Positions 1 through 64,000 of a stretch of 64,000 bases of DNA are shown here, in pieces. The notes under the pieces were generated by a model. That model saw nothing but the letters and a program-made list of their open reading frames with translations. It had not been told where the DNA came from and searched no databases. This DNA comes from Brevundimonas sp. (GTDB lineage: Bacteria > Pseudomonadota > Alphaproteobacteria > Caulobacterales > Caulobacteraceae). Within the stretch, counting starts at the first letter, position 1. Each line of letters opens with the position of its first letter. The translations under genes and the position numbers were made by a program. Location: the NCBI RefSeq assembly GCF_036405315.1, contig NZ_DASWXW010000016.1, positions 5,134 through 69,133 on the forward strand. Direction: 5' to 3'.

Positions 1-942
1 GCCGCCGTGCGCGCCTTCGCCGGCGCCGAACGCATCAACCTGGTTGTGCTGCACCCGCTGGACCGCGTCTCGCCGGTGCAGCGCAAGCAGATGACGACGG
101 TTCAGGCCGACAACGTGCTGAATCTGGCCGTGCGCGGCGACTTCGACGACTGCCAGCGTCTGGTGAAGGGTCTGCTGGCCGAGGAATCCCTGCGCGACGG
201 CCGCCGCCTGTCGTCGGTCAACTCGATCAACTGGGGCCGGCTGGCGGGCCAGATCCCCTACTATGTCTCGGCCACGGCCCAGCTGGGTCAGGCGGCGACC
301 TTCGTCGTCCCCACCGGCAATTTCGGCGACGCCTTCGCGGGCATCGCGGCGAAGAAGATGGGCTTGCCGGTCAAGGGCTTCGTCGCCGCCGTCAATCAGA
401 ACGACGCCCTGGCCCGCGCTCTGAACGAGGGCGTCTACGCCCGCCGCCCCGCCGTCGAGAGCGGCAGCGTGTCGATGGACGTGCAGGCGCCGTCCAACTT
501 CGAACGCCTGGTCTATGAGGCCTCGGGCCGCGACGCCGAGGCGACCCGCGCCGTGTTCGAGACCTTCGCCCGCGAGGGGTCCGTCACCTTGCCTGCGGAC
601 CTGCTGGCCGCCCTGCGCGCCGAGGTGTCCGGGGTCTCGATCGACGAGGCGACGACCAAGGCCGAGATCGCCCACGCCCACGCCGCCTGGGGCCGCGTCG
701 TCTGCCCGCACACCGCCGTGGCCCTGGCCGCCGCGCGCCAACTGGACCGCGCCAACGGCCCCGTCGTCGCCCTGTCGACCGCCCACCCGTCCAAGTTCGG
801 CGCCTTTGTCTCGGATGTCCTGGGCTTCGAGCCGGAACCCGCCCCCGTCATCCGCGCCCTGGGCGACCAGCCCGAGCGCCTGACCATCATCGACAACACG
901 GCCGAGGCCGCGCTGGCCGCGGTCAGGGGCTTCGCCGGCTAA
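1..942 (+). CDS. thrC: Threonine synthase, 5'-truncated by window edge
   Basis: Motifs SSVNSINWGR, VPTGNFG, SMDVQAPSNFER, CPHTAVA, STAHPSKF; frame open from base 1. Confidence 0.93.
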   Translation, partial: AAVRAFAGAERINLVVLHPLDRVSPVQRKQMTTVQADNVLNLAVRGDFDDCQRLVKGLLAEESLRDGRRLSSVNSINWGRLAGQIPYYVSATAQLGQAATFVVPTGNFGDAFAGIAAKKMGLPVKGFVAAVNQNDALARALNEGVYARRPAVESGSVSMDVQAPSNFERLVYEASGRDAEATRAVFETFAREGSVTLPADLLAALRAEVSGVSIDEATTKAEIAHAHAAWGRVVCPHTAVALAAARQLDRANGPVVALSTAHPSKFGAFVSDVLGFEPEPAPVIRALGDQPERLTIIDNTAEAALAAVRGFAG

Positions 943-945
943 ACC

Positions 946-1890
946 CTAACCCACCGGGCGGGGGTGGCGCGGCGCCCCCTGGGGGCATTCCAGCGCCGCC
1001 CGGTCCCAGGCCGCCAGATCGGCGGCGGCCTCATACGTGGTCTCCAGAAAGGCGCAGAGGGCGGCGTCGGGATCGTCCTCGGCCCGCACCGCCGCATAGG
1101 GCAGGACGAACTCGCCGAGCCCTGCGTCCCAATGGGCCGCCACCGGCGAGACGGGCGCCGCGTCGAACCCCGGCGGCGCGGGATAGGCGTAGGCGTAGAA
1201 GCTGGGCTCGCGCCCCGGATCGCCGGGCCAGAAGCCGGCGCTGGAAACCTCATGCGAATAGGCCTCGCGCGTTACGTCGTCCGGCAGGTTCGGCACCCCG
1301 CCCGGATGCAGGGGCGCCGGTCGCCCCGAGAACCGCGTCACCGCCAGATCGAACGCGCCCCAGAACAGCTGGACGGGGCTGCACTTGCCCAGAAACCCGG
1401 TCCGGAACAGGTTGAACACCCGGTCCACCTGCACCAGCGCCCGCCAGTAGTCGCGTGCGACCTCGGGATCATAGGTGCGGAACCGCTCGTCCAGCGGAAA
1501 CGGCGTCGCCTCGGCCATTTCGTCCGGCGTCAGGTCGATGCGGCAGGCCACGCCCAGCGCGCTCAGAGCGTCCTGCACCTCGGCGTAGAAGTCAGCCACC
1601 GTCCCGGATTTCAGCCCGATCCGGCGCTCGCCCCCGTCGCTGACGCGGATGACCAGGGCCTGGGCGACAAGGTCGAACTCCATCGAAAAACCGACGCCGC
1701 CGTGGGGAATGAGGCCGGTCGTCAGCCCCCGCGCCGAGACCCGCAGCGTCACGTGCCAGCCGTGGTTCAGCCAGGGCGTCTGCGACAGCCGCGTCTTGCC
1801 GACGATCTGCGCCCACAGCTGCAGCGTTTCCATCGTCGGCCACAGCCTCGCCGCCGACAGTTCGGGCCATGCGTTCGCGCGCGCCGCCAT
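946..1890 (-). CDS. DUF5996 (Ava_C0101-like) family protein
   Basis: TLQLWAQIVGK, NHGWHVTL, FWGAFDLAVTRFSGR, YSHEVSSAGFWPG motifs. Confidence 0.8.
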   Translation of the reverse strand: MAARANAWPELSAARLWPTMETLQLWAQIVGKTRLSQTPWLNHGWHVTLRVSARGLTTGLIPHGGVGFSMEFDLVAQALVIRVSDGGERRIGLKSGTVADFYAEVQDALSALGVACRIDLTPDEMAEATPFPLDERFRTYDPEVARDYWRALVQVDRVFNLFRTGFLGKCSPVQLFWGAFDLAVTRFSGRPAPLHPGGVPNLPDDVTREAYSHEVSSAGFWPGDPGREPSFYAYAYPAPPGFDAAPVSPVAAHWDAGLGEFVLPYAAVRAEDDPDAALCAFLETTYEAAADLAAWDRAALECPQGAPRHPRPVG

Positions 1891-1917
1891 CCGAAGCCTC
1901 CTCGCCTGCCCCCTGCC

Positions 1918-2223
1918 TCAAAATCCCGCGCGGCGGGATCGTTGCATGGCGAACCGCCCCAGACCGGAAGCGGGCCTGCTTAATGTCCGCCAAGGATAGC
2001 GGTCGCTAGGCGGGAACTTATCGGACCACACCTTCATCCGCTTCCGCATCCAGCCTGCGAGGATGATGAAGGCGGCGGAAACCAAGGTCATGGTCGCGCA
2101 GAAAAACGCGGAGAGTTTGTCCCCATCGCGCAGGAAGGCGATGGCCAGAACGAGTGACCCCATCAGCACCAGCATGCCCACAAGCTGGGCCGCGTGGGAG
2201 ATCATCGAGTAGGTTCTGAGCAT
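1918..2223 (-). CDS. Low-GC hypothetical membrane protein (2 TM); 3' end reads through palindromic repeats
   Basis: Two hydrophobic segments; atypical codon usage; tail DRYPWRTL is encoded by repeat copy 1982-2004. Confidence 0.55.
   Translation of the reverse strand: MLRTYSMISHAAQLVGMLVLMGSLVLAIAFLRDGDKLSAFFCATMTLVSAAFIILAGWMRKRMKVWSDKFPPSDRYPWRTLSRPASGLGRFAMQRSRRAGF
1952..1975 (-). repeat. Degenerate GTCCGC/GCGGAC palindromic element
   Basis: Minus strand GCCCGC-TTCCGGTCTGGG-GCGGTT, 12-nt spacer. Confidence 0.45.
1982..2004 (-). repeat. GTCCGC/GCGGAC palindromic element
   Basis: Minus strand GACCGC-TATCCTTG-GCGGAC-ATT. Confidence 0.65.
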
Positions 2224-2227
2224 ACCG

Positions 2228-2569
2228 TCAGCTAGCTGTCTTTGGGGGCAGTTGACGGAGGTTCGCTCGGGCCTTCTGTGTTGACCAAAGCGCCAAGCGG
2301 GCGCGGTCAGGCTTGGCGCGTTCGATCATGACCGTCGCTCCCCGCTCCTGAAGAAACCGACGCAGGCGCTTGCCGTTTCGTCGCCCCCATACACCGACGT
2401 AGCAAGTGAAAAGTCCGCGCCTGTAAAAGACCGCGCCGCTGAAAGTCTTGGAGAGTTCCTTCACCCTCATGAACTTCGATAAGGCCCCACGCTCGACGAC
2501 GCAGACATGCGTATCGCCATCAGGGCTGAAATTCAGATCGCGAAATGCGTAGGCCGTCAGCGGCTTCAT
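2228..2569 (-). CDS. Low-GC hypothetical basic protein
   Basis: ORF MKPLTAYAF...PKTAS, 113 aa; stop 4 nt before next ATG; upstream extension in ORF track is repeat-derived (SDPLRTF). Confidence 0.55.
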   Translation of the reverse strand: MKPLTAYAFRDLNFSPDGDTHVCVVERGALSKFMRVKELSKTFSGAVFYRRGLFTCYVGVWGRRNGKRLRRFLQERGATVMIERAKPDRARLALWSTQKARANLRQLPPKTAS

Positions 2570-2594
2570 GGGGCCATGATTGCAAGCAAGTGCG

Positions 2595-2622
2595 AAGGTC
2601 CGCAATGGGTCCGAAAGCGGCC
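2595..2622 (-). repeat. GTCCGC/GCGGAC palindromic element
   Basis: Minus strand GGCCGC-TTTCGGACCCATT-GCGGAC-CTT. Confidence 0.7.
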
Positions 2623-2651
2623 CCTCGCCCGAACGCAAGAAGCCGCCCTCC

Positions 2652-3614
2652 TCAAACCGTCTCCGCCGCCTTCCAGTAGTCCAGCCGTCGGAAGAAGGGG
2701 GCCGGGTCTTTTGGCGTGACCAGGTTGGCGGGGTCGTGGAAGATGCGGTCGTGCAGGCGGGTCAGGGTGAAGCGCACCGCCGCCGCCGCGCCCAGTCCGG
2801 GAAGCGCGTCCGCCTCGGCCGGCGTCAGGGGACGCACGGACTCGTATCCCTTCTGGAAGGCGCGCAGGGCCACGGGCATGGGCCGGCCCTCGGCGTCGAA
2901 GCCCCAGGCGCTGAGCGCGATGGCCAGGTCATAGGCCAGGACGTCGGTGCAGCCGAAATAGAAGTCGATCACCCCGCCGACGTCGCTCTGGCCGTGCTCG
3001 TTCGTGGCGAACAGGACGTTGTCGGGGAAGTAGTCGGCGTGGATCGGTCCGCGCGGCAGGGCCGGATCGCTCCACGGCTCGGCCAGACGCGGCAGCAGGG
3101 CCTTGATCTGGTCCAGCATCTTGCGGTCGATCCCCTTGGCGGGCCCGTCACAGCGCGCAACCAGGGCCGCCCAGGCCTCGGGCCCGACGGGGTTTTTCCG
3201 CTCCATCGCGAAATCGGCGGCGTCGAGGTGCAGCAGGGCCAGCACCTGTCCCGCGCGATACTGCTCCTTGTCCGAGGGCTGACGCTTCCAGGCGCCCGGC
3301 GCCCAGTGCAGGATGGCGGCGGCGCGGTCGTTCAGACGGCCGATGATCTCGCCCTGACGGTCCGCCACCGGCGACGGCGTCGGGAAGCCGCGCGCCGCCA
3401 GATGCCGGGTCAGACCCAGGCAAAAGGGCAGAGACGCCGCGTCCGTCCGCCCCTCGAACAGGGTCAGGACATAGGCCCCCGACGTGGTCTCCAGCTTGTA
3501 GTTGGTGTTCTCGACCCCCTCGGCGATCGGCGTCAGCGCGACCAGATCGCCCAGGGGGTAACGCATGAGATAGTCGGCGGCCTGATCGGGCGTGACGGGC
3601 GTGAAGACAGCCAT
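2652..3614 (-). CDS. thrB: Homoserine kinase, type II (APH-like)
   Basis: MAVFTPV, GVENTNY, YVLTLFE, IHADYFPDNVLF, IDFYF, KDP motifs; ATG at 3614. Confidence 0.93.
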   Translation of the reverse strand: MAVFTPVTPDQAADYLMRYPLGDLVALTPIAEGVENTNYKLETTSGAYVLTLFEGRTDAASLPFCLGLTRHLAARGFPTPSPVADRQGEIIGRLNDRAAAILHWAPGAWKRQPSDKEQYRAGQVLALLHLDAADFAMERKNPVGPEAWAALVARCDGPAKGIDRKMLDQIKALLPRLAEPWSDPALPRGPIHADYFPDNVLFATNEHGQSDVGGVIDFYFGCTDVLAYDLAIALSAWGFDAEGRPMPVALRAFQKGYESVRPLTPAEADALPGLGAAAAVRFTLTRLHDRIFHDPANLVTPKDPAPFFRRLDYWKAAETV

Positions 3615-3616
3615 GT

Positions 3617-5359
3617 CTAGACCAGCTCCGCCGCCGCGCGACGGGCGCGCACCACGTCGGCCACGTCGGCCAGCACGCTTTCGGTCGTGGCCCAGCGCCC
3701 GGCTCCGCGCCCCTTGCACGTCCAGACGCGACCGTCCTGACCATAGACTTTCAAGGCGTTTCTCTCTCCGTTCAGCGACTGGAAGAGCGCGTCTTTCAGG
3801 TCGCCGTCAAGGCGGACCGAGGCGTCCAGATGGCCGCCCCTATCATGACAGGCGCCGATCTGGCGCACCTGGCGGTCGCCCAGCGGCGTTTCGGCCGACA
3901 GTTCGTCGCGCGGCAGGTCGGCGGGGGCGCGGCCGAAGGCCTCGAAGGACAGCAGCTTGACCTTGGCGGCGGCGTCGTGGCCCTCCAGATCCGAGGATGG
4001 GTCTTCCTCGGCGAAGCCCGCCACGCGGGCGTCGGACAGGGCGTCGGCAAAGGCCGCCCCCTCGCCCAGACGTTGCAGCATGAAGTTGACCGTGCCGTTC
4101 AGCACCGCCTCGAACCCGGCGACGGGACCGGCGGCGCGGGCGGCGCGCAAGGTCTCGATCATCGGCGCCCCGCCGCCGACCGAGGCCGACCAGGCGACGC
4201 GACAGCCGTTGGCGGCGGCCAGGGCCTGAAGCCCCGCCGGATCGCGGGCCACGGCCTGCTTGTTGGCGCTGACCACGTCGCAGCCGGCCTCCAGCGCGCG
4301 ACGGATCAGGGCGTGACCGGCCTCGCCTTCCGACAGGGCCTCCAGCAAGAGGTCCGGCTTCTTGGCCAGCAGGGCCTCGACGTCGTTGGTGAACAGGTCG
4401 GCCGGGGCCGCCACGTCGCGTTTCTTGCCCGGATTGCGGACCAGAACCCCCACCACCTCATAGCGTTTGTCCGGCAGCAGGCGGTTCAGCAGGCCGCCGC
4501 CGACCACGCCGCAACCGGCCAGGGCCACCCGCAACGGCGCGTTCGACTGCACCGGGCCGGGAGGCGCCCCGCGCTCGCCGACCACCGTGCCCTCGGCGCG
4601 GCCCAGGGCGGCCACCTCGATCTCGACCCCGCGCGCCTCGCCCAGGTCGATGGCGTCATGCTGGACCAGGGCCCCGCCCAGACGGCGCGCCGTCTCCCAA
4701 CTGGCGCGGCGATAGCGCAGCGGCGTCCCCGTCTCCGAGGCCGGATCACGGTCGTAGAGGCCGTCGACATCCTTCACCAGGCGCACCCGGTCCAGGCCCA
4801 GCTCGGCGGCCAGAACCACCGCCGTCAGGTCCGATCCGCCGCGCCCCAGCAGGGCCACGCGGCCGTTCGCGCGCACCCCGCCGAAGCCGGGAACCACCAC
4901 CACCTCATGCTCGGCCAGGGCGCCGTGCAGCCGCTCGCCCTTCAGGCTGACCGGCCGGGCGTGCTGGGCCGGACCCTCGACCACGATCCCCAGTTCCCGC
5001 ACCGACAGACCCACCGCGTCCAGACCCACCCGGTCGCAGGCGATGGCGACCAGGGCCGCCGCCTTCTCCTCGCCCAGCACCACATAGGCGGGCAGCAGTT
5101 CGTTCTCGTGATCCAGACCCAGGGCGCGGGCGTCGGCCAGCAGCCGGTCGGTGTGCCCCGACAGGGCTGAAACCACCGCCACCACCTTCCGCCCGGCGCG
5201 GACGTGACCGTAGATTTCCGAGGCCACGGCGGGGGCTTCGGCGGCGTTGCGCAGGACGGAGGAGCCGAACTTAAGCACCACGACTTCGGCGGCCACGGGG
5301 GCGTCGAGGGCCGCTTGCGGTTTCTGTTGATCGGCGACGAGAGCGAGAGAGGCGGGCAT
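3617..5359 (-). CDS. Aspartokinase-homoserine dehydrogenase fusion lacking ACT domains
   Basis: KFGSS and LLGRGGSDLTA, KDVDG (AK), followed directly by GCGVVGGG, SANK, LNGTVNF, GFAEEDPSSDLEG (HSD); 580 aa. Confidence 0.88.
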   Translation of the reverse strand: MPASLALVADQQKPQAALDAPVAAEVVVLKFGSSVLRNAAEAPAVASEIYGHVRAGRKVVAVVSALSGHTDRLLADARALGLDHENELLPAYVVLGEEKAAALVAIACDRVGLDAVGLSVRELGIVVEGPAQHARPVSLKGERLHGALAEHEVVVVPGFGGVRANGRVALLGRGGSDLTAVVLAAELGLDRVRLVKDVDGLYDRDPASETGTPLRYRRASWETARRLGGALVQHDAIDLGEARGVEIEVAALGRAEGTVVGERGAPPGPVQSNAPLRVALAGCGVVGGGLLNRLLPDKRYEVVGVLVRNPGKKRDVAAPADLFTNDVEALLAKKPDLLLEALSEGEAGHALIRRALEAGCDVVSANKQAVARDPAGLQALAAANGCRVAWSASVGGGAPMIETLRAARAAGPVAGFEAVLNGTVNFMLQRLGEGAAFADALSDARVAGFAEEDPSSDLEGHDAAAKVKLLSFEAFGRAPADLPRDELSAETPLGDRQVRQIGACHDRGGHLDASVRLDGDLKDALFQSLNGERNALKVYGQDGRVWTCKGRGAGRWATTESVLADVADVVRARRAAAELV

Positions 5360-5426
5360 CGGGGTGTTCCTGAAGGCGGGGTCTGACGGGGAGGTCGGGG
5401 AGAAGGTCGAGGTGGGCTCGGGCCAT

Positions 5427-5457
5427 AAAAAAACCCGCCCGGGGGTCCCGGGCGGGT
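5427..5457 (-). terminator. Attenuator terminator hairpin of thr leader
   Basis: Minus strand ACCCGCCCGGG-ACC-CCCGGGCGGGT followed by T run. Confidence 0.9.
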
Positions 5458-5494
5458 GATCGGTTTTCTGCGTTTTTCGCCTAGACGGCGCGCA

Positions 5495-5596
5495 TCATCC
5501 GGTCCCCGCCCGCGAGGGCATGGTGGTGGTACCGGTGGTCGTAATCATGGACGCGAAGAGACCCGTCGCCGAGGCGGCGATCGCGGTCATCTGCAT
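5495..5596 (-). CDS. Thr/Ile/Met-rich leader peptide MQMTAIAASATGLFASMITTTGTTTMPSRAGTG (alternative start 5548)
   Basis: Run ATG ATT ACG ACC ACC GGT ACC ACC ACC ATG upstream of terminator; antiterminator CGGGCGGG at 5505-5512. Confidence 0.85.
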   Translation of the reverse strand: MQMTAIAASATGLFASMITTTGTTTMPSRAGTG

Positions 5597-5805
5597 GCTG
5601 GCGAGGCGGTGAAGCACAGGCGGCGTCCGGTTGAAAATCTGACCTCAAGGTGTTCCAGGACCCCGCACCGCGTCAACCCCGAAAAGAACAAATTTTTCTC
5701 GAACCGACCAAATAGGCGCGATTTCACCGACGGATTACGCAGCCAGGCCCAAATGAGGTGAATTTTTCCGCTTGACCGGCGCTCTTCGCAACCGCAACGT
5801 AAGGT

Positions 5806-5929
5806 CACTCATCAAGACCGGCTGAGGGATTAGGCCCTTTGACGCCGGGGCAACCATCGGGTTCCGCCCGAAACGGTGCCAACTCCTGCGGGGTTTTCAG
5901 GCTTGCCTGAAAATCGCGAGAGATGGGTG
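5806..5929 (+). ncRNA. SAM-I (S-box) riboswitch
   Basis: CACTCATC/GATGGGTG P1; AUCAAGA, GAGGGA, GGCCC, GGCAACC, GGUGCCAA, CCUGC core motifs in canonical order; upstream of metX. Confidence 0.88.
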
Positions 5930-6009
5930 GAGCATCGACGAGGCGGCGCTCCACGGTCTGTCACTGCATGGGTTCCTTGGCGAGCCGTTTTGCTGAGTGA
6001 CCGAGACCC

Positions 6010-7077
6010 ATGACCCTGGCCCTGATCGAACCCGTCGCCCCCGCCGAAGAGCCCGCCTGTCGGCCTGCGTCTGCACGCCGTCCGTCCGAGCTGCTGTCGC
6101 GCGACGGAGCCCATGACGTCGTCGTCCCGATCCCAGACGGCTTCCCGCTCGATTTCGGCGGCGCCCTGAACCAGAAACAGATCGTGGGCCGCCTGCACGG
6201 CAAGGCCGGCGCCCCCCTGATCGTCGTGGCCGGCGGCATCTCGGCCGACCGCTACGTCCACCGCACCGAGACCAAGGGCCTGGGCTGGTGGTCGGGCGCC
6301 GTGGGCGTGCGCGCCCCCATCGACCTGACCCGGTTCCGCGTCCTGGCCTTTGATTTCGCCCCGGAGTTCGGCGAGGGCGTCAAAGACGCCAAGACCCCGC
6401 TGACCATCACCACCCAGGATCAGGCGCGGCTGCTGGCCCTGCTGCTGGATCACCTCGGCGTGGACAAGGTCGCGGCCTTCATCGGCTGCTCCTACGGCGG
6501 CATGATCGCCCTGGCCTTCGGCGAGATCTTCCCCGACTGGGCCGAGCAGCTGGTGGTGGTGTCCGCCGCCCACCGCCCTCACCCCCTGGCCACGGCCTGG
6601 CGCGGCATCCAGCGCCGCATCCTGCAGCTGGGCCTGGAAACCGGCCGCGTCGATCAGGCCGTGGGTCTGGCCCGCGAGCTGGCCATGACCACCTATCGCA
6701 CCCAGGAAGAGTTCGGCGAACGCTTCGATTCCGAGGCCCCCAGCCACGCAGGGCAAGCCTATCCCGTCTGCGACTATCTGACGGCGCGCGGCCGGGCCTA
6801 CCGCGACCGCACCACGCCGTCGCGCTGGCTGACCCTGTCGGACTCCATCGACCGCCACCGGGTCGAGCCCGAGGCCATCACCGCCCCCGTCACCCTGGTC
6901 GGCTTCACCACCGACCGCCTGTGCCCCATCGACGACATGAGGGAGCTGGCCGCGCGCCTGCCCAACCTCTGGCGCTTCGAACAACACCCCTCCCTCTACG
7001 GCCACGACGCCTTCTTGAAGGAAGACGCCCTGGTCGCCGACATCCTGACTTCCGTACTAAAGGACATCGACCAATGA
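6010..7077 (+). CDS. metX: Homoserine O-acyl(succinyl)transferase, alpha/beta hydrolase
   Basis: GGISA, GCSYGG nucleophile, ARELAMTTYR, YGHDAFLKE; precedes metB. Confidence 0.88.
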   Translation: MTLALIEPVAPAEEPACRPASARRPSELLSRDGAHDVVVPIPDGFPLDFGGALNQKQIVGRLHGKAGAPLIVVAGGISADRYVHRTETKGLGWWSGAVGVRAPIDLTRFRVLAFDFAPEFGEGVKDAKTPLTITTQDQARLLALLLDHLGVDKVAAFIGCSYGGMIALAFGEIFPDWAEQLVVVSAAHRPHPLATAWRGIQRRILQLGLETGRVDQAVGLARELAMTTYRTQEEFGERFDSEAPSHAGQAYPVCDYLTARGRAYRDRTTPSRWLTLSDSIDRHRVEPEAITAPVTLVGFTTDRLCPIDDMRELAARLPNLWRFEQHPSLYGHDAFLKEDALVADILTSVLKDIDQ

Positions 7078-8252
7078 GCCGCGCCCGTCCCGCCGACCCC
7101 CGCACCATCGCCGCCCGCTCGGGCGTCGATACGGATACGGCCCACGGCGCGGTCATGCCGCCGCTCTATCTGTCGTCCAACTACTCCTTCGCCGGCTTCG
7201 ACCAGAAGCGGAAATACGACTACTCGCGCTCGGGCAATCCGACCCGCGACGTCCTGGCCGAAACCCTGGCCGAGCTGGAAGGCGGCGCCGGCGCCGTCGT
7301 CACCGCCACCGGCATGGCCGCAGTCGATCTGCCGCTGTCCCTGCTGAACCCCGGCGAGCTGCTGATCGCGCCGCACGACTGTTACGGCGGCACCCATCGC
7401 CTGCTGTGCGCCCGCGCCAGGAAGGGGCACTTCCGCGTCGCCTTCGTCGATCAGAACAACGCAGAGGCCCTGGACGCGGCCCTGGCCGACGACGCGAAGC
7501 TGGTGCTGATCGAGACCCCGTCCAACCCCCTGCTGCGGGTCGTGGACGTGGCCGATGTCTGTCGTCGCGCCCATGCCGTCGGGGCCAAGGTGGTGTGCGA
7601 CAACACCTTCCTGTCGCCGGCTCTGCAACGCCCGCTGGAGCTGGGCGCCGACATCGTCGTCCACTCGACCACCAAATACATCAACGGCCACTCCGACGTG
7701 GTCGGCGGCGCCGTGATCGCGGCGGACCCGGCCGACCACGCCGAACTGGCCTGGTGGGCCAACTGCCTGGGCGTCACCGGATCTCCGTTCGACGCCTATC
7801 AGACCCTGCGGGGCTTACGCACCCTCTTCACCCGCATCGAACGCCAGCAGGCCACCGCCGGGCTGGTCGCCGCCGTCCTGGAACAGCACCCGGCGGTCAA
7901 GGCCGTCCACTATCCGGGCCTCACGTCCCACCCTGGCCACGCCCTGGCGACGCGCCAGCAGTCAGGACCGGGCGCCATGCTCAGCTTCGAGCTGAACGGC
8001 GGCACGGACGCCGTGCGCGCCCTGATCGAGGCCCTCGACATCTTCACCCTGGCCGAGTCCCTGGGCGGGGTGGAAAGCCTGATCGCCCACCCGGCCACCA
8101 TGACCCACGCCGCCATGACGCCTGAGGCTCGGGTGACGGCGGGCATCACCGACGGCCTGATCCGCCTGTCGGTCGGACTGGAGCATCAGGACGACATCCT
8201 GGCCGACCTGGTTCAGGCGCTGGACGCCCTGGTGCTGCAACAGGCCGCCTGA
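7074..8252 (+). CDS. metB: Cystathionine gamma-synthase / O-succinylhomoserine (thiol)-lyase
   Basis: YDYSRSGNPTR, ETPSNP, DNTF, HSTTKYINGHSDV, AESLGGVESL; ATGA overlap with metX. Confidence 0.92.
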   Translation: MSRARPADPRTIAARSGVDTDTAHGAVMPPLYLSSNYSFAGFDQKRKYDYSRSGNPTRDVLAETLAELEGGAGAVVTATGMAAVDLPLSLLNPGELLIAPHDCYGGTHRLLCARARKGHFRVAFVDQNNAEALDAALADDAKLVLIETPSNPLLRVVDVADVCRRAHAVGAKVVCDNTFLSPALQRPLELGADIVVHSTTKYINGHSDVVGGAVIAADPADHAELAWWANCLGVTGSPFDAYQTLRGLRTLFTRIERQQATAGLVAAVLEQHPAVKAVHYPGLTSHPGHALATRQQSGPGAMLSFELNGGTDAVRALIEALDIFTLAESLGGVESLIAHPATMTHAAMTPEARVTAGITDGLIRLSVGLEHQDDILADLVQALDALVLQQAA

Positions 8253-8262
8253 CGCTTAGGCG

Positions 8263-8431
8263 CTTCCCTCCCTGTCGCGCAGCGATAGGGTGGAGGAACA
8301 GGCGTAGGACACGCCTGGACGACGGGCGCGGCGGCGCAGCCGACGTGACGGAGGGGGCGACTCGACGTCAGCCGCCAGCGTCGCCCCCGCCACCGCTACG
8401 CGGTCCCCCACCCCCATTCATGGGGAGGAAA
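8263..8431. repeat. Degenerate Caulobacter CIR-like intergenic palindromic repeat
   Basis: GGAGGGGGCGAC...GTCGCCCCC inverted arms with GACTC (GANTC) at 8359-8363, CCGCTACGCGGTCCCCC..TGGGGAGGA; between convergent genes. Confidence 0.5.
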
Positions 8432-8441
8432 GCTGTTCTTG

Positions 8442-10262
8442 TTACGCCACGGCGCGTTCCAGCATCCGCTGCTGACCGCGCGCGTCCATCGCCGCATCTT
8501 CCAGCGAGAACTGCCCCATCATCCGGTCCAGCTCACGTGCGTCCTGCGCCAGCGAGTGGCTGGCGGCCGTGGCTTCCTCGACCATCGCAGCATTTTGTTG
8601 CGTGACCTGGTCCATCTGGGCCACGGCGGTGTTGACCTGTTGTAGCCCGCTGGACTGTTCCTGCGACGAGGCGACGATCTCGCCGGTGATGGCGGTGACG
8701 CGCTCGATCTGACCGCCGATCCGCTTCAGCGCCTCGCCGGTGTCGCCGACCAGTTGCACGCCCTCGCCGACCTGACGGCTGGAGGCCGAGATCAGCGTCT
8801 TGATCTCCTTGGCCGCCTCGGCCGAGCGCTGGGCCAGAGCCCGCACTTCCGACGCCACGACGGCGAAACCGCGACCGGCGTCGCCGGCACGGGCCGCCTC
8901 GACGCCGGCGTTCAGGGCCAGCAGGTTGGTCTGGAAGGCGATCTCGTCGATCACCCCGATGATGTTGCCGATCTCGTTCGACGAGCGCTCGATCTCGCCC
9001 ATGGCGTTGACGGCGCGGCCGACGACGGCCTGACCGTTACTCGCCTCGCTGCGAGCGGCCTCGACGACGCCTCCGGCCTCGACAGCGTTCTCGGCCGAGC
9101 GCGCCACGGTGGCGGTGATCTGCTCCAGCGCGGCGGCGGTCTCTTCCAGGGCGGCCGCCTGCTGTTCGGTCCGGCGCGACAGATCGTTGGAGGCCTGGCT
9201 GATCTCATGGGCGCTGGCGCCGATGGCGCTGGAGCGGTCGACGATGACGCTCATCGTGCTCTGCAGCTTGGCCATCGCCGCGTTGAAGTCGGCGCGCAGC
9301 TTTTCGTACTCGGGCGCGAAGGCGGTGTTCAGGCGATAGGCCAGTTGGCCGTTCGACAGACGGTCCAGACCGGCGGCGATGCCGTCCACTACCTGGGCCT
9401 GCTGGCGGGCGGCCTCGGCGTCTCGTTCGGCCTGGGCGACGCGGGCCTGTTCGGCGGCGGCGCGTTGCAGCGAGGCCTCGGCTTCCAGGCGCACCTTCTC
9501 CTCGGCGTTCTGCTTGAAGGTCAGGACGGCGTCAGCCATGTGGCCGATCTCGTCGCGACGGCCCACGGCGGGAATGGTCACGTTCAGATCGCCGCCCGCC
9601 AGACGGCTCATGGCGCGGGTCATGGCCTCGATCGGTCGACTCAGGGCGCCGATCAGCCACAGGGCGGCGCCCATGGCGATGGCCAGGGCCAGCACCCCGC
9701 CGATGGCGAAGCTGACGTATGCCTGAGCATAGGCGGATTGCTTGGCCTTGGCGCGGGCGGCGGCGACCACGCCCTCCTTCTCCTGGATGGCGGCGACGGC
9801 GGCCCGGATGTCCGACAGGCGGGCGGCGTTCTCCATGGCCGCGACAGCTTGCGCCTGGGTGGCGGGATCGCGGGCCAGGGCGATCAGGGCGTCGGCGCTC
9901 TTGTGGAACTCCACGCCAGCGGCGTTCAGCGCCGTCTGCTCGGCCTGGTAGGCGCCGGCCCCGTCGCTGGCGGCAAGATCGGCCAGACGGGCCGTGAACT
10001 GGCGACCGGGCTCTTCATACTTCGCAATGAAGTCCTCATCGCGCGTGGCGACGAAGGCGCGCATGGCGTTCTGTTGTTCCACCGCCGAAGCCAGAACCAG
10101 ATCGGAAGCCTTGAAGATCTCTCGGGAAGCGGCGTCGGCCGCGTCGGCGCGCTGAAGACCGGCGACACACCACAACACCACCAGGGTCGCCATCCCGCAG
10201 GCCGCGATCACGGCTGCGAAAGACAGCATCAGCTTCTTGGGAACGGACAGGTTCTGCAGCAT
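8442..10262 (-). CDS. Methyl-accepting chemotaxis protein (periplasmic sensor, HAMP, MCP signalling)
   Basis: Two TMs, RRDEIGHMA HAMP, IAFQTNLLALNAGVEAARAGDAGRGFAVVASEVR. Confidence 0.95.
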   Translation of the reverse strand: MLQNLSVPKKLMLSFAAVIAACGMATLVVLWCVAGLQRADAADAASREIFKASDLVLASAVEQQNAMRAFVATRDEDFIAKYEEPGRQFTARLADLAASDGAGAYQAEQTALNAAGVEFHKSADALIALARDPATQAQAVAAMENAARLSDIRAAVAAIQEKEGVVAAARAKAKQSAYAQAYVSFAIGGVLALAIAMGAALWLIGALSRPIEAMTRAMSRLAGGDLNVTIPAVGRRDEIGHMADAVLTFKQNAEEKVRLEAEASLQRAAAEQARVAQAERDAEAARQQAQVVDGIAAGLDRLSNGQLAYRLNTAFAPEYEKLRADFNAAMAKLQSTMSVIVDRSSAIGASAHEISQASNDLSRRTEQQAAALEETAAALEQITATVARSAENAVEAGGVVEAARSEASNGQAVVGRAVNAMGEIERSSNEIGNIIGVIDEIAFQTNLLALNAGVEAARAGDAGRGFAVVASEVRALAQRSAEAAKEIKTLISASSRQVGEGVQLVGDTGEALKRIGGQIERVTAITGEIVASSQEQSSGLQQVNTAVAQMDQVTQQNAAMVEEATAASHSLAQDARELDRMMGQFSLEDAAMDARGQQRMLERAVA

Positions 10263-10356
10263 TTTCTACGCTCACGGGGGGAGTGAAGCTGCTTCCTACC
10301 CATTCGCTGTTCGCCAAAGCCTTATCGTCCGACAGCGGTAATTTACTTAGTCGCCG

Positions 10357-11181
10357 CTAGAGCGCCTTCAGCACCACTGACAGGGCCGTCAGCAGCAGAT
10401 AGACCGCGAAGGCCCGGCGCAGCACCTTGCGGTCCAGCCGGTGCGCCAAACGCGCGCCATAAGGCGCAGTCAGGGCGGTCAGCAGCCCCATGATCACCGC
10501 CGCCGGCACGTTGACATAACCCAGCGACAGGGGCGGCCGGCCCGGCGCGTCCCAGCCGAAGGCGGCGAAGCCCAGGGCCGCCGTCGCCCCGATGGCCAGT
10601 CCAAAGCCGCTCGCCGTGGCCACCGCCTGATGGATGGGCCGCCCGCACAGGGTCATGGTCATGCCGCCGAAGCTGCCGCCGCCCACCCCCATCATGGCCG
10701 ACAGCAGGCCGATGCCCGTCCCCACGCCGCGCCGCCCCCAGCCCGTCGGCAGGTCCTTCCTCAGGGTCACATGTTCCGGCAACAGCCCCATCTGCATGGC
10801 GATCAGCAGCAGGCAGACGCCATAGACGATCGCCAGCCCCTCCATCGAGGTGAAGCCCGCGATCGCCGCCCCGACCAGACCGCCGAACGCCACCCAGGGC
10901 GTCCAGGTCTTCAGCACCTGTTCGTCCACCGCCCCGTGCGTCCGGTGCGTCGCCAGCGACCGCAGCGAGGTGGCGACGATGGTCAGCAGAGAGGTGCCGA
11001 TGGCGACGTGCAGATTGCTCTCGCCCCCCACGCCCAGCACCGAAAAGGCGTAAAACAGCGCGGGCACCAGCACAGTCCCGCCCCCGACCCCGAACAGGCC
11101 GCCGATCACCCCCGCCACCGCGCCCGCCGCGATCAGGGCGGCGAACATCATCAGGAGTTCGGACAGGGGCAAGGCGCTCAT
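10357..11181 (-). CDS. TauE/SafE sulfite exporter family membrane protein
   Basis: GLFGVGGG, AIGTSL, GVGGGSFG, AVATAS motifs; multiple TMs. Confidence 0.88.
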   Translation of the reverse strand: MSALPLSELLMMFAALIAAGAVAGVIGGLFGVGGGTVLVPALFYAFSVLGVGGESNLHVAIGTSLLTIVATSLRSLATHRTHGAVDEQVLKTWTPWVAFGGLVGAAIAGFTSMEGLAIVYGVCLLLIAMQMGLLPEHVTLRKDLPTGWGRRGVGTGIGLLSAMMGVGGGSFGGMTMTLCGRPIHQAVATASGFGLAIGATAALGFAAFGWDAPGRPPLSLGYVNVPAAVIMGLLTALTAPYGARLAHRLDRKVLRRAFAVYLLLTALSVVLKAL

Positions 11182-11210
11182 GGCTTGGGCATAGCCCTCG
11201 CCCGGCCCTT

Positions 11211-11296
11211 CGTCATCCCGGAAGCGGCGCAGCCGCTATCCGGGACCGCAGAAACGACGCCGCCTTGGGCGGTCCCGGCTCAAGGCCGGGATGACG
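11211..11296. repeat. CGTC-tagged REP-like palindromic element
   Basis: Terminal inverted repeat CGTCATCCCGG...CCGGGATGACG; internal CCGGGACCGC/GCGGTCCCGG pair. Confidence 0.75.
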
Positions 11297-11306
11297 GATG
11301 GAAGGA

Positions 11307-12341
11307 TCAGGCGGCTTCTTCGCTCTCGCCCAGCCGCGCCTGCCGCGCCTCGGCCTCGCGCACGGCCTCGACCGCGCGGTCCACGACCTCCAGCCCGGCT
11401 CCGGCCTTGACGCCCTCGACGGTCAGGATGCGACGGAAGGCCCGCGCCCCGGCCCGCCCGTGCATCAGACCCAGCATGTGCCGCGCCATGCTCGCCAGAT
11501 GCGCCCCCTCGGCCAACCGTCCGGCCATGTAGGGCCTATAGCGTTCGATGGCGGCGAAGGGATCGACGTCCTCGACATCCATCCCGAACAGCCGCCGGTC
11601 CACCTGCCCCAGCAGGGCCGGCTCGTGATAGGCGGCGCGGCCCAGCATGACCCCGTCCAGTTGCACCCCGTCAGCGTCGTCCAGATGCGCCTCGGCCTGA
11701 TCCAGGTCCGCGACGCCGCCGTTGATGCAGATGGTCAGATGCGGCCGCTCGCGCTTCAGGCGCCGCACCAGAGCATAGTCCAGCGGCGGCACGTCGCGGT
11801 TTTCCTTGGGCGACAGGCCCTTCAGCCAGGCCTTGCGCGCGTGGACGATGAAGCTGGTGATACCGACGGCGGCCGAGGCGTCCACCGTGGCGAACAGGCT
11901 TTCCTGCGGGTCCTGATCATCGACGCCGATGCGGCATTTGACGGTGGCCGGGACGCTGACCGCCTCCTTGATCGCCGCCATGCAGTCGGCCACCAGCTCC
12001 GGCTCGCGCATCAGACAGGCGCCGAACCTGCCTGACTGCACCCGGTCCGAGGGACAGCCGACGTTCAGGTTGATCTCGTCATAGCCGTAAGATTCGCCGA
12101 TCCGCGCCGCCTCGGCCAGTTGCGCCGGGTCCGACCCGCCCAGCTGCAGCGCCACCGGATGCTCGACCGGATCGAAGCCCAGCAGCCGCTCGCGGTCGCC
12201 GTGGATCACCGCGGGGGCCGTGACCATCTCGGTATAGAGCAGCGCCCGGCTGCTCAGCGCACGGTGAAACGCCCGGCAGTTGCGGTCGGTCCAGTCCATC
12301 ATCGGGGCGACGGACAGTCTGTGCGGCGGGTGTTGGCTCAT
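11307..12341 (-). CDS. dusA: tRNA dihydrouridine(20/20a) synthase
   Basis: VAPMMDWTD, LYTEMV, LQLGGSDP, NLNVGCPSDRVQSGRFGACLM, INGG, GVMLGRAAY. Confidence 0.95.
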   Translation of the reverse strand: MSQHPPHRLSVAPMMDWTDRNCRAFHRALSSRALLYTEMVTAPAVIHGDRERLLGFDPVEHPVALQLGGSDPAQLAEAARIGESYGYDEINLNVGCPSDRVQSGRFGACLMREPELVADCMAAIKEAVSVPATVKCRIGVDDQDPQESLFATVDASAAVGITSFIVHARKAWLKGLSPKENRDVPPLDYALVRRLKRERPHLTICINGGVADLDQAEAHLDDADGVQLDGVMLGRAAYHEPALLGQVDRRLFGMDVEDVDPFAAIERYRPYMAGRLAEGAHLASMARHMLGLMHGRAGARAFRRILTVEGVKAGAGLEVVDRAVEAVREAEARQARLGESEEAA

Positions 12342-12394
12342 GGCCCGCCCCTATAATGACAATGGGCCGGAATGGCGACCGGCCTGGCCCGGGG

Positions 12395-13144
12395 TCAGCC
12401 CCGCGCCACCTGGAAGCCGGCGAAGGACTGGCTGACCGGCATCAGCTCCAGGGCGTTGATGTTCAGGTGCGGCGGCAGGCTTGCGACCCAGAACAGGGTC
12501 TCGGCGATGTCCTCGCCGGTCATCGGTTTCGCGCCGCCATAGAGAGCGTCGGAGGCCGCCTGATCCCCGCCGGTGCGGACCAGGGTGAACTCGGTCTCGG
12601 TCATGCCAGGCTCGATCGAGGTGACGCGCACCCCCGTCCCGTGCAAGTCGGCGCGCAGCCCCAGCGAGAACTGGCGCACGAAGGCCTTGGTCCCGCTATA
12701 GGCGTTGCCGCCCTTGTAGGGATAGGTCGCGGCCACCGAACTGATGTTCAGGATCGCCCCCTTGCGTTCGATCAGGAGGGGCAGCAGGCGGCGCGTGATG
12801 GTCACAAGTCCGGTGATGTTGGTGTCGATCATCTGGCGCCACTGATCCAGATCGGCGTCCTGGGCCGCCGCCGTGCCCAGCGCCAGACCGGCGTTGTTCA
12901 GCAACACGTCGATGTCGCCGAAGCCTTCGGGCAAGGCCGCCAGCGCCGCGTCGATAGCGGCCTCGTCGCGCATGTCGAAGGCGGCGGCATGGACCTTGTC
13001 CGCGCCCAGTTCGGCGACCAGGGCGTCCAGACGGTCCTGACGGCGGCCGGTGGCGACGACCTTCCAGCCGGCGCTGACAAAGCGGCGCGCCGCCGCCTGG
13101 CCGATGCCCGCCGTCGCGCCGGTGATCAGAATCGTGCCGCTCAT
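12395..13144 (-). CDS. SDR oxidoreductase, YdfG-like NADP-dependent 3-hydroxy acid dehydrogenase
   Basis: TGATAGIG, LLNNAG, YSGTKAF, EPGMTETEF. Confidence 0.88.
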   Translation of the reverse strand: MSGTILITGATAGIGQAAARRFVSAGWKVVATGRRQDRLDALVAELGADKVHAAAFDMRDEAAIDAALAALPEGFGDIDVLLNNAGLALGTAAAQDADLDQWRQMIDTNITGLVTITRRLLPLLIERKGAILNISSVAATYPYKGGNAYSGTKAFVRQFSLGLRADLHGTGVRVTSIEPGMTETEFTLVRTGGDQAASDALYGGAKPMTGEDIAETLFWVASLPPHLNINALELMPVSQSFAGFQVARG

Positions 13145-13177
13145 GTCCGCTCCGCTGTCAGGGATTTCGCGGCAGGC

Positions 13178-13279
13178 TTAGTCCCTGACCAGGCCGCCGT
13201 CGACCACCAGATTCTGACCCGTCACCGCCCGGCTCCACGGCGAGGCGAAGAACAGGACCGCGTCGGCGAACTCCTGCGG
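13178..13279 (-). pseudogene. C-terminal remnant of a FabG-like SDR
   Basis: PQEFADAVLFFASPWSRAVTGQNLVVDGGLVRD* with an in-frame stop and no start upstream. Confidence 0.75.
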
Positions 13280-13296
13280 ACGAACGCGGGTTGCAT

Positions 13297-13312
13297 TTAG
13301 GATACTTCCTAA
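13297..13312. promoter_or_regulatory. Palindromic operator for SdpR-like repressor
   Basis: TTAGGA-TACT-TCCTAA next to TTGCAT (-35-like), 15 nt before ATG. Confidence 0.65.
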
Positions 13313-13327
13313 TTAGCCTTCTCCCTC

Positions 13328-13612
13328 ATGAACAACCTGTTCAAGGCCCTGTCCCATCCGGTGCGCCGTCGCATCATCGCCATGCTGCGGGCTGGTCCGC
13401 TGTCCTCGGGCGAGATCGCCGCCGCCTTCGACATGAGCTGGCCGACCGTCACCGGACACCTCAACGCGCTGAAGGAGGCCGAACTGGTCAGCACCGAGCG
13501 CGACGGCCAGTCGATCCGCTATCGGCTGGAGATCTCGGCGGTGGAGGAGGCCCTGGCCTTCCTGATGGACCTGAGCAGAACGGGCAAAATGGACGAGGAG
13601 GAGCCCCTATGA
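13328..13612 (+). CDS. ArsR/SdpR-family autorepressor
   Basis: FKALSHPVRRRII, SWPTVTGHLNALKEAELV, RDGQSIRY. Confidence 0.88.
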   Translation: MNNLFKALSHPVRRRIIAMLRAGPLSSGEIAAAFDMSWPTVTGHLNALKEAELVSTERDGQSIRYRLEISAVEEALAFLMDLSRTGKMDEEEPL

Positions 13613-14283
13613 AACCTTTCACCGCAGCCGACACGGCCGCAGCCATCGTCTCGCTTCTGATCCTGACCGGGGCGGCATGGATCGCGATCTACGGCCCCGA
13701 GACGCCGATTCCGGTGCATTTCAACGCCGCCGGGCAGGCCGACCGTTACGGCAGTCGATATGAAGTCGCGGCCACCCTGGCCGGTCTGGCCCTGCTCAAT
13801 GTGCTGGCGGCCTGGATGACCGGACGCCAGGCCGAGTCCGTCGTGGACCCGGTCCGACGCAAGGGGCTTCGGCGCGGACAATGGCTGTCGATCGGCATCA
13901 TCGGCGCGGTGGCCGCCTTCATCGCCTGGGCCAGCCTCGGCCCCGCCGCCGCTTCCGGAGCGAGCCATCCGGGCGTCGCCATGGCCTTTACCGCCTTCAT
14001 CCTGCTGATCACGGGCGCGGTTCTGGGCCGCGTCACCCCCAACCCCTTCATCGGGGTCAAGACGCCCTGGGCCTACAAGTCGCGGCTGGCGTGGGATCGT
14101 TCCAACCGCCTGGCCGGCCGACTGATGTTCTGGCTGGGGGCGGTCGGCTTGATCGCCAGCCCCTTCATCCCCCAGCCCGCGGGACTGATCAGCCTGATCG
14201 TCGGCGTCCTGATCGCCGCCGCCTGGTCGGTGTTCGAGAGCTGGCGTGTCTGGCGCGCCGATCCCGACCGGCAGCCCTTCTGA
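13609..14283 (+). CDS. SdpI-family immunity membrane protein with DUF1648
   Basis: IPVHFNAAGQADRYG, PNPFIGVKTPWA, WDRSNRLAG. Confidence 0.85.
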   Translation: MKPFTAADTAAAIVSLLILTGAAWIAIYGPETPIPVHFNAAGQADRYGSRYEVAATLAGLALLNVLAAWMTGRQAESVVDPVRRKGLRRGQWLSIGIIGAVAAFIAWASLGPAAASGASHPGVAMAFTAFILLITGAVLGRVTPNPFIGVKTPWAYKSRLAWDRSNRLAGRLMFWLGAVGLIASPFIPQPAGLISLIVGVLIAAAWSVFESWRVWRADPDRQPF

Positions 14284-14314
14284 TTTCACCCCGAACCTCA
14301 AGACGGAGACAAGC

Positions 14315-15238
14315 ATGCTGACCCTCGCCGCCGCCCTGCTGCTCTCGCCGGTCGCGACGCCTGTCGAACTGGCCTCCAGCCCTGCGCCCCTGCACGGAAC
14401 CCTGCTGACGCCGGAGGGTCCGACGCGGGCCGCCGCCGTCGTCCTGCCCGGCTCCGGCCCGACCGACCGCGACGGCGACAGCGCCCAGTTCGGCCTCCGC
14501 GCCGCGCCCTATCGCCTGCTGGCCGAGGGTCTGGCCGAGCGCGGGATCGCCACCATCCGCATCGACAAGCGCGGCGTCGGCGAAAGCGCCGCCGCCGGTC
14601 CCGCCGAGGCTAACCTGCGTTTCAACGCCTATGTCGACGACGCCCGCGCCTGGGCCGCCGAGGCGGCGGCGAAGACCGGCCGCCCCTGCGCCTGGCTGAT
14701 CGGCCACAGCGAGGGCGCTCTGGTCGCCTTGGCCGCCGTGGCGAACGGCGACGACAAGATCTGCGGCCTGATCCTGCTGTCCGGCGCCGGGCGGCCGGCG
14801 GGCGCGGTGCTGCGCGAACAACTGGCGGCCCTGCCCGAGCCGCTCAAGACCCAGGCCGACGCCGCCCTGACCGAACTGGAGGCTGGCCGCACGGTGGCGA
14901 ACCCGCCCGCCGAACTGGCCGCCCTGTTCCGTCCCTCGGTCCAGCCCTACCTCATCTCGTGGCTGGCGCTGGACCCGGCCAAGCTGGCCGCCGCCTACGA
15001 CGGCCCGATCTTCGTCGGTCAGGGAACCACCGATCTTCAGGTCGGCGTCGCCGACGCCGAGGCGATCAAGGCCGCCCAGCCCCGCGCCACGCTCGTCCTC
15101 TGGGACGGCGTCAACCACGTGCTGAAGACCGCGCCCGCCGACCGCGCCGCCAACGCCGCCACCTACATGGACCCGACCCTGCCGCTGGCCCCCGGCGTGG
15201 TCGAGGCGGTGGCGGACTTCGTGCTGCAGTCGCGCTGA
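14315..15238 (+). CDS. Secreted alpha/beta hydrolase
   Basis: Signal peptide, GSGPTDRDG, RIDKRGVG, GHSEG, GVNHVLK. Confidence 0.85.
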   Translation: MLTLAAALLLSPVATPVELASSPAPLHGTLLTPEGPTRAAAVVLPGSGPTDRDGDSAQFGLRAAPYRLLAEGLAERGIATIRIDKRGVGESAAAGPAEANLRFNAYVDDARAWAAEAAAKTGRPCAWLIGHSEGALVALAAVANGDDKICGLILLSGAGRPAGAVLREQLAALPEPLKTQADAALTELEAGRTVANPPAELAALFRPSVQPYLISWLALDPAKLAAAYDGPIFVGQGTTDLQVGVADAEAIKAAQPRATLVLWDGVNHVLKTAPADRAANAATYMDPTLPLAPGVVEAVADFVLQSR

Positions 15239-15244
15239 GGCGCC

Positions 15245-15979
15245 CTACCCGTCCAGTTCCGCCCGCGCCTGTTCGGCCAGATCAAAGAACCGCCGCCGCA
15301 CCTCGGCCGCATAAGGGTTGTCGTGTTCGATGGCGCGGAACACCGCCGCGCTGTCGTGGCGGACCATGTCGACGCCCTGCATGACGCGCTCGAAGCTGGC
15401 CGTGGTCATGCGGGTCGGCAGCGGCTCCATGGCCAGCAGCACCTTGGCGATCAGGTGGGTCAGGCCCTGGACCGTGGCCGCCTCGCGGTCATGATCCTCA
15501 GGCGTGACGACGAAGACCTTGAGGCCCAGCGCCTTCCTGCAAAACGCCGCCACGCGCCACGCGGCCTTATCGCCGCGCACCGGACAGACGGCGATGCGCA
15601 AGCCCGCGATGCCGTCCTTGCCGCTCTGGGGTCCGAACAGGGGGTGGGTTCCGACGATCTGGACACCCTCGGGCAGCCCCTGCAGCATGACCTTAGCCGG
15701 CTTCACCTTCACCGACCCCACGTCGAGGATCAGGGCGCCGGGCGACACATGCGGCGCTATCGCCGCGACCGTCTCCGCCAGCACCCCGACCGGCACGGCC
15801 AGCACCACCGTCGGACAGGCGGCGGCCTCCTCCAGCGTCGTCAGCCGCGCCAGCCCCTCGCCGTCGCTCGCCGCCGGATCATGGGCGAGGATGTCGAACC
15901 AGGGCGACAGATGCTTGGCCGTCAGCCGCCCGAAGGCGCCGAAGCCGATCAGTCCGAGCGTAGGCTTGGCGCCGCTCAC
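15245..15979 (-). CDS. Prephenate/arogenate dehydrogenase family protein
   Basis: GFGAFG, DVGSVK, VGTHPLFGP, EDHDR, QGLTH. Confidence 0.85.
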   Translation of the reverse strand: MSGAKPTLGLIGFGAFGRLTAKHLSPWFDILAHDPAASDGEGLARLTTLEEAAACPTVVLAVPVGVLAETVAAIAPHVSPGALILDVGSVKVKPAKVMLQGLPEGVQIVGTHPLFGPQSGKDGIAGLRIAVCPVRGDKAAWRVAAFCRKALGLKVFVVTPEDHDREAATVQGLTHLIAKVLLAMEPLPTRMTTASFERVMQGVDMVRHDSAAVFRAIEHDNPYAAEVRRRFFDLAEQARAELDG

Positions 15980-17313
15980 CCCGCCAGGGTTTCCTGGAAC
16001 CGCACCGGCTGGCCGTGGGCCTGGCCGATCAGTTCGCCGTCCTTCATCACCACGCGGCCGCGCACGATGGTGGCCACCGGCCAGCCCGTCGTCTCGAAGC
16101 CGTCGAACGGGGTCCAGCCGCAGCGGCTGGCCTGCTGGTCGTGGGTGATCGTCTTCTTCGCCTTCAGGTCCACGATGGTCAGGTCGGCGTCATAGCTGAC
16201 GGCCATCCGCCCCTTGTTGGCCGTGCCGAACACCCGCTGCGCCCCGCCCGAGGTCAGGTCGATGAAGCGTTCCAGCGACAGACGGCCCTCAGCGACATGG
16301 GTCAGCATCAGCGGCACCAGGGTCTGCACCCCCGGCATGCCCGACGGCGAGGCCGGATAGGGCTTGGACTTTTCTTCCCTGGTGTGCGGCGCGTGGTCCG
16401 ATCCCAAGACGTCGGCGACGCCCTGCTGCATCCCCCACAGCCACAGGGCGTCGACATGCTCCTGCGACCGGATCGGCGGGTTCATCTGGGCATAGGCGCC
16501 GAGCCGCTCATAGGCCTCGGGCGCCACCAGGGTCAGGTGCTGCGGCGTGATCTCGACGGTGGCGACATCCTTGTGGAAGCGCAGGAACTCCATCTCGTCC
16601 TTGGTCGTCACGTGCAGGACGTGGATGCGGGCGCCGGTCTCCTTGGCCAGTCCGACCAGACGGCGGGTGGACATGATGGCGCTTTCGGCGTCGCGGACCT
16701 CGGGGTGGCTGGTCCAGTCGCCGGTGCGGGCCAGGCCGCGGCGCTCGACCAGTCGGTATTCGTCCTCGGAGTGGAAGGTGGCGCGGCGGCGCACGTTCGA
16801 CAGGACCTTCCTCACCCCCTCGTCGTCGGCGATCAGCAGGTCGCCGGTCGAGGCGCCCATGAAGACCTTGACCCCGCAGCAGCCCGGCAACCGTTCCAGA
16901 TCGGCCAGATGCTCGGCGTTCTCATGCGTGCCGCCGACGTAGAAGGCGTGGTCGGTCCACATCCGGTTATTGGCCCGGACCAGCTTGTCGGCCATGGTGT
17001 CGGGGTCGGTGGTGTTGGGGTTGGTGTTCGGCATCTCGAACACGGCGACGACGCCGCCCAAAGCCGCCGCGCGGCTGCCGGTCTCCAGATCTTCCTTCCA
17101 TTCCAGACCCGGCTCGCGGAAATGGACCTGGGTGTCGATGACGCCGGGCAGGACCGTCAGGCCGGTGGCGTCGAACACCTCGCCCGCCGAGGCCTGGCTC
17201 AGGTCGCCGATGAAGGCGATGCGCCCGTCGATGACGCCGACGTCCGCCTTGCCGCGTCCGGCGTGGTTGGCGACTTCGCCGCCCCGCACGATCAGGTCAT
17301 AGGTCTGGGTCAT
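15976..17313 (-). CDS. pyrC: Dihydroorotase
   Basis: PGVIDTQVHFREPG, VFEMPNT, GSDHAPH, SGMPGV. Confidence 0.9.
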   Translation of the reverse strand: MTQTYDLIVRGGEVANHAGRGKADVGVIDGRIAFIGDLSQASAGEVFDATGLTVLPGVIDTQVHFREPGLEWKEDLETGSRAAALGGVVAVFEMPNTNPNTTDPDTMADKLVRANNRMWTDHAFYVGGTHENAEHLADLERLPGCCGVKVFMGASTGDLLIADDEGVRKVLSNVRRRATFHSEDEYRLVERRGLARTGDWTSHPEVRDAESAIMSTRRLVGLAKETGARIHVLHVTTKDEMEFLRFHKDVATVEITPQHLTLVAPEAYERLGAYAQMNPPIRSQEHVDALWLWGMQQGVADVLGSDHAPHTREEKSKPYPASPSGMPGVQTLVPLMLTHVAEGRLSLERFIDLTSGGAQRVFGTANKGRMAVSYDADLTIVDLKAKKTITHDQQASRCGWTPFDGFETTGWPVATIVRGRVVMKDGELIGQAHGQPVRFQETLAG

Positions 17314-17379
17314 CGGCGCATCTCCTGAGGTCGAGGCGCTTATGCGCGTCCGACGGCCCAGGGGACAACCCCCGAAGGC

Positions 17380-18336
17380 CTAGTCGGCCAGTTGCGCCAG
17401 CAGCTTCTTCGACGCCTTCAGCACCCGCTCATAGGGCAGGTCCATCATGTGCTGGATGTGCTGGTTCAGACGCGGGTCCAGGTCGATGAACTCCTGCAGG
17501 CTGCGCGGGCCGCGCACCGCCACCCCCGTCCAGGGACGGCGCAGGGTCTCGTCCGAAGGGCCGAACACCCCGACCGCCGGCACGCCCGCCGCCACCGCCA
17601 GCTGGGTCCACAGCGAGTCCCCGCCGATATAGAAGTCGGCCCGCGACAGGGCCGCCACCGTCTGCAGCCGCGTCAGCCGCCCCTGCAGTTCGATCACCCG
17701 CTCGCGCTTGACGGCGAAACGGATGGAGTGGGCCGCGTCGCGGTCCGCCTCCTCGCCGACGATCATCAGCCGCCCGCCCGCCAGAGGCCCGTCCTCGCCC
17801 AGCAGGGACAGGGCCACCTTGGCGTAGCGGTCGGCGGGCCAACGCTTGCCGATCCAGTCCACGCCCGGCCCGACAGCCAGGATCGGGCCGTCACCCGGCG
17901 GGATCAGAGCGTCTGCGGCTTCCTGCGCATCGCGCCCGACAAACAGTTTCGGCGCCGGAATTTCGTCCAGTTGCAGCACCCGCGCCGCCTGCTCGACCAG
18001 ATGGACGTCGGGCAGGACCTTGCCCTTCACCGCCCGTTTCTGGCGCCGCAGCTTGCCCGACAGGGTCGAGCCGCGCATGTCGACCACCAGGCCCCAGTTG
18101 GTCTCGCGCACCTGGTTCCACAGGGCGATCCAGTCCCAGCGCCCGTCACGGTCCAGAACGATCAGCCGCTCCAGCCGAGGCGTGTCCGCGAACAGGGGCG
18201 CGCTGGCCGGCGATCCGACGACGGTGAAGGTGGCCTGCGGGATGGCCTCGACCAGATGGGCGAGCGCCCCCGACGAGAGGACCGCCTCTTCGGCGTCCGC
18301 CTCGGCGATATAGAGGATCGGGAACCGCCCATGCAT
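17380..18336 (-). CDS. Glycosyltransferase family 9 (heptosyltransferase-like)
   Basis: GKRWP, GRLTRLQTVAAL, GGDSLWTQLAVAAGVPAVGVFGPS. Confidence 0.8.
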   Translation of the reverse strand: MHGRFPILYIAEADAEEAVLSSGALAHLVEAIPQATFTVVGSPASAPLFADTPRLERLIVLDRDGRWDWIALWNQVRETNWGLVVDMRGSTLSGKLRRQKRAVKGKVLPDVHLVEQAARVLQLDEIPAPKLFVGRDAQEAADALIPPGDGPILAVGPGVDWIGKRWPADRYAKVALSLLGEDGPLAGGRLMIVGEEADRDAAHSIRFAVKRERVIELQGRLTRLQTVAALSRADFYIGGDSLWTQLAVAAGVPAVGVFGPSDETLRRPWTGVAVRGPRSLQEFIDLDPRLNQHIQHMMDLPYERVLKASKKLLAQLAD

Positions 18337-18487
18337 AACGCTGACCCTAGAGGGATTCTCTACGGAATTCAGCGTAGATGCGATGAGAGGCTGTCACGAG
18401 GATTCTGGTCGCAGCGGGCCAGCGGCCTCATAGAGGGTTACACACGCGAGTCAGCGGCAGCTTGTCCGCGATAGGGATGCGTCTGAG

Positions 18488-19561
18488 TTGATCGAGCAAT
18501 ACGGATGGTCTGACCTGCTGACGCAGGCTTTTGCGCCGCACGCGCGCGCCGGCCACACGCCCGGGCGCGTCGTTTTGCAGCAACGGGACGGCTATCTGGT
18601 CGTCACGGATCAGGGTGAGGTGCGGGCCAAGGCCTCCGGCCGCCTGCTGCATGAGGCCAAGGAAATCGGCCACCCGGCCGTCGGCGACTGGGTGGCCGTG
18701 TCGCTGACCCCGCAGGAACGCACCGGCGTCATCCAGGCCATCCTGCCGCGAAGCACGGCCTTTGTCCGCCGGGCGGCGCACAGCTCGCGCGGGCTGCAGA
18801 TCATCGCCGCCAATATCGATGTCGCCTTTGTCGTCACCTCGATGAACGCCGACCTCAATCCGCGCCGTATCCAGCGCTATCTCGCCGCCGCTTGGCAGAG
18901 CGGCGCCCGGCCCGTTGTGGTGCTGACCAAGTCTGACCTCTGCGATGATCCGCAGGCTCAGGTCGCCGAGATCGCAGCCCTGGCGACCGACTGTCCGGTG
19001 CTCATGGTCTCGGCCCGACAAGATCTCGGCCTCGACGCCCTGCTCGCCCAGGTCAAGCCCGGCGAGACCTGCGTGCTCATCGGCTCGTCCGGCGTGGGCA
19101 AGTCCAGCCTGGTCAACGCCTTCCTGAACGAGGACCGGATGGCGACCCAGGCCATTCGCGAGGCCGACGACCAGGGGCGCCACACCACCAGCCATCGCCA
19201 ATTGATCCTCCTGCCCGGCGGCGGAATGATAATCGACACGCCCGGCGTTCGCGAAGTCGGTTTGATCGACGCCGAAGAGGGCGTCGATGCGGTGTTTGAC
19301 GACATCGAGCGCCTGCCCCAGGACTGCCGCTTCAACGATTGCAGTCACGCCAACGAGCCCGGTTGCGCCGTGCGCGCGGCGCTTGAAAGCGGGGCCCTCG
19401 CCCCCGAACGCTGGGCCCACTTCCAGAAGCTGAAGCTGGAACTGGCGGCGGCCGAAGAAAAGGCGGAACGCGCCGCCAGGGACGTCGAACGCCGCCGCCT
19501 CGCGGGCCTACAGAAACATTACCGCGCCACCAAGAGGAACGACCGGGGCCTGCGCGACTGA
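18488..19561 (+). CDS. rsgA: Ribosome small subunit-dependent GTPase A
   Basis: TKSD, GSSGVGKSSL, GRHTT, DTPG, CRFNDCSHANEPGC zinc site; TTG start. Confidence 0.9.
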   Translation: MIEQYGWSDLLTQAFAPHARAGHTPGRVVLQQRDGYLVVTDQGEVRAKASGRLLHEAKEIGHPAVGDWVAVSLTPQERTGVIQAILPRSTAFVRRAAHSSRGLQIIAANIDVAFVVTSMNADLNPRRIQRYLAAAWQSGARPVVVLTKSDLCDDPQAQVAEIAALATDCPVLMVSARQDLGLDALLAQVKPGETCVLIGSSGVGKSSLVNAFLNEDRMATQAIREADDQGRHTTSHRQLILLPGGGMIIDTPGVREVGLIDAEEGVDAVFDDIERLPQDCRFNDCSHANEPGCAVRAALESGALAPERWAHFQKLKLELAAAEEKAERAARDVERRRLAGLQKHYRATKRNDRGLRD

Positions 19562-19677
19562 TCCTGCAACGGGGCGTCGCCATGCTCATGGTCACGAACG
19601 GTTCAGTTTTGCAGAATCTAGGCGGCGCCCGTCGGCAAACGGGTTAGTGGGAAGATCCAATTCCAAGAGAGACGCCC

Positions 19678-20004
19678 ATGCCCGCCTATACCATCGTCAC
19701 CACCAGCGCGACCGAAGGCAGCGAGGCGGCCGAGGTCAACACGCTTTCCGACGAGTTCGTCGATGTCAGCGAAGCCTTGGGCTACTCGCGCCGCATGGCC
19801 GAAGAAATGGTCGGCATGGCCGGTCAACTGCTTCTCGACTTCGACTACAGCAATATCGGCCTCTACGACGGCGACCTGATCGACGAGGACCTCGACCCCG
19901 AACACCCCGCCTTCATCGGCATGTGGGTGCTGGACCATGAGGGCGCCGCCTTCGTCCCGGCTGACGAATTCCAGGACAGCGTCACCGACGCCGACCCCGC
20001 CTGA
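19678..20004 (+). CDS. Hypothetical strongly acidic protein
   Basis: 108 aa, typical high-GC codon usage, D/E rich. Confidence 0.7.
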   Translation: MPAYTIVTTSATEGSEAAEVNTLSDEFVDVSEALGYSRRMAEEMVGMAGQLLLDFDYSNIGLYDGDLIDEDLDPEHPAFIGMWVLDHEGAAFVPADEFQDSVTDADPA

Positions 20005-20078
20005 CCGGACGTTCGCGCTCGATTAACGCAAGGCGAGCGGCCCGCGCATTTCCGCTCGCCTTGCGCTAGACCCCGCCC

Positions 20079-20624
20079 ATGAGCCTTCCTCTCCTTCCTG
20101 ATCGGACCTGCGGCGGCTGCGTCGAGTGCTGCCGCGTGATCCCGCTGAACCTGCCCGAACTGGCCAAGCCGACGGGCGAGCTGTGCGGCTATTGCGTCGA
20201 CGGGGCGGGCTGTTCGGTGCATGAAATCCGGCCCCAGACCTGCCGCGTCTGGTTCTGCCTGTGGCGGGCGGTCGAGCTGTCGGACGACTGGCGGCCCGAT
20301 CGCAGCGGCGTCATCATCCGCCCCGACGGCGTCGAGCGCGGCGAGATCACCCTCTATGTCGTGCGCCGCTCCGACTTCCTGGCGGGGATGGACTTCTTCG
20401 CTGCGGTCGCCGGCTGGATCGCCGAGGGGGTCGAGGTGGCCCTCAGCGTGCCCGGCCCGGTCGGGACCTATCCGGCCCGCGCCGTCGTCACCGACTGGCT
20501 GCGCCCCGCCGTCGAGGAGGGCGATCCCGAAGACTTCGTCGCCCGCGTGATCGCTTCGCTGGACAGGCTGGCCGAGCATGACTTTCAGCCCGACGGCGTC
20601 ACGGCGCGGTATGCGGTGGTGTAG
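20079..20624 (+). CDS. Cysteine-cluster (YkgJ-like) hypothetical protein
   Basis: CGGCVECC...C..C...C...RPQTC...CLW. Confidence 0.7.
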   Translation: MSLPLLPDRTCGGCVECCRVIPLNLPELAKPTGELCGYCVDGAGCSVHEIRPQTCRVWFCLWRAVELSDDWRPDRSGVIIRPDGVERGEITLYVVRRSDFLAGMDFFAAVAGWIAEGVEVALSVPGPVGTYPARAVVTDWLRPAVEEGDPEDFVARVIASLDRLAEHDFQPDGVTARYAVV

Positions 20625-20651
20625 CCGCCCGCCCCTCCCTATCTTGGCCTT

Positions 20652-21443
20652 ATGTCCATCGCCCGCCTCGACAGCCGCGCCCTGATCCGCGTCACCGGCC
20701 CTGACGCCCGAACCTTCCTGCACAATCTGCTGACCCAGGACGTGGAGACCCTGACGCCCGGCGCACTGCGCTTCGGCGCCCTGCTGTCTCCGCCGGGGCG
20801 GCTGCTGTTCGACCTCTTCCTGTGGGGCGAGGAGAACGGCGTGGTGCTGGACGTCGCCGCCGAGCGGCGCGACGCCCTGGTCCAGCGTCTGTCGATGTAT
20901 CGCCTGCGCTCCGACGTCGAGGTCATGCCCATCCCCGACGCGGTCTTCGTCGCCTGGAACCAGACGCCAGAGGGCTTCGTCCCCGACCCCCGCCTGCCGG
21001 ACCTCGGCGGTCGCCGCTGGGGCGATCAGTGCGAGATCGACGCGACCGAGGCCGACTGGCAGGCGCACCGCCTGGCCCTGGGCGTGCCGGACCCGACGGC
21101 GGATGCCCTGACCGACAAGACCTATCCGATCGAGGCGGACTTCGACCTGCTGAACGGCATCGACTTCCACAAGGGCTGCTTCATCGGTCAGGAGACCACC
21201 TCTCGGATGAAGCGGCGCGGCTCGATCAAGAACCGCATGATGGCCATCGCCTTCGACGGGCCCGCGCCCGAACGCGGGGCCGAGGTGCTGAACGGCGAGC
21301 TTCGCGCCGGCGAGGTCATGACCGGAGACGACGGCCGCGCCATCGCCCTGATGCGTCTGGACCGCCTGGAGGGCGAATTGAGCGTCGATGGCCGTCCCGT
21401 GCGCGTCCAAAAGCCCGGCTGGATTCCTGATTTTCAAGGCTAA
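20652..21443 (+). CDS. ygfZ: YgfZ/GcvT folate-binding protein
   Basis: FLHNLLTQDV, GRLLFD, KGCFIGQETTSR. Confidence 0.88.
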   Translation: MSIARLDSRALIRVTGPDARTFLHNLLTQDVETLTPGALRFGALLSPPGRLLFDLFLWGEENGVVLDVAAERRDALVQRLSMYRLRSDVEVMPIPDAVFVAWNQTPEGFVPDPRLPDLGGRRWGDQCEIDATEADWQAHRLALGVPDPTADALTDKTYPIEADFDLLNGIDFHKGCFIGQETTSRMKRRGSIKNRMMAIAFDGPAPERGAEVLNGELRAGEVMTGDDGRAIALMRLDRLEGELSVDGRPVRVQKPGWIPDFQG

Positions 21444-21476
21444 TTTCGGAAAGACGGAAAATCTGCTTGTCATGAT

Positions 21477-21524
21477 GTAAAAGTTGCTTGACGCAAAACG
21501 CGACGTTGGTAAAGTTCACTTGTC
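21477..21524 (+). promoter_or_regulatory. Two 16-bp boxes, probable XRE operator/promoter
   Basis: GTAAAAGTTGCTTGAC and GTAAAGTTCACTTGTC, 32 bp apart; first contains TTGAC. Confidence 0.5.
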
Positions 21525-21545
21525 ACAACGACATGGGAGCTTGTC

Positions 21546-21998
21546 ATGAACACCGCAACCAAGACCGCCGCCGCCAACAAGAAGAAGATGGACGATCTGA
21601 CGGTCGGCCTGTGCGCCCTCACCGTGGTCGGCGTCAGCGCCACCGCCGCCACCCCCTTCTGGCCCGCCGTCTGGGGTCAGGCCCCGTCGATCGGCGTGGT
21701 CGTCCTGGCCGCCGGTCTGGCCGTCTTCCTGGCCCTGCACACCCTCTACTGGTGGCGCGCCCTCGATGAAGCCGCGAAGGAAGCCCACAAGTGGGCCTGG
21801 TGGTGGGGCGGCAATCTGGGCTTCATCGCCGGCGGCGCCGCCGTCGTCATCGCGGCCCTGAACGGAGCCGACCTGCTGCCGGCCCGCGTGCCGCACACCG
21901 ACACCGCCCTGATCGCCCTCGGCGTCGTCGCCGCCTTCGCCGCCCAGGCCATCGGCTACGGCATCGCCTGGTGCGCCTGGTGGACGGCCCGCCGATGA
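21546..21998 (+). CDS. Hypothetical multi-pass membrane protein
   Basis: About 4-5 hydrophobic segments; ATGA-coupled to XRE gene. Confidence 0.75.
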   Translation: MNTATKTAAANKKKMDDLTVGLCALTVVGVSATAATPFWPAVWGQAPSIGVVVLAAGLAVFLALHTLYWWRALDEAAKEAHKWAWWWGGNLGFIAGGAAVVIAALNGADLLPARVPHTDTALIALGVVAAFAAQAIGYGIAWCAWWTARR

Positions 21999-22195
21999 CC
22001 AGCGATTTCGTCAACCGCCTCAAGGTCTGCCGCGCCGAGCGCAACTGGACCCAGGCCGACCTCGCCGAACGGCTCGACGTCTCCCGTCAAACCGTTCAGG
22101 CGCTGGAAAAGGGCCGCTACGACCCCTCCCTGCCCCTGGCCTTCCGCATCGCCCGCCTCTTCGGCCGACCGATCGAAGCCATCTTCGTGCAGTGA
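21995..22195 (+). CDS. XRE-family HTH regulator
   Basis: NRLKVCRAERNWTQADLA..VSRQTVQALEKGRYDPSLPLAFRIA. Confidence 0.9.
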   Translation: MTSDFVNRLKVCRAERNWTQADLAERLDVSRQTVQALEKGRYDPSLPLAFRIARLFGRPIEAIFVQ

Positions 22196-22257
22196 TCCCG
22201 GCGAGCCCTAGTGCCCGCCAGCTACCAAAAACACACCGACATTCAAAGGATTAACCA

Positions 22258-22419
22258 ATGACCTGCGCCAACCGCATGGGCCAAGCGGCCAGACACGTCT
22301 CCGACCTCGCCCTGGGCGTCTGCGGAGCCCTGCTGATCAGCCTCGCCGTCATGACCCTCCCCAGCCCCGGCCAGGCCGCCGCCTGGTTCAACGCCCCCGC
22401 CGCCGTCACCGCTCGCTAA
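22258..22419 (+). CDS. Small single-TM protein, 53 aa (paralogue 1)
   Basis: RBS AAAGGA; MTCANRMGQAARHVSDLALGVCGALLISLAVMTLPSPGQAAAWFNAPAAVTAR; absent from ORF track. Confidence 0.65.
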   Translation: MTCANRMGQAARHVSDLALGVCGALLISLAVMTLPSPGQAAAWFNAPAAVTAR

Positions 22420-22447
22420 GCCCTCAGCTCATTTCAGGACCAGACCC

Positions 22448-22606
22448 ATGTTCAATCTCTATTCCTCGATCGTCGACCGCTTCTCGGGCTTCGCCCTCGG
22501 CCTCTGCGGCGCCCTGCTGATCACCACGGCCATCGAGGCCGTCCCCACCTTCGGCCGGGCCCAGCCCGTCGCCGTCATCGCCAGCAATGTTTCCAACACC
22601 TTCTGA
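22448..22606 (+). CDS. Small single-TM protein, 52 aa (paralogue 2)
   Basis: RBS CAGGA; MFNLYSSIVDRFSGFALGLCGALLITTAIEAVPTFGRAQPVAVIASNVSNTF. Confidence 0.65.
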   Translation: MFNLYSSIVDRFSGFALGLCGALLITTAIEAVPTFGRAQPVAVIASNVSNTF

Positions 22607-22786
22607 TCCAACCTCCCAGCCCTCCCGGCCGACGCCGCCGCCCTCGCCGCCTTCCCCGGCGCCGCTCACGCCGAACAGGCCGCTGCGCCGGCCGCTGCTG
22701 TCGCCGTCGGCGTCGCCCACCTGGCCGATCAGGACAGCGTCGTGGATATGCTGAAGGCGCGCGGCTACACGGTCGAACGCCTGTAA
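22607..22786 (+). pseudogene. Startless remnant resembling a TraB/GumN-family protein (signal-peptide end joined to C-terminus)
   Basis: ..LAAFPGAAHAEQAAAPAAA-VAVGVAHLADQDSVVDMLKARGYTVERL*. Confidence 0.55.
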
Positions 22787-22808
22787 GCGGCACGCCCGAT
22801 GCGACGAG

Positions 22809-22835
22809 AGGCCCGGCCGCAACGCCGGGCCTTTT
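22809..22835 (+). terminator. Rho-independent terminator
   Basis: AGGCCCGGC-CGCAAC-GCCGGGCCT-TTT. Confidence 0.7.
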
Positions 22836-22872
22836 CACTTGCGCCACCAGAACATTCCCGCAACATCGCCCC

Positions 22873-23490
22873 ATGACCGAATCCGAAAAGGCTGAAGGCC
22901 GCTGCGGCTGGTGCGGCACGACCGACCCGCTCTACATCGCCTATCACGACACCGAATGGGGCGTGCCCGAATACGACCCCCGCGCCCTGTGGGAGAAGCT
23001 GGTGCTGGACGGGTTTCAGGCCGGACTGGCCTGGATCACCATCCTGAGAAAGCGCGAAGGGATGCGCGAGGCCTTCCACGGCTTCGATCCCGAGATCATC
23101 GCCCGCTACGACGACGCCGACCGCGCCCGATTGCTGGCCGACCCACGCATCATCCGCTCGCGCGCCAAGATCGAGGCCGCCATCAACGGCGCCCGCCTCT
23201 GGCTGAACATGCGCGACAACGGCGAGGACTTCTCCGCCTGGCTCTGGTCTTTCGTCGATGGAAAGCCGCTGGTGAACCAGTGGAGCCATTTCCGCGAGGC
23301 CCCGACCCAGACCGCCGAAAGCCTCGCCATGGCCAAGGCCCTGAAGGCCCGCGGCTTCAAATTCTGCGGCCCGGTCATCACCTACGCCTTCATGCAGGCC
23401 GTCGGCATGGTCAACGACCACCAGACGACGTGCTTCCGGCATGGGGAGGTGGGCGGGGCGGGCGGATCAGGGCTGGCCGCCAAGGTCTGA
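22873..23490 (+). CDS. tag: DNA-3-methyladenine glycosylase I
   Basis: RCGW, YHDTEWG, LDGFQAGLAW, RSRAKI, GFKFCGP, GMVNDH..CF. Confidence 0.93.
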   Translation: MTESEKAEGRCGWCGTTDPLYIAYHDTEWGVPEYDPRALWEKLVLDGFQAGLAWITILRKREGMREAFHGFDPEIIARYDDADRARLLADPRIIRSRAKIEAAINGARLWLNMRDNGEDFSAWLWSFVDGKPLVNQWSHFREAPTQTAESLAMAKALKARGFKFCGPVITYAFMQAVGMVNDHQTTCFRHGEVGGAGGSGLAAKV

Positions 23491-23509
23491 TTTCCGGCGT
23501 GACGCTGCC

Positions 23510-23536
23510 GTCCGCTTTCGCCCCGTTGCGGACATT
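23510..23536 (+). repeat. GTCCGC/GCGGAC palindromic element
   Basis: GTCCGC-TTTCGCCCCGTT-GCGGAC-ATT. Confidence 0.75.
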
Positions 23537-23569
23537 GACTTCCTTCACTCGATGGCGAGTTCTTCCCTT

Positions 23570-23758
23570 ATGAACAAGCGCCACAAGATCATTTTAGGGA
23601 TCGGTCTCGGAGTTGTCGTCGCTGGGTTAGGAGCCACGTTGATCTTCTTCGACAAGGTTGACGCCTGTTACGACAGCGGCGGAGTGTACCTAGATGAGAT
23701 AGGGAAATGTTCGCATTCCCAAACCGAGGTAGATCGCTACCGACCGAAATCGGGCTGA
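23570..23758 (+). CDS. Low-GC small membrane protein, 62 aa, two Cys
   Basis: MNKRHK + TM + C..C; about 52% GC by hand count (99/189). Confidence 0.6.
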   Translation: MNKRHKIILGIGLGVVVAGLGATLIFFDKVDACYDSGGVYLDEIGKCSHSQTEVDRYRPKSG

Positions 23759-23767
23759 TCGGGCAGA

Positions 23768-23794
23768 GTCCGCGTCCCACCCCCAGCTGACGTT
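23768..23794 (+). repeat. GTCCGC/GCGGAC palindromic element
   Basis: GTCCGC-GTCCCACCCCCA-GCTGAC-GTT. Confidence 0.7.
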
Positions 23795-23866
23795 CAACGT
23801 GCCTGCTTAGCGCCGCCTACCCTCGACCGGCTTCCGCCCCGCGCCCGTTCATGGCACTGACGCGCG

Positions 23867-24517
23867 ATGAAGCCGCCCAAAGCCGCCGCCAAGATCGACC
23901 GCCCCTTCCCCACCCTGATGCTGGAGCTTGAGGCCAGCGCGACGTGGAACGGCCATGTCTGCGGCGTGGACGAGGCGGGGCGCGGGCCTTGGGCCGGGCC
24001 GGTGTCGGCGGCGGCGGTGATCCTGAACCCCGACGACCTGCCGCCGGGCATCGACGACTCCAAGGCCCTGACGGAAAAGCGCCGCGCCGCGCTGGAACCC
24101 GAGATCAAGGCCCGCGCCCTGGCCTGGGCCGTCGGCTTCGCCTCGGTCGAGGAGATCGACGAACTGAACATCCTGCACGCCACGGGCCTGGCCATGCGCC
24201 GCGCGGTCGAGGCCCTGGCCCATCCGCCGGTTCACGCCCTGGTGGACGGCAACTACCGCTTCAAGCTGCCCTGCGCGGTGACGCCCGTGGTCGGCGGCGA
24301 CGCCCTGTCCCTGTCGATCGCCGCGGCCTCGATCCTGGCCAAGACGGCGCGCGACCGCCTGATGATCGAAATGGACGCCGTCTATCCCGGCTACGGCTTC
24401 GCCAGCCACAAGGGCTACAACGCCCCCATCCATCAGAACGCTCTGAACACCCTCGGCCCCTGCCCGGCGCACCGCCGCAGCTGGGCCCCGATCAAGGCCT
24501 TGCTGGAGACCGCCTAG
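23867..24517 (+). CDS. rnhB: Ribonuclease HII
   Basis: [34 protein letters not shown]. Confidence 0.95.
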
Positions 24518-24648
24518 ACCCCCAGAGCCCCGCCGACCAGCAACCCGATCACCAATACGACCACGGCGACGGCGAGGATGATCGCCCAGTTGGGAAGGCC
24601 GGTTGAAGCCCGGTGATGGGACGGCGGACGTTGGGCAGGCATACTCAT
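24514..24648 (-). CDS. Small single-TM protein, 44 aa
   Basis: [44 protein letters not shown]; stop overlaps rnhB stop. Confidence 0.5.
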
Positions 24649-24685
24649 GCTGCCGATAACCCGACCCCCGCAAGAATGTTCCGCG

Positions 24686-25726
24686 TCAGGCGGCGACGGG
24701 CAGGCTCAGTGGTTTCTGGGTCACGACGAACAGATGCTCGACGTTGCGCAGACGCCCGACCGCCCCGACCTTTTCGCCCTTCAGATTGTGGATGCCGATG
24801 CGGGCGCCGACGTAGCGGGGTCGCGGTATCTCGACCACCTGGACATGGCCGCGCGCCGACAGCATGGCCGTCAGGTCGTCACGGCTCAGATAGCCCTCGT
24901 CGTTGAAGCTGACGATCAGGTTGGGCGCCTGAAGCCGCTCGACCACGGATTGCAGCGCCGGGCCGATGCCGGGGCGGCTGTTGAACGGGCTCTTGCGGGT
25001 CTTCACGTCCACCCGCTTGTTGGCCACGCCGTAGGTCTCGGGCTTGTCCCACAGGATCAGGCTTTCCCAGCAATGGTAGTTGGCCAGATAGGAGTGCTGG
25101 TTGTAGGGCGGGTCCAGATAGACGAGATCGGCCGCGACCTGATCGGCGATCTCGACCGCGTCGTCCTGGGTGGCCTTGCACGGCCCCGCCGCCACGCCCG
25201 GCAGCAGGTCTGGCAGTCGCAGCTCCAGCGGCTTCAGCGCGCGCGGCGCCCACTGCTTCATATAGGCCATCTGCAGCCCGGCGGTGGAATCCACCCGGTC
25301 CGCCGCCTCCATCAGGGCGACCAGAACCACGGCCTTCAGCTCCGGCTCCAGCCCCATGGCCTCGATGCGGGTGCGCATGGCGTCGATGCGGGCGCCGTTG
25401 TCGGGGTGGAAGAAGCGGGCGTCCTCGCAGAAGGCCTTGGTGAACCAGCCGGCCTCGGGCGTCAGCGTCCGCAGCTCGGCCAGAACCATCTCGGCCTGGC
25501 TCGCCCAGCGTTCGCGGTCGGCCTGGACATAGGCCGTGGCCAGGGTGTGGGCGTAGGCGTTGTGGTCGTTCGACCAGACGCGAAACCCCTGTCCCTTCAG
25601 GGCGTGACCGACGCGGGCCGAACCGGAAAACAGGTCGCACACCGTCCCGCCGTCCGGCAGGGCGGCGCGCACCGCACCCGTGACATGGCCCAGAAGCGCG
25701 CGCTTTGAGCCGATGTACTTGATCAT
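24686..25726 (-). CDS. Orphan alpha-class N6-adenine DNA methyltransferase (D12/FokI-M-like)
   Basis: IKYIGSK, DLFSGS (motif I) N-terminal, YLDPPY (motif IV) C-terminal. Confidence 0.88.
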   Translation of the reverse strand: MIKYIGSKRALLGHVTGAVRAALPDGGTVCDLFSGSARVGHALKGQGFRVWSNDHNAYAHTLATAYVQADRERWASQAEMVLAELRTLTPEAGWFTKAFCEDARFFHPDNGARIDAMRTRIEAMGLEPELKAVVLVALMEAADRVDSTAGLQMAYMKQWAPRALKPLELRLPDLLPGVAAGPCKATQDDAVEIADQVAADLVYLDPPYNQHSYLANYHCWESLILWDKPETYGVANKRVDVKTRKSPFNSRPGIGPALQSVVERLQAPNLIVSFNDEGYLSRDDLTAMLSARGHVQVVEIPRPRYVGARIGIHNLKGEKVGAVGRLRNVEHLFVVTQKPLSLPVAA

Positions 25727-25735
25727 TCCGCCCCG

Positions 25736-27190
25736 TCAGGTCTTCCGGGCGCGCTTCGCCCCTTGCGGAACATGGGCCGGAGCATGGGCCAGACGCAACA
25801 GATTCGCGGCCCCCGGCGCGCCGAAAGGCGTTCCGGCCAGGATCAGGATGCGCTGACCGGCTTCGGCCAGGCCATAGATCATGGCCGCCTCGACCGCATC
25901 ATCGGTCAGGCCTTCCAGCGAGGTCGGCTGCTCGCCCAGGCGCGGCTCCAGCCCCCAGACCAGGGCCAGGCGGCGCGCCGTCTCGGGCTTGGGCGTCAGG
26001 GCCAGCACCGGCTGCAAGGGGCGCTCGCGCGACATCCGCCGCGCCGTGCCGCCCAGGGTCGTGAACACCACCATGCAGGCGGTCGAGGCCGCCTCCGCCG
26101 CCTTCCTCGCCGCCGCCACCAAAGCATCGACGTCGTGGATGTCCATGCCCGCGTGCTCGGCGTCCATCAGGCCGGGCCACAGGGGGTCGCGCTCCACCCG
26201 CTCCATGATGCGGTTCATGATCTGGACCGACTCCATCGGATAGTCGCCCGAGGCCGTTTCCGCCGACAACATCAGGGCGTCGGCGCCCTCATAGACGGCG
26301 TTGGCCACGTCGGACGCCTCGGCCCGCGTCGGGGCCGGCGAACTGGTCATGGACTCCAGCATCTGGGTCGCGACGATGGCGGGCACGCCGCGTTGGCGAG
26401 CAGCGCGCAGGATCTTCTTCTGCGCCACCGGCACTTCTTCCGGGTCCATCTCGACGCCCAGGTCGCCGCGCGCGACCATGACCCCGTCGCAGTAGTCGAG
26501 GATGCTCTCCAGATCGTTCAGGGCCTGGGGCTTCTCGATCTTGGCCAGACAGGCAGCCTGACCGTTCACGATGCGCTTCAGCTCGGCCATGTCCTCGGCC
26601 TTCTGCACGAAGCTGAGCGCCACCCAGTCGACGCCGAGACGAAGGGCGAAGGCCAGATCCTCGCGGTCCTTGGGCGTGAGGGCCGACACAGGAATGACGG
26701 CCTCAGGCACGGCCACGCCCTTGCGGTCGGACAGTTTGGAGCCGCTTTCGACCGTCACATCGGCCCATTTGTCGCTGCGCTCGCCGACCCGCAGGCGGAT
26801 GCGCCCGTCGTCGATCAGCAGCAGCATGCCGGTGCGCAGGGCCTTGAAGATTTCCGGGTGCGGCATCTGCACCCGCGTCTCGTCGCCGAGCGCAGGGTTC
26901 AGGTCGAAGCGCATCCTGTGGCCCGGCTTGATGGCGATCTCGACGTCGGCGAAGCGGCCCAGCCGCAGCTTGGGACCCTGCAGGTCGGCCAGCACGCCCA
27001 GCGGGCGCTTCAGCGCCATCTCGGCGCCGCGCACGGCTTTCAGCGCGGCGGCGTGATCCTCATGCGAGCCGTGGCTGAAGTTCAGGCGGAAGACATCGAC
27101 GCCTGCCTGGGCCAGCGCCTTGACCGTGCCCGGGGCGCGGCTGGCGGGTCCAAGGGTCGCGACGATGCGCGCGCGGCGGGCTCTGTTCAT
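25736..27190 (-). CDS. pyk: Pyruvate kinase
   Basis: ATLGPAS, RLNFSHG, DLQGPKLR, AKIEKP, MVARGDLGVE, ATQMLESM, MLSAETA. Confidence 0.96.
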   Translation of the reverse strand: MNRARRARIVATLGPASRAPGTVKALAQAGVDVFRLNFSHGSHEDHAAALKAVRGAEMALKRPLGVLADLQGPKLRLGRFADVEIAIKPGHRMRFDLNPALGDETRVQMPHPEIFKALRTGMLLLIDDGRIRLRVGERSDKWADVTVESGSKLSDRKGVAVPEAVIPVSALTPKDREDLAFALRLGVDWVALSFVQKAEDMAELKRIVNGQAACLAKIEKPQALNDLESILDYCDGVMVARGDLGVEMDPEEVPVAQKKILRAARQRGVPAIVATQMLESMTSSPAPTRAEASDVANAVYEGADALMLSAETASGDYPMESVQIMNRIMERVERDPLWPGLMDAEHAGMDIHDVDALVAAARKAAEAASTACMVVFTTLGGTARRMSRERPLQPVLALTPKPETARRLALVWGLEPRLGEQPTSLEGLTDDAVEAAMIYGLAEAGQRILILAGTPFGAPGAANLLRLAHAPAHVPQGAKRARKT

Positions 27191-27326
27191 GGTGCTTCCT
27201 CAGGCGGCTCTCACGGCCATGACCTCCCCTCAGAGGCCTTGAGGTCCCTTGTGCCAACGAAACGCCGAGGGCGTAAGACCACGCCTCCGGCCGGAAACAC
27301 GAGTTTATGAGCCTTGGAACACGACC

Positions 27327-29033
27327 TTACGGCTGCACCGTCTCGCAACGCCCCGTCGCGAAGCCGGGCAGGTCGATGCATCGGCCTTCGACCTTGGGGG
27401 CGGTCACGCCCATGACGTGGGCCAGGGTCGGGGCGATGTCGAGGGTGCGGATCGGCAGGAAGCGTTCCTGCCCCAAACCTTCCGCCCCCTTGGTCCAGAA
27501 GATGATCGGCACGCGACGGTCATAGTCGAAGGGCGTGCCGTGGCCGCTGATGGCGCGGCCGACGCTGCCGCCCGGCACCACGTTCTGGGCGTAGAAGATC
27601 AGGATGTCGGGCGAACGTCCCGCCACGGCGCTGAGGCGCGCGCGCTCGCGCAGGGTCAGCATGTCGGGATTGTCCGAGGCCGGGATCGGGTCCGTCAGCA
27701 CCGCGTCGCGCGTGGCGACGAAGGCGATCTCGGGATTGGTCTTCAGCATCTCGACCGCCGCATTCGCGACCTCGGTCCGCAGCGGATCGGCCAGGGCCAC
27801 GCCGCCGCGCCCGGCCACCATCAGGCCGCTGCCGCCCTGCTGCAGCGGATTGACCTCCAGGTTGAAACGTTCCTTCAGCGCCAGATTGACCCGCGCCACC
27901 CGCTCCAGATCGGCGCGATGCGCGTGCGGATAGCCGTGGTCGTGCAGGCGCTCGACGAAGTCCGATCCGCCGTGGTCCGCCGTCAGCACGACCAGCGTCC
28001 CTTCCGGCAGCTTGTTCAGGAACAGGCCGAGGGCTGCATCCAGGCGGTGCATCTGCTCGCACATTTCCGGCCCCTGGGTGCCGAAGCTGTGGCCGATGCG
28101 GTCGGTGGCCGACAGGCTGACGCCCAGCATGTCCGTGGTCCCGCGCCGGCCCAGTTGCTGCGACTGCAGCAGGTCCGCCGCCGCCACCAGGGTCGCTTCG
28201 TCCAGGGCCGGCGAGGTGTCGAACACCGGGTTGGCCGGCGGCACGGCCGCGCGGAAGGTCTGGCCGCGAATGGTCCAGTCGCCGTCCAGCCCCTGGCAGT
28301 CGCTGAACGCCCCCGTCCAGTAGGGCGCCGGGTTCGACGCCTCGCTCATGGCGCGGAAGCGGGCGTTGAAGGCCGCCACCGGCGCCAGCCGCGCCTCGGC
28401 GCTCTGACCCGGCTCGACATAGGTGGTCAGGCCGAAGCCGTCGGTGAACCAGTAGGCCCCGTCGCCCTTGTGCCCGTTCAGGTTGATCGCGCCGCGATCC
28501 TTGCCCGAAACGGCGAAGATCCGGCTCTGCGGGTTCTTTTCCTTCAACCAGTCGGCCAGGGTCGAAACCATCAGCTGGTCGGGGCCGACCGGGCCGTTGT
28601 CGGTGTTCTTGCCGTGCGCCAGCGTGTTCTGCGGCGCGGCCAGGCAATAGACTTCCTTGCCCGTGGCCGGATCGACCCAGTCGTTGGCGAGGATGCCGGT
28701 CTCGGTCGGGTGCATCCCGGTCAGGATGGTGGAGTGGCCCGGGCAGGTCTCGGTCAGGCCGTGCGTCTGATAGCCGTTGACATGCACCAGCCCCTGATCC
28801 GCCAGAGTCTTCAGACCGCCGGTGAACCGGCTGCGATACTGGCTGAACAGATTGGCGCTGAACTGGTCCACCACGATGGTCACTACCAGCGGCGGCGCCG
28901 CACGCGCGGTCGAAGCGGCGACCGGGGCCGTCGTCGCTGCGGGCTGGGCCGCCTGCTGCGCCAGAGCCGGCAGGGACGCGCCCGACAGAAGAGCGAACGT
29001 CAGGGTGGAGGCCAGAACACGGCTGCGGATCAT
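27327..29033 (-). CDS. Secreted alkaline phosphatase family protein (PafA/PhoV type)
   Basis: Signal peptide, VVDQF, TETCPGHSTILTG, SGKDRGA, TDRIGH, LTADHG, GHGT..DYD. Confidence 0.88.
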   Translation of the reverse strand: MIRSRVLASTLTFALLSGASLPALAQQAAQPAATTAPVAASTARAAPPLVVTIVVDQFSANLFSQYRSRFTGGLKTLADQGLVHVNGYQTHGLTETCPGHSTILTGMHPTETGILANDWVDPATGKEVYCLAAPQNTLAHGKNTDNGPVGPDQLMVSTLADWLKEKNPQSRIFAVSGKDRGAINLNGHKGDGAYWFTDGFGLTTYVEPGQSAEARLAPVAAFNARFRAMSEASNPAPYWTGAFSDCQGLDGDWTIRGQTFRAAVPPANPVFDTSPALDEATLVAAADLLQSQQLGRRGTTDMLGVSLSATDRIGHSFGTQGPEMCEQMHRLDAALGLFLNKLPEGTLVVLTADHGGSDFVERLHDHGYPHAHRADLERVARVNLALKERFNLEVNPLQQGGSGLMVAGRGGVALADPLRTEVANAAVEMLKTNPEIAFVATRDAVLTDPIPASDNPDMLTLRERARLSAVAGRSPDILIFYAQNVVPGGSVGRAISGHGTPFDYDRRVPIIFWTKGAEGLGQERFLPIRTLDIAPTLAHVMGVTAPKVEGRCIDLPGFATGRCETVQP

Positions 29034-29310
29034 CTTGGACACCGGAAACACGACAGGATGAAGGGTGACTACCCCCCCAGCGTAACGGCGCCAAGACAAC
29101 GGCTCAGATGAGCGGCTCAGCCGGTTCCAGAAGCGTCGGGCCGTGACATCCGCCTTGCATGACCGGAGGCCCGGCATCACTCGCCGATCAGTTTCGCCGC
29201 GCGCGAACACTATTACCGCTTGCACCAATAGAACGCCGTTCTACAGTTTTTTGGAGCCACAATGGGAAGGGAAGCCGAAGCCCATTGCAGCCAATCAATG
29301 AGAGGCCATC

Positions 29311-29538
29311 ATGACTGACACCTGGATTTCTCGTCGCGGCCGCACCTTTGGCATGGCAGTCAGCCTGTTCGGCGTCATCGCATACATCGCCTGCCGTCTA
29401 GTATTCGCAAAATACTGGCTCGACATAGTGGCCAACGACGCCTTGGGCTGGACCATAACAGCTGCTTATGCGGCGATCGGATCCATCATTGCTGGCGCCG
29501 TGATAGTGACAGCGTCCTTCATCAGGAAACCCCGCTAG
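29311..29538 (+). CDS. Low-GC hypothetical membrane protein (2 TM)
   Basis: 75 aa, RBS GAGAGG, atypical codons. Confidence 0.55.
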   Translation: MTDTWISRRGRTFGMAVSLFGVIAYIACRLVFAKYWLDIVANDALGWTITAAYAAIGSIIAGAVIVTASFIRKPR

Positions 29539-29595
29539 ACGCGATTACCGAAGCCCCCGGAGGCTGACCGGGGGACTTCTCATCGGCGCAAAAAT

Positions 29596-29652
29596 TGGTG
29601 CGAGCGGCGGGGGTCGAACCCGCAAGACCGAGGTCGGCAGATTTTAAGTCTG
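29596..29652 (-). tRNA. 3' half of tRNA-Leu(TAA); prophage att duplicate, not a full gene
   Basis: CAGA-CTTAAAA-TCTG anticodon arm, long variable arm, GGTTCGACCCC T arm, ..GCTCGCACCA; no D arm or 5' acceptor strand upstream. Confidence 0.88.
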
Positions 29653-29708
29653 AGACGCCCTGAGCAATTTCAACACTTTGCCGGATTTGCGGCGCTGGCG
29701 CGGCGCTA

Positions 29709-30935
29709 TCAGATTATGAGCCGCTCGCTGGCCTGGGCGATGGCGTCGTCCTCTTCCTCGTCGCGCCAGAGATGGCCGTAGGTGTCCATCGTCATCTTCA
29801 GCGTGGCGTGTCCGACCAGCTCCTGAACCTTCTTCGGCTTGGGCTGCGGCGTTTGCGCCAGCCAGAGGCTGACGGCGACATGGCGCAGGACGTGGGGCTT
29901 GAACTCGGCAACCGGGCGGTTCTTGCCCTTGCTGTCGGGGAGCATCATCACCAGCCCGGCGGCGCGCATCAGCGGCATCCAGCAATCGCGGATGAAGTCC
30001 TCATAGCCCCACACGCCCTCGCCGGTCTTCGGGTTCGGGAACAGCCGGCCCGGCATCATTCGGCGCTCCCGGCGGCCGTCTACGTGCTGGAAGTGGCCGA
30101 CCGGCCCGCGCTTCAGGCGCCAGGCGCGCACGGCAAGGGCTGTCGTCTGCCCGATCGGCACGTCGCGTTGGCCCTTCTTCGTCTTCGGCGGGTCCAGTGT
30201 CCGGTGCGTCCGGTCTAGCCGCTCCTTCACGCGCAGCTTGCCGCCCGTCGTCCGAACAGCTGCGGCATCGTCTGCCATGCCAAGAGCTTCCGAGATCCGC
30301 AGCCCTCCGAACATGAGGATGCGCACCACGGCGCTGTCGCGTTCAGGGTTGGCGCTCTCGGTCGCGGCCTTCACCAATGCGGCGAGCTGATCCTTCGACG
30401 GCAAAGAGAAGGGCTCGCTGTCGGCCTTTTCCCCATCGCCCTCGACGGCGCAGGCCTGAGCCGGGTTCGCCAGCAGCCAGCCGCGGCGAGCTCCGAACCG
30501 GCACCACGTCACCAGAGAGCGCCTGATCTGGCGCGCGAGGTTGATGGAGCCGCCGCTCTGCACGACCTCGTCGAGGAAACCTTGAATGTCGGGAGACCGC
30601 AGGTTGGAGAGCCGGGTGCGTCCGATCTTGTGGTCGCGGATATGGGTGTCGAGGATCGACTGATAGCCGTCCGCCGTCCCGGTGCGTCGGGCGCCCGCCC
30701 TGACCAGGCCGTGGAAGTTCGCGATGTGGGCCTCGGCCAGCTGCGTCACTGTCATGGTGGACGACCCGCCGACCAGCCCGGCCGAAACGCTGTCGAGCCA
30801 CGCCTTGGCCTCACCCTTCAGGTCGAAGTTCTTGGACTGCCTGACGCCGTCAGGGCCAGCCCAGGTCGCGCGCCAGCTGACCTTGACGCTACCGTCCTGG
30901 CGCGGCCGGTTCTTGATCTTGCGGACGTTAGCCAT
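29709..30935 (-). CDS. Tyrosine integrase
   Basis: GLRISE (R), PKT (K), HVLRH, GH..KMTMDTYGH; catalytic residues intact. Confidence 0.93.
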   Translation of the reverse strand: MANVRKIKNRPRQDGSVKVSWRATWAGPDGVRQSKNFDLKGEAKAWLDSVSAGLVGGSSTMTVTQLAEAHIANFHGLVRAGARRTGTADGYQSILDTHIRDHKIGRTRLSNLRSPDIQGFLDEVVQSGGSINLARQIRRSLVTWCRFGARRGWLLANPAQACAVEGDGEKADSEPFSLPSKDQLAALVKAATESANPERDSAVVRILMFGGLRISEALGMADDAAAVRTTGGKLRVKERLDRTHRTLDPPKTKKGQRDVPIGQTTALAVRAWRLKRGPVGHFQHVDGRRERRMMPGRLFPNPKTGEGVWGYEDFIRDCWMPLMRAAGLVMMLPDSKGKNRPVAEFKPHVLRHVAVSLWLAQTPQPKPKKVQELVGHATLKMTMDTYGHLWRDEEEDDAIAQASERLII

Positions 30936-30989
30936 GCGAAGCCCCTGAGCGTGCCGCATACAGGCACGTCAGGCCGCCGATGTCATCCG

Positions 30990-31220
30990 TCACGCGACCC
31001 GCACATTCGGCGCTAGGGTCTCGTCAGCCTCCAGCCATGCGTCCAGCTCGTCGGGGAAGGCATAGAGCCCGATCCCGTCCCGCTTCCGGATCGGGCAGGT
31101 CCAGCCTTTCTCCCGCGCGTGGTAGACCCAGCGCTCGGGGCGGCCGAGATAGCTGGCGATGTCGGCGGCGCCCTCCAGACGGACGCGGCGGGTCGGCGTG
31201 CTGTCGTTCGCGGCGCTCAT
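30990..31220 (-). CDS. Excisionase-like winged-HTH protein
   Basis: AADIASYLG..ERWVY, PIRK, ELDAWL; adjacent to int. Confidence 0.7.
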   Translation of the reverse strand: MSAANDSTPTRRVRLEGAADIASYLGRPERWVYHAREKGWTCPIRKRDGIGLYAFPDELDAWLEADETLAPNVRVA

Positions 31221-31390
31221 CGTCCCTCTCCATCAGGGGGCGTGGTGGGGGCGCGAAGACGGGCGCGGCGCTCGGACCATTCCTGCACCAGTTCGGTCGC
31301 GGCGAGCGGCCCGTCCTCAGCCAATGTCCGCGCGAACTCACGAGCAATCGCGGCCTCCTGTTTGTCGTATAGCCTGACGACTTCGCTCAT
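31217..31390 (-). CDS. Phage hypothetical protein, 57 aa
   Basis: ATGA-coupled on both sides; MSEVVRLYDK..DGEGR. Confidence 0.6.
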   Translation of the reverse strand: MSEVVRLYDKQEAAIAREFARTLAEDGPLAATELVQEWSERRARLRAPTTPPDGEGR

Positions 31391-31587
31391 CCGCCCTGTG
31401 CCTTGGCTTTGAGAATAGGGGAGACTACGCCGCTTTCAGCGCCTTCGTTCCGTCGCCGCACGATCACCTTGTCCAGACCATCGAGGCCGAACATGCGGAT
31501 TGCCAGCGCCACGGCCTGAAGCTCAGTGATGACGGCGAGATTGTCAGGCACAGGGATGGAGCCGTCTTCGGCGGAATGTACCATCAC
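31387..31587 (-). CDS. Phage hypothetical protein
   Basis: ATGA overlaps. Confidence 0.6.
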   Translation of the reverse strand: MMVHSAEDGSIPVPDNLAVITELQAVALAIRMFGLDGLDKVIVRRRNEGAESGVVSPILKAKAQGG

Positions 31588-31844
31588 TCTCCAGCCTCCT
31601 TTGCTTGGTTAGGGGCGGATGGGAGGGGGAGCCAGTAAATGTCGTTGGCGGACGTGTAGCGATCCGCCCGGACGACACGGCCCGCCTTTTCGAGCCGCCG
31701 CATACGGCGAAGGATGTAGGGGCGGCGAATGAGCATACCGAGGCGGTCAGCAACGTGTGCCGTTCGCCCGCCGTCGCGCAGTGCGGTGACGATCTGATCG
31801 TCTGTCGGCTCCAGCCGTTCGATGAGCGCGCTATGGTCGGTCAT
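31584..31844 (-). CDS. Phage winged-HTH-like protein
   Basis: TAHVADRLG..ILRRMRRLEKAGRV; ATGA overlaps. Confidence 0.55.
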   Translation of the reverse strand: MTDHSALIERLEPTDDQIVTALRDGGRTAHVADRLGMLIRRPYILRRMRRLEKAGRVVRADRYTSANDIYWLPLPSAPNQAKEAGE

Positions 31845-31960
31845 TTCCACGCGTCCTTCTTCTTTCTTCGGCATGACGGACACAACCTCGGATGGAGGCT
31901 GTTCATGTTTGCTGCGTAGTGAAGCCCGCAAATCAGGCAGACAATCAGCCGCACGGTCAT
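31841..31960 (-). CDS. Small zinc-ribbon protein, 39 aa
   Basis: CLIC...CPSC; ATGA overlap. Confidence 0.55.
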   Translation of the reverse strand: MTVRLIVCLICGLHYAANMNSLHPRLCPSCRRKKKDAWK

Positions 31961-32298
31961 TGGTCGGCTCCCTGGTTGGCTAGCAGCGCGCGGGCATTGG
32001 TCTTGAACGACGCGAAGCCGCGCCAGTCGTCGCATTTCAGGCCCGTCGCCTTTCGCAGCAGCCCTACGGCCTCGTCGCGCTGGCGTCGGTATTCGAGCGC
32101 CTCTTTCGCAACATCGCGTCCGTAGCCACGCAGCGCCGCTATCTCGGACAGGAGGGCTTCGAGGACGTCGGCAGCACGCGGGCCATCAGGGTTGGCTAAA
32201 ACGCGGCCATAGATGCCGTGGCGGTCCCGCTTCGATGCACGCAAAGACGCCAGCAGTTCCGCATGGTCGGCTGTCTCTCGGGTGGTGGGGGCGGTCAT
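31957..32298 (-). CDS. Phage hypothetical protein
   Basis: Coupled ORF with coiled-coil segment. Confidence 0.6.
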   Translation of the reverse strand: MTAPTTRETADHAELLASLRASKRDRHGIYGRVLANPDGPRAADVLEALLSEIAALRGYGRDVAKEALEYRRQRDEAVGLLRKATGLKCDDWRGFASFKTNARALLANQGADQ

Positions 32299-32534
32299 TT
32301 ACGTGCCTCACGATCTTTGCGCTCGCCCATGCCGATCTCAACTGCGATCTTCACTCCATCGTCGGTCAGCCAGTTCCAGCCGTCCGCGCGCTGAACCAGA
32401 CCACGGTCAAAGAGGTCAGAGCGACCGGCCTTGCTGGGAACCTCGCCGTCCCATGTCGGCCCGTGCTTGAACAAGCACCACATGACTTCCCATTCTGCGC
32501 CGGTCAGCGCCTTCGGTGTTGCGATCACGCTCAT
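32295..32534 (-). CDS. Phage hypothetical protein
   Basis: GPTWDGEVPSKAGRSDL motif of small lambdoid proteins. Confidence 0.6.
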   Translation of the reverse strand: MSVIATPKALTGAEWEVMWCLFKHGPTWDGEVPSKAGRSDLFDRGLVQRADGWNWLTDDGVKIAVEIGMGERKDREARK

Positions 32535-32878
32535 TTCGCATCCCCCTTCAGGGCGTCAGGGGTGGAGAGGGGGCCGATGCACGCGCGGAACGCAGCCTTG
32601 ACTAGTTCGCGCTTGGCAGGGGTCAGCGCCAGCTTTTCGATGTTGTCGGCCATCTGGTTGATGACGTCTTGGCGGACCTCCCGCAGCTTGTCGGCGCTCG
32701 GGGCGGCTGGGTGGGGGTAGAGGGGCTGGGTGAAATGCCCCTCGCGGGCTTCCGGCTGGCGACGATGAGACAACAGATGCGATGCAAGTTCATCGCGCAG
32801 CTTCCACGGCGGGGCGCTGAGCCCGTGCTTGGCGAACAGGTCGTTGATGACCTGAAAGGCGGGGCGTTCATCGGCCAT
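32531..32878 (-). CDS. Phage modular hypothetical protein
   Basis: RBS GGAGGG; QPEAR and FTQPLYPHPAAP linker motifs. Confidence 0.6.
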   Translation of the reverse strand: MADERPAFQVINDLFAKHGLSAPPWKLRDELASHLLSHRRQPEAREGHFTQPLYPHPAAPSADKLREVRQDVINQMADNIEKLALTPAKRELVKAAFRACIGPLSTPDALKGDAK

Positions 32879-32880
32879 CG

Positions 32881-33105
32881 TCAGGCCCTCCATTTCAGGT
32901 GATTGCGGGCGTAAACGACCCAGAGCGCGACGTTCATGGGGAGCAGACCCCAAGTCGCTGACGTGACGATCCAGCCAAGCCAAAGCGCCTGATTGCCGAG
33001 GCCGATGGCCCATGCGGAGCGATGCTTGTTGCCCGCCAGCACGGTCATCCAGATCGTGATCGCGGACAGGAGCCAGGGCAGATAGGTGATGATCTCCGCT
33101 TTCAT
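32881..33105 (-). CDS. 3-TM PnuC/SemiSWEET-like membrane protein
   Basis: WLLSAITIWM..AWAIGLGNQALW..WGLLPMN..YARNHLKW. Confidence 0.55.
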   Translation of the reverse strand: MKAEIITYLPWLLSAITIWMTVLAGNKHRSAWAIGLGNQALWLGWIVTSATWGLLPMNVALWVVYARNHLKWRA

Positions 33106-34460
33106 GAGCGGGCTTCCGGCGCAGACGAACGGGCGCGGAGGGCGAGAACCTTGATCAGGTCCGAGCGAAACTCGACTGCCGGGTCGAGGCACCATTCGCC
33201 GCCATAGACCTGCTCAACCTGCGCGCCCGCCGCGACGGCGGCCACGCGAACTTCCGCATCTCGGCCTTCACGCTCCCCCGCCCCCTCGGCTGGGGCTTCA
33301 TGGCTCGCGGCAACCATGGCGGCGAATATCGCCTCTACAGCCCCAGCCCCCACAACTTCGGAGCCGTCCATGTATGTGTCGGTAAAGTCTCGAAGCGCTC
33401 CTTCTCCCGCTTCGACCATGGCTTCCGTGATAGGCGCGGCTTCCGCGTTGAGAGCGTTGAACTTGGCAAGCTCTCGGTCGTACCGTTTCCAGTGCCCCGC
33501 CGCCTGCGTCTCAGCGTCAGACCGGGCTGTCGGGTCCGCCGCGCTTCGTGCGATCCGATCTTGCCCCTCAGCGGCCTCTCTGATGGCCTCTACGCGGTTG
33601 TATTCGTCTCGCCATGCCGGTGAGGCTGGGGCTTCATGGCGGGGGGTGAGAGCTGGCGGCATGACTGATAGGTCAATCAGCTTGGTCCAGTCCGGCGTGT
33701 GGATGTTGCAGGACCATCGGCCACATGGTTTGTCCTGCTGGTCGCCGTTGACGATCGATCCGCCAAGCCCATACGCGATGTGCTGCGCCAGTTCGGACGC
33801 TCCAACTGCCTCAGCCACCCAAGGTGCGGCGATCAGGTCCAGGTCGCGCTCCATCGTGCCATGAACGCCGATGGCGTAGCCGACTTCCCGCGCCAGTTCG
33901 CGGATGCGGTCGATGTCAGGAAGGCCGGGCCATTCCCACCCGTCAGCGGGCTTCGTCAGCGCGGTCCCGCATTTCTGGCAGGGATCGACGGCGCGCGGCG
34001 AGTTACAGGTCATGCAGGCCCATTCCACCCCCTCCCGCTCTGGGGCTTCCGGGGATAGGGCGGCGAGGCCAAACTCGCGGATCAGCGCCTTTGCCAGCCG
34101 CTCTTTCGAGCCCGTTAGAGATGTGGCGTAGAAATCCTCGAACACGATCCGCTCGACGCGATTCTGCACGTCCTCCCCACCCGCCAGCGATGACGGGGCG
34201 GGGGCGGCTTGAGCCTTCGCCAGTTCGATCGACAGCCAGCGGATGCGCTCCTTGGCAGCGGTCTGCCAGACGATCAGGTCGAGGTCGTTCCGATCCGCCA
34301 TGAAGACGCGGTTCGCCAGTGCGAAGTCGGTCAGGTCGGGCCGCGAACGGGGCTGTCCGTCATACTGGCGGACGAACTCGGCCCATGCGGCGTCATCATC
34401 GCAATGGCCGGGGCCGCGAACCGGAACGACGACGCTCTGGGTGGTTGGGGTGACGGTCAT
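33102..34460 (-). CDS. Mosaic Ead/Ea22-like multi-module phage protein
   Basis: Modules joined by PEAP/HEAPA/PEAR linkers; CxxC..CxxC; GYAIGVHGT..DLD. Confidence 0.65.
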   Translation of the reverse strand: MTVTPTTQSVVVPVRGPGHCDDDAAWAEFVRQYDGQPRSRPDLTDFALANRVFMADRNDLDLIVWQTAAKERIRWLSIELAKAQAAPAPSSLAGGEDVQNRVERIVFEDFYATSLTGSKERLAKALIREFGLAALSPEAPEREGVEWACMTCNSPRAVDPCQKCGTALTKPADGWEWPGLPDIDRIRELAREVGYAIGVHGTMERDLDLIAAPWVAEAVGASELAQHIAYGLGGSIVNGDQQDKPCGRWSCNIHTPDWTKLIDLSVMPPALTPRHEAPASPAWRDEYNRVEAIREAAEGQDRIARSAADPTARSDAETQAAGHWKRYDRELAKFNALNAEAAPITEAMVEAGEGALRDFTDTYMDGSEVVGAGAVEAIFAAMVAASHEAPAEGAGEREGRDAEVRVAAVAAGAQVEQVYGGEWCLDPAVEFRSDLIKVLALRARSSAPEARS

Positions 34461-34783
34461 GCGCGGTTCTCCCGGCGATAGATGTCTGTCTCGGCGGCTT
34501 CGGCCATCAGGTAGGCGTCGTGGTCGCCCGTGTCGAACCTGGCCAGGATCGCCTCTTCCGTGGCCTCGTCGCCCGTCGAGACGGGATGCCCGTCGATCTT
34601 CTCGACGCGGATGTCCTCGATCTCCGCATCCTCGGCTGGCAGTCCGCCATGAGCGTAGGCGGGGGGCGTTTCGGCCCGGCCCTGGCGGACGACATAGCTG
34701 ATCGTCGCGTCCAGCTCGCAGTAGTCCGCCTCGCCATCCGTCCCGAACGACAGGCAGGTGCTGTAGCTATATCGGCGGCTCAT
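34457..34783 (-). CDS. Acidic phage hypothetical protein
   Basis: ATGA overlaps. Confidence 0.65.
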   Translation of the reverse strand: MSRRYSYSTCLSFGTDGEADYCELDATISYVVRQGRAETPPAYAHGGLPAEDAEIEDIRVEKIDGHPVSTGDEATEEAILARFDTGDHDAYLMAEAAETDIYRRENRA

Positions 34784-35007
34784 GCCTCACCCCCACGGCG
34801 GGAGGCTTGGCGGATTCTAGCCTCGCGCTGGGCGTCATGCCCGGCCGGATCGGCGGCGAAGTAGAAGCTTCTCGCTCTGGCGTAGAGTGCGAACAGCTTG
34901 TCCGACTGAGCTTCGGGGATAGTTCCGGTGAAGTCGTCGACCCAATCGATGAAATCAACAATCAAGCGAACCGAATCCGCCTCAAGCACTTCCGTTGGGG
35001 TGGTCAT
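34780..35007 (-). CDS. Phage hypothetical protein
   Basis: ATGA overlaps. Confidence 0.6.
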   Translation of the reverse strand: MTTPTEVLEADSVRLIVDFIDWVDDFTGTIPEAQSDKLFALYARARSFYFAADPAGHDAQREARIRQASRRGGEA

Positions 35008-35480
35008 GGCTGGGACTCCTGGGGGCGGTGGTTGCGGATGATCTGCTCACCGGCGGTGATGTCGCCGGAGACGGCGTAGAGGGCCTGGCACAGTTCGAAG
35101 GGGTCGATGCCCAGGGCGTGCCAGAAGGTCAGTTCGGCGCCGGAGTGCTGCTTGGTGTGGCAGTCCCGGCAAAGGGGCGCGGTCCAGCGATCGGACGGCT
35201 TCTCAGCCTTGCCGGTGTGGCGCTTGCCGATGGTGATGTCCCCTGCCCTCAGGTGGGCGGCGTCGCAGGGGCCCGGAACCCGGCAGGCGGCGCAGGGCAG
35301 CCGGCGGATGAAGGCCAGATGCTTGTTGTCGCGCTCGCGCGGCTGGCGCTGGCCGGGGCCCTCGGGCCGGAAGGACCGGGACCGGACATGGCCCGGGGCG
35401 AAGTGCTTGCGCTTGAGCGCCCGCTTCTCCTCGCGCAACCGCGTGAGATCGGCGTTGATATGGAACAGCGACCGACTCAT
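35004..35480 (-). CDS. DUF968 / HNH-like zinc-binding protein
   Basis: HLAFIRRLPCAAC, AAH, KPSDRWTAPLCRDCH..QH. Confidence 0.78.
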   Translation of the reverse strand: MSRSLFHINADLTRLREEKRALKRKHFAPGHVRSRSFRPEGPGQRQPRERDNKHLAFIRRLPCAACRVPGPCDAAHLRAGDITIGKRHTGKAEKPSDRWTAPLCRDCHTKQHSGAELTFWHALGIDPFELCQALYAVSGDITAGEQIIRNHRPQESQP

Positions 35481-35821
35481 GCGGCGGCCCTGTCGATGGT
35501 GACCGTGCAGCTCTGCTTCAGGAGGCTGTTGCGGGTGCGCTCGCCCTCTGGGGTGAGCAGGACCGTGAAAGGCCGGGCGGGGATGCCGCGCTCAGGCCAT
35601 GCGGCGGCCTGCTGGACAGCGAGGAGATAGCCCTTGGCGATCAGGCGCAGGACCAGCTCTTCGGGGAAGGTCAGGCGGTCGTCATAGCCGCCCATGACCT
35701 CGGGCAGCAGGCGGAAAGGCACGCCTGCGAAGGCGCAGCGGTTCAACTGCTGGAGCGGCCTGACGGCGCGCAGTAGGTCGGCCTCGTCGGCCAGCAGTCG
35801 GCGGGGATGCTCGTGGATCAT
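35477..35821 (-). CDS. Phage hypothetical protein
   Basis: ATGA overlaps. Confidence 0.6.
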   Translation of the reverse strand: MIHEHPRRLLADEADLLRAVRPLQQLNRCAFAGVPFRLLPEVMGGYDDRLTFPEELVLRLIAKGYLLAVQQAAAWPERGIPARPFTVLLTPEGERTRNSLLKQSCTVTIDRAAA

Positions 35822-36351
35822 GCCGCTTCCTGACTGGCGGTTTCGACGTAGCGGGTCTGGAGCTTACGGCCGATGGGGCCGCGGTAGCGGAAGGGGCAGG
35901 CCTTGAGGCCCAGACCGTTCTCGGCCTCCAGCATGGCGAGCTGGCTGTCCGAGGTGGCGAGATCCACACGGCGCTCGAAGGCCTCGGCCCAGCCGCGCCA
36001 GTCGGTGGCGGTCAGGTCTTCGGGCAGGAACAGGCGCTCGGACCAGTCCACGTCCTCGACGTACTCGGGCAGGCTGTAGGGCCCGACCTCTTCGACGACG
36101 GCCGCCGCGACGTGTTGAACAGGCGGCGGCGCCGGGTTGGCGAGGTTCTGGTTGTCGTTCAGCCAGGTCATGGCGTCGCACAGGCGCTGTGCGAACACCC
36201 CGGCGTCGTCGACATAAGCCGACAGGTAGAGGACAGGCACCCCTGCCCCGCCCGGCTCGCGGGCGCCGTCGATGCGGACGGTCGTAGGGCCGAACAGGTC
36301 GATGTCGCGCTTCGGCGTGCCGGTGCTGACGATGGAATAGAACTCTCGCAT
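35818..36351 (-). CDS. Phage hypothetical protein
   Basis: ATG 36351 in TGATG overlap; MREFYSIV..SQEAA. Confidence 0.6.
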   Translation of the reverse strand: MREFYSIVSTGTPKRDIDLFGPTTVRIDGAREPGGAGVPVLYLSAYVDDAGVFAQRLCDAMTWLNDNQNLANPAPPPVQHVAAAVVEEVGPYSLPEYVEDVDWSERLFLPEDLTATDWRGWAEAFERRVDLATSDSQLAMLEAENGLGLKACPFRYRGPIGRKLQTRYVETASQEAA

Positions 36352-36611
36352 CAGACCAGGGCCCACCAGAAGCAGGCGGCGAGGCCGAGGCAGGTCCCCG
36401 CCTGCCAGGTGATGACGAAGGCCCTGCCGGCGCGGCCGGCGGCGGACTTGGCGGCGGCTTCGCGGCGCTCCTGACGCTGGGCCTCGGCGGCCTGACGCAG
36501 GATCAGGTTGCACTCGCGCTCAGCGCGCCGGTCGCGAACAGCTTGCCAGTTCGGATGGAAGCCGATGCCCAGCGGATGCGGGCGCATGTCGATGTAGGCG
36601 TCTTGGGCCAC
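36351..36611 (-). CDS. First gene of PL operon, C-terminal TM
   Basis: GTG start with GGGGGAG RBS; coiled coil plus TM. Confidence 0.55.
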   Translation of the reverse strand: MAQDAYIDMRPHPLGIGFHPNWQAVRDRRAERECNLILRQAAEAQRQERREAAAKSAAGRAGRAFVITWQAGTCLGLAACFWWALV

Positions 36612-36641
36612 GAACGTCTCCCCCTTTGATGTTGAGAGATG

Positions 36642-36692
36642 GTTCACATCATTTGAACTGAACGTCAAGAGATTAGTTCACACCTTTTGAAC
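36642..36692. promoter_or_regulatory. OL operators and leftward promoter
   Basis: GTTCA-N7-TGAAC at 36642-36658 and 36676-36692; TTGACG on minus strand at 36663-36668. Confidence 0.8.
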
Positions 36693-36772
36693 TAACGACC
36701 GAGACTGACGCATCGCCCCTCGACACCGCCCGATAGGTCAGCGATCAGTGTGCGTTAACTTCTGAGGGCGGG

Positions 36773-37018
36773 ATGCGAAGGGATCGGACTTACCACGTGG
36801 CGCAGTTCAAGCGTCGCCGAGGCAAACTGGCCGAAGGCGATCTGCTGACCTTCCCAGACGAGGCGGCGGCCTTTCGCCAGGGCAAAGCGATGATGGGTCG
36901 CGTAGACGGCCTGGTCTTCTTCAAGATTGAGTGCGGCGAGGAAGGGGACATCTGGAGCGCTGTCGAAACGCTGGCGACAGTAGGAGACGTCCCGCAGGAA
37001 GCCGAGGATGCCGCCTGA
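36773..37018 (+). CDS. Phage hypothetical protein
   Basis: RBS GAGGG; 81 aa. Confidence 0.65.
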   Translation: MRRDRTYHVAQFKRRRGKLAEGDLLTFPDEAAAFRQGKAMMGRVDGLVFFKIECGEEGDIWSAVETLATVGDVPQEAEDAA

Positions 37019-37055
37019 GGTTCACAGGAATTCGTTCCTATGGCAGCATGCCACT

Positions 37056-37304
37056 ATGACCGAAGCCGAAGCCAGAGAGATTGTTGAGCGCTACGAAGCG
37101 CTTTTGGCTGCTGCGCTCGGCCGTCTGCCCTACCCGCTTGAGGATGGCGATGTCCCGCGCCTTGTCATAATGCGCGATGATACCGTCGGCCTTGAGGTCA
37201 TCAGCGCCGACTCCATGGAAAACGACGACGGAAACCCTTGCGGAGGGATGCTCAGCTCGAGCTATTTCCCGGCGCGCTTCGACGCCCCTTCTTCGCGACC
37301 TTAG
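37056..37304 (+). CDS. Low-GC hypothetical protein (moron)
   Basis: MTEAEAREIV..; convergent overlap with next gene. Confidence 0.45.
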   Translation: MTEAEAREIVERYEALLAAALGRLPYPLEDGDVPRLVIMRDDTVGLEVISADSMENDDGNPCGGMLSSSYFPARFDAPSSRP

Positions 37305-37911
37305 CTTTAGTCGCACCCTGGGCGGCCTGACCCAGCCGGCGGCTTTGAAGGCGTGGCTTTCGAACATACGGCCGTGGTCGGCCGGTTGGCCGCATCGCCA
37401 TGCCAATGCCTCGGATGTAGTCGGCGATAGCGTAAAGATCACCGACGAGCGCGTCAGCGTCGTCCATCCATGGATCGCTCTCATGGCGATTGATCTTCTT
37501 GATGTCCGTCGTGAAATAATCGGGAGTGATCGTGTCGCCCCAGTCTCGAAGATAGACGTGTGCGGCAAACTTCCTCTGTTCATTCGCGCTGTCGAGCTGA
37601 TCAAGCGACCAGATGAGGGCCGAGTGGAGCGTCTTCTTGTGATCGATCGCCGCAGCTCCCGCCCGAACCGCCTTACGGCGCATGTCGTCGGACTGGAGCG
37701 CCAGCCAGAGGTTGCGGGCCACGACGGTGTCGCCGTCCACGACCATCCACTGAAACACGTCGAAGAGGCTTCCATGCGCCTCATTCCAGGCCATCAGAAG
37801 AGAACCGATAGCCATCGCGTTCTTCTTGACGATCGGGCGTAGGTGCGGCCTCGGCCTTCTGGCGGCCGTCCACGGCGGCAGCTTCACGGCCGCTGGATCA
37901 ACATTGCCCAC
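37252..37911 (-). CDS. Hypothetical protein downstream of cI, HEPN-like
   Basis: AIGSLLMAWNEAH helix and R-x4-H (RKFAAH); RBS GGAGAGG. Confidence 0.5.
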   Translation of the reverse strand: MGNVDPAAVKLPPWTAARRPRPHLRPIVKKNAMAIGSLLMAWNEAHGSLFDVFQWMVVDGDTVVARNLWLALQSDDMRRKAVRAGAAAIDHKKTLHSALIWSLDQLDSANEQRKFAAHVYLRDWGDTITPDYFTTDIKKINRHESDPWMDDADALVGDLYAIADYIRGIGMAMRPTGRPRPYVRKPRLQSRRLGQAAQGATKAKVAKKGRRSAPGNSSS

Positions 37912-37953
37912 TTACCTCTCCCCCGAGGTCATTCGACATTCACCAGTGAATGT

Positions 37954-38280
37954 TTATGCGGCGCGGCCGGTCGGCTTTTTGCTCTCAGCCGTCGCCTTTA
38001 CGACTGGCACTGCTTCTTCTTTTGCCACCTCGCGCACAGCGGCCTCTAGGCGCCGGATACGCATAGCCTCCTCTGGATGCATCAGAAGCTCGTGCGGCCG
38101 GATATTCAGCAGCTCGGAAATGGCCTGGATGTGATCACGCCGGAACGGCTGGAGGCCGTGCCACAAGCGGTTCGCCGTGTTCTTCGGATAGTCCAGCTTC
38201 GTGACAAGGTCATGCTGCTTCAGGCCCGCCGTGGCGAACCACTCGTGCAAATACCAGTCGGGGCCATCGGGCTGTTCCAT
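37954..38280 (-). CDS. CI-like XRE repressor without S24 peptidase domain
   Basis: YLHEW..GLKQHDL..ANRLW..ISELLNIRPHELL; divergent from cro; 108 aa. Confidence 0.78.
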   Translation of the reverse strand: MEQPDGPDWYLHEWFATAGLKQHDLVTKLDYPKNTANRLWHGLQPFRRDHIQAISELLNIRPHELLMHPEEAMRIRRLEAAVREVAKEEAVPVVKATAESKKPTGRAA

Positions 38281-38366
38281 GTTCACATGATGCGAACTTC
38301 TCCACAGGAAGTCGCCCGCCACCATGTGAACATGTGAGATTGACGAGAGGTTCAAACTATGTGAAC
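38281..38366. promoter_or_regulatory. OR operators and PR
   Basis: GTTCA-N7-TGAAC at 38350-38366, GTTCA-N7-CGAAC at 38281-38297, half-site 38327-38331; TTGACG at 38340. Confidence 0.8.
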
Positions 38367-38374
38367 CTCTCTGC

Positions 38375-38647
38375 ATGACATTCGCTCAGCATCGCGCAGC
38401 CCTCGGCCTCTCGCTTGAGCAGTGCGCCGTGGCCCTCGGCCTCAGCCCTTCAAGCAAGGGCTGGCTCTCCGAAATCGAGAACGGGAAGCGCGACGCCTCT
38501 CTTCGACTGGCGCTCAGGATCGAGCGCTGGAGCAAGGGCGAGGTGAAGGCGGCCTCGGTCTGCGCCGAACTTCGCGCGGCAAACGACGGAGCCGCCGACG
38601 AAGACCCCGGGGCCGAAGACCCCGAAGCCCGACAGCGAGCGGCCTGA
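38375..38647 (+). CDS. Cro-like HTH protein
   Basis: LGLSLEQCAVALG..WLSEIENGKRDASLRLALRIE. Confidence 0.8.
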   Translation: MTFAQHRAALGLSLEQCAVALGLSPSSKGWLSEIENGKRDASLRLALRIERWSKGEVKAASVCAELRAANDGAADEDPGAEDPEARQRAA

Positions 38648-38649
38648 CC

Positions 38650-38955
38650 ATGGCGGGGGGCAACATCAAGGGGACGAGGCCGACGCGGTCGGTGGTCGAC
38701 ATCCTGATCAGCACGATCCGGTCGCAGGCCGAGGCGACGCTGGCGCTGGAAAGCCTGCTGGCTGACCGAGCGGACGAGTTCACCATCGCGCGGGCGAGGC
38801 GGATCGTTCTCGACACCGCCCTGACAGCTCAGTCGACAGCCGACGGCGCCGAGCGCCTGCAACGCGCCGCGCTGGCTGGACTGCCGCCCTCCATGACCGT
38901 CGCCAACACCGACCACCCTTCACCTCCCGATGAGCCGCCACCTCGGGCGGCCTGA
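38650..38955 (+). CDS. Phage hypothetical protein
   Basis: ATG 2 nt after cro stop. Confidence 0.55.
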   Translation: MAGGNIKGTRPTRSVVDILISTIRSQAEATLALESLLADRADEFTIARARRIVLDTALTAQSTADGAERLQRAALAGLPPSMTVANTDHPSPPDEPPPRAA

Positions 38956-39015
38956 CCCTTTGACCGTATGGCCGGGCTTCCCGGTCGTCACCTTGCCCCA
39001 GACCGGAACTTCGCA

Positions 39016-39456
39016 ATGCGCGAGCTGAACCCCACCCACATCAAGGCCCTGTTCGACCAACTGGTCGCGGCGGTCGGCACCCAGGACGCAGCGGCGGTGT
39101 TCCTGGGCATCAGCCGCCAGCGCGTAGGCCAACTGATCAGCACGACCAACAACGACCTGCCCACGGTGATGCAGATCGCCAAGCTGGAGCAGGTCTGCGG
39201 TCAGTCGCTCGTCTTTGGCACGCTAGCGCGTGAAGTCGAGGGCGACCCCGCGGCGGACACCCTTGCTGCGGCCGTCCTGTCCACTGCCGCGAGTTCAGCC
39301 GCCCTGACAGCCATCCACGCCGCGAAGGCCGATGGGATCATCGATCCGCTTGAGGATGAGGCGATCAAGGACCGGGCGCGGGAGAACCTTGAGGCCGCGC
39401 AGCGCCAGTACGACGCCGCCATGAACATCCGGCCGACGCTTCGGGTGGTGGCCTGA
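39016..39456 (+). CDS. CII-like regulator
   Basis: DAAAVFLGISRQRVGQL HTH; position after cro. Confidence 0.6.
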   Translation: MRELNPTHIKALFDQLVAAVGTQDAAAVFLGISRQRVGQLISTTNNDLPTVMQIAKLEQVCGQSLVFGTLAREVEGDPAADTLAAAVLSTAASSAALTAIHAAKADGIIDPLEDEAIKDRARENLEAAQRQYDAAMNIRPTLRVVA

Positions 39457-39629
39457 TGCGAACGATCCTCGCAGGCATTGCCTTGTTGACCATCGCCCCG
39501 GCCGTGGCCGGTCGGATGGCTCGGATCTTCCTCGACTCGATGGAGGGGCCGCCGCCGCCCAGCGTCTTCGTTGCGCTGGTCCTGCTGGCGCTCGCGGCCT
39601 TCTGGCCCCGGCGAAAGGACGCCGCCTGA
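39456..39629 (+). CDS. Small 2-TM phage protein, 57 aa
   Basis: TGATG overlaps. Confidence 0.55.
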   Translation: MRTILAGIALLTIAPAVAGRMARIFLDSMEGPPPPSVFVALVLLALAAFWPRRKDAA

Positions 39630-39844
39630 TGGGCTCGTTCCTCGCACGTCTTCACGCCGCCGTTCTGGCCCTGACCGGCAAAGACAGCCTCCTGCGCGGC
39701 CAGCCCGACCCGTTCGCCACGGTTCAGGGTGTCTTCGACGCCCTCGAGCAGCGCGCGACTGAGCGCCGCGACATGACCGCTGTCGGAAAGCTGAAGGCTG
39801 CCCGCAACATCGTGACCAACGAGTGCCTGCGAGGTGCCCGATGA
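39629..39844 (+). CDS. Phage hypothetical protein
   Basis: Coupled ORF. Confidence 0.55.
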   Translation: MGSFLARLHAAVLALTGKDSLLRGQPDPFATVQGVFDALEQRATERRDMTAVGKLKAARNIVTNECLRGAR

Positions 39845-40215
39845 CAGTCGCCACCAATCGCGCCAACACCACCAACACCGGCGCCTTCGCCACGTCCCGG
39901 CGAGGCGGCCTGACGCCGCAAGAGGTCCAGATGGCCCGCCAAATGCGGTCCAAGGGTCGGGGTTGGCAGACCATCGCCAACGTCATGGGGCGTTGTCGTG
40001 AAGACCTGCAGGGCCTGGAAGCCTCCAACGACGAAGGCTTGCCGGTCGGCGGTCCGCGTCCACGCCCTTTCGCCTGGACGGAAGAGAAACTGGCCGAGTC
40101 GGAGCGCCTGTACCTGGAGGGGTTCGGCGCCAACACCATCGCGACAGCGGTCGATTGCGACCTGAGGACGGCGGAGGCTCGGTACAGCCTGCTTCGCCGG
40201 AAGGTGAAGCGATGA
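39841..40215 (+). CDS. Phage tandem-HTH protein
   Basis: GRGWQTIANVMG and GFGANTIATAVDC helices. Confidence 0.55.
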   Translation: MTVATNRANTTNTGAFATSRRGGLTPQEVQMARQMRSKGRGWQTIANVMGRCREDLQGLEASNDEGLPVGGPRPRPFAWTEEKLAESERLYLEGFGANTIATAVDCDLRTAEARYSLLRRKVKR

Positions 40216-40634
40216 TGCACATCAACCGTATCTCGGCCCGCTCGGTGATCGAGCACGTCGGGGCCAGGCATGGTCTGGACTTCGCGGTCATGGCGGGGGT
40301 CAACCGCGCCTACCGGATAGCCCGCCCCCGTCAGGTGGCGATGTATTGCGCGCACACGCTGTGCCCGCATGTCAGCTCGGCGATGATCGGCAGGCTGCTG
40401 GGCGGGCGTGACCACACGACCATTCTGCACGGCATCCGAAAGATCGAGAGCCTGCTGCCGGTCGATGACGCGATCCGCGCAGAGGTGGCCGAGGTCGTGG
40501 CTCATTTCCGGCTGAGCAGCACCGAGCCGCGCGACCTGATGCTGTCGGCGCAAATCGACGCCGCGTCGAAGCATCTGGAAGCCCTGATCAACGAAGCCCG
40601 CGTGCGGGTGGATAGGGCGAGGCTGGCGGCATGA
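40212..40634 (+). CDS. DnaA C-terminal (Bac_DnaA_C)-like DNA-binding protein
   Basis: ARPRQVAMY..IGRLLGGRDHTTILHGIRKI. Confidence 0.82.
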   Translation: MMHINRISARSVIEHVGARHGLDFAVMAGVNRAYRIARPRQVAMYCAHTLCPHVSSAMIGRLLGGRDHTTILHGIRKIESLLPVDDAIRAEVAEVVAHFRLSSTEPRDLMLSAQIDAASKHLEALINEARVRVDRARLAA

Positions 40635-41536
40635 GCGTTCAGGCCATCACATGGGCTCTGGAGCAGACGTGCGCGACGGCGACCGAGAAGGCCGTGCTGC
40701 TGGTCGTGGCCAACTACGTGGGGCCTGACGGCACGACGTTCGTGGGTCAGGAGACCATTTCGGAACAGGCGTGCTGCTCGATCAAGACGGTCGAGCGGTC
40801 GCTCGCGGCCTTCGAAAAGGCGGGCTGGATTGAGCGTGAACGTCGCCACCGGAAGGACGGTTCGCGGACGTCGGATCTGATCATCTCGAAGGGTCCGAAA
40901 CACCCTGAACGGAGGGAGAACGACCAAACCGACAATAAGTCGGGTAGGCGCGCGCCTAACAGACACCCTGTCCAAACCAAACAGACATCCTGTCCAAACC
41001 TACCCGACACAGTGTCGGGGCCCACTTCGTTTGAACCGTTAGAGGAACCGTTAGGGGAAGATGCTGTTGCTGCGCGCGAGCCGGCGAACGATCCGGTCCC
41101 GGTGGCTCAGGTCGTCGAGACGGTGGTCAGCGACTGGCCCGAGGGCGACGCCCGCCATCACGCTGAGCTGCTGAGCCGGGCCGCCAAGACGATCCGCCTC
41201 GACCCATCCCGCCAGCCCGGCCTGACCACGACGCTGGGCCGCCTGGCCGCCTGGCGCCGAGACGGGGCGAGCTGGGAACACGACGTCCTGCCCGTAGTCA
41301 CCACCATCGCCGCCAAGCCCGGCCAGCCGATCTCGTCGTGGAAGTTCTTCGACGCCCCCATCGCCCAGTCCATCGCCGACAACCGCCAAGCCCTGAACAT
41401 TCCTGAGGCCCGCCATGCAGCCCCTTCCGATGTCCGCCGCACCGATCGCCACGTCGCCGTCCTCGACAACTACGACCGCCACTGGTCCGGCGCTGAGCAG
41501 GGCGCTGAGTTGCTGGCTGCTCGACGAAACCTCTGA
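40631..41536 (+). CDS. Phage replication initiator (HTH_36, lambda O-like)
   Basis: MSVQAITWA..KAVLLVVANY..QETISEQ..KTVERSL; contains iterons. Confidence 0.8.
   Translation: MSVQAITWALEQTCATATEKAVLLVVANYVGPDGTTFVGQETISEQACCSIKTVERSLAAFEKAGWIERERRHRKDGSRTSDLIISKGPKHPERRENDQTDNKSGRRAPNRHPVQTKQTSCPNLPDTVSGPTSFEPLEEPLGEDAVAAREPANDPVPVAQVVETVVSDWPEGDARHHAELLSRAAKTIRLDPSRQPGLTTTLGRLAAWRRDGASWEHDVLPVVTTIAAKPGQPISSWKFFDAPIAQSIADNRQALNIPEARHAAPSDVRRTDRHVAVLDNYDRHWSGAEQGAELLAARRNL
40929..41054 (+). repeat. Replication origin iterons
   Basis: Four GACA-N3-(T/A)GTC units at 40931, 40962, 40984, 41006; 21-bp near-identical direct repeat; GAACCGTTAG x2. Confidence 0.75.
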
Positions 41537-42179
41537 CGCCAAGGCCATCGAGGTCATCGCCAAGAGCGACCTGCTGCGGAGCGAGGCGACGATGGCCATG
41601 CCAGCGCTGCGCGCGGCAGCCTTGCGCCCGGCGAGCCCGGACGAGATCCGCGCCATCATCGGTTCGCGGTTCCCGACCTATCCGCAGCCCAAGCGCACCG
41701 AGGGCGAGGCAGCGGCGTTCTGGGCGGACTACTTCGACGCGCTGGAGGGCCTGACCCCGGCGATGATCGAGGCGGGCATGGCTGCGCACGTGAAGGACCC
41801 CAAGGCCGAGTTCCTGCCGAAGCCCGGCCGCCTGGCCGAACTGGCGAAGACCACGCCGACGACCGGCCGCTTCACCCGGGCCTATAACCGCGCCCGCTCT
41901 GCGGTGGTCGCCAACCAGAAGGCGGCAGAGCCCAAGCCGGCGGTCGAGGAGCGCCCTTCGCCTGAGGAGGTGAAGGCCATGGTCGCCGAGACGCTGGCCG
42001 CCCTGGCCGAGACACCGACAGCGAAGGCGCTGGCGGCGCGGAAGCAGGCGATGAAGCCGACGCCGTCCGCGCCGCTGCCCGCCGGCAGCCACATGAGCGC
42101 GGAGATGCGCGCCAAGCTGGAGACCCGCAAGGCGATCCAGCCCCGATACGACCTCGACCAGTATGGAGAAGCCGCATGA
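41415..42179 (+). CDS. Replication accessory protein (P-like/helicase loader-like)
   Basis: WADYFDALEGL..EFLPKPGRL; follows the initiator. Confidence 0.55.
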   Translation: MQPLPMSAAPIATSPSSTTTTATGPALSRALSCWLLDETSDAKAIEVIAKSDLLRSEATMAMPALRAAALRPASPDEIRAIIGSRFPTYPQPKRTEGEAAAFWADYFDALEGLTPAMIEAGMAAHVKDPKAEFLPKPGRLAELAKTTPTTGRFTRAYNRARSAVVANQKAAEPKPAVEERPSPEEVKAMVAETLAALAETPTAKALAARKQAMKPTPSAPLPAGSHMSAEMRAKLETRKAIQPRYDLDQYGEAA

Positions 42180-42760
42180 GCCGGAAGAAGAAGCCTTATG
42201 ATCCGGCCGCAGCCGCACGGCATCGCCAGGAGCGCGCCGAGAGCCAAGCTGAGATAGCGCGTCTGCGGGCCCAGCCCAGCACGGCAGTCAACGTGGATAA
42301 GCGGACGGGCCGCCTGACGGGCGCCTGGCGGCTGAACTGCTTCAACACTTTGCTCACGGCCGGGGCCCGCGAACGGGAGGCGATCGACTGGCTCGAAGAG
42401 ACGGTGCGGACCGCAAACGGCGAGAACGTCGAGGAGCGCCGGCCTGATCATGTCCGCTCCAGCGGCGCAGGCGCACCGGGGCAGAACATCACCGACGCTA
42501 TGGTCGCCGCCAGCCGAGACCTTGAGATCGTGGGCCAGTCGATGCGCCCCGACCAGTGGCGTATGATCCTGGCATTGCTGCAGCCGGACGCTGATCTGAT
42601 GACGCGTTGGCGGGCGGTGGTGGAACGCTACACCGCTGAGAGCGATCCGCGCGCACAAGCTTCCCGCGTCCGAGAAACCTGCGCGCATCTGGCTTGGGTG
42701 TGGGATCGGATGCCCACCCTTCGCCGCGAGTTTCAGGAGCGGCGCGCACAAGCCGCATAG
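42176..42760 (+). CDS. Hypothetical protein in the late-activator (Q) position
   Basis: Last early gene before terminator and packaging genes. Confidence 0.55.
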   Translation: MSRKKKPYDPAAAARHRQERAESQAEIARLRAQPSTAVNVDKRTGRLTGAWRLNCFNTLLTAGAREREAIDWLEETVRTANGENVEERRPDHVRSSGAGAPGQNITDAMVAASRDLEIVGQSMRPDQWRMILALLQPDADLMTRWRAVVERYTAESDPRAQASRVRETCAHLAWVWDRMPTLRREFQERRAQAA

Positions 42761-42824
42761 GGGGCTTTTCAACGCCACCATATGTGGTACAAAAGGCCAA
42801 GGTCGCTTCGCGCGTCCACAAGAT

Positions 42825-42858
42825 AGGCCCATCGGGAAACCGGCGGGCCTTTTCTTTT
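42825..42858 (+). terminator. Rho-independent terminator (tR'-like)
   Basis: AGGCCC-ATCGG-GAAA-CCGGC-GGGCCT-TTTCTTTT. Confidence 0.75.
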
Positions 42859-42905
42859 ACCCGCATAGTTCAGATAGTCACCTTATCTGAAGCGGGGTTC
42901 GCAGC

Positions 42906-43076
42906 ATGATCAGGCTTTCTCGCCCCGGCGATATGTTTTGCATCGGCGCGCTTGCGGCTGCCGGCGCGCTACATTTCGACGTGCCTGGGTGGATCATTTT
43001 TGTGGTCGCCCTGGCTGCAGGTTGGGCATTGAACGAGGAAGAGCGACGCCTATCGGAGCGGCGATCCCGTCAATAG
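42906..43076 (+). CDS. Small membrane protein, 56 aa
   Basis: MIRLSRPGDMFCIG..WALNEEERR. Confidence 0.45.
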   Translation: MIRLSRPGDMFCIGALAAAGALHFDVPGWIIFVVALAAGWALNEEERRLSERRSRQ

Positions 43077-43156
43077 GTTCGGTCTCTTCGCCGATCGCTT
43101 TCATGCCAACCAAACCGACTCGGACGCGAGCTGGTCGGATGAGATTGGATGACAGC

Positions 43157-43489
43157 ATGGCCCGCCGACCTGACCACATCTCGGCCATTGGTACTCAGCG
43201 CCTGCGAGGACGCCGAGGTGTCGAGCAGCGCAAGCGCCGCCTTGCTGCCGAGCCCTTGTGCAGGGACTGCCTTGTCAAAGGCGTCGTCACCGCCTCGACC
43301 GTGCCTGACCACATCAAGCCGCTGAGCCAAGGCGGACCAGACACGGACGACAACATCCGCTGCCTCTGCGCGGATTGTCACACCATCAGGACCAGGGAGC
43401 AGTTTGGTCAGCGGCAAGCCAGTCCAGTCAGCATTTCGGGTCGACCACTCGACCCGGCGCACCCCTGGAACCGCGCCCGCCCCGCCTGA
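43157..43489 (+). CDS. HNH endonuclease (terminase-associated)
   Basis: PLCRDC, DHIKPL..GG..DNIRCLC..CH. Confidence 0.88.
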   Translation: MARRPDHISAIGTQRLRGRRGVEQRKRRLAAEPLCRDCLVKGVVTASTVPDHIKPLSQGGPDTDDNIRCLCADCHTIRTREQFGQRQASPVSISGRPLDPAHPWNRARPA

Positions 43490-43618
43490 CCGCACTGGGA
43501 GGGGGGAGTCAAAAGCTCCAGACCTTTCGGACGGACACCGGCGGCCTAGCTGCATTCGCACCGAGAGTAGTTTCGAACCTAAAAGTTGGGGGCTCCCCCC
43601 GTAGGGGGGAGATGCAGC

Positions 43619-44053
43619 ATGAACATAGTGCCGGGGACGGGCGACATCGTGCCGGAGCCGCACTGGCGCATGCTCCTGACCGACGATCTGGAGATCGAGG
43701 CCGCCGGTGATCACTGGCGGCGCATCGCCACGGAGATGAAGGAGCGGGACATCCTGTCGCCGTCGAACGGCCACGCCGTCCAGCGCCTCGTCCTGTCCTA
43801 CGTCATCTACGACCGCTGCTCTCGCGAGGTCGCCGAGAACGGCGCGGTGCTGAAACCGAAGCGCGGCAACCCGAAGGCCATCGCCCGACTGAGCCCGCAC
43901 TTTCAGGCCATGCGTGAAGCGGCGTCGGACGCCGCCGCGCTGGAGGCCGAACTGGGCTTGTCGCCGCGACGCCGCTCCGGCGCCGCGAAGATCGTGAAGA
44001 AAGCGAGGGCTGAGCGTGCCTCGGACTCGTATCTCCGGCCCGTCGCCAAGTGA
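43619..44053 (+). CDS. Terminase small subunit (P27 family)
   Basis: ELGLSPRRR; position before TerL. Confidence 0.82.
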   Translation: MNIVPGTGDIVPEPHWRMLLTDDLEIEAAGDHWRRIATEMKERDILSPSNGHAVQRLVLSYVIYDRCSREVAENGAVLKPKRGNPKAIARLSPHFQAMREAASDAAALEAELGLSPRRRSGAAKIVKKARAERASDSYLRPVAK

Positions 44054-45854
44054 CCCCACGTCCCGCTGGGCAACCGACGTCGTCGCCGGGCGGATTATAG
44101 CGGGAGAGCTGGTCGGCCTGGCTGCCGAGCGCCACCTTCGCGACCTGAAGGACGGCGCCGCGCGTGGACTCTATTTCGATGAGGCGGCAGCGGCCCGGGT
44201 GCTGGGCTTCTTCCCGGCTCTACTGACGATCACCGCGGGGACGCACGAGGGGAAGCCGTTCACCCTGCTTCCCTGGCACGCTTTCACCGTCGGTTCGCTG
44301 TTTGGCTGGAAGAAGGAAAGCGGCCGCCTCCGGTTCCGCCAAGGCTGGCTGGAGACCGGCAAGGGACAGGCCAAGTCGCCGCTCATGGCGGGCATCGGCC
44401 TTTACATGATGGGCTGGCACGGCGTGAAACGGTCTGAGGTCTATGCCATCGGGCAGGACCGAGCGACCGCCAACGTGTTGTTCAAGGACGGCGTGGCCAT
44501 GTGCCGGGCCAACCTGCCCGACACCCCGGAAGATGAGACCGACAGCCTCCTTTCCCGGGGCGAGATCGTCATCCGCGGCGAGGGCGACAACGCCTGGAAG
44601 ATCGAGCATCCCGAGTCGGGATCGAAGTTTCAGGCTTTGGCGAACGGCGACGCCATCTCGGGTCCGCGCCCGACGTTGGTGACGGCGGACGAAATCCACG
44701 AGTTCAAGACCGGCGCCCCCATCGAGACGTGGCGGCGCGCCATCGCGAAGATGCCGGGCGATGCCATGATGCTGTTGGGGACCAACACCCCGGCAACGAC
44801 GCAACTGGTCGGCACCGCCTACAGCGACTTCTTCCAGAAGGTGCTCAAGGGCGACGTCAGGGACGACGAAGCCTTCGCCTTCATCGCCCGCGTCGATCAG
44901 GCCGACCGCGAGACGATCTTCGACAACCCCACGGCATGGGTGAAGGCCCTCCCCGCACTCGGCATCACCTTCCCCATGGAGAACATCCAGGGCGAGGTGA
45001 ACACCGCGCGGGTGCTGCTCTCGACCGCCATGTCGGTGAAGCGCCTCTACTTCGGCATCCCGACCGGAGCGGTTGATTTCTGGATCGACGAAAGCGCCTG
45101 GGCCGCTGTTCAGGGTGCGGTCGATCCGGCCGAGTTCCGGGGCTGCCCCTGTTGGGCCTCACTCGACCTGTCGCAGAAGAACGACCTCACGGCCCTGACG
45201 GTGGTCTGGCTGAAGGACGGCCGGCTCTACGCGAAGACTTGGTACTGGACGACGCGCGTAGGCCTCGAAGACCGCGCCAAGAAGGACGGCGCTCCCTACG
45301 AGGTATGGGTCGCGGCCGGGCACCTGACCGCTGTTCCCGGCCCCGTAATCGACAAGTCTTTCGTGGCCGCCCAGCTCGCCGAAATCGCGGCCGAGCACGA
45401 TCTGCAGTTCATGGCCTTCGACCCGGCCGGCATCGCCGACTTCATCGCCGCCTGTGACGAGATCGGTTTCCCGGTCTGGCGGTGGTTGGGGGCGGACAAA
45501 CCCGAGGGAACCGGGCTGAAGCTGGTCGCTCACGCACAGGGAACGCGGGTCGTCTTCGAGGACCGGCAGCTCTGCATGCCGCGTTCGGTCGAGCGTCTGG
45601 AAGACGCGATCCTGAACAAGACCATCACGGTCGATGCGTCGCCTGTGACCTACATGTGCGCGGGCAACGCCCTGTTGATCGCCGACGGACAGAAGAACCG
45701 AGCCTTCGACAAGAAGGCGTCCCGCGGCCGGATCGACGGCCTGGTCACCTTGGCTATGGGCGCCGGCGCGGCCCTCTACGCCGCTCCGACCGAACCCGAG
45801 CCGGTTTCGCCCTGGGACGACCCGAACTTCTCGCTGATGGGGATGGTTGCATGA
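44016..45854 (+). CDS. Terminase large subunit
   Basis: TGKGQAKS Walker A, ADEIHE, LDLSQKNDLTA, RIDGLV. Confidence 0.93.
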   Translation: MPRTRISGPSPSDPTSRWATDVVAGRIIAGELVGLAAERHLRDLKDGAARGLYFDEAAAARVLGFFPALLTITAGTHEGKPFTLLPWHAFTVGSLFGWKKESGRLRFRQGWLETGKGQAKSPLMAGIGLYMMGWHGVKRSEVYAIGQDRATANVLFKDGVAMCRANLPDTPEDETDSLLSRGEIVIRGEGDNAWKIEHPESGSKFQALANGDAISGPRPTLVTADEIHEFKTGAPIETWRRAIAKMPGDAMMLLGTNTPATTQLVGTAYSDFFQKVLKGDVRDDEAFAFIARVDQADRETIFDNPTAWVKALPALGITFPMENIQGEVNTARVLLSTAMSVKRLYFGIPTGAVDFWIDESAWAAVQGAVDPAEFRGCPCWASLDLSQKNDLTALTVVWLKDGRLYAKTWYWTTRVGLEDRAKKDGAPYEVWVAAGHLTAVPGPVIDKSFVAAQLAEIAAEHDLQFMAFDPAGIADFIAACDEIGFPVWRWLGADKPEGTGLKLVAHAQGTRVVFEDRQLCMPRSVERLEDAILNKTITVDASPVTYMCAGNALLIADGQKNRAFDKKASRGRIDGLVTLAMGAGAALYAAPTEPEPVSPWDDPNFSLMGMVA

Positions 45855-47134
45855 ACCTGTTCGACCGCCTCCGAGGGAAGGACCGCACTGCGGCTGGTGT
45901 TGAAACGCGCTCGGCGAACATCGAGAACCCGACGGTTCCGGTCAGCAGCGCCAACTTCCTCGAGTTCTTCGGCGTCGACACCGGACCGCTTCCGACCGTG
46001 ACGCTCGATGAGGCGCTTCGGGTGCCGGCCTTCGGCTCCGCGGTGGCGTTCCTGTCGCGTTCGCTCGCCAACCTACCCCTGCACGCCTATCGGAAAAAGG
46101 CCAAGGGCTCGGCCGAACGCCTGCCCGGCAAGCTGCAGGCGGTCTTGAACGAGGCGCCGAACGCCGAGTGGACCAGCTTCGGTCTGCGCCAGTATTTCTG
46201 GCAGCAGGTCTTCACGCGCGGCCGCGGGTTGATGTGGATCGAGCGGCAGGGCTCGACTGTCGTCGCACTCTGGCCCATGGACGCCGCCAAGACGACGGTC
46301 TCCCGCAAGGCGGGCCGGAAGGTTTACACTTACGAGGGCAAGACCTACCCGGCCGCCGATGTGATCGACGTGCCGTTCATGCTGCGAGACGACCAGCTTC
46401 GCGTTCGCAGCCCGCTCTACTTCGCGAATGACGCCATCGTCCTGGCCAGGCGCATGGCTCGCTACTCAGGCGGCTTCTTCAAGGGCGGCGGCGTTCCGCC
46501 CCTCGCTCTGACGGGGCCGCTTCCAGCCGGCGCCGACGCCATGGCACGCGCTCTGCGCGATCAGCAGGCTGTCATCAAGGCGGCGCAGGAAACGGGCTCC
46601 CAGATATTCCCGGTGGCGCCGGGCTATGAACTGAAGCCGGTCGGCTTCGACCCCGCCAAGGGTCAGATGACCGAGGCGATGAAGTTCGTCATCGAGGAGA
46701 TCGCGCGGTCGCTGAACATGCCGCCCGTCTTCGTCGGCGACCTGACCCACGGCACCTTCTCCAACACCGAGCAGCAGGACCTGCATCTGGTGAAGCATCT
46801 GCTGGCCCAGTGGGCAAAGGCGCTGGAGGAAGAGGTCAACCTCAAGGTGTTCGGCCTGTCGAATGGCGGGCGCTACGTCGAGCACAACCTCGACGCCGTT
46901 CAGCGCGGCGTCCTGAAGGACCGGATCGAGGCCTACGCTCGTGCGATCCAGACCAGCCAGATGCAGCCGGACGAGGCCCGGGCTCTGGAGAACCGCCCGC
47001 CTGACCCGTCCGGCGCAGGCGGCAAGCTCTACATTCAGGGGGCGACGGTGCCGCTCGGCACCCAGCCCGTCGGCACCACGAACAATGGAGGGGCGGATGA
47101 CCCTGGAAACCCGGACCCTGAGCCAAAGGGTTGA
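45851..47134 (+). CDS. HK97-family portal protein
   Basis: LNEAPN..TSF, EEIARSLNMPP, TFSNTEQQ. Confidence 0.92.
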   Translation: MNLFDRLRGKDRTAAGVETRSANIENPTVPVSSANFLEFFGVDTGPLPTVTLDEALRVPAFGSAVAFLSRSLANLPLHAYRKKAKGSAERLPGKLQAVLNEAPNAEWTSFGLRQYFWQQVFTRGRGLMWIERQGSTVVALWPMDAAKTTVSRKAGRKVYTYEGKTYPAADVIDVPFMLRDDQLRVRSPLYFANDAIVLARRMARYSGGFFKGGGVPPLALTGPLPAGADAMARALRDQQAVIKAAQETGSQIFPVAPGYELKPVGFDPAKGQMTEAMKFVIEEIARSLNMPPVFVGDLTHGTFSNTEQQDLHLVKHLLAQWAKALEEEVNLKVFGLSNGGRYVEHNLDAVQRGVLKDRIEAYARAIQTSQMQPDEARALENRPPDPSGAGGKLYIQGATVPLGTQPVGTTNNGGADDPGNPDPEPKG

Positions 47135-47675
47135 GGCGCGGGCGACGGCTGACGGCCAGCTCGTCGGCGGCGTCGGGATCGCTTACGGCGAGACGACTGA
47201 CATCGGCGACAGCTTCCGTGAGGTCTTTGCTCCTGGCGCATTCCGCAATGCTCTGAGCGCCGACATCCTCGCGCTGTTTGGTCATGACCGGAACCGCGTC
47301 CTCGGCCGCACCACGGCCGGAACGCTGCGCCTGCGCGAGGATCAGCAAGGCGTCCATTACGAGATCGACCTGCCCGACACGACCGATGGCCGGGATCTGG
47401 CTGTTTCGGTCGGTCGGGGTGACATCACCGGCACGTCGTTCGGTTTCCGCGCCATCAAGGAAACCTGGGACGATACGGTCGAGCCGCCGCTGCGGACGAT
47501 CCACGAAGCCCTTCTGCGTGAAATCTCGCCCACGGCCGATCCGGCCTACGGCGACACCACCATCGCCCTGCGCTCGCTCGATGCGGCGCGGAAGGAGCGT
47601 CGCTCCTCCAACTTCAGCCACGCGGCGCGTCGGCTACGCATGAAGATTTCCCTCGACCTCAAGGGCCGAGAGTAA
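47097..47675 (+). CDS. HK97-family prohead protease
   Basis: EVFAPGAF, GHD, GTSFGF, EISPTADPAYGDT. Confidence 0.92.
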   Translation: MTLETRTLSQRVEARATADGQLVGGVGIAYGETTDIGDSFREVFAPGAFRNALSADILALFGHDRNRVLGRTTAGTLRLREDQQGVHYEIDLPDTTDGRDLAVSVGRGDITGTSFGFRAIKETWDDTVEPPLRTIHEALLREISPTADPAYGDTTIALRSLDAARKERRSSNFSHAARRLRMKISLDLKGRE

Positions 47676-47733
47676 GGCGGCGCGCCTCCCGCGACCGACC
47701 GAACCCATCAACGCGACAACATAGGAGATCGCC

Positions 47734-48996
47734 ATGTCGCGCATTACCGAACTGCGGGAGAAGCAGGACACCGTCCTGTCGGAAGCCCGCGAGCGTCTCG
47801 ACCAGATCAACGCCAACACCGACGAGAGCCGAGCCGCCGAACTGGAAGCCTCGCACGATACCGCCATGGCGGAGTACGATCGCCTGGGCGGCCTGATCGC
47901 GCGTGAGGAGCGCACGGCCGAAGCTGAGGCCCGCGCCGAAGAGCGCCGCAAGCAACGCCGGCCCATCCCGAAGGACGATGAGAACCGCGGCGGCGATGAC
48001 ACCGACAGCGTCGAGTATCGCAGCGTCTTCGCCAAGGTCGTTTGCGGCGTGCCGCTGGACGAGCTGAGCACCGAGGAGCGCACCGTTCTGCGCGGCGGCG
48101 TTCGCAAGTTCGAGCAACGTACCCAGGTCGCCGGCACGGCGGCGGCCGGTGGTTACACGGTTCCGACCGAGCTGATGAACCACATCGAGATCGCCATGAA
48201 GGCGCATGGTCCGATGTATGACGGCGACGTCGTGCAGGAGATGATGACCTCCAGTGGCAACCGTCAGACCATTCCCTCGGTCGACGACACCGGCAAGAGC
48301 GGAGACGCGCACAACGAAGGCGCGGACATCGCCGACGACGGCTCGCAGGACGTCGAGTTCGGCCAGAAGACGCTGGACGCCTATTCCTTCGACACCGAGT
48401 TCATCAAGTGGACGTGGGAACTGGATCAGGACTCGATCTTCAGCATGGAAGCCCTGCTGGGCAGCCTGATCGGTGAACGCCTGGGCCGGATCGCCAACCG
48501 TCAACTGACCGTCGGCACGGGCGCTTCGGCCCCGAACGGCATCGTCACCGCCTCCTCGCTCGGCATCACCGCCGTGGCCCAGGCGGCGCTGACCGCCGAC
48601 GAACTGATCGACCTCGAACACTCGGTTGACCCGGCCTATCGTCAGGCGCCGGGCGTCGGCTTCATGTTCAACGACACCACCCTGAAGGCGATCCGCAAGC
48701 TGAAGGACGGCGACGGCAACTATCTCTGGAACAAGGGCGACTTCCAGGCGGGCGTGCCGGCGACGATCAACGGCCGTCGCTTCCGTATCAATCAGGACAT
48801 GGACAGCCTGGCTGCCGCCAAGAAGGCGGTGATCTTCGGCGACCTGAAGAAGTACTGGGTCCGCAAGGTCGGCTCGCCGGTCATCGGCGTGCTGCGCGAG
48901 CGGTTCTGGCCGCAGGTCGGCATCGCCGGCCTCATCCGCTTCGACGGCGAGCTGGTCCAGCCCGCCGCCGTGAAGCACCTGATCACCGCAGCCTAA
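47734..48996 (+). CDS. HK97-family major capsid protein
   Basis: N-terminal coiled-coil delta domain, AGGYTVP, GTGASAPNGI, FGDLKKY, RFDG. Confidence 0.94.
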   Translation: MSRITELREKQDTVLSEARERLDQINANTDESRAAELEASHDTAMAEYDRLGGLIAREERTAEAEARAEERRKQRRPIPKDDENRGGDDTDSVEYRSVFAKVVCGVPLDELSTEERTVLRGGVRKFEQRTQVAGTAAAGGYTVPTELMNHIEIAMKAHGPMYDGDVVQEMMTSSGNRQTIPSVDDTGKSGDAHNEGADIADDGSQDVEFGQKTLDAYSFDTEFIKWTWELDQDSIFSMEALLGSLIGERLGRIANRQLTVGTGASAPNGIVTASSLGITAVAQAALTADELIDLEHSVDPAYRQAPGVGFMFNDTTLKAIRKLKDGDGNYLWNKGDFQAGVPATINGRRFRINQDMDSLAAAKKAVIFGDLKKYWVRKVGSPVIGVLRERFWPQVGIAGLIRFDGELVQPAAVKHLITAA

Positions 48997-49033
48997 GAGG
49001 ACGGGGCGGCTGTAGTGGCCGTCCCGCACCGCC

Positions 49034-49216
49034 ATGAAAATCAAGATGCTGACGTCCCTCGCGGGCGACGACTTTGCGCTGTCGCCGGGCGATGAGACCG
49101 ACCGTTTCGCCGACGACGAAGCCGGACGCCTTATCGAGGCCGGGTTCGCTGCACCGGCGATCGAAGATAAAATCGAGCGCGCGGTGAAGAAGCCCGCAGC
49201 CGAGAAACGCGACTGA
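49034..49216 (+). CDS. Small head-associated protein
   Basis: EAGRLIEAGFA motif typical after capsid genes. Confidence 0.6.
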   Translation: MKIKMLTSLAGDDFALSPGDETDRFADDEAGRLIEAGFAAPAIEDKIERAVKKPAAEKRD

Positions 49217-49785
49217 TGTGGCGCCCGCCTGTCGTCACGGCGGCGCCGACCGATCAGGCGATCACGTTGGCCGCCGCGAAGAAGCATTTGCGCGTCGATC
49301 ACGATGACGACGACGCCCTCATCGAGGGGATGGTCGCGGCAGCCGTCGGTCACGTCGAGAGCGTGACCGGTCAGCGCCTCGTCCGGCAGACCCTGACGAT
49401 CCGGTGCGGCGGCTGGAACGACCTGGCCGCCCTATCGGTAGCTCCGGTCGTCGAAATCCTCGCCATCCGATACCGCGACGGTTCCGGCGTCGATCAGACC
49501 CTATCCGCCGCCGAATATGAGGCCCGACTGGAGGGGTTACTGCCCGAGATCGTTCGTGCGGGCGGCGCATCGTGGCCGTCCGTTCAGGCGGGAAGCCTGA
49601 TCACCGTGGAGATGATGGCTGGATATGACGACGGCGCCGCGCCGCCTGAACTAATGGCAGCCGCGAAACTGATCCTCGGCGATCTCTACACCTACCGCGA
49701 GACTGTCGGCGGCGATGCAAGCGCGATCCCGACCAGCGCAACGGTCGAGGCGCTGCTGACCAATCATCGCCGGTTCTTGCTCTGA
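49216..49785 (+). CDS. Head-tail connector (gp6-like)
   Basis: AKKHLRVDHDDDDALI, YTYRE. Confidence 0.88.
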   Translation: MWRPPVVTAAPTDQAITLAAAKKHLRVDHDDDDALIEGMVAAAVGHVESVTGQRLVRQTLTIRCGGWNDLAALSVAPVVEILAIRYRDGSGVDQTLSAAEYEARLEGLLPEIVRAGGASWPSVQAGSLITVEMMAGYDDGAAPPELMAAAKLILGDLYTYRETVGGDASAIPTSATVEALLTNHRRFLL

Positions 49786-49795
49786 GGAGATCGCC

Positions 49796-49981
49796 ATGCA
49801 CGTTCGCATTCTTCGCGACCGCAACTGGACGCCGCCCGAGGATCGCCGGATGACGGTCGCCTACAAGGCCGGTTGGAAGGGTCCGGTGAAGCGCGCCTGG
49901 GGACAGCAGTTGGTCAAAGACGGCGACGCCGTCGAGATCAGCGCTCCCGCGCGCGGCGCTGTCGCAAAGGCTAAACCCTGA
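49796..49981 (+). CDS. Small virion-region hypothetical protein
   Basis: RBS GAGGAG; VAYKAG motif. Confidence 0.6.
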   Translation: MHVRILRDRNWTPPEDRRMTVAYKAGWKGPVKRAWGQQLVKDGDAVEISAPARGAVAKAKP

Positions 49982-50319
49982 TGCCTACCGGCGCCGGAGA
50001 CCTAAAGGACAAAGTGCGGTTCGACAGCCGCGAAGAGGACGCCAACGGCGACCCGTTGGGCGTGTTCAAACCCGGCTTCACTGTCTGGGCGAAGGTCGAC
50101 TATCTGCGAGGTTCGGAAGCCGCCATCCAGCAGCGGCTGGAAAAGCGCCAGCCGGTCAGCATGACGGTCCGCGACAGCTCTCAGACCCGCACGATCACAC
50201 CCGCCATGCGGGTGGTGAACGTCCGCACCGGCGAAATCTTCAACGTGACGGCGGCCAGCCCTGGCCGGGATGCCGGGTTCCGCAACATCCTTGCCGTTTC
50301 GGGCGGAGCGCCAGGCTGA
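49981..50319 (+). CDS. Head closure / head-tail adaptor
   Basis: AGDLKDKVRF, VWAKV, position. Confidence 0.82.
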   Translation: MPTGAGDLKDKVRFDSREEDANGDPLGVFKPGFTVWAKVDYLRGSEAAIQQRLEKRQPVSMTVRDSSQTRTITPAMRVVNVRTGEIFNVTAASPGRDAGFRNILAVSGGAPG

Positions 50320-50690
50320 TGGCCTTCTCCAATCGCGACCGTCTGCGCCGAAAGATCAGGGCGATCCCGGTTCAGGTCCGTAAGGCCGCTCGCGACCAAC
50401 TGAAGGCCAATGCGCAGGAGCTGGTCGAGACCATGAAGGGCTTTGCGCCCGTTCAAGAAGGTCCGCTCGTTTCCTCGATCAAGGAGCAGGACGTCTCTGA
50501 CAGCACCCGGATCAGCCGCCGCGTCTCGGCCGGCGACCGCTCGGCGCCGTACGTCTCCTGGGTCGAGTTCGGTCATGGCCAGGCAGCGCCGCGGCCGTTC
50601 TTCTGGCCTGCCTATCGCCTCAAGAGGCGTCGTTTCAAGGCCCGCATGACCCGCACCGCCAAGAAGGCCGTCCAGGAGGCGATCAAGTGA
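50319..50690 (+). CDS. HK97 gp10-like neck protein
   Basis: APVQEG.L..SI, VEFG, RPFFWPA. Confidence 0.85.
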   Translation: MAFSNRDRLRRKIRAIPVQVRKAARDQLKANAQELVETMKGFAPVQEGPLVSSIKEQDVSDSTRISRRVSAGDRSAPYVSWVEFGHGQAAPRPFFWPAYRLKRRRFKARMTRTAKKAVQEAIK

Positions 50691-51109
50691 ACATCGCCAC
50701 TGCCCTGCGCACCGCAGCCGAAACAGCCCTGCGCGCCGACCCCGCGACGGTGGCGGTCTTCAGCCCCTCGAACGTTCGCCTCTACCCGCTTGCGGCCCCG
50801 ATGCCGCCCGTCTTTCCCTACGGGCTTATGCTGACCGACGTTGCCGGAGATGACACCGAGTGCGGCGAAGGCTCCGAGGTCACGCTGACGCTGGAGTTGT
50901 TCGCCCGCGAGGCCACGCACGCCGAGAGCGCCGCCAAGGTCGAGGCCATGGCGGGCGCCGCGCGCAAGGCCCTGACCAAGACCCTCACGCTGGCCGGCCA
51001 TGTCGTCGATGACTGGGAGTTCCAGTTCGACCGCGCCGTCAGCGACCCGGATGTCCTGACCGCGCACCGCTCGGTCTCGATCACCTATCTGACCTCGGCT
51101 TCGGCCTAG
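50687..51109 (+). CDS. Tail terminator (DUF3168)
   Basis: Position and PYG..D, DPDVLTAH motifs. Confidence 0.78.
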   Translation: MNIATALRTAAETALRADPATVAVFSPSNVRLYPLAAPMPPVFPYGLMLTDVAGDDTECGEGSEVTLTLELFAREATHAESAAKVEAMAGAARKALTKTLTLAGHVVDDWEFQFDRAVSDPDVLTAHRSVSITYLTSASA

Positions 51110-51153
51110 CAGACCCCGCCGCCTCGCGCGGCTTCTCATCAAAGGAGGCCGCG

Positions 51154-51624
51154 ATGGCCGCTGTTAAGTACACGCGCGGCGTCAAGCTCGTGCTCAAGGT
51201 TGGCGACGGAGCGACGCCGGGCCCGGAGGTCTTCACCGCCCTCTGCACGATCAACGCCGAGCGCGGGATCACCTTCAACGCCCAGACCAACGACGCCACC
51301 ATTCCCGACTGCGCCGATCTGGAGGCCATCGCCTTCACCGCGCGTGAGAAACAGTCCCTGTCGGTCGACTTCACTGGCGGCGGCATGTCCGACAAGTCGG
51401 ACGTGAAGAAGCTGTGGGACTGGTGGAAGAACGAAGAGTCGAAGAACTGCCAGATCATCCTGGACGACGACACGGTGGGCAACGTCATCACCTTCGCCGG
51501 CGCTTTCCACCTGACCCAGTTCGATCTGAACGGGAACCGGGGCGAGAAGGTCAACTCGACCATGACCCTGGCGTCTGACGGCATCGTTACGGCGACCTTC
51601 GGCGCGAACGTCGGCGGCGCTTAA
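51154..51624 (+). CDS. Major tail tube protein
   Basis: LKVGDG..PEVFTALC, FAGAFHLT, LASDG. Confidence 0.85.
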   Translation: MAAVKYTRGVKLVLKVGDGATPGPEVFTALCTINAERGITFNAQTNDATIPDCADLEAIAFTAREKQSLSVDFTGGGMSDKSDVKKLWDWWKNEESKNCQIILDDDTVGNVITFAGAFHLTQFDLNGNRGEKVNSTMTLASDGIVTATFGANVGGA

Positions 51625-52055
51625 TGAGCCGATCGGCAGAAGTCACCCTAGCGTTCGGGGGCGAAGACCGGCTGTTCCGGCTTCCCCTCGGGCGCCTCCG
51701 GGCGCTGCAGGAGAAGACGGACGCCGGGCCGATGGAGTTGCTGCAGCGCTATGCCGCCAGCAACTGGCGGATCGACGATGTTCGCGAGGCCATCCTGCAG
51801 GGCCTCATCGGTGGCGGCACGGATCAGCATTCCGCGACCAAGCTGGTGCAGTCCTATTTCGACGACACTCCGGTCTTCCCTCACGTCGCCCTGGCGCAGT
51901 CCATCGTCGCCGCCTCAATCATCGGCGTGGAGGACGAGAGCCTGGGGGAGCCTCAGGCGGGAGTGCGGTCGAAGAAGCGCTCCCGCGCAGCAAAATCCGC
52001 TTCGCCAGCATCTACGGCACAGGCGCGGTCGTCGGGTACAGCCCGCGCGAAGTAG
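51624..52055 (+). CDS. Tail assembly chaperone G
   Basis: FRLP.G..LQEKTDAGP, DVREAILQGLIGGG. Confidence 0.82.
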   Translation: MSRSAEVTLAFGGEDRLFRLPLGRLRALQEKTDAGPMELLQRYAASNWRIDDVREAILQGLIGGGTDQHSATKLVQSYFDDTPVFPHVALAQSIVAASIIGVEDESLGEPQAGVRSKKRSRAAKSASPASTAQARSSGTARAK

Positions 52056-52183
52056 ACGAGCTGTCCCTGTGGGAGTTCGCGGCTGCCGTCACCGGATGGG
52101 CCAGCGCTCAGCCAGGCGCCGATCAGAAGCCGTCCAGCCTCTCGGAAGAGGAGCACGACGCCCTGATGGTGAAATACGCCTAG
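51944..52183 (+). CDS. Chaperone T extension reached by -1 frameshift at G GGG GAG
   Basis: Startless -1 frame IYGTGAVVGYSPREVDELSLWEFAAAVTGW..ALMVKYA. Confidence 0.72.
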   Translation, partial: GGASGGSAVEEALPRSKIRFASIYGTGAVVGYSPREVDELSLWEFAAAVTGWASAQPGADQKPSSLSEEEHDALMVKYA

Positions 52184-52395
52184 GGGCGTTTCTGCAGGGC
52201 GTCGAGGATCATCGCGAGCCAACCGCCAACGAAGGTTCCGCCTCCAGTTAGAGCGAACAACAGGCGCTGGTTCAGCAGGTCATTGTTGGCGATCACATCG
52301 CCTGACAGCGGCTCGATCACCGCGACGGGCATGAAGAACGCCCACAGCGTCAGCGCGACGCCGATCCCCACCAACACACGTCCGATTGTTCGCAT
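52180..52395 (-). CDS. Antisense moron, 71-aa 2-TM protein
   Basis: RBS GGAG; MRTIGRVLVG..LQKRP; lower GC. Confidence 0.6.
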   Translation of the reverse strand: MRTIGRVLVGIGVALTLWAFFMPVAVIEPLSGDVIANNDLLNQRLLFALTGGGTFVGGWLAMILDALQKRP

Positions 52396-52447
52396 CCCGC
52401 ACTCTCCCTGAGGCGGGACGCTATTCGCTGCGCAACCGTGAGGCAAC

Positions 52448-54952
52448 ATGGCCCGAGACATCGAAAGCCTCGTCCTCACGATGAGCGCCGACATTCGCCG
52501 CATGGAGAAGTCGCTCGCGCAGGGCCAGCGGACCTTCGACAAAACGGCCGACGCCATCGAACGCCGTCAGCGCCAGCTCGACAAGAACCTGGCGAACCTC
52601 GGGCGCGAGGCGGGCAACTTCGCGCGGCCGGTTCAACTGGCTGCGACCGTCGCTCTCGGCGCCATCACGGCCATGTCCTATCAGGCCGCGCGCCGGGCCG
52701 AGGCTGTCAGCGGCGCCTTCGAGCAGACCTTCCGCGATATGCCGAAGGAGGCCGCCCTCGCCGCCTCCGGCATCGCGTCGGAGTTCGGCCGGCTTGAGAC
52801 GGACATCAAGGACAACTTCACTCAGCTGCGATCCGTCCTGACAGCGCTCGGCGTGGATGCCCAGCAGTCGCTGTCGATCGTCGACCAGTTGCAGCGCAGG
52901 TCGCTGGACATCGCCGCCTTCCGCGACGTGTCGGACGCCGATGCTTTCCGGGCGGTGATCTCTGGCATCACCGGCGAGACCGAGCCGCTGAAGCGCTTCG
53001 GTATCGTGGTCAACGAGACGGCGGTAAAGGCCGAGCTGCTGAAGTTGGGGTTCAAGGGCAACGCAACCAATGCGTCGGAGGCCGCCAAATCCATCGCGCG
53101 CGCCAACATCATCATGCGCCAGTCGGCCGAGGCGCAGGGGCAGGTGGCGCGTGAGGCTGATGGTCTCGCTGAGAAGGAAAAGCGAGCAACGGTCGCTTTT
53201 CAAGAGCAGGCCGAAATGTTCGGCGACCAGTTTCTTCCGATCGCTGGAGAGGTGCTGACGTGGGCCACTGACGCCCTGAAAGCGTTCAACGATCTCCCGT
53301 CCGGCGTGCAGATCGCCGGGCTCTCGCTGCTGGGTCTTGTCGCCGCCGCTGGTCCCATCGCCATGGTGATCACCGGCCTCAGCAATCTAGTCAAAGCCGC
53401 CGTTGCCGCACGGGTCGCCATTGCCGGGATCGGGGCCACGTCAGCCGGCGCAGGCGTGGCTGCCGGAGCTGGTGCTGTAGCCGGTGCTGCGGCGCGGGCG
53501 CTGCCTGTTGTCGCGGCCGGTTCCGCCGTGATCTCGCTCGGCGGTGACACCAACCAGAAGGCCCTGCAAGGCCAAGAGCGTGTCAACGCTCAGCTTCGCG
53601 AAGAGGCTCGTGTTCGCCAGTCTATCGCCCGCCTGACGCGCGAGGGGAATGTGGCCGAGGCGCAGCGCCAGCAAGCCTACCTGCAGCGCGTCGAGACCAG
53701 CCGGAAGGCTGGTCAGTCGGCCCTTGCCTCTGCCGCTCCTGCCGCTGCCGCGACCGAGGCCCAGAAGGCCGCCGCTGAGATCCAGTCCGCACTTGGCGGG
53801 TTTACCCTTTCATCGGATCAGCAGGCACCAGTCGGTGGCGCTGGCGCTGGCGCTTCAGGTGCAGGTCGCGCCAAGGCGGAAGCCGCTGCAGCAGCGCGCC
53901 GCGCCGAGGCCCAGGAAGCCCTCTCCCTCCAGCGCGCCATCGACATCGCCCGCGCCTCGGGCAACGAAACGTCGATCAAGGCGGCAGAAGAGCGCCAGAC
54001 ACTGGTCCAGATGACGGCGCAATATGAGGCTGCTGGCTATACCGACGCCCGCGCGCGGGCCGTCGAGCACCTGTCCTACATCAATGCCGCTGAGGTCGCC
54101 GCCGAGGACCGCGAGAAGGCCGAAGAGCAGATCGAGATCATTCTCGCCGGGCGACGACGCCAACTTGAACGCGAGGAGGAATATCAGCGACGCATCCAGG
54201 ACCAGATGTTCGACAGGCTGGCTATGGAGGCAGAACTGGCCCGCCTGTCGGGTCATGAGGGCCGCCTCAAGAGCGCCGAGCGCGAACTCTGGATCGAGGA
54301 GCGGATCAACGAACTCCTGCGCCTGCGCCCCGAACTGAGCAAGGCGGACGCCCGCCAACAGGCCGGCGCTGACTGGCAGAACCTGGACAGCGCCGACAAC
54401 GAAGGCCGGATGCGCGACGAGTTCCGTCGCTCTTTCTCCGAGGGCATCCGAGCCGCGATTGACGGCGACCTGGGCGGCTTCTTCGAGAACCTGGCGGACC
54501 GCTTCACCGACCGGATGCTGGAAAACCTGGCGGACGATCTGTTCGACGTCGTGGCCGAAGCCGCCAAGGGCTTCATGTCCAGCGGCGGCGGTGGTTCAGG
54601 ATGGATCAGCGCTATCGCCTCCGCGTTCACCGGCTCCAAGCGCGCCGTCGGCGGCCCTGTCATGGCGGGTCGCCCCTATCTGGTCGGCGAACGCAAGGCT
54701 GAGGTCTTCGTGCCGAACGTCAACGGCAACGTGGTCTCCAGCGTCAACGCCGCCATGGGGCGAGTGCAGGCTACGTCTGCACGGCCGGCCGCGGCTCAAC
54801 CCATCATGTTCGATCTGCGGGGGGCCATCGTGACGGAAGATATCCTGCAGAAGATCAATCAGGTCGGCGTCATGGCGGCGCAGGGGGCAGTGGCGACCAG
54901 CAGTCAGGTCATCCCTGCGCAGCAGGCGCGGACGCAAAGGTACACGCGCTGA
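52448..54952 (+). CDS. Tape measure protein
   Basis: Ala-rich helical, ITGETEPLKRFG, RAVGGPV..Y.VGERKAEVFVP. Confidence 0.92.
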   Translation: MARDIESLVLTMSADIRRMEKSLAQGQRTFDKTADAIERRQRQLDKNLANLGREAGNFARPVQLAATVALGAITAMSYQAARRAEAVSGAFEQTFRDMPKEAALAASGIASEFGRLETDIKDNFTQLRSVLTALGVDAQQSLSIVDQLQRRSLDIAAFRDVSDADAFRAVISGITGETEPLKRFGIVVNETAVKAELLKLGFKGNATNASEAAKSIARANIIMRQSAEAQGQVAREADGLAEKEKRATVAFQEQAEMFGDQFLPIAGEVLTWATDALKAFNDLPSGVQIAGLSLLGLVAAAGPIAMVITGLSNLVKAAVAARVAIAGIGATSAGAGVAAGAGAVAGAAARALPVVAAGSAVISLGGDTNQKALQGQERVNAQLREEARVRQSIARLTREGNVAEAQRQQAYLQRVETSRKAGQSALASAAPAAAATEAQKAAAEIQSALGGFTLSSDQQAPVGGAGAGASGAGRAKAEAAAAARRAEAQEALSLQRAIDIARASGNETSIKAAEERQTLVQMTAQYEAAGYTDARARAVEHLSYINAAEVAAEDREKAEEQIEIILAGRRRQLEREEEYQRRIQDQMFDRLAMEAELARLSGHEGRLKSAERELWIEERINELLRLRPELSKADARQQAGADWQNLDSADNEGRMRDEFRRSFSEGIRAAIDGDLGGFFENLADRFTDRMLENLADDLFDVVAEAAKGFMSSGGGGSGWISAIASAFTGSKRAVGGPVMAGRPYLVGERKAEVFVPNVNGNVVSSVNAAMGRVQATSARPAAAQPIMFDLRGAIVTEDILQKINQVGVMAAQGAVATSSQVIPAQQARTQRYTR

Positions 54953-55539
54953 TGGGGGTCCTGCTTCAAGGCCTGCCGCGCTCGACGCAGTACAACATGC
55001 GGGCGATCTCGGCGGCCAATACCATGAGCCCTGCCTTCGCCGGCGCCGACCAAAGGCTGAGCCGGAAGGGCTCGCGGTTCGCCCTGGACGTGTCCATCCC
55101 GGCCCTGTCGGCTGCTGGGTGCGGCATGGGGCTGATCGCGGACCTGCTGCGCGGTGAGACCGAGCCGCTGGTGCTGGCGATCCCGGAGCACCTGCCCACT
55201 GTCGCCTATGGCGCGCCGGTCTCAAACGGCGTCGTCGCAGGTTCGGTTCTGCCCGCGCGTGGGCTGGAGCCCGGCGTCGTCATCCGCAAGGGCAAGTTCC
55301 TTTCGGTCATCCTCGGCGGGCAGCGCTTCGTTCACATTGTGACGGCCGAGGCGACAGCGAACGGGATCGGCCAGGCCAACCTGTCGATCTGGCCCATGCT
55401 GCGTCGTCCGACCATCGACGGCGCCGTGATTGAACTGGCCGAACCCAAGATCGAAGGCTTTGTCGAGCCGGGTCAGGACTGGTCGATCAACAGCCTGAAG
55501 GCGGTCGGGCTGTCGTTCAGCTTGAAGGAGCGCGAATAG
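54952..55539 (+). CDS. Distal tail protein-like
   Basis: Position after TMP. Confidence 0.65.
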   Translation: MGVLLQGLPRSTQYNMRAISAANTMSPAFAGADQRLSRKGSRFALDVSIPALSAAGCGMGLIADLLRGETEPLVLAIPEHLPTVAYGAPVSNGVVAGSVLPARGLEPGVVIRKGKFLSVILGGQRFVHIVTAEATANGIGQANLSIWPMLRRPTIDGAVIELAEPKIEGFVEPGQDWSINSLKAVGLSFSLKERE

Positions 55540-56172
55540 ATGGGCGCCTCCCTCGTCGCCGCATTCCAGCAACCCGCCCCGATCAAATGCACCCTGGTTC
55601 GCCTGGACATGGCGGGCGGCGCGGTCTGCCTGACCGATGGCGGCTTCGCGCAGTTCGACGCGGGCGAAGGCGATGGGCCGGAGATCTACTACGGCCGCCA
55701 CCCGATCTACGGCGTCCTGTCTTCGGTCGGCGCCATCAAGGACGGCGCGGACGCGCAGACCACGCGCGTCGACATCGTCATCCTGCCGGCGTCGGACGTG
55801 GCCACGGCCGCGCTGGGTTCGCCGTCCACCCAGGGCGCGCGCGTCCAGTGGTGGGAGGGCGTCATCGACCCGGCGACAGGCGGCCTGATCGGCGCCCCCG
55901 AACTGAAGTTCGGGGGCGAGATCGACAAGCCTCGGCTTCAGGTCGGTGACAGCTGGTCCCTGACGCTGGAATGCGGCACCCAGGCCGAGCGCCAGCTGGA
56001 GCCGAACGCCGACTGGCGCCTGAACGACGCCTTCCACCGGCGCGTCTGGGGCGGCGAACTGGGCCTCGTCTTTGTCGACGGCGTCGCCCGCAAGGAAGAG
56101 TGGCGCTCGCGTCCGCCCGATCCCGGCCTGTTCAAGCGCCTGCTGAACACCTTCGTCCCCTTCTCAAAATAA
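55540..56172 (+). CDS. Tail tip hub protein (gpL-like)
   Basis: Position; FV..V..WG pattern. Confidence 0.6.
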   Translation: MGASLVAAFQQPAPIKCTLVRLDMAGGAVCLTDGGFAQFDAGEGDGPEIYYGRHPIYGVLSSVGAIKDGADAQTTRVDIVILPASDVATAALGSPSTQGARVQWWEGVIDPATGGLIGAPELKFGGEIDKPRLQVGDSWSLTLECGTQAERQLEPNADWRLNDAFHRRVWGGELGLVFVDGVARKEEWRSRPPDPGLFKRLLNTFVPFSK

Positions 56173-56181
56173 GGGCGATCC

Positions 56182-56601
56182 ATGCCTGACATGATCAAGC
56201 GGGCTGCGGCGACGCAGGCCTGCATGGACCGCTTTGCCGGTCGCTTCTACGCGCCTGGAACCCGGGACTGCGGCAAGCTGGCGGCCCACGCCCTGCACAA
56301 GCAGGGGCGCAGGGCCAAGCTGCTGACGGCCGCCCGTCACAAGACCGAGGCCGGGGCCGTTCGCTACATCCGCAAGGCCGGGTTCAAGGACCTGGTCGAG
56401 CTGATGGACGCGGTCGGTCTGGAGCGCATTCCGCCCGCCGCCGCCCTGCCCGGCGACATCGTCGCCATGGCCATGCCTGAGGGCGATCCCTTCGGCTGCT
56501 CGCTGACCGTCGCCCTCGATAACGGCCGCATCCTCGGCTTCAAGGACGGCGTCTGCCAGGTGCTGGTCCCCCACGACTTCGTGACGGCCTGGAGGGTCTG
56601 A
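56182..56601 (+). CDS. NlpC/P60-like tail assembly protein (DUF6950-like)
   Basis: GTRDC..A, PGDIV. Confidence 0.7.
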   Translation: MPDMIKRAAATQACMDRFAGRFYAPGTRDCGKLAAHALHKQGRRAKLLTAARHKTEAGAVRYIRKAGFKDLVELMDAVGLERIPPAAALPGDIVAMAMPEGDPFGCSLTVALDNGRILGFKDGVCQVLVPHDFVTAWRV

Positions 56602-59600
56602 ATGCCTCAGCTTGCGCTTGCGGCCTCGACCCTGACGACGGCCGGCACTACGGCGGCCGTGACGACGGCGACGACGGCCGCCGCCTCGGCGGCCGCGACC
56701 GCGACGCTGACCTCGACCCTTATGTCGGTGGCCACGAACGTCCTGACCAATCTGGCGATCTCGGCGGCCCTGTCGGCGCTGCAGCCTCAGGTCGGCGTGG
56801 CCGGGCGGACGTTCGAATGGACGCTGGACCCTGACGGCCCGATCCCGTTCGCGGCGGGCCGCGTCGGCGTGGCCGGGTCGGTCGTCTATCGGAAAACCTA
56901 CGGCCCTGACCTGATGTATTACGGCTTCGTCTCGGTGCTTTCGGGCGCCGGGCCGATCGACGGGTTCGAGACCTTCCGGGGCGACGACGAGTTCGTCACC
57001 TTTGACGGCGCGGGCAAGGCGATCACCTCGCAGTGGAAGGGCGAGATGTGGCTGAAGCAGTCCTTCGGGACGCAGCCGGACACCGCCCTGGTCTCGCCCG
57101 CCGGCCTCAAGAATAACGTCACCCTGCCGGGCTGGACGGGCGCGAACCGTCTGTCGGGCAAGGCGGCCTATATGCTGGTGCTGGGGGAGAACTCCAAGCG
57201 CACCGCCTATCCGACCGGCGAGCCCAAGCCCCTCTATGTCATCCGGGGCCTGAAGGGCTGGGACCCGCGCCAAGACAGCACCTACCCGGGCGGCGCCGGA
57301 CCATGTCGACTGAACGACCCCTCGACCTGGGTCTATATCGCCAACCCGATCCTGTGGGCGCTGAAATGGTCGCTGGGCCTGTGGGAAGGCCCGATCGGTA
57401 AGGGCGCGCCTCAGGTCGATTATCAGGTCGGGGGCATCGGGGCGAAGCTGTCGGGCATCGACGTGCCGGCCTTCGTCGCCGCCGCCAACGTGGCCGACGC
57501 CAACGGCTGGACCGTCGCCGCCTATCCGACGACCGACGACGACAAGAGCCAGGTGCTGGACGCCTTCCTGCAGGCGGGAGGGGCCATCTATGCTCAGCGC
57601 GCGGGCAAGATCAGTTGCATCCAGCGCGCCGCGCCGCGCGCCAGCATCGTCACCATCTCGGCCGCCGACACGGCCGGGCCGCTGGAGATCGACACGGCCG
57701 CCAGCCGCATCGACCGCATCAACACCATCCGGCCGCGCTACTGGTCCGAAGCGCATCGCTGGCAGTTGACCGCCCTGGATGAGGTGACGGCCGAGTCCTA
57801 TCAGGTTGAGGACGGCGGCAAGCGCACCCGGGGCATCGACTATCCCTATGTGACGGACGCCAAGCAGGCGGCCCAGCTGGCGGCCCTGCAGATCGCCAAC
57901 ACGCGCGAGGGCATCGCGGGCGTGATCCCGTTGAAGCCGCACCTGCAGCGCATCCGGCCTGGCGACGCCTTCACTATCACCGAGCCGGGCTTTGTCCTGA
58001 ACGGCCTGAAGTGCCTGTGCCTGAACACCGACTATGACCCGGCGACGGGCGTGGTGCGCGTGTCCTTCGTCAGCGAGACGGATCAGAAGTATCCCTTCGC
58101 CCTGGGCCAGTCGCCGGTCCCGCCGGCGCCGCCGACCCTGACGCCGTCCGATCCGACCGTCGTCTCGCCGCCGGGTCCGAACGACTGGGTGATCACGCCG
58201 CGCCCGCCGGGCACGGGCGGGACGCGCTTGCCGGGCTTCAACCTGTCGGGCGTCGTCGGCAACAGCACCGCCACGGCCATCGAGGTCCAGTGGTGGGAGG
58301 TGCCGGACGGCGTCGATCCGATGGACGAGCCGCCGGAAGACGCCAAGTGGCAGTCGGCCGGGACGTGGCCGCCGACCGCGACGGATATCCCCATCAACGT
58401 GCCGGGCGGTCGCTATTACTGGATCGGCCTGATCCACGTCCGCAACCTGAACTACTCGGAGCGGACGGTTTACGGTCCCTATCTGGCTGGGGTTCTGGTC
58501 GCCGACATGGCCCCCGACGCCCCGGCGCTGGAGGACATCAGGGCCGAGGCCCGCGCCAAGGCCGCGCTTCTGATCAAGGAAGCCGCCGCTCGCTGGAACC
58601 GTGCCGAGACGGACAAGCGGTTCGTGATCCAGAATATCGAGTTCGTCAGCGAGAAGCTGGCGATCACGCGCGAGACGCTGGAGCTGGCGGACGCGGATCA
58701 GATCGCGCTGCTGGAGGTCGAGCGGGTCGCCCGGATCGACGGCGACGAGGCCGAGAGCATCGCTCGACAACTGCAGATCGCCGGGGTGGAGGACGCCCTG
58801 TCCGTCGTGGACGAGTTTTCGCGCGCCACAGCGACTGCGCTGGGCACCGAGACCGAGACGCGGACGTCACAGGTCAGCAGCCTGGGCGACGCCCTGGCCA
58901 TTGTGGACGACAAGGCCACCACGGCGGTCACGACAGCGAGCGCGGCGGCGGAGCAAACCACGGCCCTGGTCGCGGAGGTCGGCGACGTCAAGTCCGCCGT
59001 CACCATCAACGCCGAGGCCATCGCCGACCTGGAGGCCCAGAACAACATCGCCCGGTTCGACCTGGAGGTCGCGGCGGGCGGCGGGAAGCCAGCTCGGGTT
59101 TCTCTCATCTCGCAGGCGTCGGGATCGGACATCGCCCTGCTGGCCGAACAGATCTGGTTCGGCGACAACACCTTCTGGGCCGATGGGTCGGACACCTTCC
59201 AGACCCTGACAGCGGGCGGGCGGCGTCTGGTGACGCACGGGCCGTTCGGCGTCGGCGGCGAGATGTTGATGTGGCTTGGGCCGTCCAGCATCGCCGTCTC
59301 GTCGATGTCGCGGGCCAATGCGGACTTCTTCATCGCTGTGAACGCGCCGCGCATCGGCGGGGCGGACTTCCCGGTCGGAGGCGGATCAAGCGGCTCGGCG
59401 ACCGGGCGCAGGGAGTCGCTGTCCAACAGCTTCAACACCGGCAACACCTGGGCCACGGTCGAGGTGTTGACGCCGAGCGGGGTGCCTGCGGCGCCCTTCA
59501 TCAGCGCCAACGTCGAATGGCTTTCGGCGCCGTCGGTTTCGGACACCGGCACCTGGGTCGGCGAGTTGCGCCTGATCGAGGTGGCGTCGGAGACGGTTGT

Positions 59601-59781
59601 CGGCGGACCGGAGCCGATTTCGATCACCCACTACAACGAGCCTCCGGGCCTCACCCTGACTGGTCCGGGCTCTGCAACCGGCGCGGTTCAATACGCCCTG
59701 CAGTGCCGCCGGACGAGCGGGTCCAACAACGTCTCCAGCATCGCCTTCGCCATCAACTTCGACGCTTACCAGAGGCTCTAG
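56602..59781 (+). CDS. Central tail tip / host-specificity protein (gpJ-like)
   Basis: GRVGVAG, DPRQD, NP.LWAL, coiled-coil region, 1059 aa. Confidence 0.82.
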   Translation: MPQLALAASTLTTAGTTAAVTTATTAAASAAATATLTSTLMSVATNVLTNLAISAALSALQPQVGVAGRTFEWTLDPDGPIPFAAGRVGVAGSVVYRKTYGPDLMYYGFVSVLSGAGPIDGFETFRGDDEFVTFDGAGKAITSQWKGEMWLKQSFGTQPDTALVSPAGLKNNVTLPGWTGANRLSGKAAYMLVLGENSKRTAYPTGEPKPLYVIRGLKGWDPRQDSTYPGGAGPCRLNDPSTWVYIANPILWALKWSLGLWEGPIGKGAPQVDYQVGGIGAKLSGIDVPAFVAAANVADANGWTVAAYPTTDDDKSQVLDAFLQAGGAIYAQRAGKISCIQRAAPRASIVTISAADTAGPLEIDTAASRIDRINTIRPRYWSEAHRWQLTALDEVTAESYQVEDGGKRTRGIDYPYVTDAKQAAQLAALQIANTREGIAGVIPLKPHLQRIRPGDAFTITEPGFVLNGLKCLCLNTDYDPATGVVRVSFVSETDQKYPFALGQSPVPPAPPTLTPSDPTVVSPPGPNDWVITPRPPGTGGTRLPGFNLSGVVGNSTATAIEVQWWEVPDGVDPMDEPPEDAKWQSAGTWPPTATDIPINVPGGRYYWIGLIHVRNLNYSERTVYGPYLAGVLVADMAPDAPALEDIRAEARAKAALLIKEAAARWNRAETDKRFVIQNIEFVSEKLAITRETLELADADQIALLEVERVARIDGDEAESIARQLQIAGVEDALSVVDEFSRATATALGTETETRTSQVSSLGDALAIVDDKATTAVTTASAAAEQTTALVAEVGDVKSAVTINAEAIADLEAQNNIARFDLEVAAGGGKPARVSLISQASGSDIALLAEQIWFGDNTFWADGSDTFQTLTAGGRRLVTHGPFGVGGEMLMWLGPSSIAVSSMSRANADFFIAVNAPRIGGADFPVGGGSSGSATGRRESLSNSFNTGNTWATVEVLTPSGVPAAPFISANVEWLSAPSVSDTGTWVGELRLIEVASETVVGGPEPISITHYNEPPGLTLTGPGSATGAVQYALQCRRTSGSNNVSSIAFAINFDAYQRL

Positions 59782-59790
59782 GAGGCCGAC

Positions 59791-61248
59791 ATGACGACGC
59801 CCGACCTCACAGAGATCGCGATCATCCTCCAGGACACCCTGGGGCGGATCGACAACACCATCATCATCACCGCGCCGCCCGCTGCTGACCTGGGCAGCAT
59901 CGGGGCTATGGCGCTCGATCTGGAAAACAACCTGCTCTACGGCCCGAAGACGACGCTGGGGTGGGGCGTGGGGCGGCCGACCATCGGCGGCCAAGGTCCC
60001 GCCGGCGTCATCAGCGATGCGTCAATTGCGATGCTGGCGCCGGGGGCTGATCCCACCATCACGCTCGGCGGAACGCCGGAAGACCGCACCATCGCCTTCG
60101 GCGTTCCGGCCGCCGCTGACGGCGTCACGCCGAACGTCAGTTTTGAGATCGTCATGGTGGCCCATGGCGAGCCCGCGACTGTGGTCCAGTCGGGCACGGT
60201 TGAGGCGCCGCATCTGATCTTCAACATCCCGTCGCCCCTGCCGGGCGTGGACGGGAAGAATGTCGAGATCCAGAAGTCGGCGACCCATATCCAGTGGCGC
60301 CGCGTCGGCGACGTGGCCTGGACCGATTTGGTCGCCCTGACCGACCTGATGGTGAAGGGCGACAAGGGCGACGCGTTCGAGTTCAACGCCAAGCCCGCCG
60401 ATCTGGCCGCCCGCGCCGCCTATGACGCCGAGCCGGAAGGTTTCACCGTTCTGGTGATGGATACGGGCTACGTCTATGCCCGCATCGGCGCGACGCCGGG
60501 CGTGTGGTCGGACGGCTTCCCCTTCGGACAGACCCAGAACGCCATCCTTGAGGCTTTGTCGGCCCTGAACGCTACGGAAGGCGTGCTGGTCCAGACCGGC
60601 GCGGCGACCTTCGCCAAACGGGCCATCGGCGCCGCTTCCGACGATGACCTGCTGAACCGTGGCGCGGCCGACGGGCGCTATCGCCTGAAGGGCGAGGCGG
60701 TGGCGCTGGCGGACGTAACCGGCCTGGCGTTGGCGCTGGACGACAAGGCCAACGCGGCGGCGGTTCTCGCCCTGCTGGCGCAGAAGGAAGACAAGACCGC
60801 CAAGGGCGCGGCCAATGGCTATGCGGGGTTGGACGCCGACAGCAAGGTTCCGGCGGCGCAACTGACCTTCGCCACCAAGGAGGAGGTCTGGGCCGGGACG
60901 GTGGCCGACAAGATCGTTCCCCCCTCAGTCCTTAAGACCGCGCTCGAGTTTCAGGCCCTGGCGCTGGTGTCCAACGTCGCGACGATGAACTGCCATGCCG
61001 GGATCAACTTCACGGTTCCGCAGCTGACCGCGAACGCCACGCTGGCCAACCCGACGAACAAGGTCGATGGCCGGGACGGGAAGATCAACTTCAGCTACGA
61101 CGCCTCGGCGAGGACCCTCAGCCTCGGCTCGGACTGGAAGAAGTTCGCCGCCTCCCCCGCGATCCCGACCGCTGCGAACAGCAAGTTCACCATCGTCTAT
61201 TCGATCATCGGGACGGACGTCTTCTACAGCGTCCTGGTGAAGCCATGA
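59791..61248 (+). CDS. Tail fibre protein
   Basis: G-x-x segments, KEDKTAKGAANGYAGLD repeat module, C-terminal beta domain. Confidence 0.75.
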   Translation: MTTPDLTEIAIILQDTLGRIDNTIIITAPPAADLGSIGAMALDLENNLLYGPKTTLGWGVGRPTIGGQGPAGVISDASIAMLAPGADPTITLGGTPEDRTIAFGVPAAADGVTPNVSFEIVMVAHGEPATVVQSGTVEAPHLIFNIPSPLPGVDGKNVEIQKSATHIQWRRVGDVAWTDLVALTDLMVKGDKGDAFEFNAKPADLAARAAYDAEPEGFTVLVMDTGYVYARIGATPGVWSDGFPFGQTQNAILEALSALNATEGVLVQTGAATFAKRAIGAASDDDLLNRGAADGRYRLKGEAVALADVTGLALALDDKANAAAVLALLAQKEDKTAKGAANGYAGLDADSKVPAAQLTFATKEEVWAGTVADKIVPPSVLKTALEFQALALVSNVATMNCHAGINFTVPQLTANATLANPTNKVDGRDGKINFSYDASARTLSLGSDWKKFAASPAIPTAANSKFTIVYSIIGTDVFYSVLVKP

Positions 61249-61766
61249 TCTGCGCCTCTCCCCTGCTTCATGCCGGAGCTACGCCCGGCGGGAAGACATA
61301 CGAGGATTGGGCCGCTCACGCCGCGTCCAGAGTTCCGACGGTCCAAGGCCCCGCAAGCAACATTCCGTATAACGGAGTGGCCGGGTCTCGCCTGTTTCGT
61401 GCGACGTATTCGGCCGCTGCGGTTTCCCCTTCGGCCGTCGGGTCGCCGTGGAGTTACCGGTATGCCGGAAACTTTGAAGTCTTGCTTATCCATTCCATGA
61501 TTTCGGCTGCTGCCGCTGAGGAGCAGAAGGCGAACAACGGAACGGTTATTTTCAACGTAAACGGCCTATACGAAGTCGACTATCTGGCGGGAATAACTAG
61601 GAACGGGATAACGACAAGCACATACGACCTACCGGGCAATCCCGGGACTTTCTATTGGATAACAGAAGCGTCGTTTTGGGATTTCACGCTAGGTAAGCCT
61701 AGAACAATCAACCCTTACACCGCCTCTGGACCTGTCGACTACACTAACCCCGGATGGACGCCATGA
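61245..61766 (+). CDS. Low-GC putative fibre-tip adhesin
   Basis: ATGA-coupled to fibre; A/T-ending codons; aromatic/Gly/Thr rich. Confidence 0.6.
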   Translation: MICASPLLHAGATPGGKTYEDWAAHAASRVPTVQGPASNIPYNGVAGSRLFRATYSAAAVSPSAVGSPWSYRYAGNFEVLLIHSMISAAAAEEQKANNGTVIFNVNGLYEVDYLAGITRNGITTSTYDLPGNPGTFYWITEASFWDFTLGKPRTINPYTASGPVDYTNPGWTP

Positions 61767-62374
61767 CCTCTTACGCCTTCACCATCGGCGGAGAGCCGAT
61801 CCAGTTCCGTGGCGCCGACGACCACTTCCGCGCCGACGTCGATGGCGTCGAGACTTGGCACCCGCGCGCGGCTCTGACGATCTGGGGCGATGAAGAGCGG
61901 TCGGCGCTGAGCATCGTCAGAACTGAGATCCCGGCGCCTCTGCCGACTGTCGAGGTGCTCTGCGCCTTGATCGACGCCGAGCGCGACCGGCGCATGGCCG
62001 AGGACTTCGCCCATGACTTCGGCGAGACCCTGGCCTTCGACGACGAGCGCACCTTGCTGGGGCCGGGGCAGGGACAAGAGATCCCTGCAGGCCTGCGGCT
62101 GCTCCAGATGCAGCCAGATCCCGATCAGCGAAACTGGCAGGCCCTTCAGGGCGCCGCCCTGACGGCCGTGGTTTCGGGCGCGCCTGAAACCGTCCTGCCG
62201 ATGCGGGCCGAGGATAACTGGAACATCCAGACCACGGCGCTGCAGGTCCTGGCGGTGTTGTCGGCCATGACCGCCAAGGGGGCCGAGCTACTGTTCCATG
62301 GCGGGGCGTTGAAGTCGCAGCAACGAGCCGCCTATCCCGTCATCATCGACCGAACGGCGGGCTGGCCATCGTGA
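61763..62374 (+). CDS. Tail fibre assembly-like protein (DUF4376-like)
   Basis: IDAERDRR, MRAEDN. Confidence 0.6.
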   Translation: MTSYAFTIGGEPIQFRGADDHFRADVDGVETWHPRAALTIWGDEERSALSIVRTEIPAPLPTVEVLCALIDAERDRRMAEDFAHDFGETLAFDDERTLLGPGQGQEIPAGLRLLQMQPDPDQRNWQALQGAALTAVVSGAPETVLPMRAEDNWNIQTTALQVLAVLSAMTAKGAELLFHGGALKSQQRAAYPVIIDRTAGWPS

Positions 62375-62727
62375 TCCAGTTCGGACCCGTCCACGTCCGC
62401 GTCATCGATCGGAAGTGGCAGGAGGTGGTCGAGCCCTGCCCCGTCACCCTGAACGGATACCCACTTTGCATCATCGAGGCGGGATATCGCAGCGATGGTC
62501 TTTCGCGCCGCTGGTGGATGCCGGCCAAGTGGGGCCGCTTCGTTGAGCGTTACCGCGCCGCCGCCTTGTTGCATGACCGTCTCCTGGATGCGGCCGAGCA
62601 TCCGAAGTGGGTGATCGACTGGCTGTTCATGGGCGCGCTGCGTGCGTCCGGCGTGTCCGCCCTGGAGGCGGGCATGTTTTGGCTGGCCGTTCGCACCCGC
62701 CGACCGGGCAAGGCCTTCGGGGCCTGA
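62371..62727 (+). CDS. DUF1353 protein
   Basis: GYRSDGLS, AAALLHD, DWLFMGALRASGV, AVR. Confidence 0.78.
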   Translation: MIQFGPVHVRVIDRKWQEVVEPCPVTLNGYPLCIIEAGYRSDGLSRRWWMPAKWGRFVERYRAAALLHDRLLDAAEHPKWVIDWLFMGALRASGVSALEAGMFWLAVRTRRPGKAFGA

Positions 62728-62784
62728 CCTGACGAACCCGGTTCGCGCCGGGACACCATCACAATCCCTCGCGTAGGAGCCCGC

Positions 62785-63234
62785 ATGTCCGCAGGCCACC
62801 ACCTTTCCACGCCCTTCGCGTCCTGGGAGGGCATCGTCACGCTGCTGACGGCCCTTGGGCTTGGCGGGGTGCTTACCGCCCTTGTGCAGCGGCCATCGCG
62901 TCGCGCGATCGACGCCACGGCCTCAAAGGATCACGCAACCGGCGAGGCTGCCGTCATCAGCGCAACGGCGTCGGCCTTCACGGAAGTGACGAGTGGGCTG
63001 CGCGAGGAGATCGAACGGCTTCAGCGTGTGGCCGTCACGTTCGAAGCCGACCTAGCCGCCGCCCATGACCGCGCTGTCGCGCTGGATGCTCAGGTCAGGA
63101 AGCTGACGGCCGACCTCGACCGCGTGCGCCGTGAACGTGATGCTGCGCTGGAGAAGGCCGAGCAAAAGGAAGGCGAGATCAGGCAACTTCAGCAGGTGAT
63201 CTCTTCCCTGCGTCGTTCGGAGGACCTCGCATGA
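62785..63234 (+). CDS. TM plus coiled-coil protein (lysis region)
   Basis: N-terminal TM, long heptad repeat. Confidence 0.65.
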   Translation: MSAGHHLSTPFASWEGIVTLLTALGLGGVLTALVQRPSRRAIDATASKDHATGEAAVISATASAFTEVTSGLREEIERLQRVAVTFEADLAAAHDRAVALDAQVRKLTADLDRVRRERDAALEKAEQKEGEIRQLQQVISSLRRSEDLA

Positions 63235-63518
63235 CCGACACGCCCATCCAGCAGCCGCCGACCCGTCTTGAGCGCGTGAAGGCCTTCATCGGTGATCTGG
63301 CGCGGCCGTTCGCCATCATCGCCACGTCGTTCGCCGCGTCCTGGGCCACCATCGTCATCGCCTATCGCGTCGAGAACGGAAACGACGGCGCCATCTTCAT
63401 CGGCGGCGTGTTCGCCGGCGTCGGCGCGCTCTACATCGGCAAGGCTTGGGAGGTGGCGAAGACCGGCAAGCAGTCGGCCGAAGTCGAGATCGCCAAGGCC
63501 AAGTCGGAAGCGGGGTAG
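63231..63518 (+). CDS. Holin-like 2-TM protein
   Basis: Two TMs, charged C-terminus, position. Confidence 0.55.
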   Translation: MTDTPIQQPPTRLERVKAFIGDLARPFAIIATSFAASWATIVIAYRVENGNDGAIFIGGVFAGVGALYIGKAWEVAKTGKQSAEVEIAKAKSEAG

Positions 63519-63686
63519 CAAAGCCTCCCCTTCGCCCTAATGATGGCCTGAGGAACCCTCATTCCTAGCTGACAGCTTTCTGCGGGCTGGCGTTTTCCAA
63601 AGGTCCCGTCAGCTCAAATCCATGCCAGTGGATAGGCCCCCGTCGTGCAAACGGCGGGGGTTTTCCGTGATGCGGCCCAGAGACGG

Positions 63687-63881
63687 CTAACTGCCTGGGT
63701 TCTGGATCCAGCGGACTGCGCCGATGACGAGCAACAGGGCGCTGAAGATCGCCAGTCCGATGGTCGACGGCACAAGGTGCGGGTGCCAGGGCGCACGGGT
63801 CCGCAGCTTGCCCCAGGTGTCCAGGCACCAGATCAGGCCGCAACCGCCGAGCAGGATGTCCACCCATGCGGGCCAGATCAC
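63687..63881 (-). CDS. Small 2-TM protein, 64 aa
   Basis: GTG start overlapping upstream TGA (GTGA); WPAWVDILLGGCGLIWC..LLVIGAVRW. Confidence 0.55.
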   Translation of the reverse strand: MIWPAWVDILLGGCGLIWCLDTWGKLRTRAPWHPHLVPSTIGLAIFSALLLVIGAVRWIQNPGS

Positions 63882-64000
63882 AGGACATTCCCCGGCGCAG
63901 TCCGGCGCGGGCCCGGCTTGATCGGGTTCGGCATGAAGTCCTCGCACTTCCAGTCGTCGTCACCTGAAATGACCAAGCAGGCGTCATAAACGCGGTCGTA
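63878..64000 (-). CDS. 3' end of a hypothetical gene cut by the window edge
   Basis: Open frame ..YDACLVISGDDDWKCEDFMPNPIKPGPRRTAPGNVL*, coupled to next GTG. Confidence 0.45.
   Translation of the reverse strand, partial: YDRVYDACLVISGDDDWKCEDFMPNPIKPGPRRTAPGNVL

Follow-up and report, generated by a model that had tools for sequence, protein, structure and literature searches.

Terminal Ala-Ala as a candidate degradation tag on the early proteins of a Brevundimonas prophage

The early proteins of a prophage in Brevundimonas sp. end en masse in Ala-Ala (AA). In the window, by which we mean the whole analysed stretch of 64,000 nucleotides, the dipeptide closes 10 of the 17 consecutive genes between 35477 and 42760, and roughly a third to half of the early proteins end in this way in this prophage and its relatives. 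The terminal AA is probably a selected C-terminal tag, most likely read by ClpX, that would make the early proteins short-lived. Our literature search turned up no previous report of tagging on this scale.

AA ends in the early region

All ten open reading frames and termini given in the initial annotation were recovered, and its count of AA ends outside the run agrees with our own gene calls, in which they occur in 4 of 71 window genes (metB-like, dusA, D12 methyltransferase and capsid). The run differs significantly from these genes (Fisher p = 3e-6), and the binomial p against the host family background of 4.6% is 6e-10, or 1.7e-5 once corrected for 400 dipeptides and 71 windows. The VA ends reported for the CII-like and xis genes were confirmed as RVVA and RVA. 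The genes and sites concerned are the following.

29709-30935, integrase, ends ...ASERLII, no AA tip
30990-31220, putative xis, ends RVA
35477-35821, minus strand, 114-aa early ORFan of the left operon, ends ...TIDRAAA
35818-36366, minus strand, 182-aa early ORFan (frame open to 36513), ends ...SQEAA
36642-36659 and 36676-36693, two copies of an 18-nt operator-like palindrome (GTTCACAnnnTnTGAACT), left divergent promoter region
36773-37018, plus strand, 81-aa ORFan, ends ...EAEDAA
37954-38376, minus strand, cI-type repressor, maximal ORF 140 aa, ends ...KKPTGRAA
38281-38298 and 38350-38367, two further copies of the operator-like palindrome, between cI and cro
38375-38647, plus strand, Cro-type HTH protein, 90 aa (Pfam HTH_31/HTH_3), ends ...EARQRAA
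38650-38955, plus strand, 101-aa ORFan, ends ...DEPPPRAA
38968-39456, plus strand, CII-like activator, 162 aa (PHROG 101), ends ...LRVVA
39456-39629, plus strand, 57-aa hydrophobic ORF, ends ...RRKDAA
40212-40634, plus strand, DnaA C-terminal (domain IV) HTH only, 140 aa, ends ...DRARLAA
40631-41536, plus strand, O-like replication initiator, 301 aa (Pfam HTH_36), untagged, ends ...AARRNL
41415-42179, plus strand, 254-aa ORFan at the P position, ends ...DQYGEAA
42176-42760, plus strand, 194-aa ORFan, ends ...ERRAQAA, with a TAG stop and then a gap

The four operator-like sites form repeat family D1 in a repeat search of the window. The 36773 ORFan is transcribed rightward out of the operator region at 36.6-36.8 kb and its stop is free of gene overlap, and 42176 is the last gene before the HNH/terminase block. 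A Pfam and PHROG search gave no match for the 35477 ORFan or for the ORFs at 41415 and 42176; the latter two had been called 'P-like' and 'Q-position', and their AA termini hold while the names rest on gene order. The ORF at 39456-39629 has no homologue among the fetched loci and no family match in Pfam or PHROG; of all the genes listed it is the least secure, and its product looks membrane-embedded. The 40212-40634 product matches Bac_DnaA_C at 5.8e-18, and the last ~120 nt of the O-like gene are shared, in another frame, with the gene that follows, an arrangement repeated in independent gene calls for the related locus L135.

The cI-type repressor, whose start is likely at 38280 (108 aa) or 38325 (123 aa), consists of an HTH_26 core and a low-complexity tail of ~20 aa. 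It had been described as lacking an S24 domain, and Pfam indeed gives HTH_26 only, with the S24 peptidase domain absent. The same architecture, HTH without S24, is found in all 72 homologues; AA closes 35 of these, mostly as G-R/K-A-A, and ~25 have R/K-T-G-T-x-G at the end. The tail of Cro is also ~20 aa long; AA closes 68 of its 111 homologues, with tail length and sequence varying, and those without AA end instead in VQ or LQ. In AF2 models the pLDDT is 82-91 in the cI core and 41-57 in its last ~19 residues, which are coil, and it is 94-97 in the Cro core and 53-56 in the last 20 residues. This low-confidence coil suggests that the AA tips of cI and Cro are located on accessible, unstructured tails.

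Conservation and spread of the tip

Comparison of orthologues indicates that the AA termini are selected at the amino-acid level and are not compositional. AA is invariant in the orthologues of seven window proteins, 35477, 35818, 36773, 38650, 41415, 42176 and cI, the last being represented by a single orthologue in related prophages. All seven orthologues of 35477, at 39-89% identity, carry it on divergent tails (DRAAA, EPRAAA, RLDQAA, PNRAA and KARAA). The orthologues of 35818 end in QVAA, QEAA, QAAA or AAAA (7 of 7), those of 36773 in DEAA, AEAA or VDAA (3 of 3), those of 38650 in PPPQAA (5 of 5) and those of 42176 in DEAA or RLAA (4 of 4), and the P-position tails (GEAA, EAAA, GAAA, QRAA and DRAA) cannot be aligned. 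When AA-fixed families were anchored at their ends, identity was 1.0 at each of the last two positions and 0.31 at -3. The Ala frequency of early proteins is 0.50 at -1, 0.45 at -2 and 0.13 from -3 on, and that of late proteins is 0.25 at -1 and 0.15 at -2. The nucleotides vary beneath the constant dipeptide, the 36773 set using four different pairs of Ala codons and either TGA or TAG as stop, and the 42176 set GCC/GCG followed by GCA/GCT and a TAG or TGA stop.

Some families have termini that shift between AA, VA, SA and further endings. In the DnaA-CTD family the orthologue termini vary (LAA, PAA, GAA, LAT, VSA, VSV and GFA), so that AA is not a fixed feature there, and the CII-like orthologues alternate among VVA, AVA, EVA and GAA. 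Close relatives of the O-like protein end in RRNL, RRAL or RRAY, and its distant relatives in L012, L014 and L017 end in AA.

Among Brevundimonas-type prophages, AA-majority families account for 33 of 153 early, 1 of 60 late and 17 of 368 host families (early vs late, Fisher 1e-4; early vs host, 2.6e-8). This comparison across related prophages, proposed in the initial annotation, confines the excess to early genes. In an independent sample, chosen by TerL similarity, AA closes 164 of 910 proteins (18%) upstream of the terminase and 38 of 827 (4.6%) downstream (paired Wilcoxon over 49 loci, p = 1.3e-7), and for Brevundimonas sp. UYEF29 the database's own gene calls, made independently, contain 12 AA ends in ~22 early genes.

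The tip is an add-on of a phage or host lineage and not part of the protein family, because AA closes 10 of 10 P-position orthologues in related prophages versus only 21 of 150 representatives (<50% identity) database-wide, and because the unrelated early genes of L027, including a DnaB helicase, are also tagged (9 of 13). Close relatives of that helicase end in AA (14 of 19) or VA (5 of 19); among its other matches, mostly annotated replicative DNA helicases, AA is found in 9 of 101. The tag does not extend to all Caulobacterales phages: in Caulobacter phage Sansa (66% GC) AA closes 6 of 73 proteins, without enrichment. Rhodobacterales-type relatives of 59-66% GC likewise show no enrichment (15 of 241), whereas some phages of 50-55% GC have the pattern (L206, 6 of 17; L209, 4 of 20), and therefore GC is not the cause.

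Readers of the tip

The initial annotation had stated that AA is the ClpXP determinant of CtrA and that AA to DD is stabilising, which is documented (PMC4470285, PMC10862746). In Caulobacter the terminal AA is key for ClpXP degradation of NstA as well as CtrA, and both are stabilised by the change to DD (PMC4470285). The terminal Ala-Ala proved critical when E. coli tags were screened without bias; it was necessary but not sufficient, weak tags making up 39% of the 5-mers that end in AA, and the residues disfavoured upstream were Gly, Ser, Pro, His and short polar ones (PMC10862746). From the sequences we infer the step from tag to proteolysis, the identity of the protease and the physiological purpose.

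The window tails are RAAA, QEAA, EDAA, GRAA, QRAA, PRAA, KDAA, RLAA, GEAA and AQAA, the residues at -3 being A, E, D, R, R, R, D, L, E and Q in gene order. Leu is at -3 in one of them only, and the preferred features (non-polar, Leu at -3, neutral or positive net charge) are derived from E. coli and may not fit Caulobacterales ClpX. The commonest -3 residues, family-weighted, are A, E, R and V, and the hydrophobicity of the 12 residues before AA is no different from that of untagged proteins. Because residues just upstream of AA are acidic or polar in QEAA, EDAA, KDAA and GEAA, many window tails may be weak tags or adaptor-dependent. Constant turnover of a tagged prophage repressor also looks costly.

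The tip may serve a function other than ClpX recognition, because cI and Cro homologues carry other conserved tips (TGTxG; VQ/LQ). It could be a docking peptide, for ClpX remodelling without ClpP or for another AA-COOH-binding factor, so that early proteins would be co-regulated by binding instead of turnover. ClpX acts as such a remodelling chaperone, without ClpP, on the MuA transpososome. Any short linear motif would show such conservation, with the tip invariant and the flexible tail variable, replication proteins are among those tagged, and the alternative tips suggest interchangeable docking motifs. We nevertheless consider docking unlikely, since two residues confer little binding specificity, the only well-documented AA-COOH readers are AAA+ proteases (PMC10862746, PMC4470285), and the dozens of functionally unrelated tagged proteins fit generic removal better than specific complexes.

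A degron read mainly by ClpAP, Lon or FtsH, which accept non-polar C-termini, in place of ClpXP is quite doubtful. All but one of the five ATP-dependent proteases of E. coli are able to recognise the ssrA tag (PMC10862746), the weak-looking upstream residues may suit another enzyme better, and the membrane-embedded look of 39456-39629 would suit FtsH. However, only ClpXP-dependent ssrA-like tags emerged, consistently enriched, from the E. coli screen (PMC10862746), and the AA-ended Caulobacter regulators studied are ClpXP substrates (PMC4470285).

It is very improbable that the amino acids are a by-product of packed early operons selecting GCN-GCN-stop as an aid to termination, ATGA re-initiation or spacing of the next RBS, and spacing and codon tests have largely refuted this. 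Overlaps are frequent in early operons (142 of 299 genes), and ATGA overlaps force GCA, which makes up 59% of early terminal Ala codons. However, the AA share of early genes in Brevundimonas-type prophages is the same whatever the spacing (38% with overlap, 54% at a gap of 16-60 nt and 35% at >60 nt), and only 4 of the 10 AA-ended window genes have an ATGA stop-start overlap. The initial annotation had allowed that the enrichment might vanish once such overlaps were excluded; it persists. The codon at -2, unconstrained by overlap, is equally enriched and its usage matches that of internal Ala, as does usage at -1 where the ATGA overlap is absent, and TGA, TAG and TAA stops all follow AA ends. 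The operon-terminal genes cI, 36773 and 42176 keep AA, overlapping late genes have it in only 3 of 54 cases, and Rhodobacterales prophages of the same architecture lack the pattern.

Chance, GC-driven composition or a gene-calling artefact has a negligible probability and is already refuted by the controls: although the genome has 67% GC, Ala is the commonest residue (13-14%) and the host AA background exceeds the ~2% expected from composition, the window p values are low, the pattern recurs in dozens of phage genomes, both related ones and ones sampled independently, out-of-frame ORFs of the same DNA have 2.0% AA ends, GC-matched controls are negative with some low-GC relatives positive, and independent gene calls agree.

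Known systems and the phage decision

CtrA and NstA share with the present proteins the host order Caulobacterales and the identical terminal AA, and their levels rise upon depletion of ClpX or ClpP, as reported in PMC4470285 and in work cited there. They are single host regulators, with degradation timed by adaptors and the cell cycle, whereas here a whole phage gene block is tagged.

Addition of the ssrA tag is co-translational, and the tag has conserved, mostly non-polar residues upstream (..YALAA in gammaproteobacteria). The present tails resemble ssrA and ClpX C-motif 1 in being flexible with Ala-Ala-COOH, the di-Ala being critical (PMC10862746). Unlike ssrA, they are genetically encoded, variable and often charged, and are therefore probably weaker.

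The LexA fragment ends in a newly exposed ...VAA, and the present cI (HTH, tail, AA) resembles such a fragment made directly. N-terminal fragments of LexA and CI are degraded by ClpXP after RecA-stimulated autocleavage (Neher et al. 2003, cited in PMC10055390), and the DNA-binding HTH domain of an S. aureus phage CI is removed by ClpX(P) (PMC10584840). In contrast to LexA and lambda CI, the present repressor lacks the S24 domain, the Ala-Gly cleavage site and the cleavage step, and its tag, if it works, would be exposed constitutively, where that of LexA is unmasked by DNA damage.

The initial annotation had suggested that ClpXP capacity, and not RecA cleavage, may govern the choice between lysis and lysogeny. 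We found no evidence for this, and cI and Cro are both tagged; as replication proteins and ORFans are tagged as well, the net effect on the decision is unreadable from sequence. Its statement that a LexA box is absent stood in so far as GTTC-N7-GTTC sites occur no more often than by chance (48 observed vs 43 expected from shuffles, the two exact sites both being intragenic), but a one-mismatch LexA-like site at 36631-36645 is present in the divergent promoter region and overlaps the first operator-like repeat. An indirect SOS route through an antirepressor may exist.

Temperate-phage switch proteins with ssrA-like tags at the extreme C-terminus, which direct them to proteolysis by the host, are also found in mycobacteriophages BPs, Brujita and Charlie, for which Broussard and colleagues reportedly described integration-dependent immunity in 2013. 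In BPs such tags on Rep and Int set the lysogeny frequency, which the tag-stabilising gp33 A135E alters (PMC4557955, PMC9635641). In BPs, with actinobacterial hosts, only the viral form of Rep and Int are tagged, whereas in this alphaproteobacterial prophage the 10 of 17 early genes include Cro, replication proteins and ORFans. The attP of BPs lies inside rep and integration cuts off the Rep tag; here cI keeps GRAA within the prophage, and the integrase, 7 kb from cI, is untagged (...RLII), so that neither attP in the repressor nor a tagged integrase was found in the window. BPs sets the precedent for linking phage decisions to host proteolysis by way of C-terminal tags.

A plainer reading of the present case is that short lifetimes are imposed on the entire set of early proteins. 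Each tagged early protein would consist of a folded domain and a flexible tail, short and variable, that ends in Ala-Ala-COOH. The host ClpX unfoldase would recognise this end as it does on ssrA-tagged proteins, CtrA and NstA, and deliver the substrate to ClpP, possibly with a contribution from ClpAP, Lon or FtsH, proteases that take ssrA-like ends as well. The repressor, Cro, the replication proteins and many ORFans would then have short half-lives, and their levels would track ongoing synthesis and protease capacity. In this way the early programme would erase itself after transcription stops, and leaky early products would be cleared in lysogens.

Ala-Ala ends in the early region of the prophage

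The window has a GC content of 67%, with host genes up to approximately 29.3 kb and the prophage thereafter. The elements of the prophage used below are listed here.

Prophage elements (window coordinates, strand, description)
29709-30935, -, integrase, ending in ...RLII, not in Ala-Ala (AA)
Between the integrase and the immunity region, leftward early operon
33102-34460, -, early gene, 452-aa protein, no AA end, weak PHROG match of unknown function
37252-37887, -, early gene located between gene 36773 and cI, 211-aa protein, no AA end, no family match
37954-38376, -, cI, in the immunity region, divergent from cro
38375-38647, +, cro, in the immunity region, divergent from cI
Rightward operon, encoding among others a CII-like protein, an O-like initiator (HTH_36) and a protein that consists solely of a DnaA C-terminal domain
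41415-41536, stretch of approximately 120 nt in which the end of the O-like initiator gene and the beginning of gene 41415-42179 overlap out of frame; the same overlap occurs in the prophage of Brevundimonas sp. UYEF29 (locus L135, 6437-6558, independent gene calls)
Downstream of the rightward operon, HNH, small and large terminase and structural genes
36642-36659, 36676-36693, 38281-38298 and 38350-38367, 18-nt palindrome (GTTCACAnnnTnTGAACT), present four times in the two divergent promoter regions flanking the immunity region

The four palindromes are likely bound by cI and Cro as operators, and the one at 38281-38298 adjoins the probable cI start at 38280. Genes are named here by their first coordinate; Pfam and PHROGs gave no match for 35477, 35818, 36773, 38650, 39456, 41415 and 42176, and 'P-like' and 'Q', used for the last two, denote position only. 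Genes related to the O-like gene were found in the named genomes of Brevundimonas sp. (78% identity), B. diminuta (64%) and B. sanguinis.

The initial annotation had reported that ten of 17 consecutive genes at 35477-42760 end in AA. When genes were called with a self-trained codon-usage gene caller, all ten ORFs were recovered with the reported termini (RAAA, QEAA, EDAA, GRAA, QRAA, PRAA, KDAA, RLAA, GEAA and AQAA), as were the VA ends of the CII-like protein and the putative xis. Among the 88 window genes counted, 14 ended in AA and 10 of these lay within the run; the other four were the metB-like, dusA, D12 methyltransferase and capsid genes, also as reported. The difference between the run (10/17) and the rest of the window (4/71) was significant (Fisher, p = 3 × 10-6). 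The host background came from the surroundings of the pyruvate kinase gene in 63 Brevundimonas-like metagenome loci. AA was the majority end in 17 (4.6%) of the 368 host gene families that they contained. Against this family background the run gave a binomial p = 6 × 10-10, or 1.7 × 10-5 after multiplication by 400 dipeptides and 71 windows. The observation is confirmed and considerably strengthened.

The AA run is not a by-product of gene calling, gene overlaps or GC content. Independent database gene calls gave identical termini for the cI and Cro homologues, and such calls placed 12 AA ends in the approximately 22 early genes of the UYEF29 prophage. Loss of the enrichment on exclusion of stop-start overlapping genes had been proposed as a refutation, and the enrichment persisted in gapped early genes: in the early genes of Brevundimonas-type prophages the AA share was 38% where stop and start overlap, 54% at gaps of 16-60 nt and 35% at gaps of >60 nt, versus 3-10% in late genes across all spacing classes. 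Usage of Ala codons at position -2 (counted from the C-terminus), and at -1 without ATGA overlap, equaled that of internal Ala codons, and TGA, TAG and TAA were all seen after AA. Wrong-frame ORFs with 60 codons or more in the same early-region DNA ended in AA in 25 of 1228 cases (2.0%). Among relatives, AA ends were found in 15/241 genes of the Rhodobacterales type (59-66% GC), in 1/108 of the Pseudovibrio type and in 6/73 of the non-structural half of Caulobacter phage Sansa (66% GC), and the pattern was entirely missing from the GC-rich loci L168 and L170; it was present in relatives of lower GC, L206 (55%, 6/17) and L209 (50%, 4/20).

Conservation and lineage distribution of the tip

In related prophages, AA was kept in the orthologues although the residues preceding it diverge.

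AA ends among orthologues of six early families
35477 family, 7/7
35818 family, 7/7
36773 family, 3/3
38650 family, 5/5
41415 family, 10/10
42176 family, 4/4

End-anchored pairwise identity in AA-fixed families was 1.0 at -1 and at -2 and 0.31 at -3. A similarly sharp boundary was seen in the position profile of early proteins from the window and 23 related viral contigs, where Ala frequency was 0.50 at -1 and 0.45 at -2 and reached the bulk level of 0.13 at -3; the corresponding values at -1 and -2 were 0.25 and 0.15 for late proteins, and 0.20 and 0.18 for host families. Counting by family, which keeps orthologues from being counted repeatedly, AA-majority families made up 33/153 of early families versus 1/60 of late (p = 1 × 10-4) and 17/368 of host families (p = 2.6 × 10-8). 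A second sample was selected solely by large-terminase similarity and is therefore blind to early genes. Upstream of the terminase, 164 of 910 genes (18%) ended in AA, compared with 38 of 827 (4.6%) downstream (paired by locus, 49 loci, p = 1.3 × 10-7).

The tip goes with the lineage and not with the protein family. In the whole protein database, the 41415 family ended in AA in 21 of 150 representatives. Contig L027 has only the N-terminal domain in common with the O-like protein, and it has AA ends on nine of 13 early genes, a DnaB-type helicase included; close relatives of this helicase end in AA (14/19) or VA (5/19), and AA was found in 9/101 of the other matches, mostly annotated replicative DNA helicases. 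Because AA runs also occur in lower-GC contigs or contigs with unrelated early genes (L206, L209, L027, L012, L014 and L017), the trait reaches beyond Brevundimonas. Searches of 50,697 GenBank phages (tblastn and blastn) gave no close relative of the prophage, no DNA match to the 7.9-kb early region, and a single match to the O-like protein, partial and at 27%, in phage Sansa. Public reads containing the sequence came only from soil-metagenome DNA runs, with zero RNA runs.

Homologues of cI ended in AA in 35 of 72 cases, mostly as G-R/K-A-A, and a second conserved tip, R/K-T-G-T-x-G-COOH, was found in approximately 25 of the 72 (among P0011-P0066), with RRKAG in some others. Cro homologues ended in AA in 68 of 111 cases, with VQ or LQ among the remainder. 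These alternative tips sit on the same type of variable tail as AA. The type of cI tip was considered as a predictor of AA richness in neighboring genes and rejected, as no clean relation was found: AA ends numbered 3/26 in L132 (TGTEG), 6/25 in each of L137 and L138 (TGTxG) and 6/24 in L139 (GRAA).

On the host side, the D12-class N6-adenine DNA methyltransferase (24686-25726, -), which adjoins pyruvate kinase and ends in ...PVAA, had AA in 48/48 orthologues in Brevundimonas-like metagenome loci, and a 185-aa host family in 12/12. Both may be substrates of host proteolysis.

Degradation as a probable reading of the tip, and the lysogeny switch

AlphaFold2 with family alignments predicted confident HTH cores (pLDDT 82-91 for cI, 94-97 for Cro), and the last 19-20 residues up to AA as low-confidence coil (41-57 and 53-56, respectively). 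The cI tails, in which Ala, Pro, Glu and Lys are abundant, can be aligned only at the tip. The predicted arrangement has a folded domain followed by a flexible tail of variable sequence and an invariant tip of two residues. Disorder-promoting residues were slightly more frequent in AA tails than in untagged proteins (0.60 vs 0.51), and hydrophobicity before AA was not lower (0.24 vs 0.25).

The only well-documented readers of a free Ala-Ala-COOH on a flexible tail are AAA+ proteases, ClpXP foremost (PMC10862746, PMC4470285), and for this reason we consider a degradation tag the best explanation of the early AA ends, and a reasonably probable one. NstA is stabilized by changing AA to DD, and its level rises on depletion of ClpX or ClpP (PMC4470285). 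In an unbiased E. coli screen, Ala-Ala ended 91% of the top 100 tags, and consistent enrichment was found solely for ClpXP-dependent ssrA-like tags (PMC10862746). Hydrophobic last residues are generally avoided in bacterial proteomes, which correlates with degradation (PMC7246954). In E. coli, AA is required yet insufficient, and Gly, Ser, Pro, His and polar residues upstream weaken the tag (PMC10862746). Several window tails carry acidic or polar residues directly before AA, and the tags may be weak or tunable, adaptor-dependent, or read by another protease. By rough arithmetic on counts, Gly, Pro, Ser and Thr at -3, which are depleted in the E. coli screen, showed a weak trend in the same direction (approximately 14% vs 22% expected).

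A genetically encoded AA tag would shorten the lifetime of early proteins, so that the early programme would clear itself and leaky early products would be removed in lysogens. Such self-clearing is a more economical purpose than the one initially proposed, a lysis-lysogeny decision wired to ClpXP capacity rather than to RecA. That model found no support and is speculation; cI and Cro are both tagged, so that any effect on the decision could go in either direction. The repressor does lack an S24 domain (Pfam), as claimed. LexA boxes, of which none had been noticed initially, were not more frequent than by chance, and one LexA-like site is present in the divergent promoter region near 36.6 kb.

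LexA-like site
36631-36645, GTTGAGAGATGGTTC, 1 mismatch to the alphaproteobacterial GTTC-N7-GTTC, upstream of the 81-aa gene 36773-37018 and overlapping the first operator-like repeat

This site could be an SOS input or could be due to chance. SOS could also act through an antirepressor route: in the UYEF29 relative, a KilA-N domain protein (L135 10427-11278) adjoins cI, ends in ...DNAA and is a possible antirepressor. The N6_N4 methyltransferase of the same phage ends in ...LGAA.

Lambda CII, O, N and Xis likewise owe their fate to host proteases. Closest among known systems is mycobacteriophage BPs with its integration-dependent immunity, in which ssrA-like tags on the viral repressor and integrase set lysogeny frequency (PMC4557955, PMC9635641). 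Unlike in BPs, the integrase here is untagged (...RLII), 7 kb separate cI from int, and the tag is still present on the prophage copy; the prophage is therefore not of the BPs type. ClpXP removes the LexA N-terminal fragment (as cited in PMC10055390), and ClpX removes the fragment of S. aureus phage CI (PMC10584840); the present cI resembles such a fragment, but is made directly.

Implications for temperate phages of Alphaproteobacteria

Tags resembling ssrA are already known on single phage regulators, such as Rep and Int of BPs. What would be new is one minimal C-terminal tag on a third to half of the early proteins of a phage lineage, strictly selected in early proteins and kept off late ones. 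Mass AA-tagging of phage early proteins was not found in the literature, of which our coverage was incomplete, so that this is absence of evidence only. In this reading, C-terminal ssrA-like tagging would extend from phage regulators to the whole early module in alphaproteobacterial prophages.

A broader joint reading, in which collective ClpXP tagging brings about a self-erasing early pulse, competition for ClpXP, coupling to cell cycle and stress, and a 'degron dialect', seems to us improbable. If it were true, a burst of dozens of AA proteins would compete for ClpXP and transiently stabilize host substrates such as CtrA in Caulobacterales, the phage decision and its timing would be tied to the cell cycle and stress state of the host, and the dialect would be genome-wide and taken up or dropped by host lineage, as suggested by the alternative conserved tips of relatives (TGTxG, VQ/LQ). 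AA-to-DD alleles make the coupling of host proteolysis and phage decision directly testable. If the degron works, these prophages would offer dozens of natural tails of graded strength for work on what ClpX recognizes in Alphaproteobacteria, early and late genes could be told apart by a simple sequence mark where prophages of these hosts are unannotated, and the lifetime of proteins would belong to the design of a temperate phage genome-wide, at the level of whole modules.
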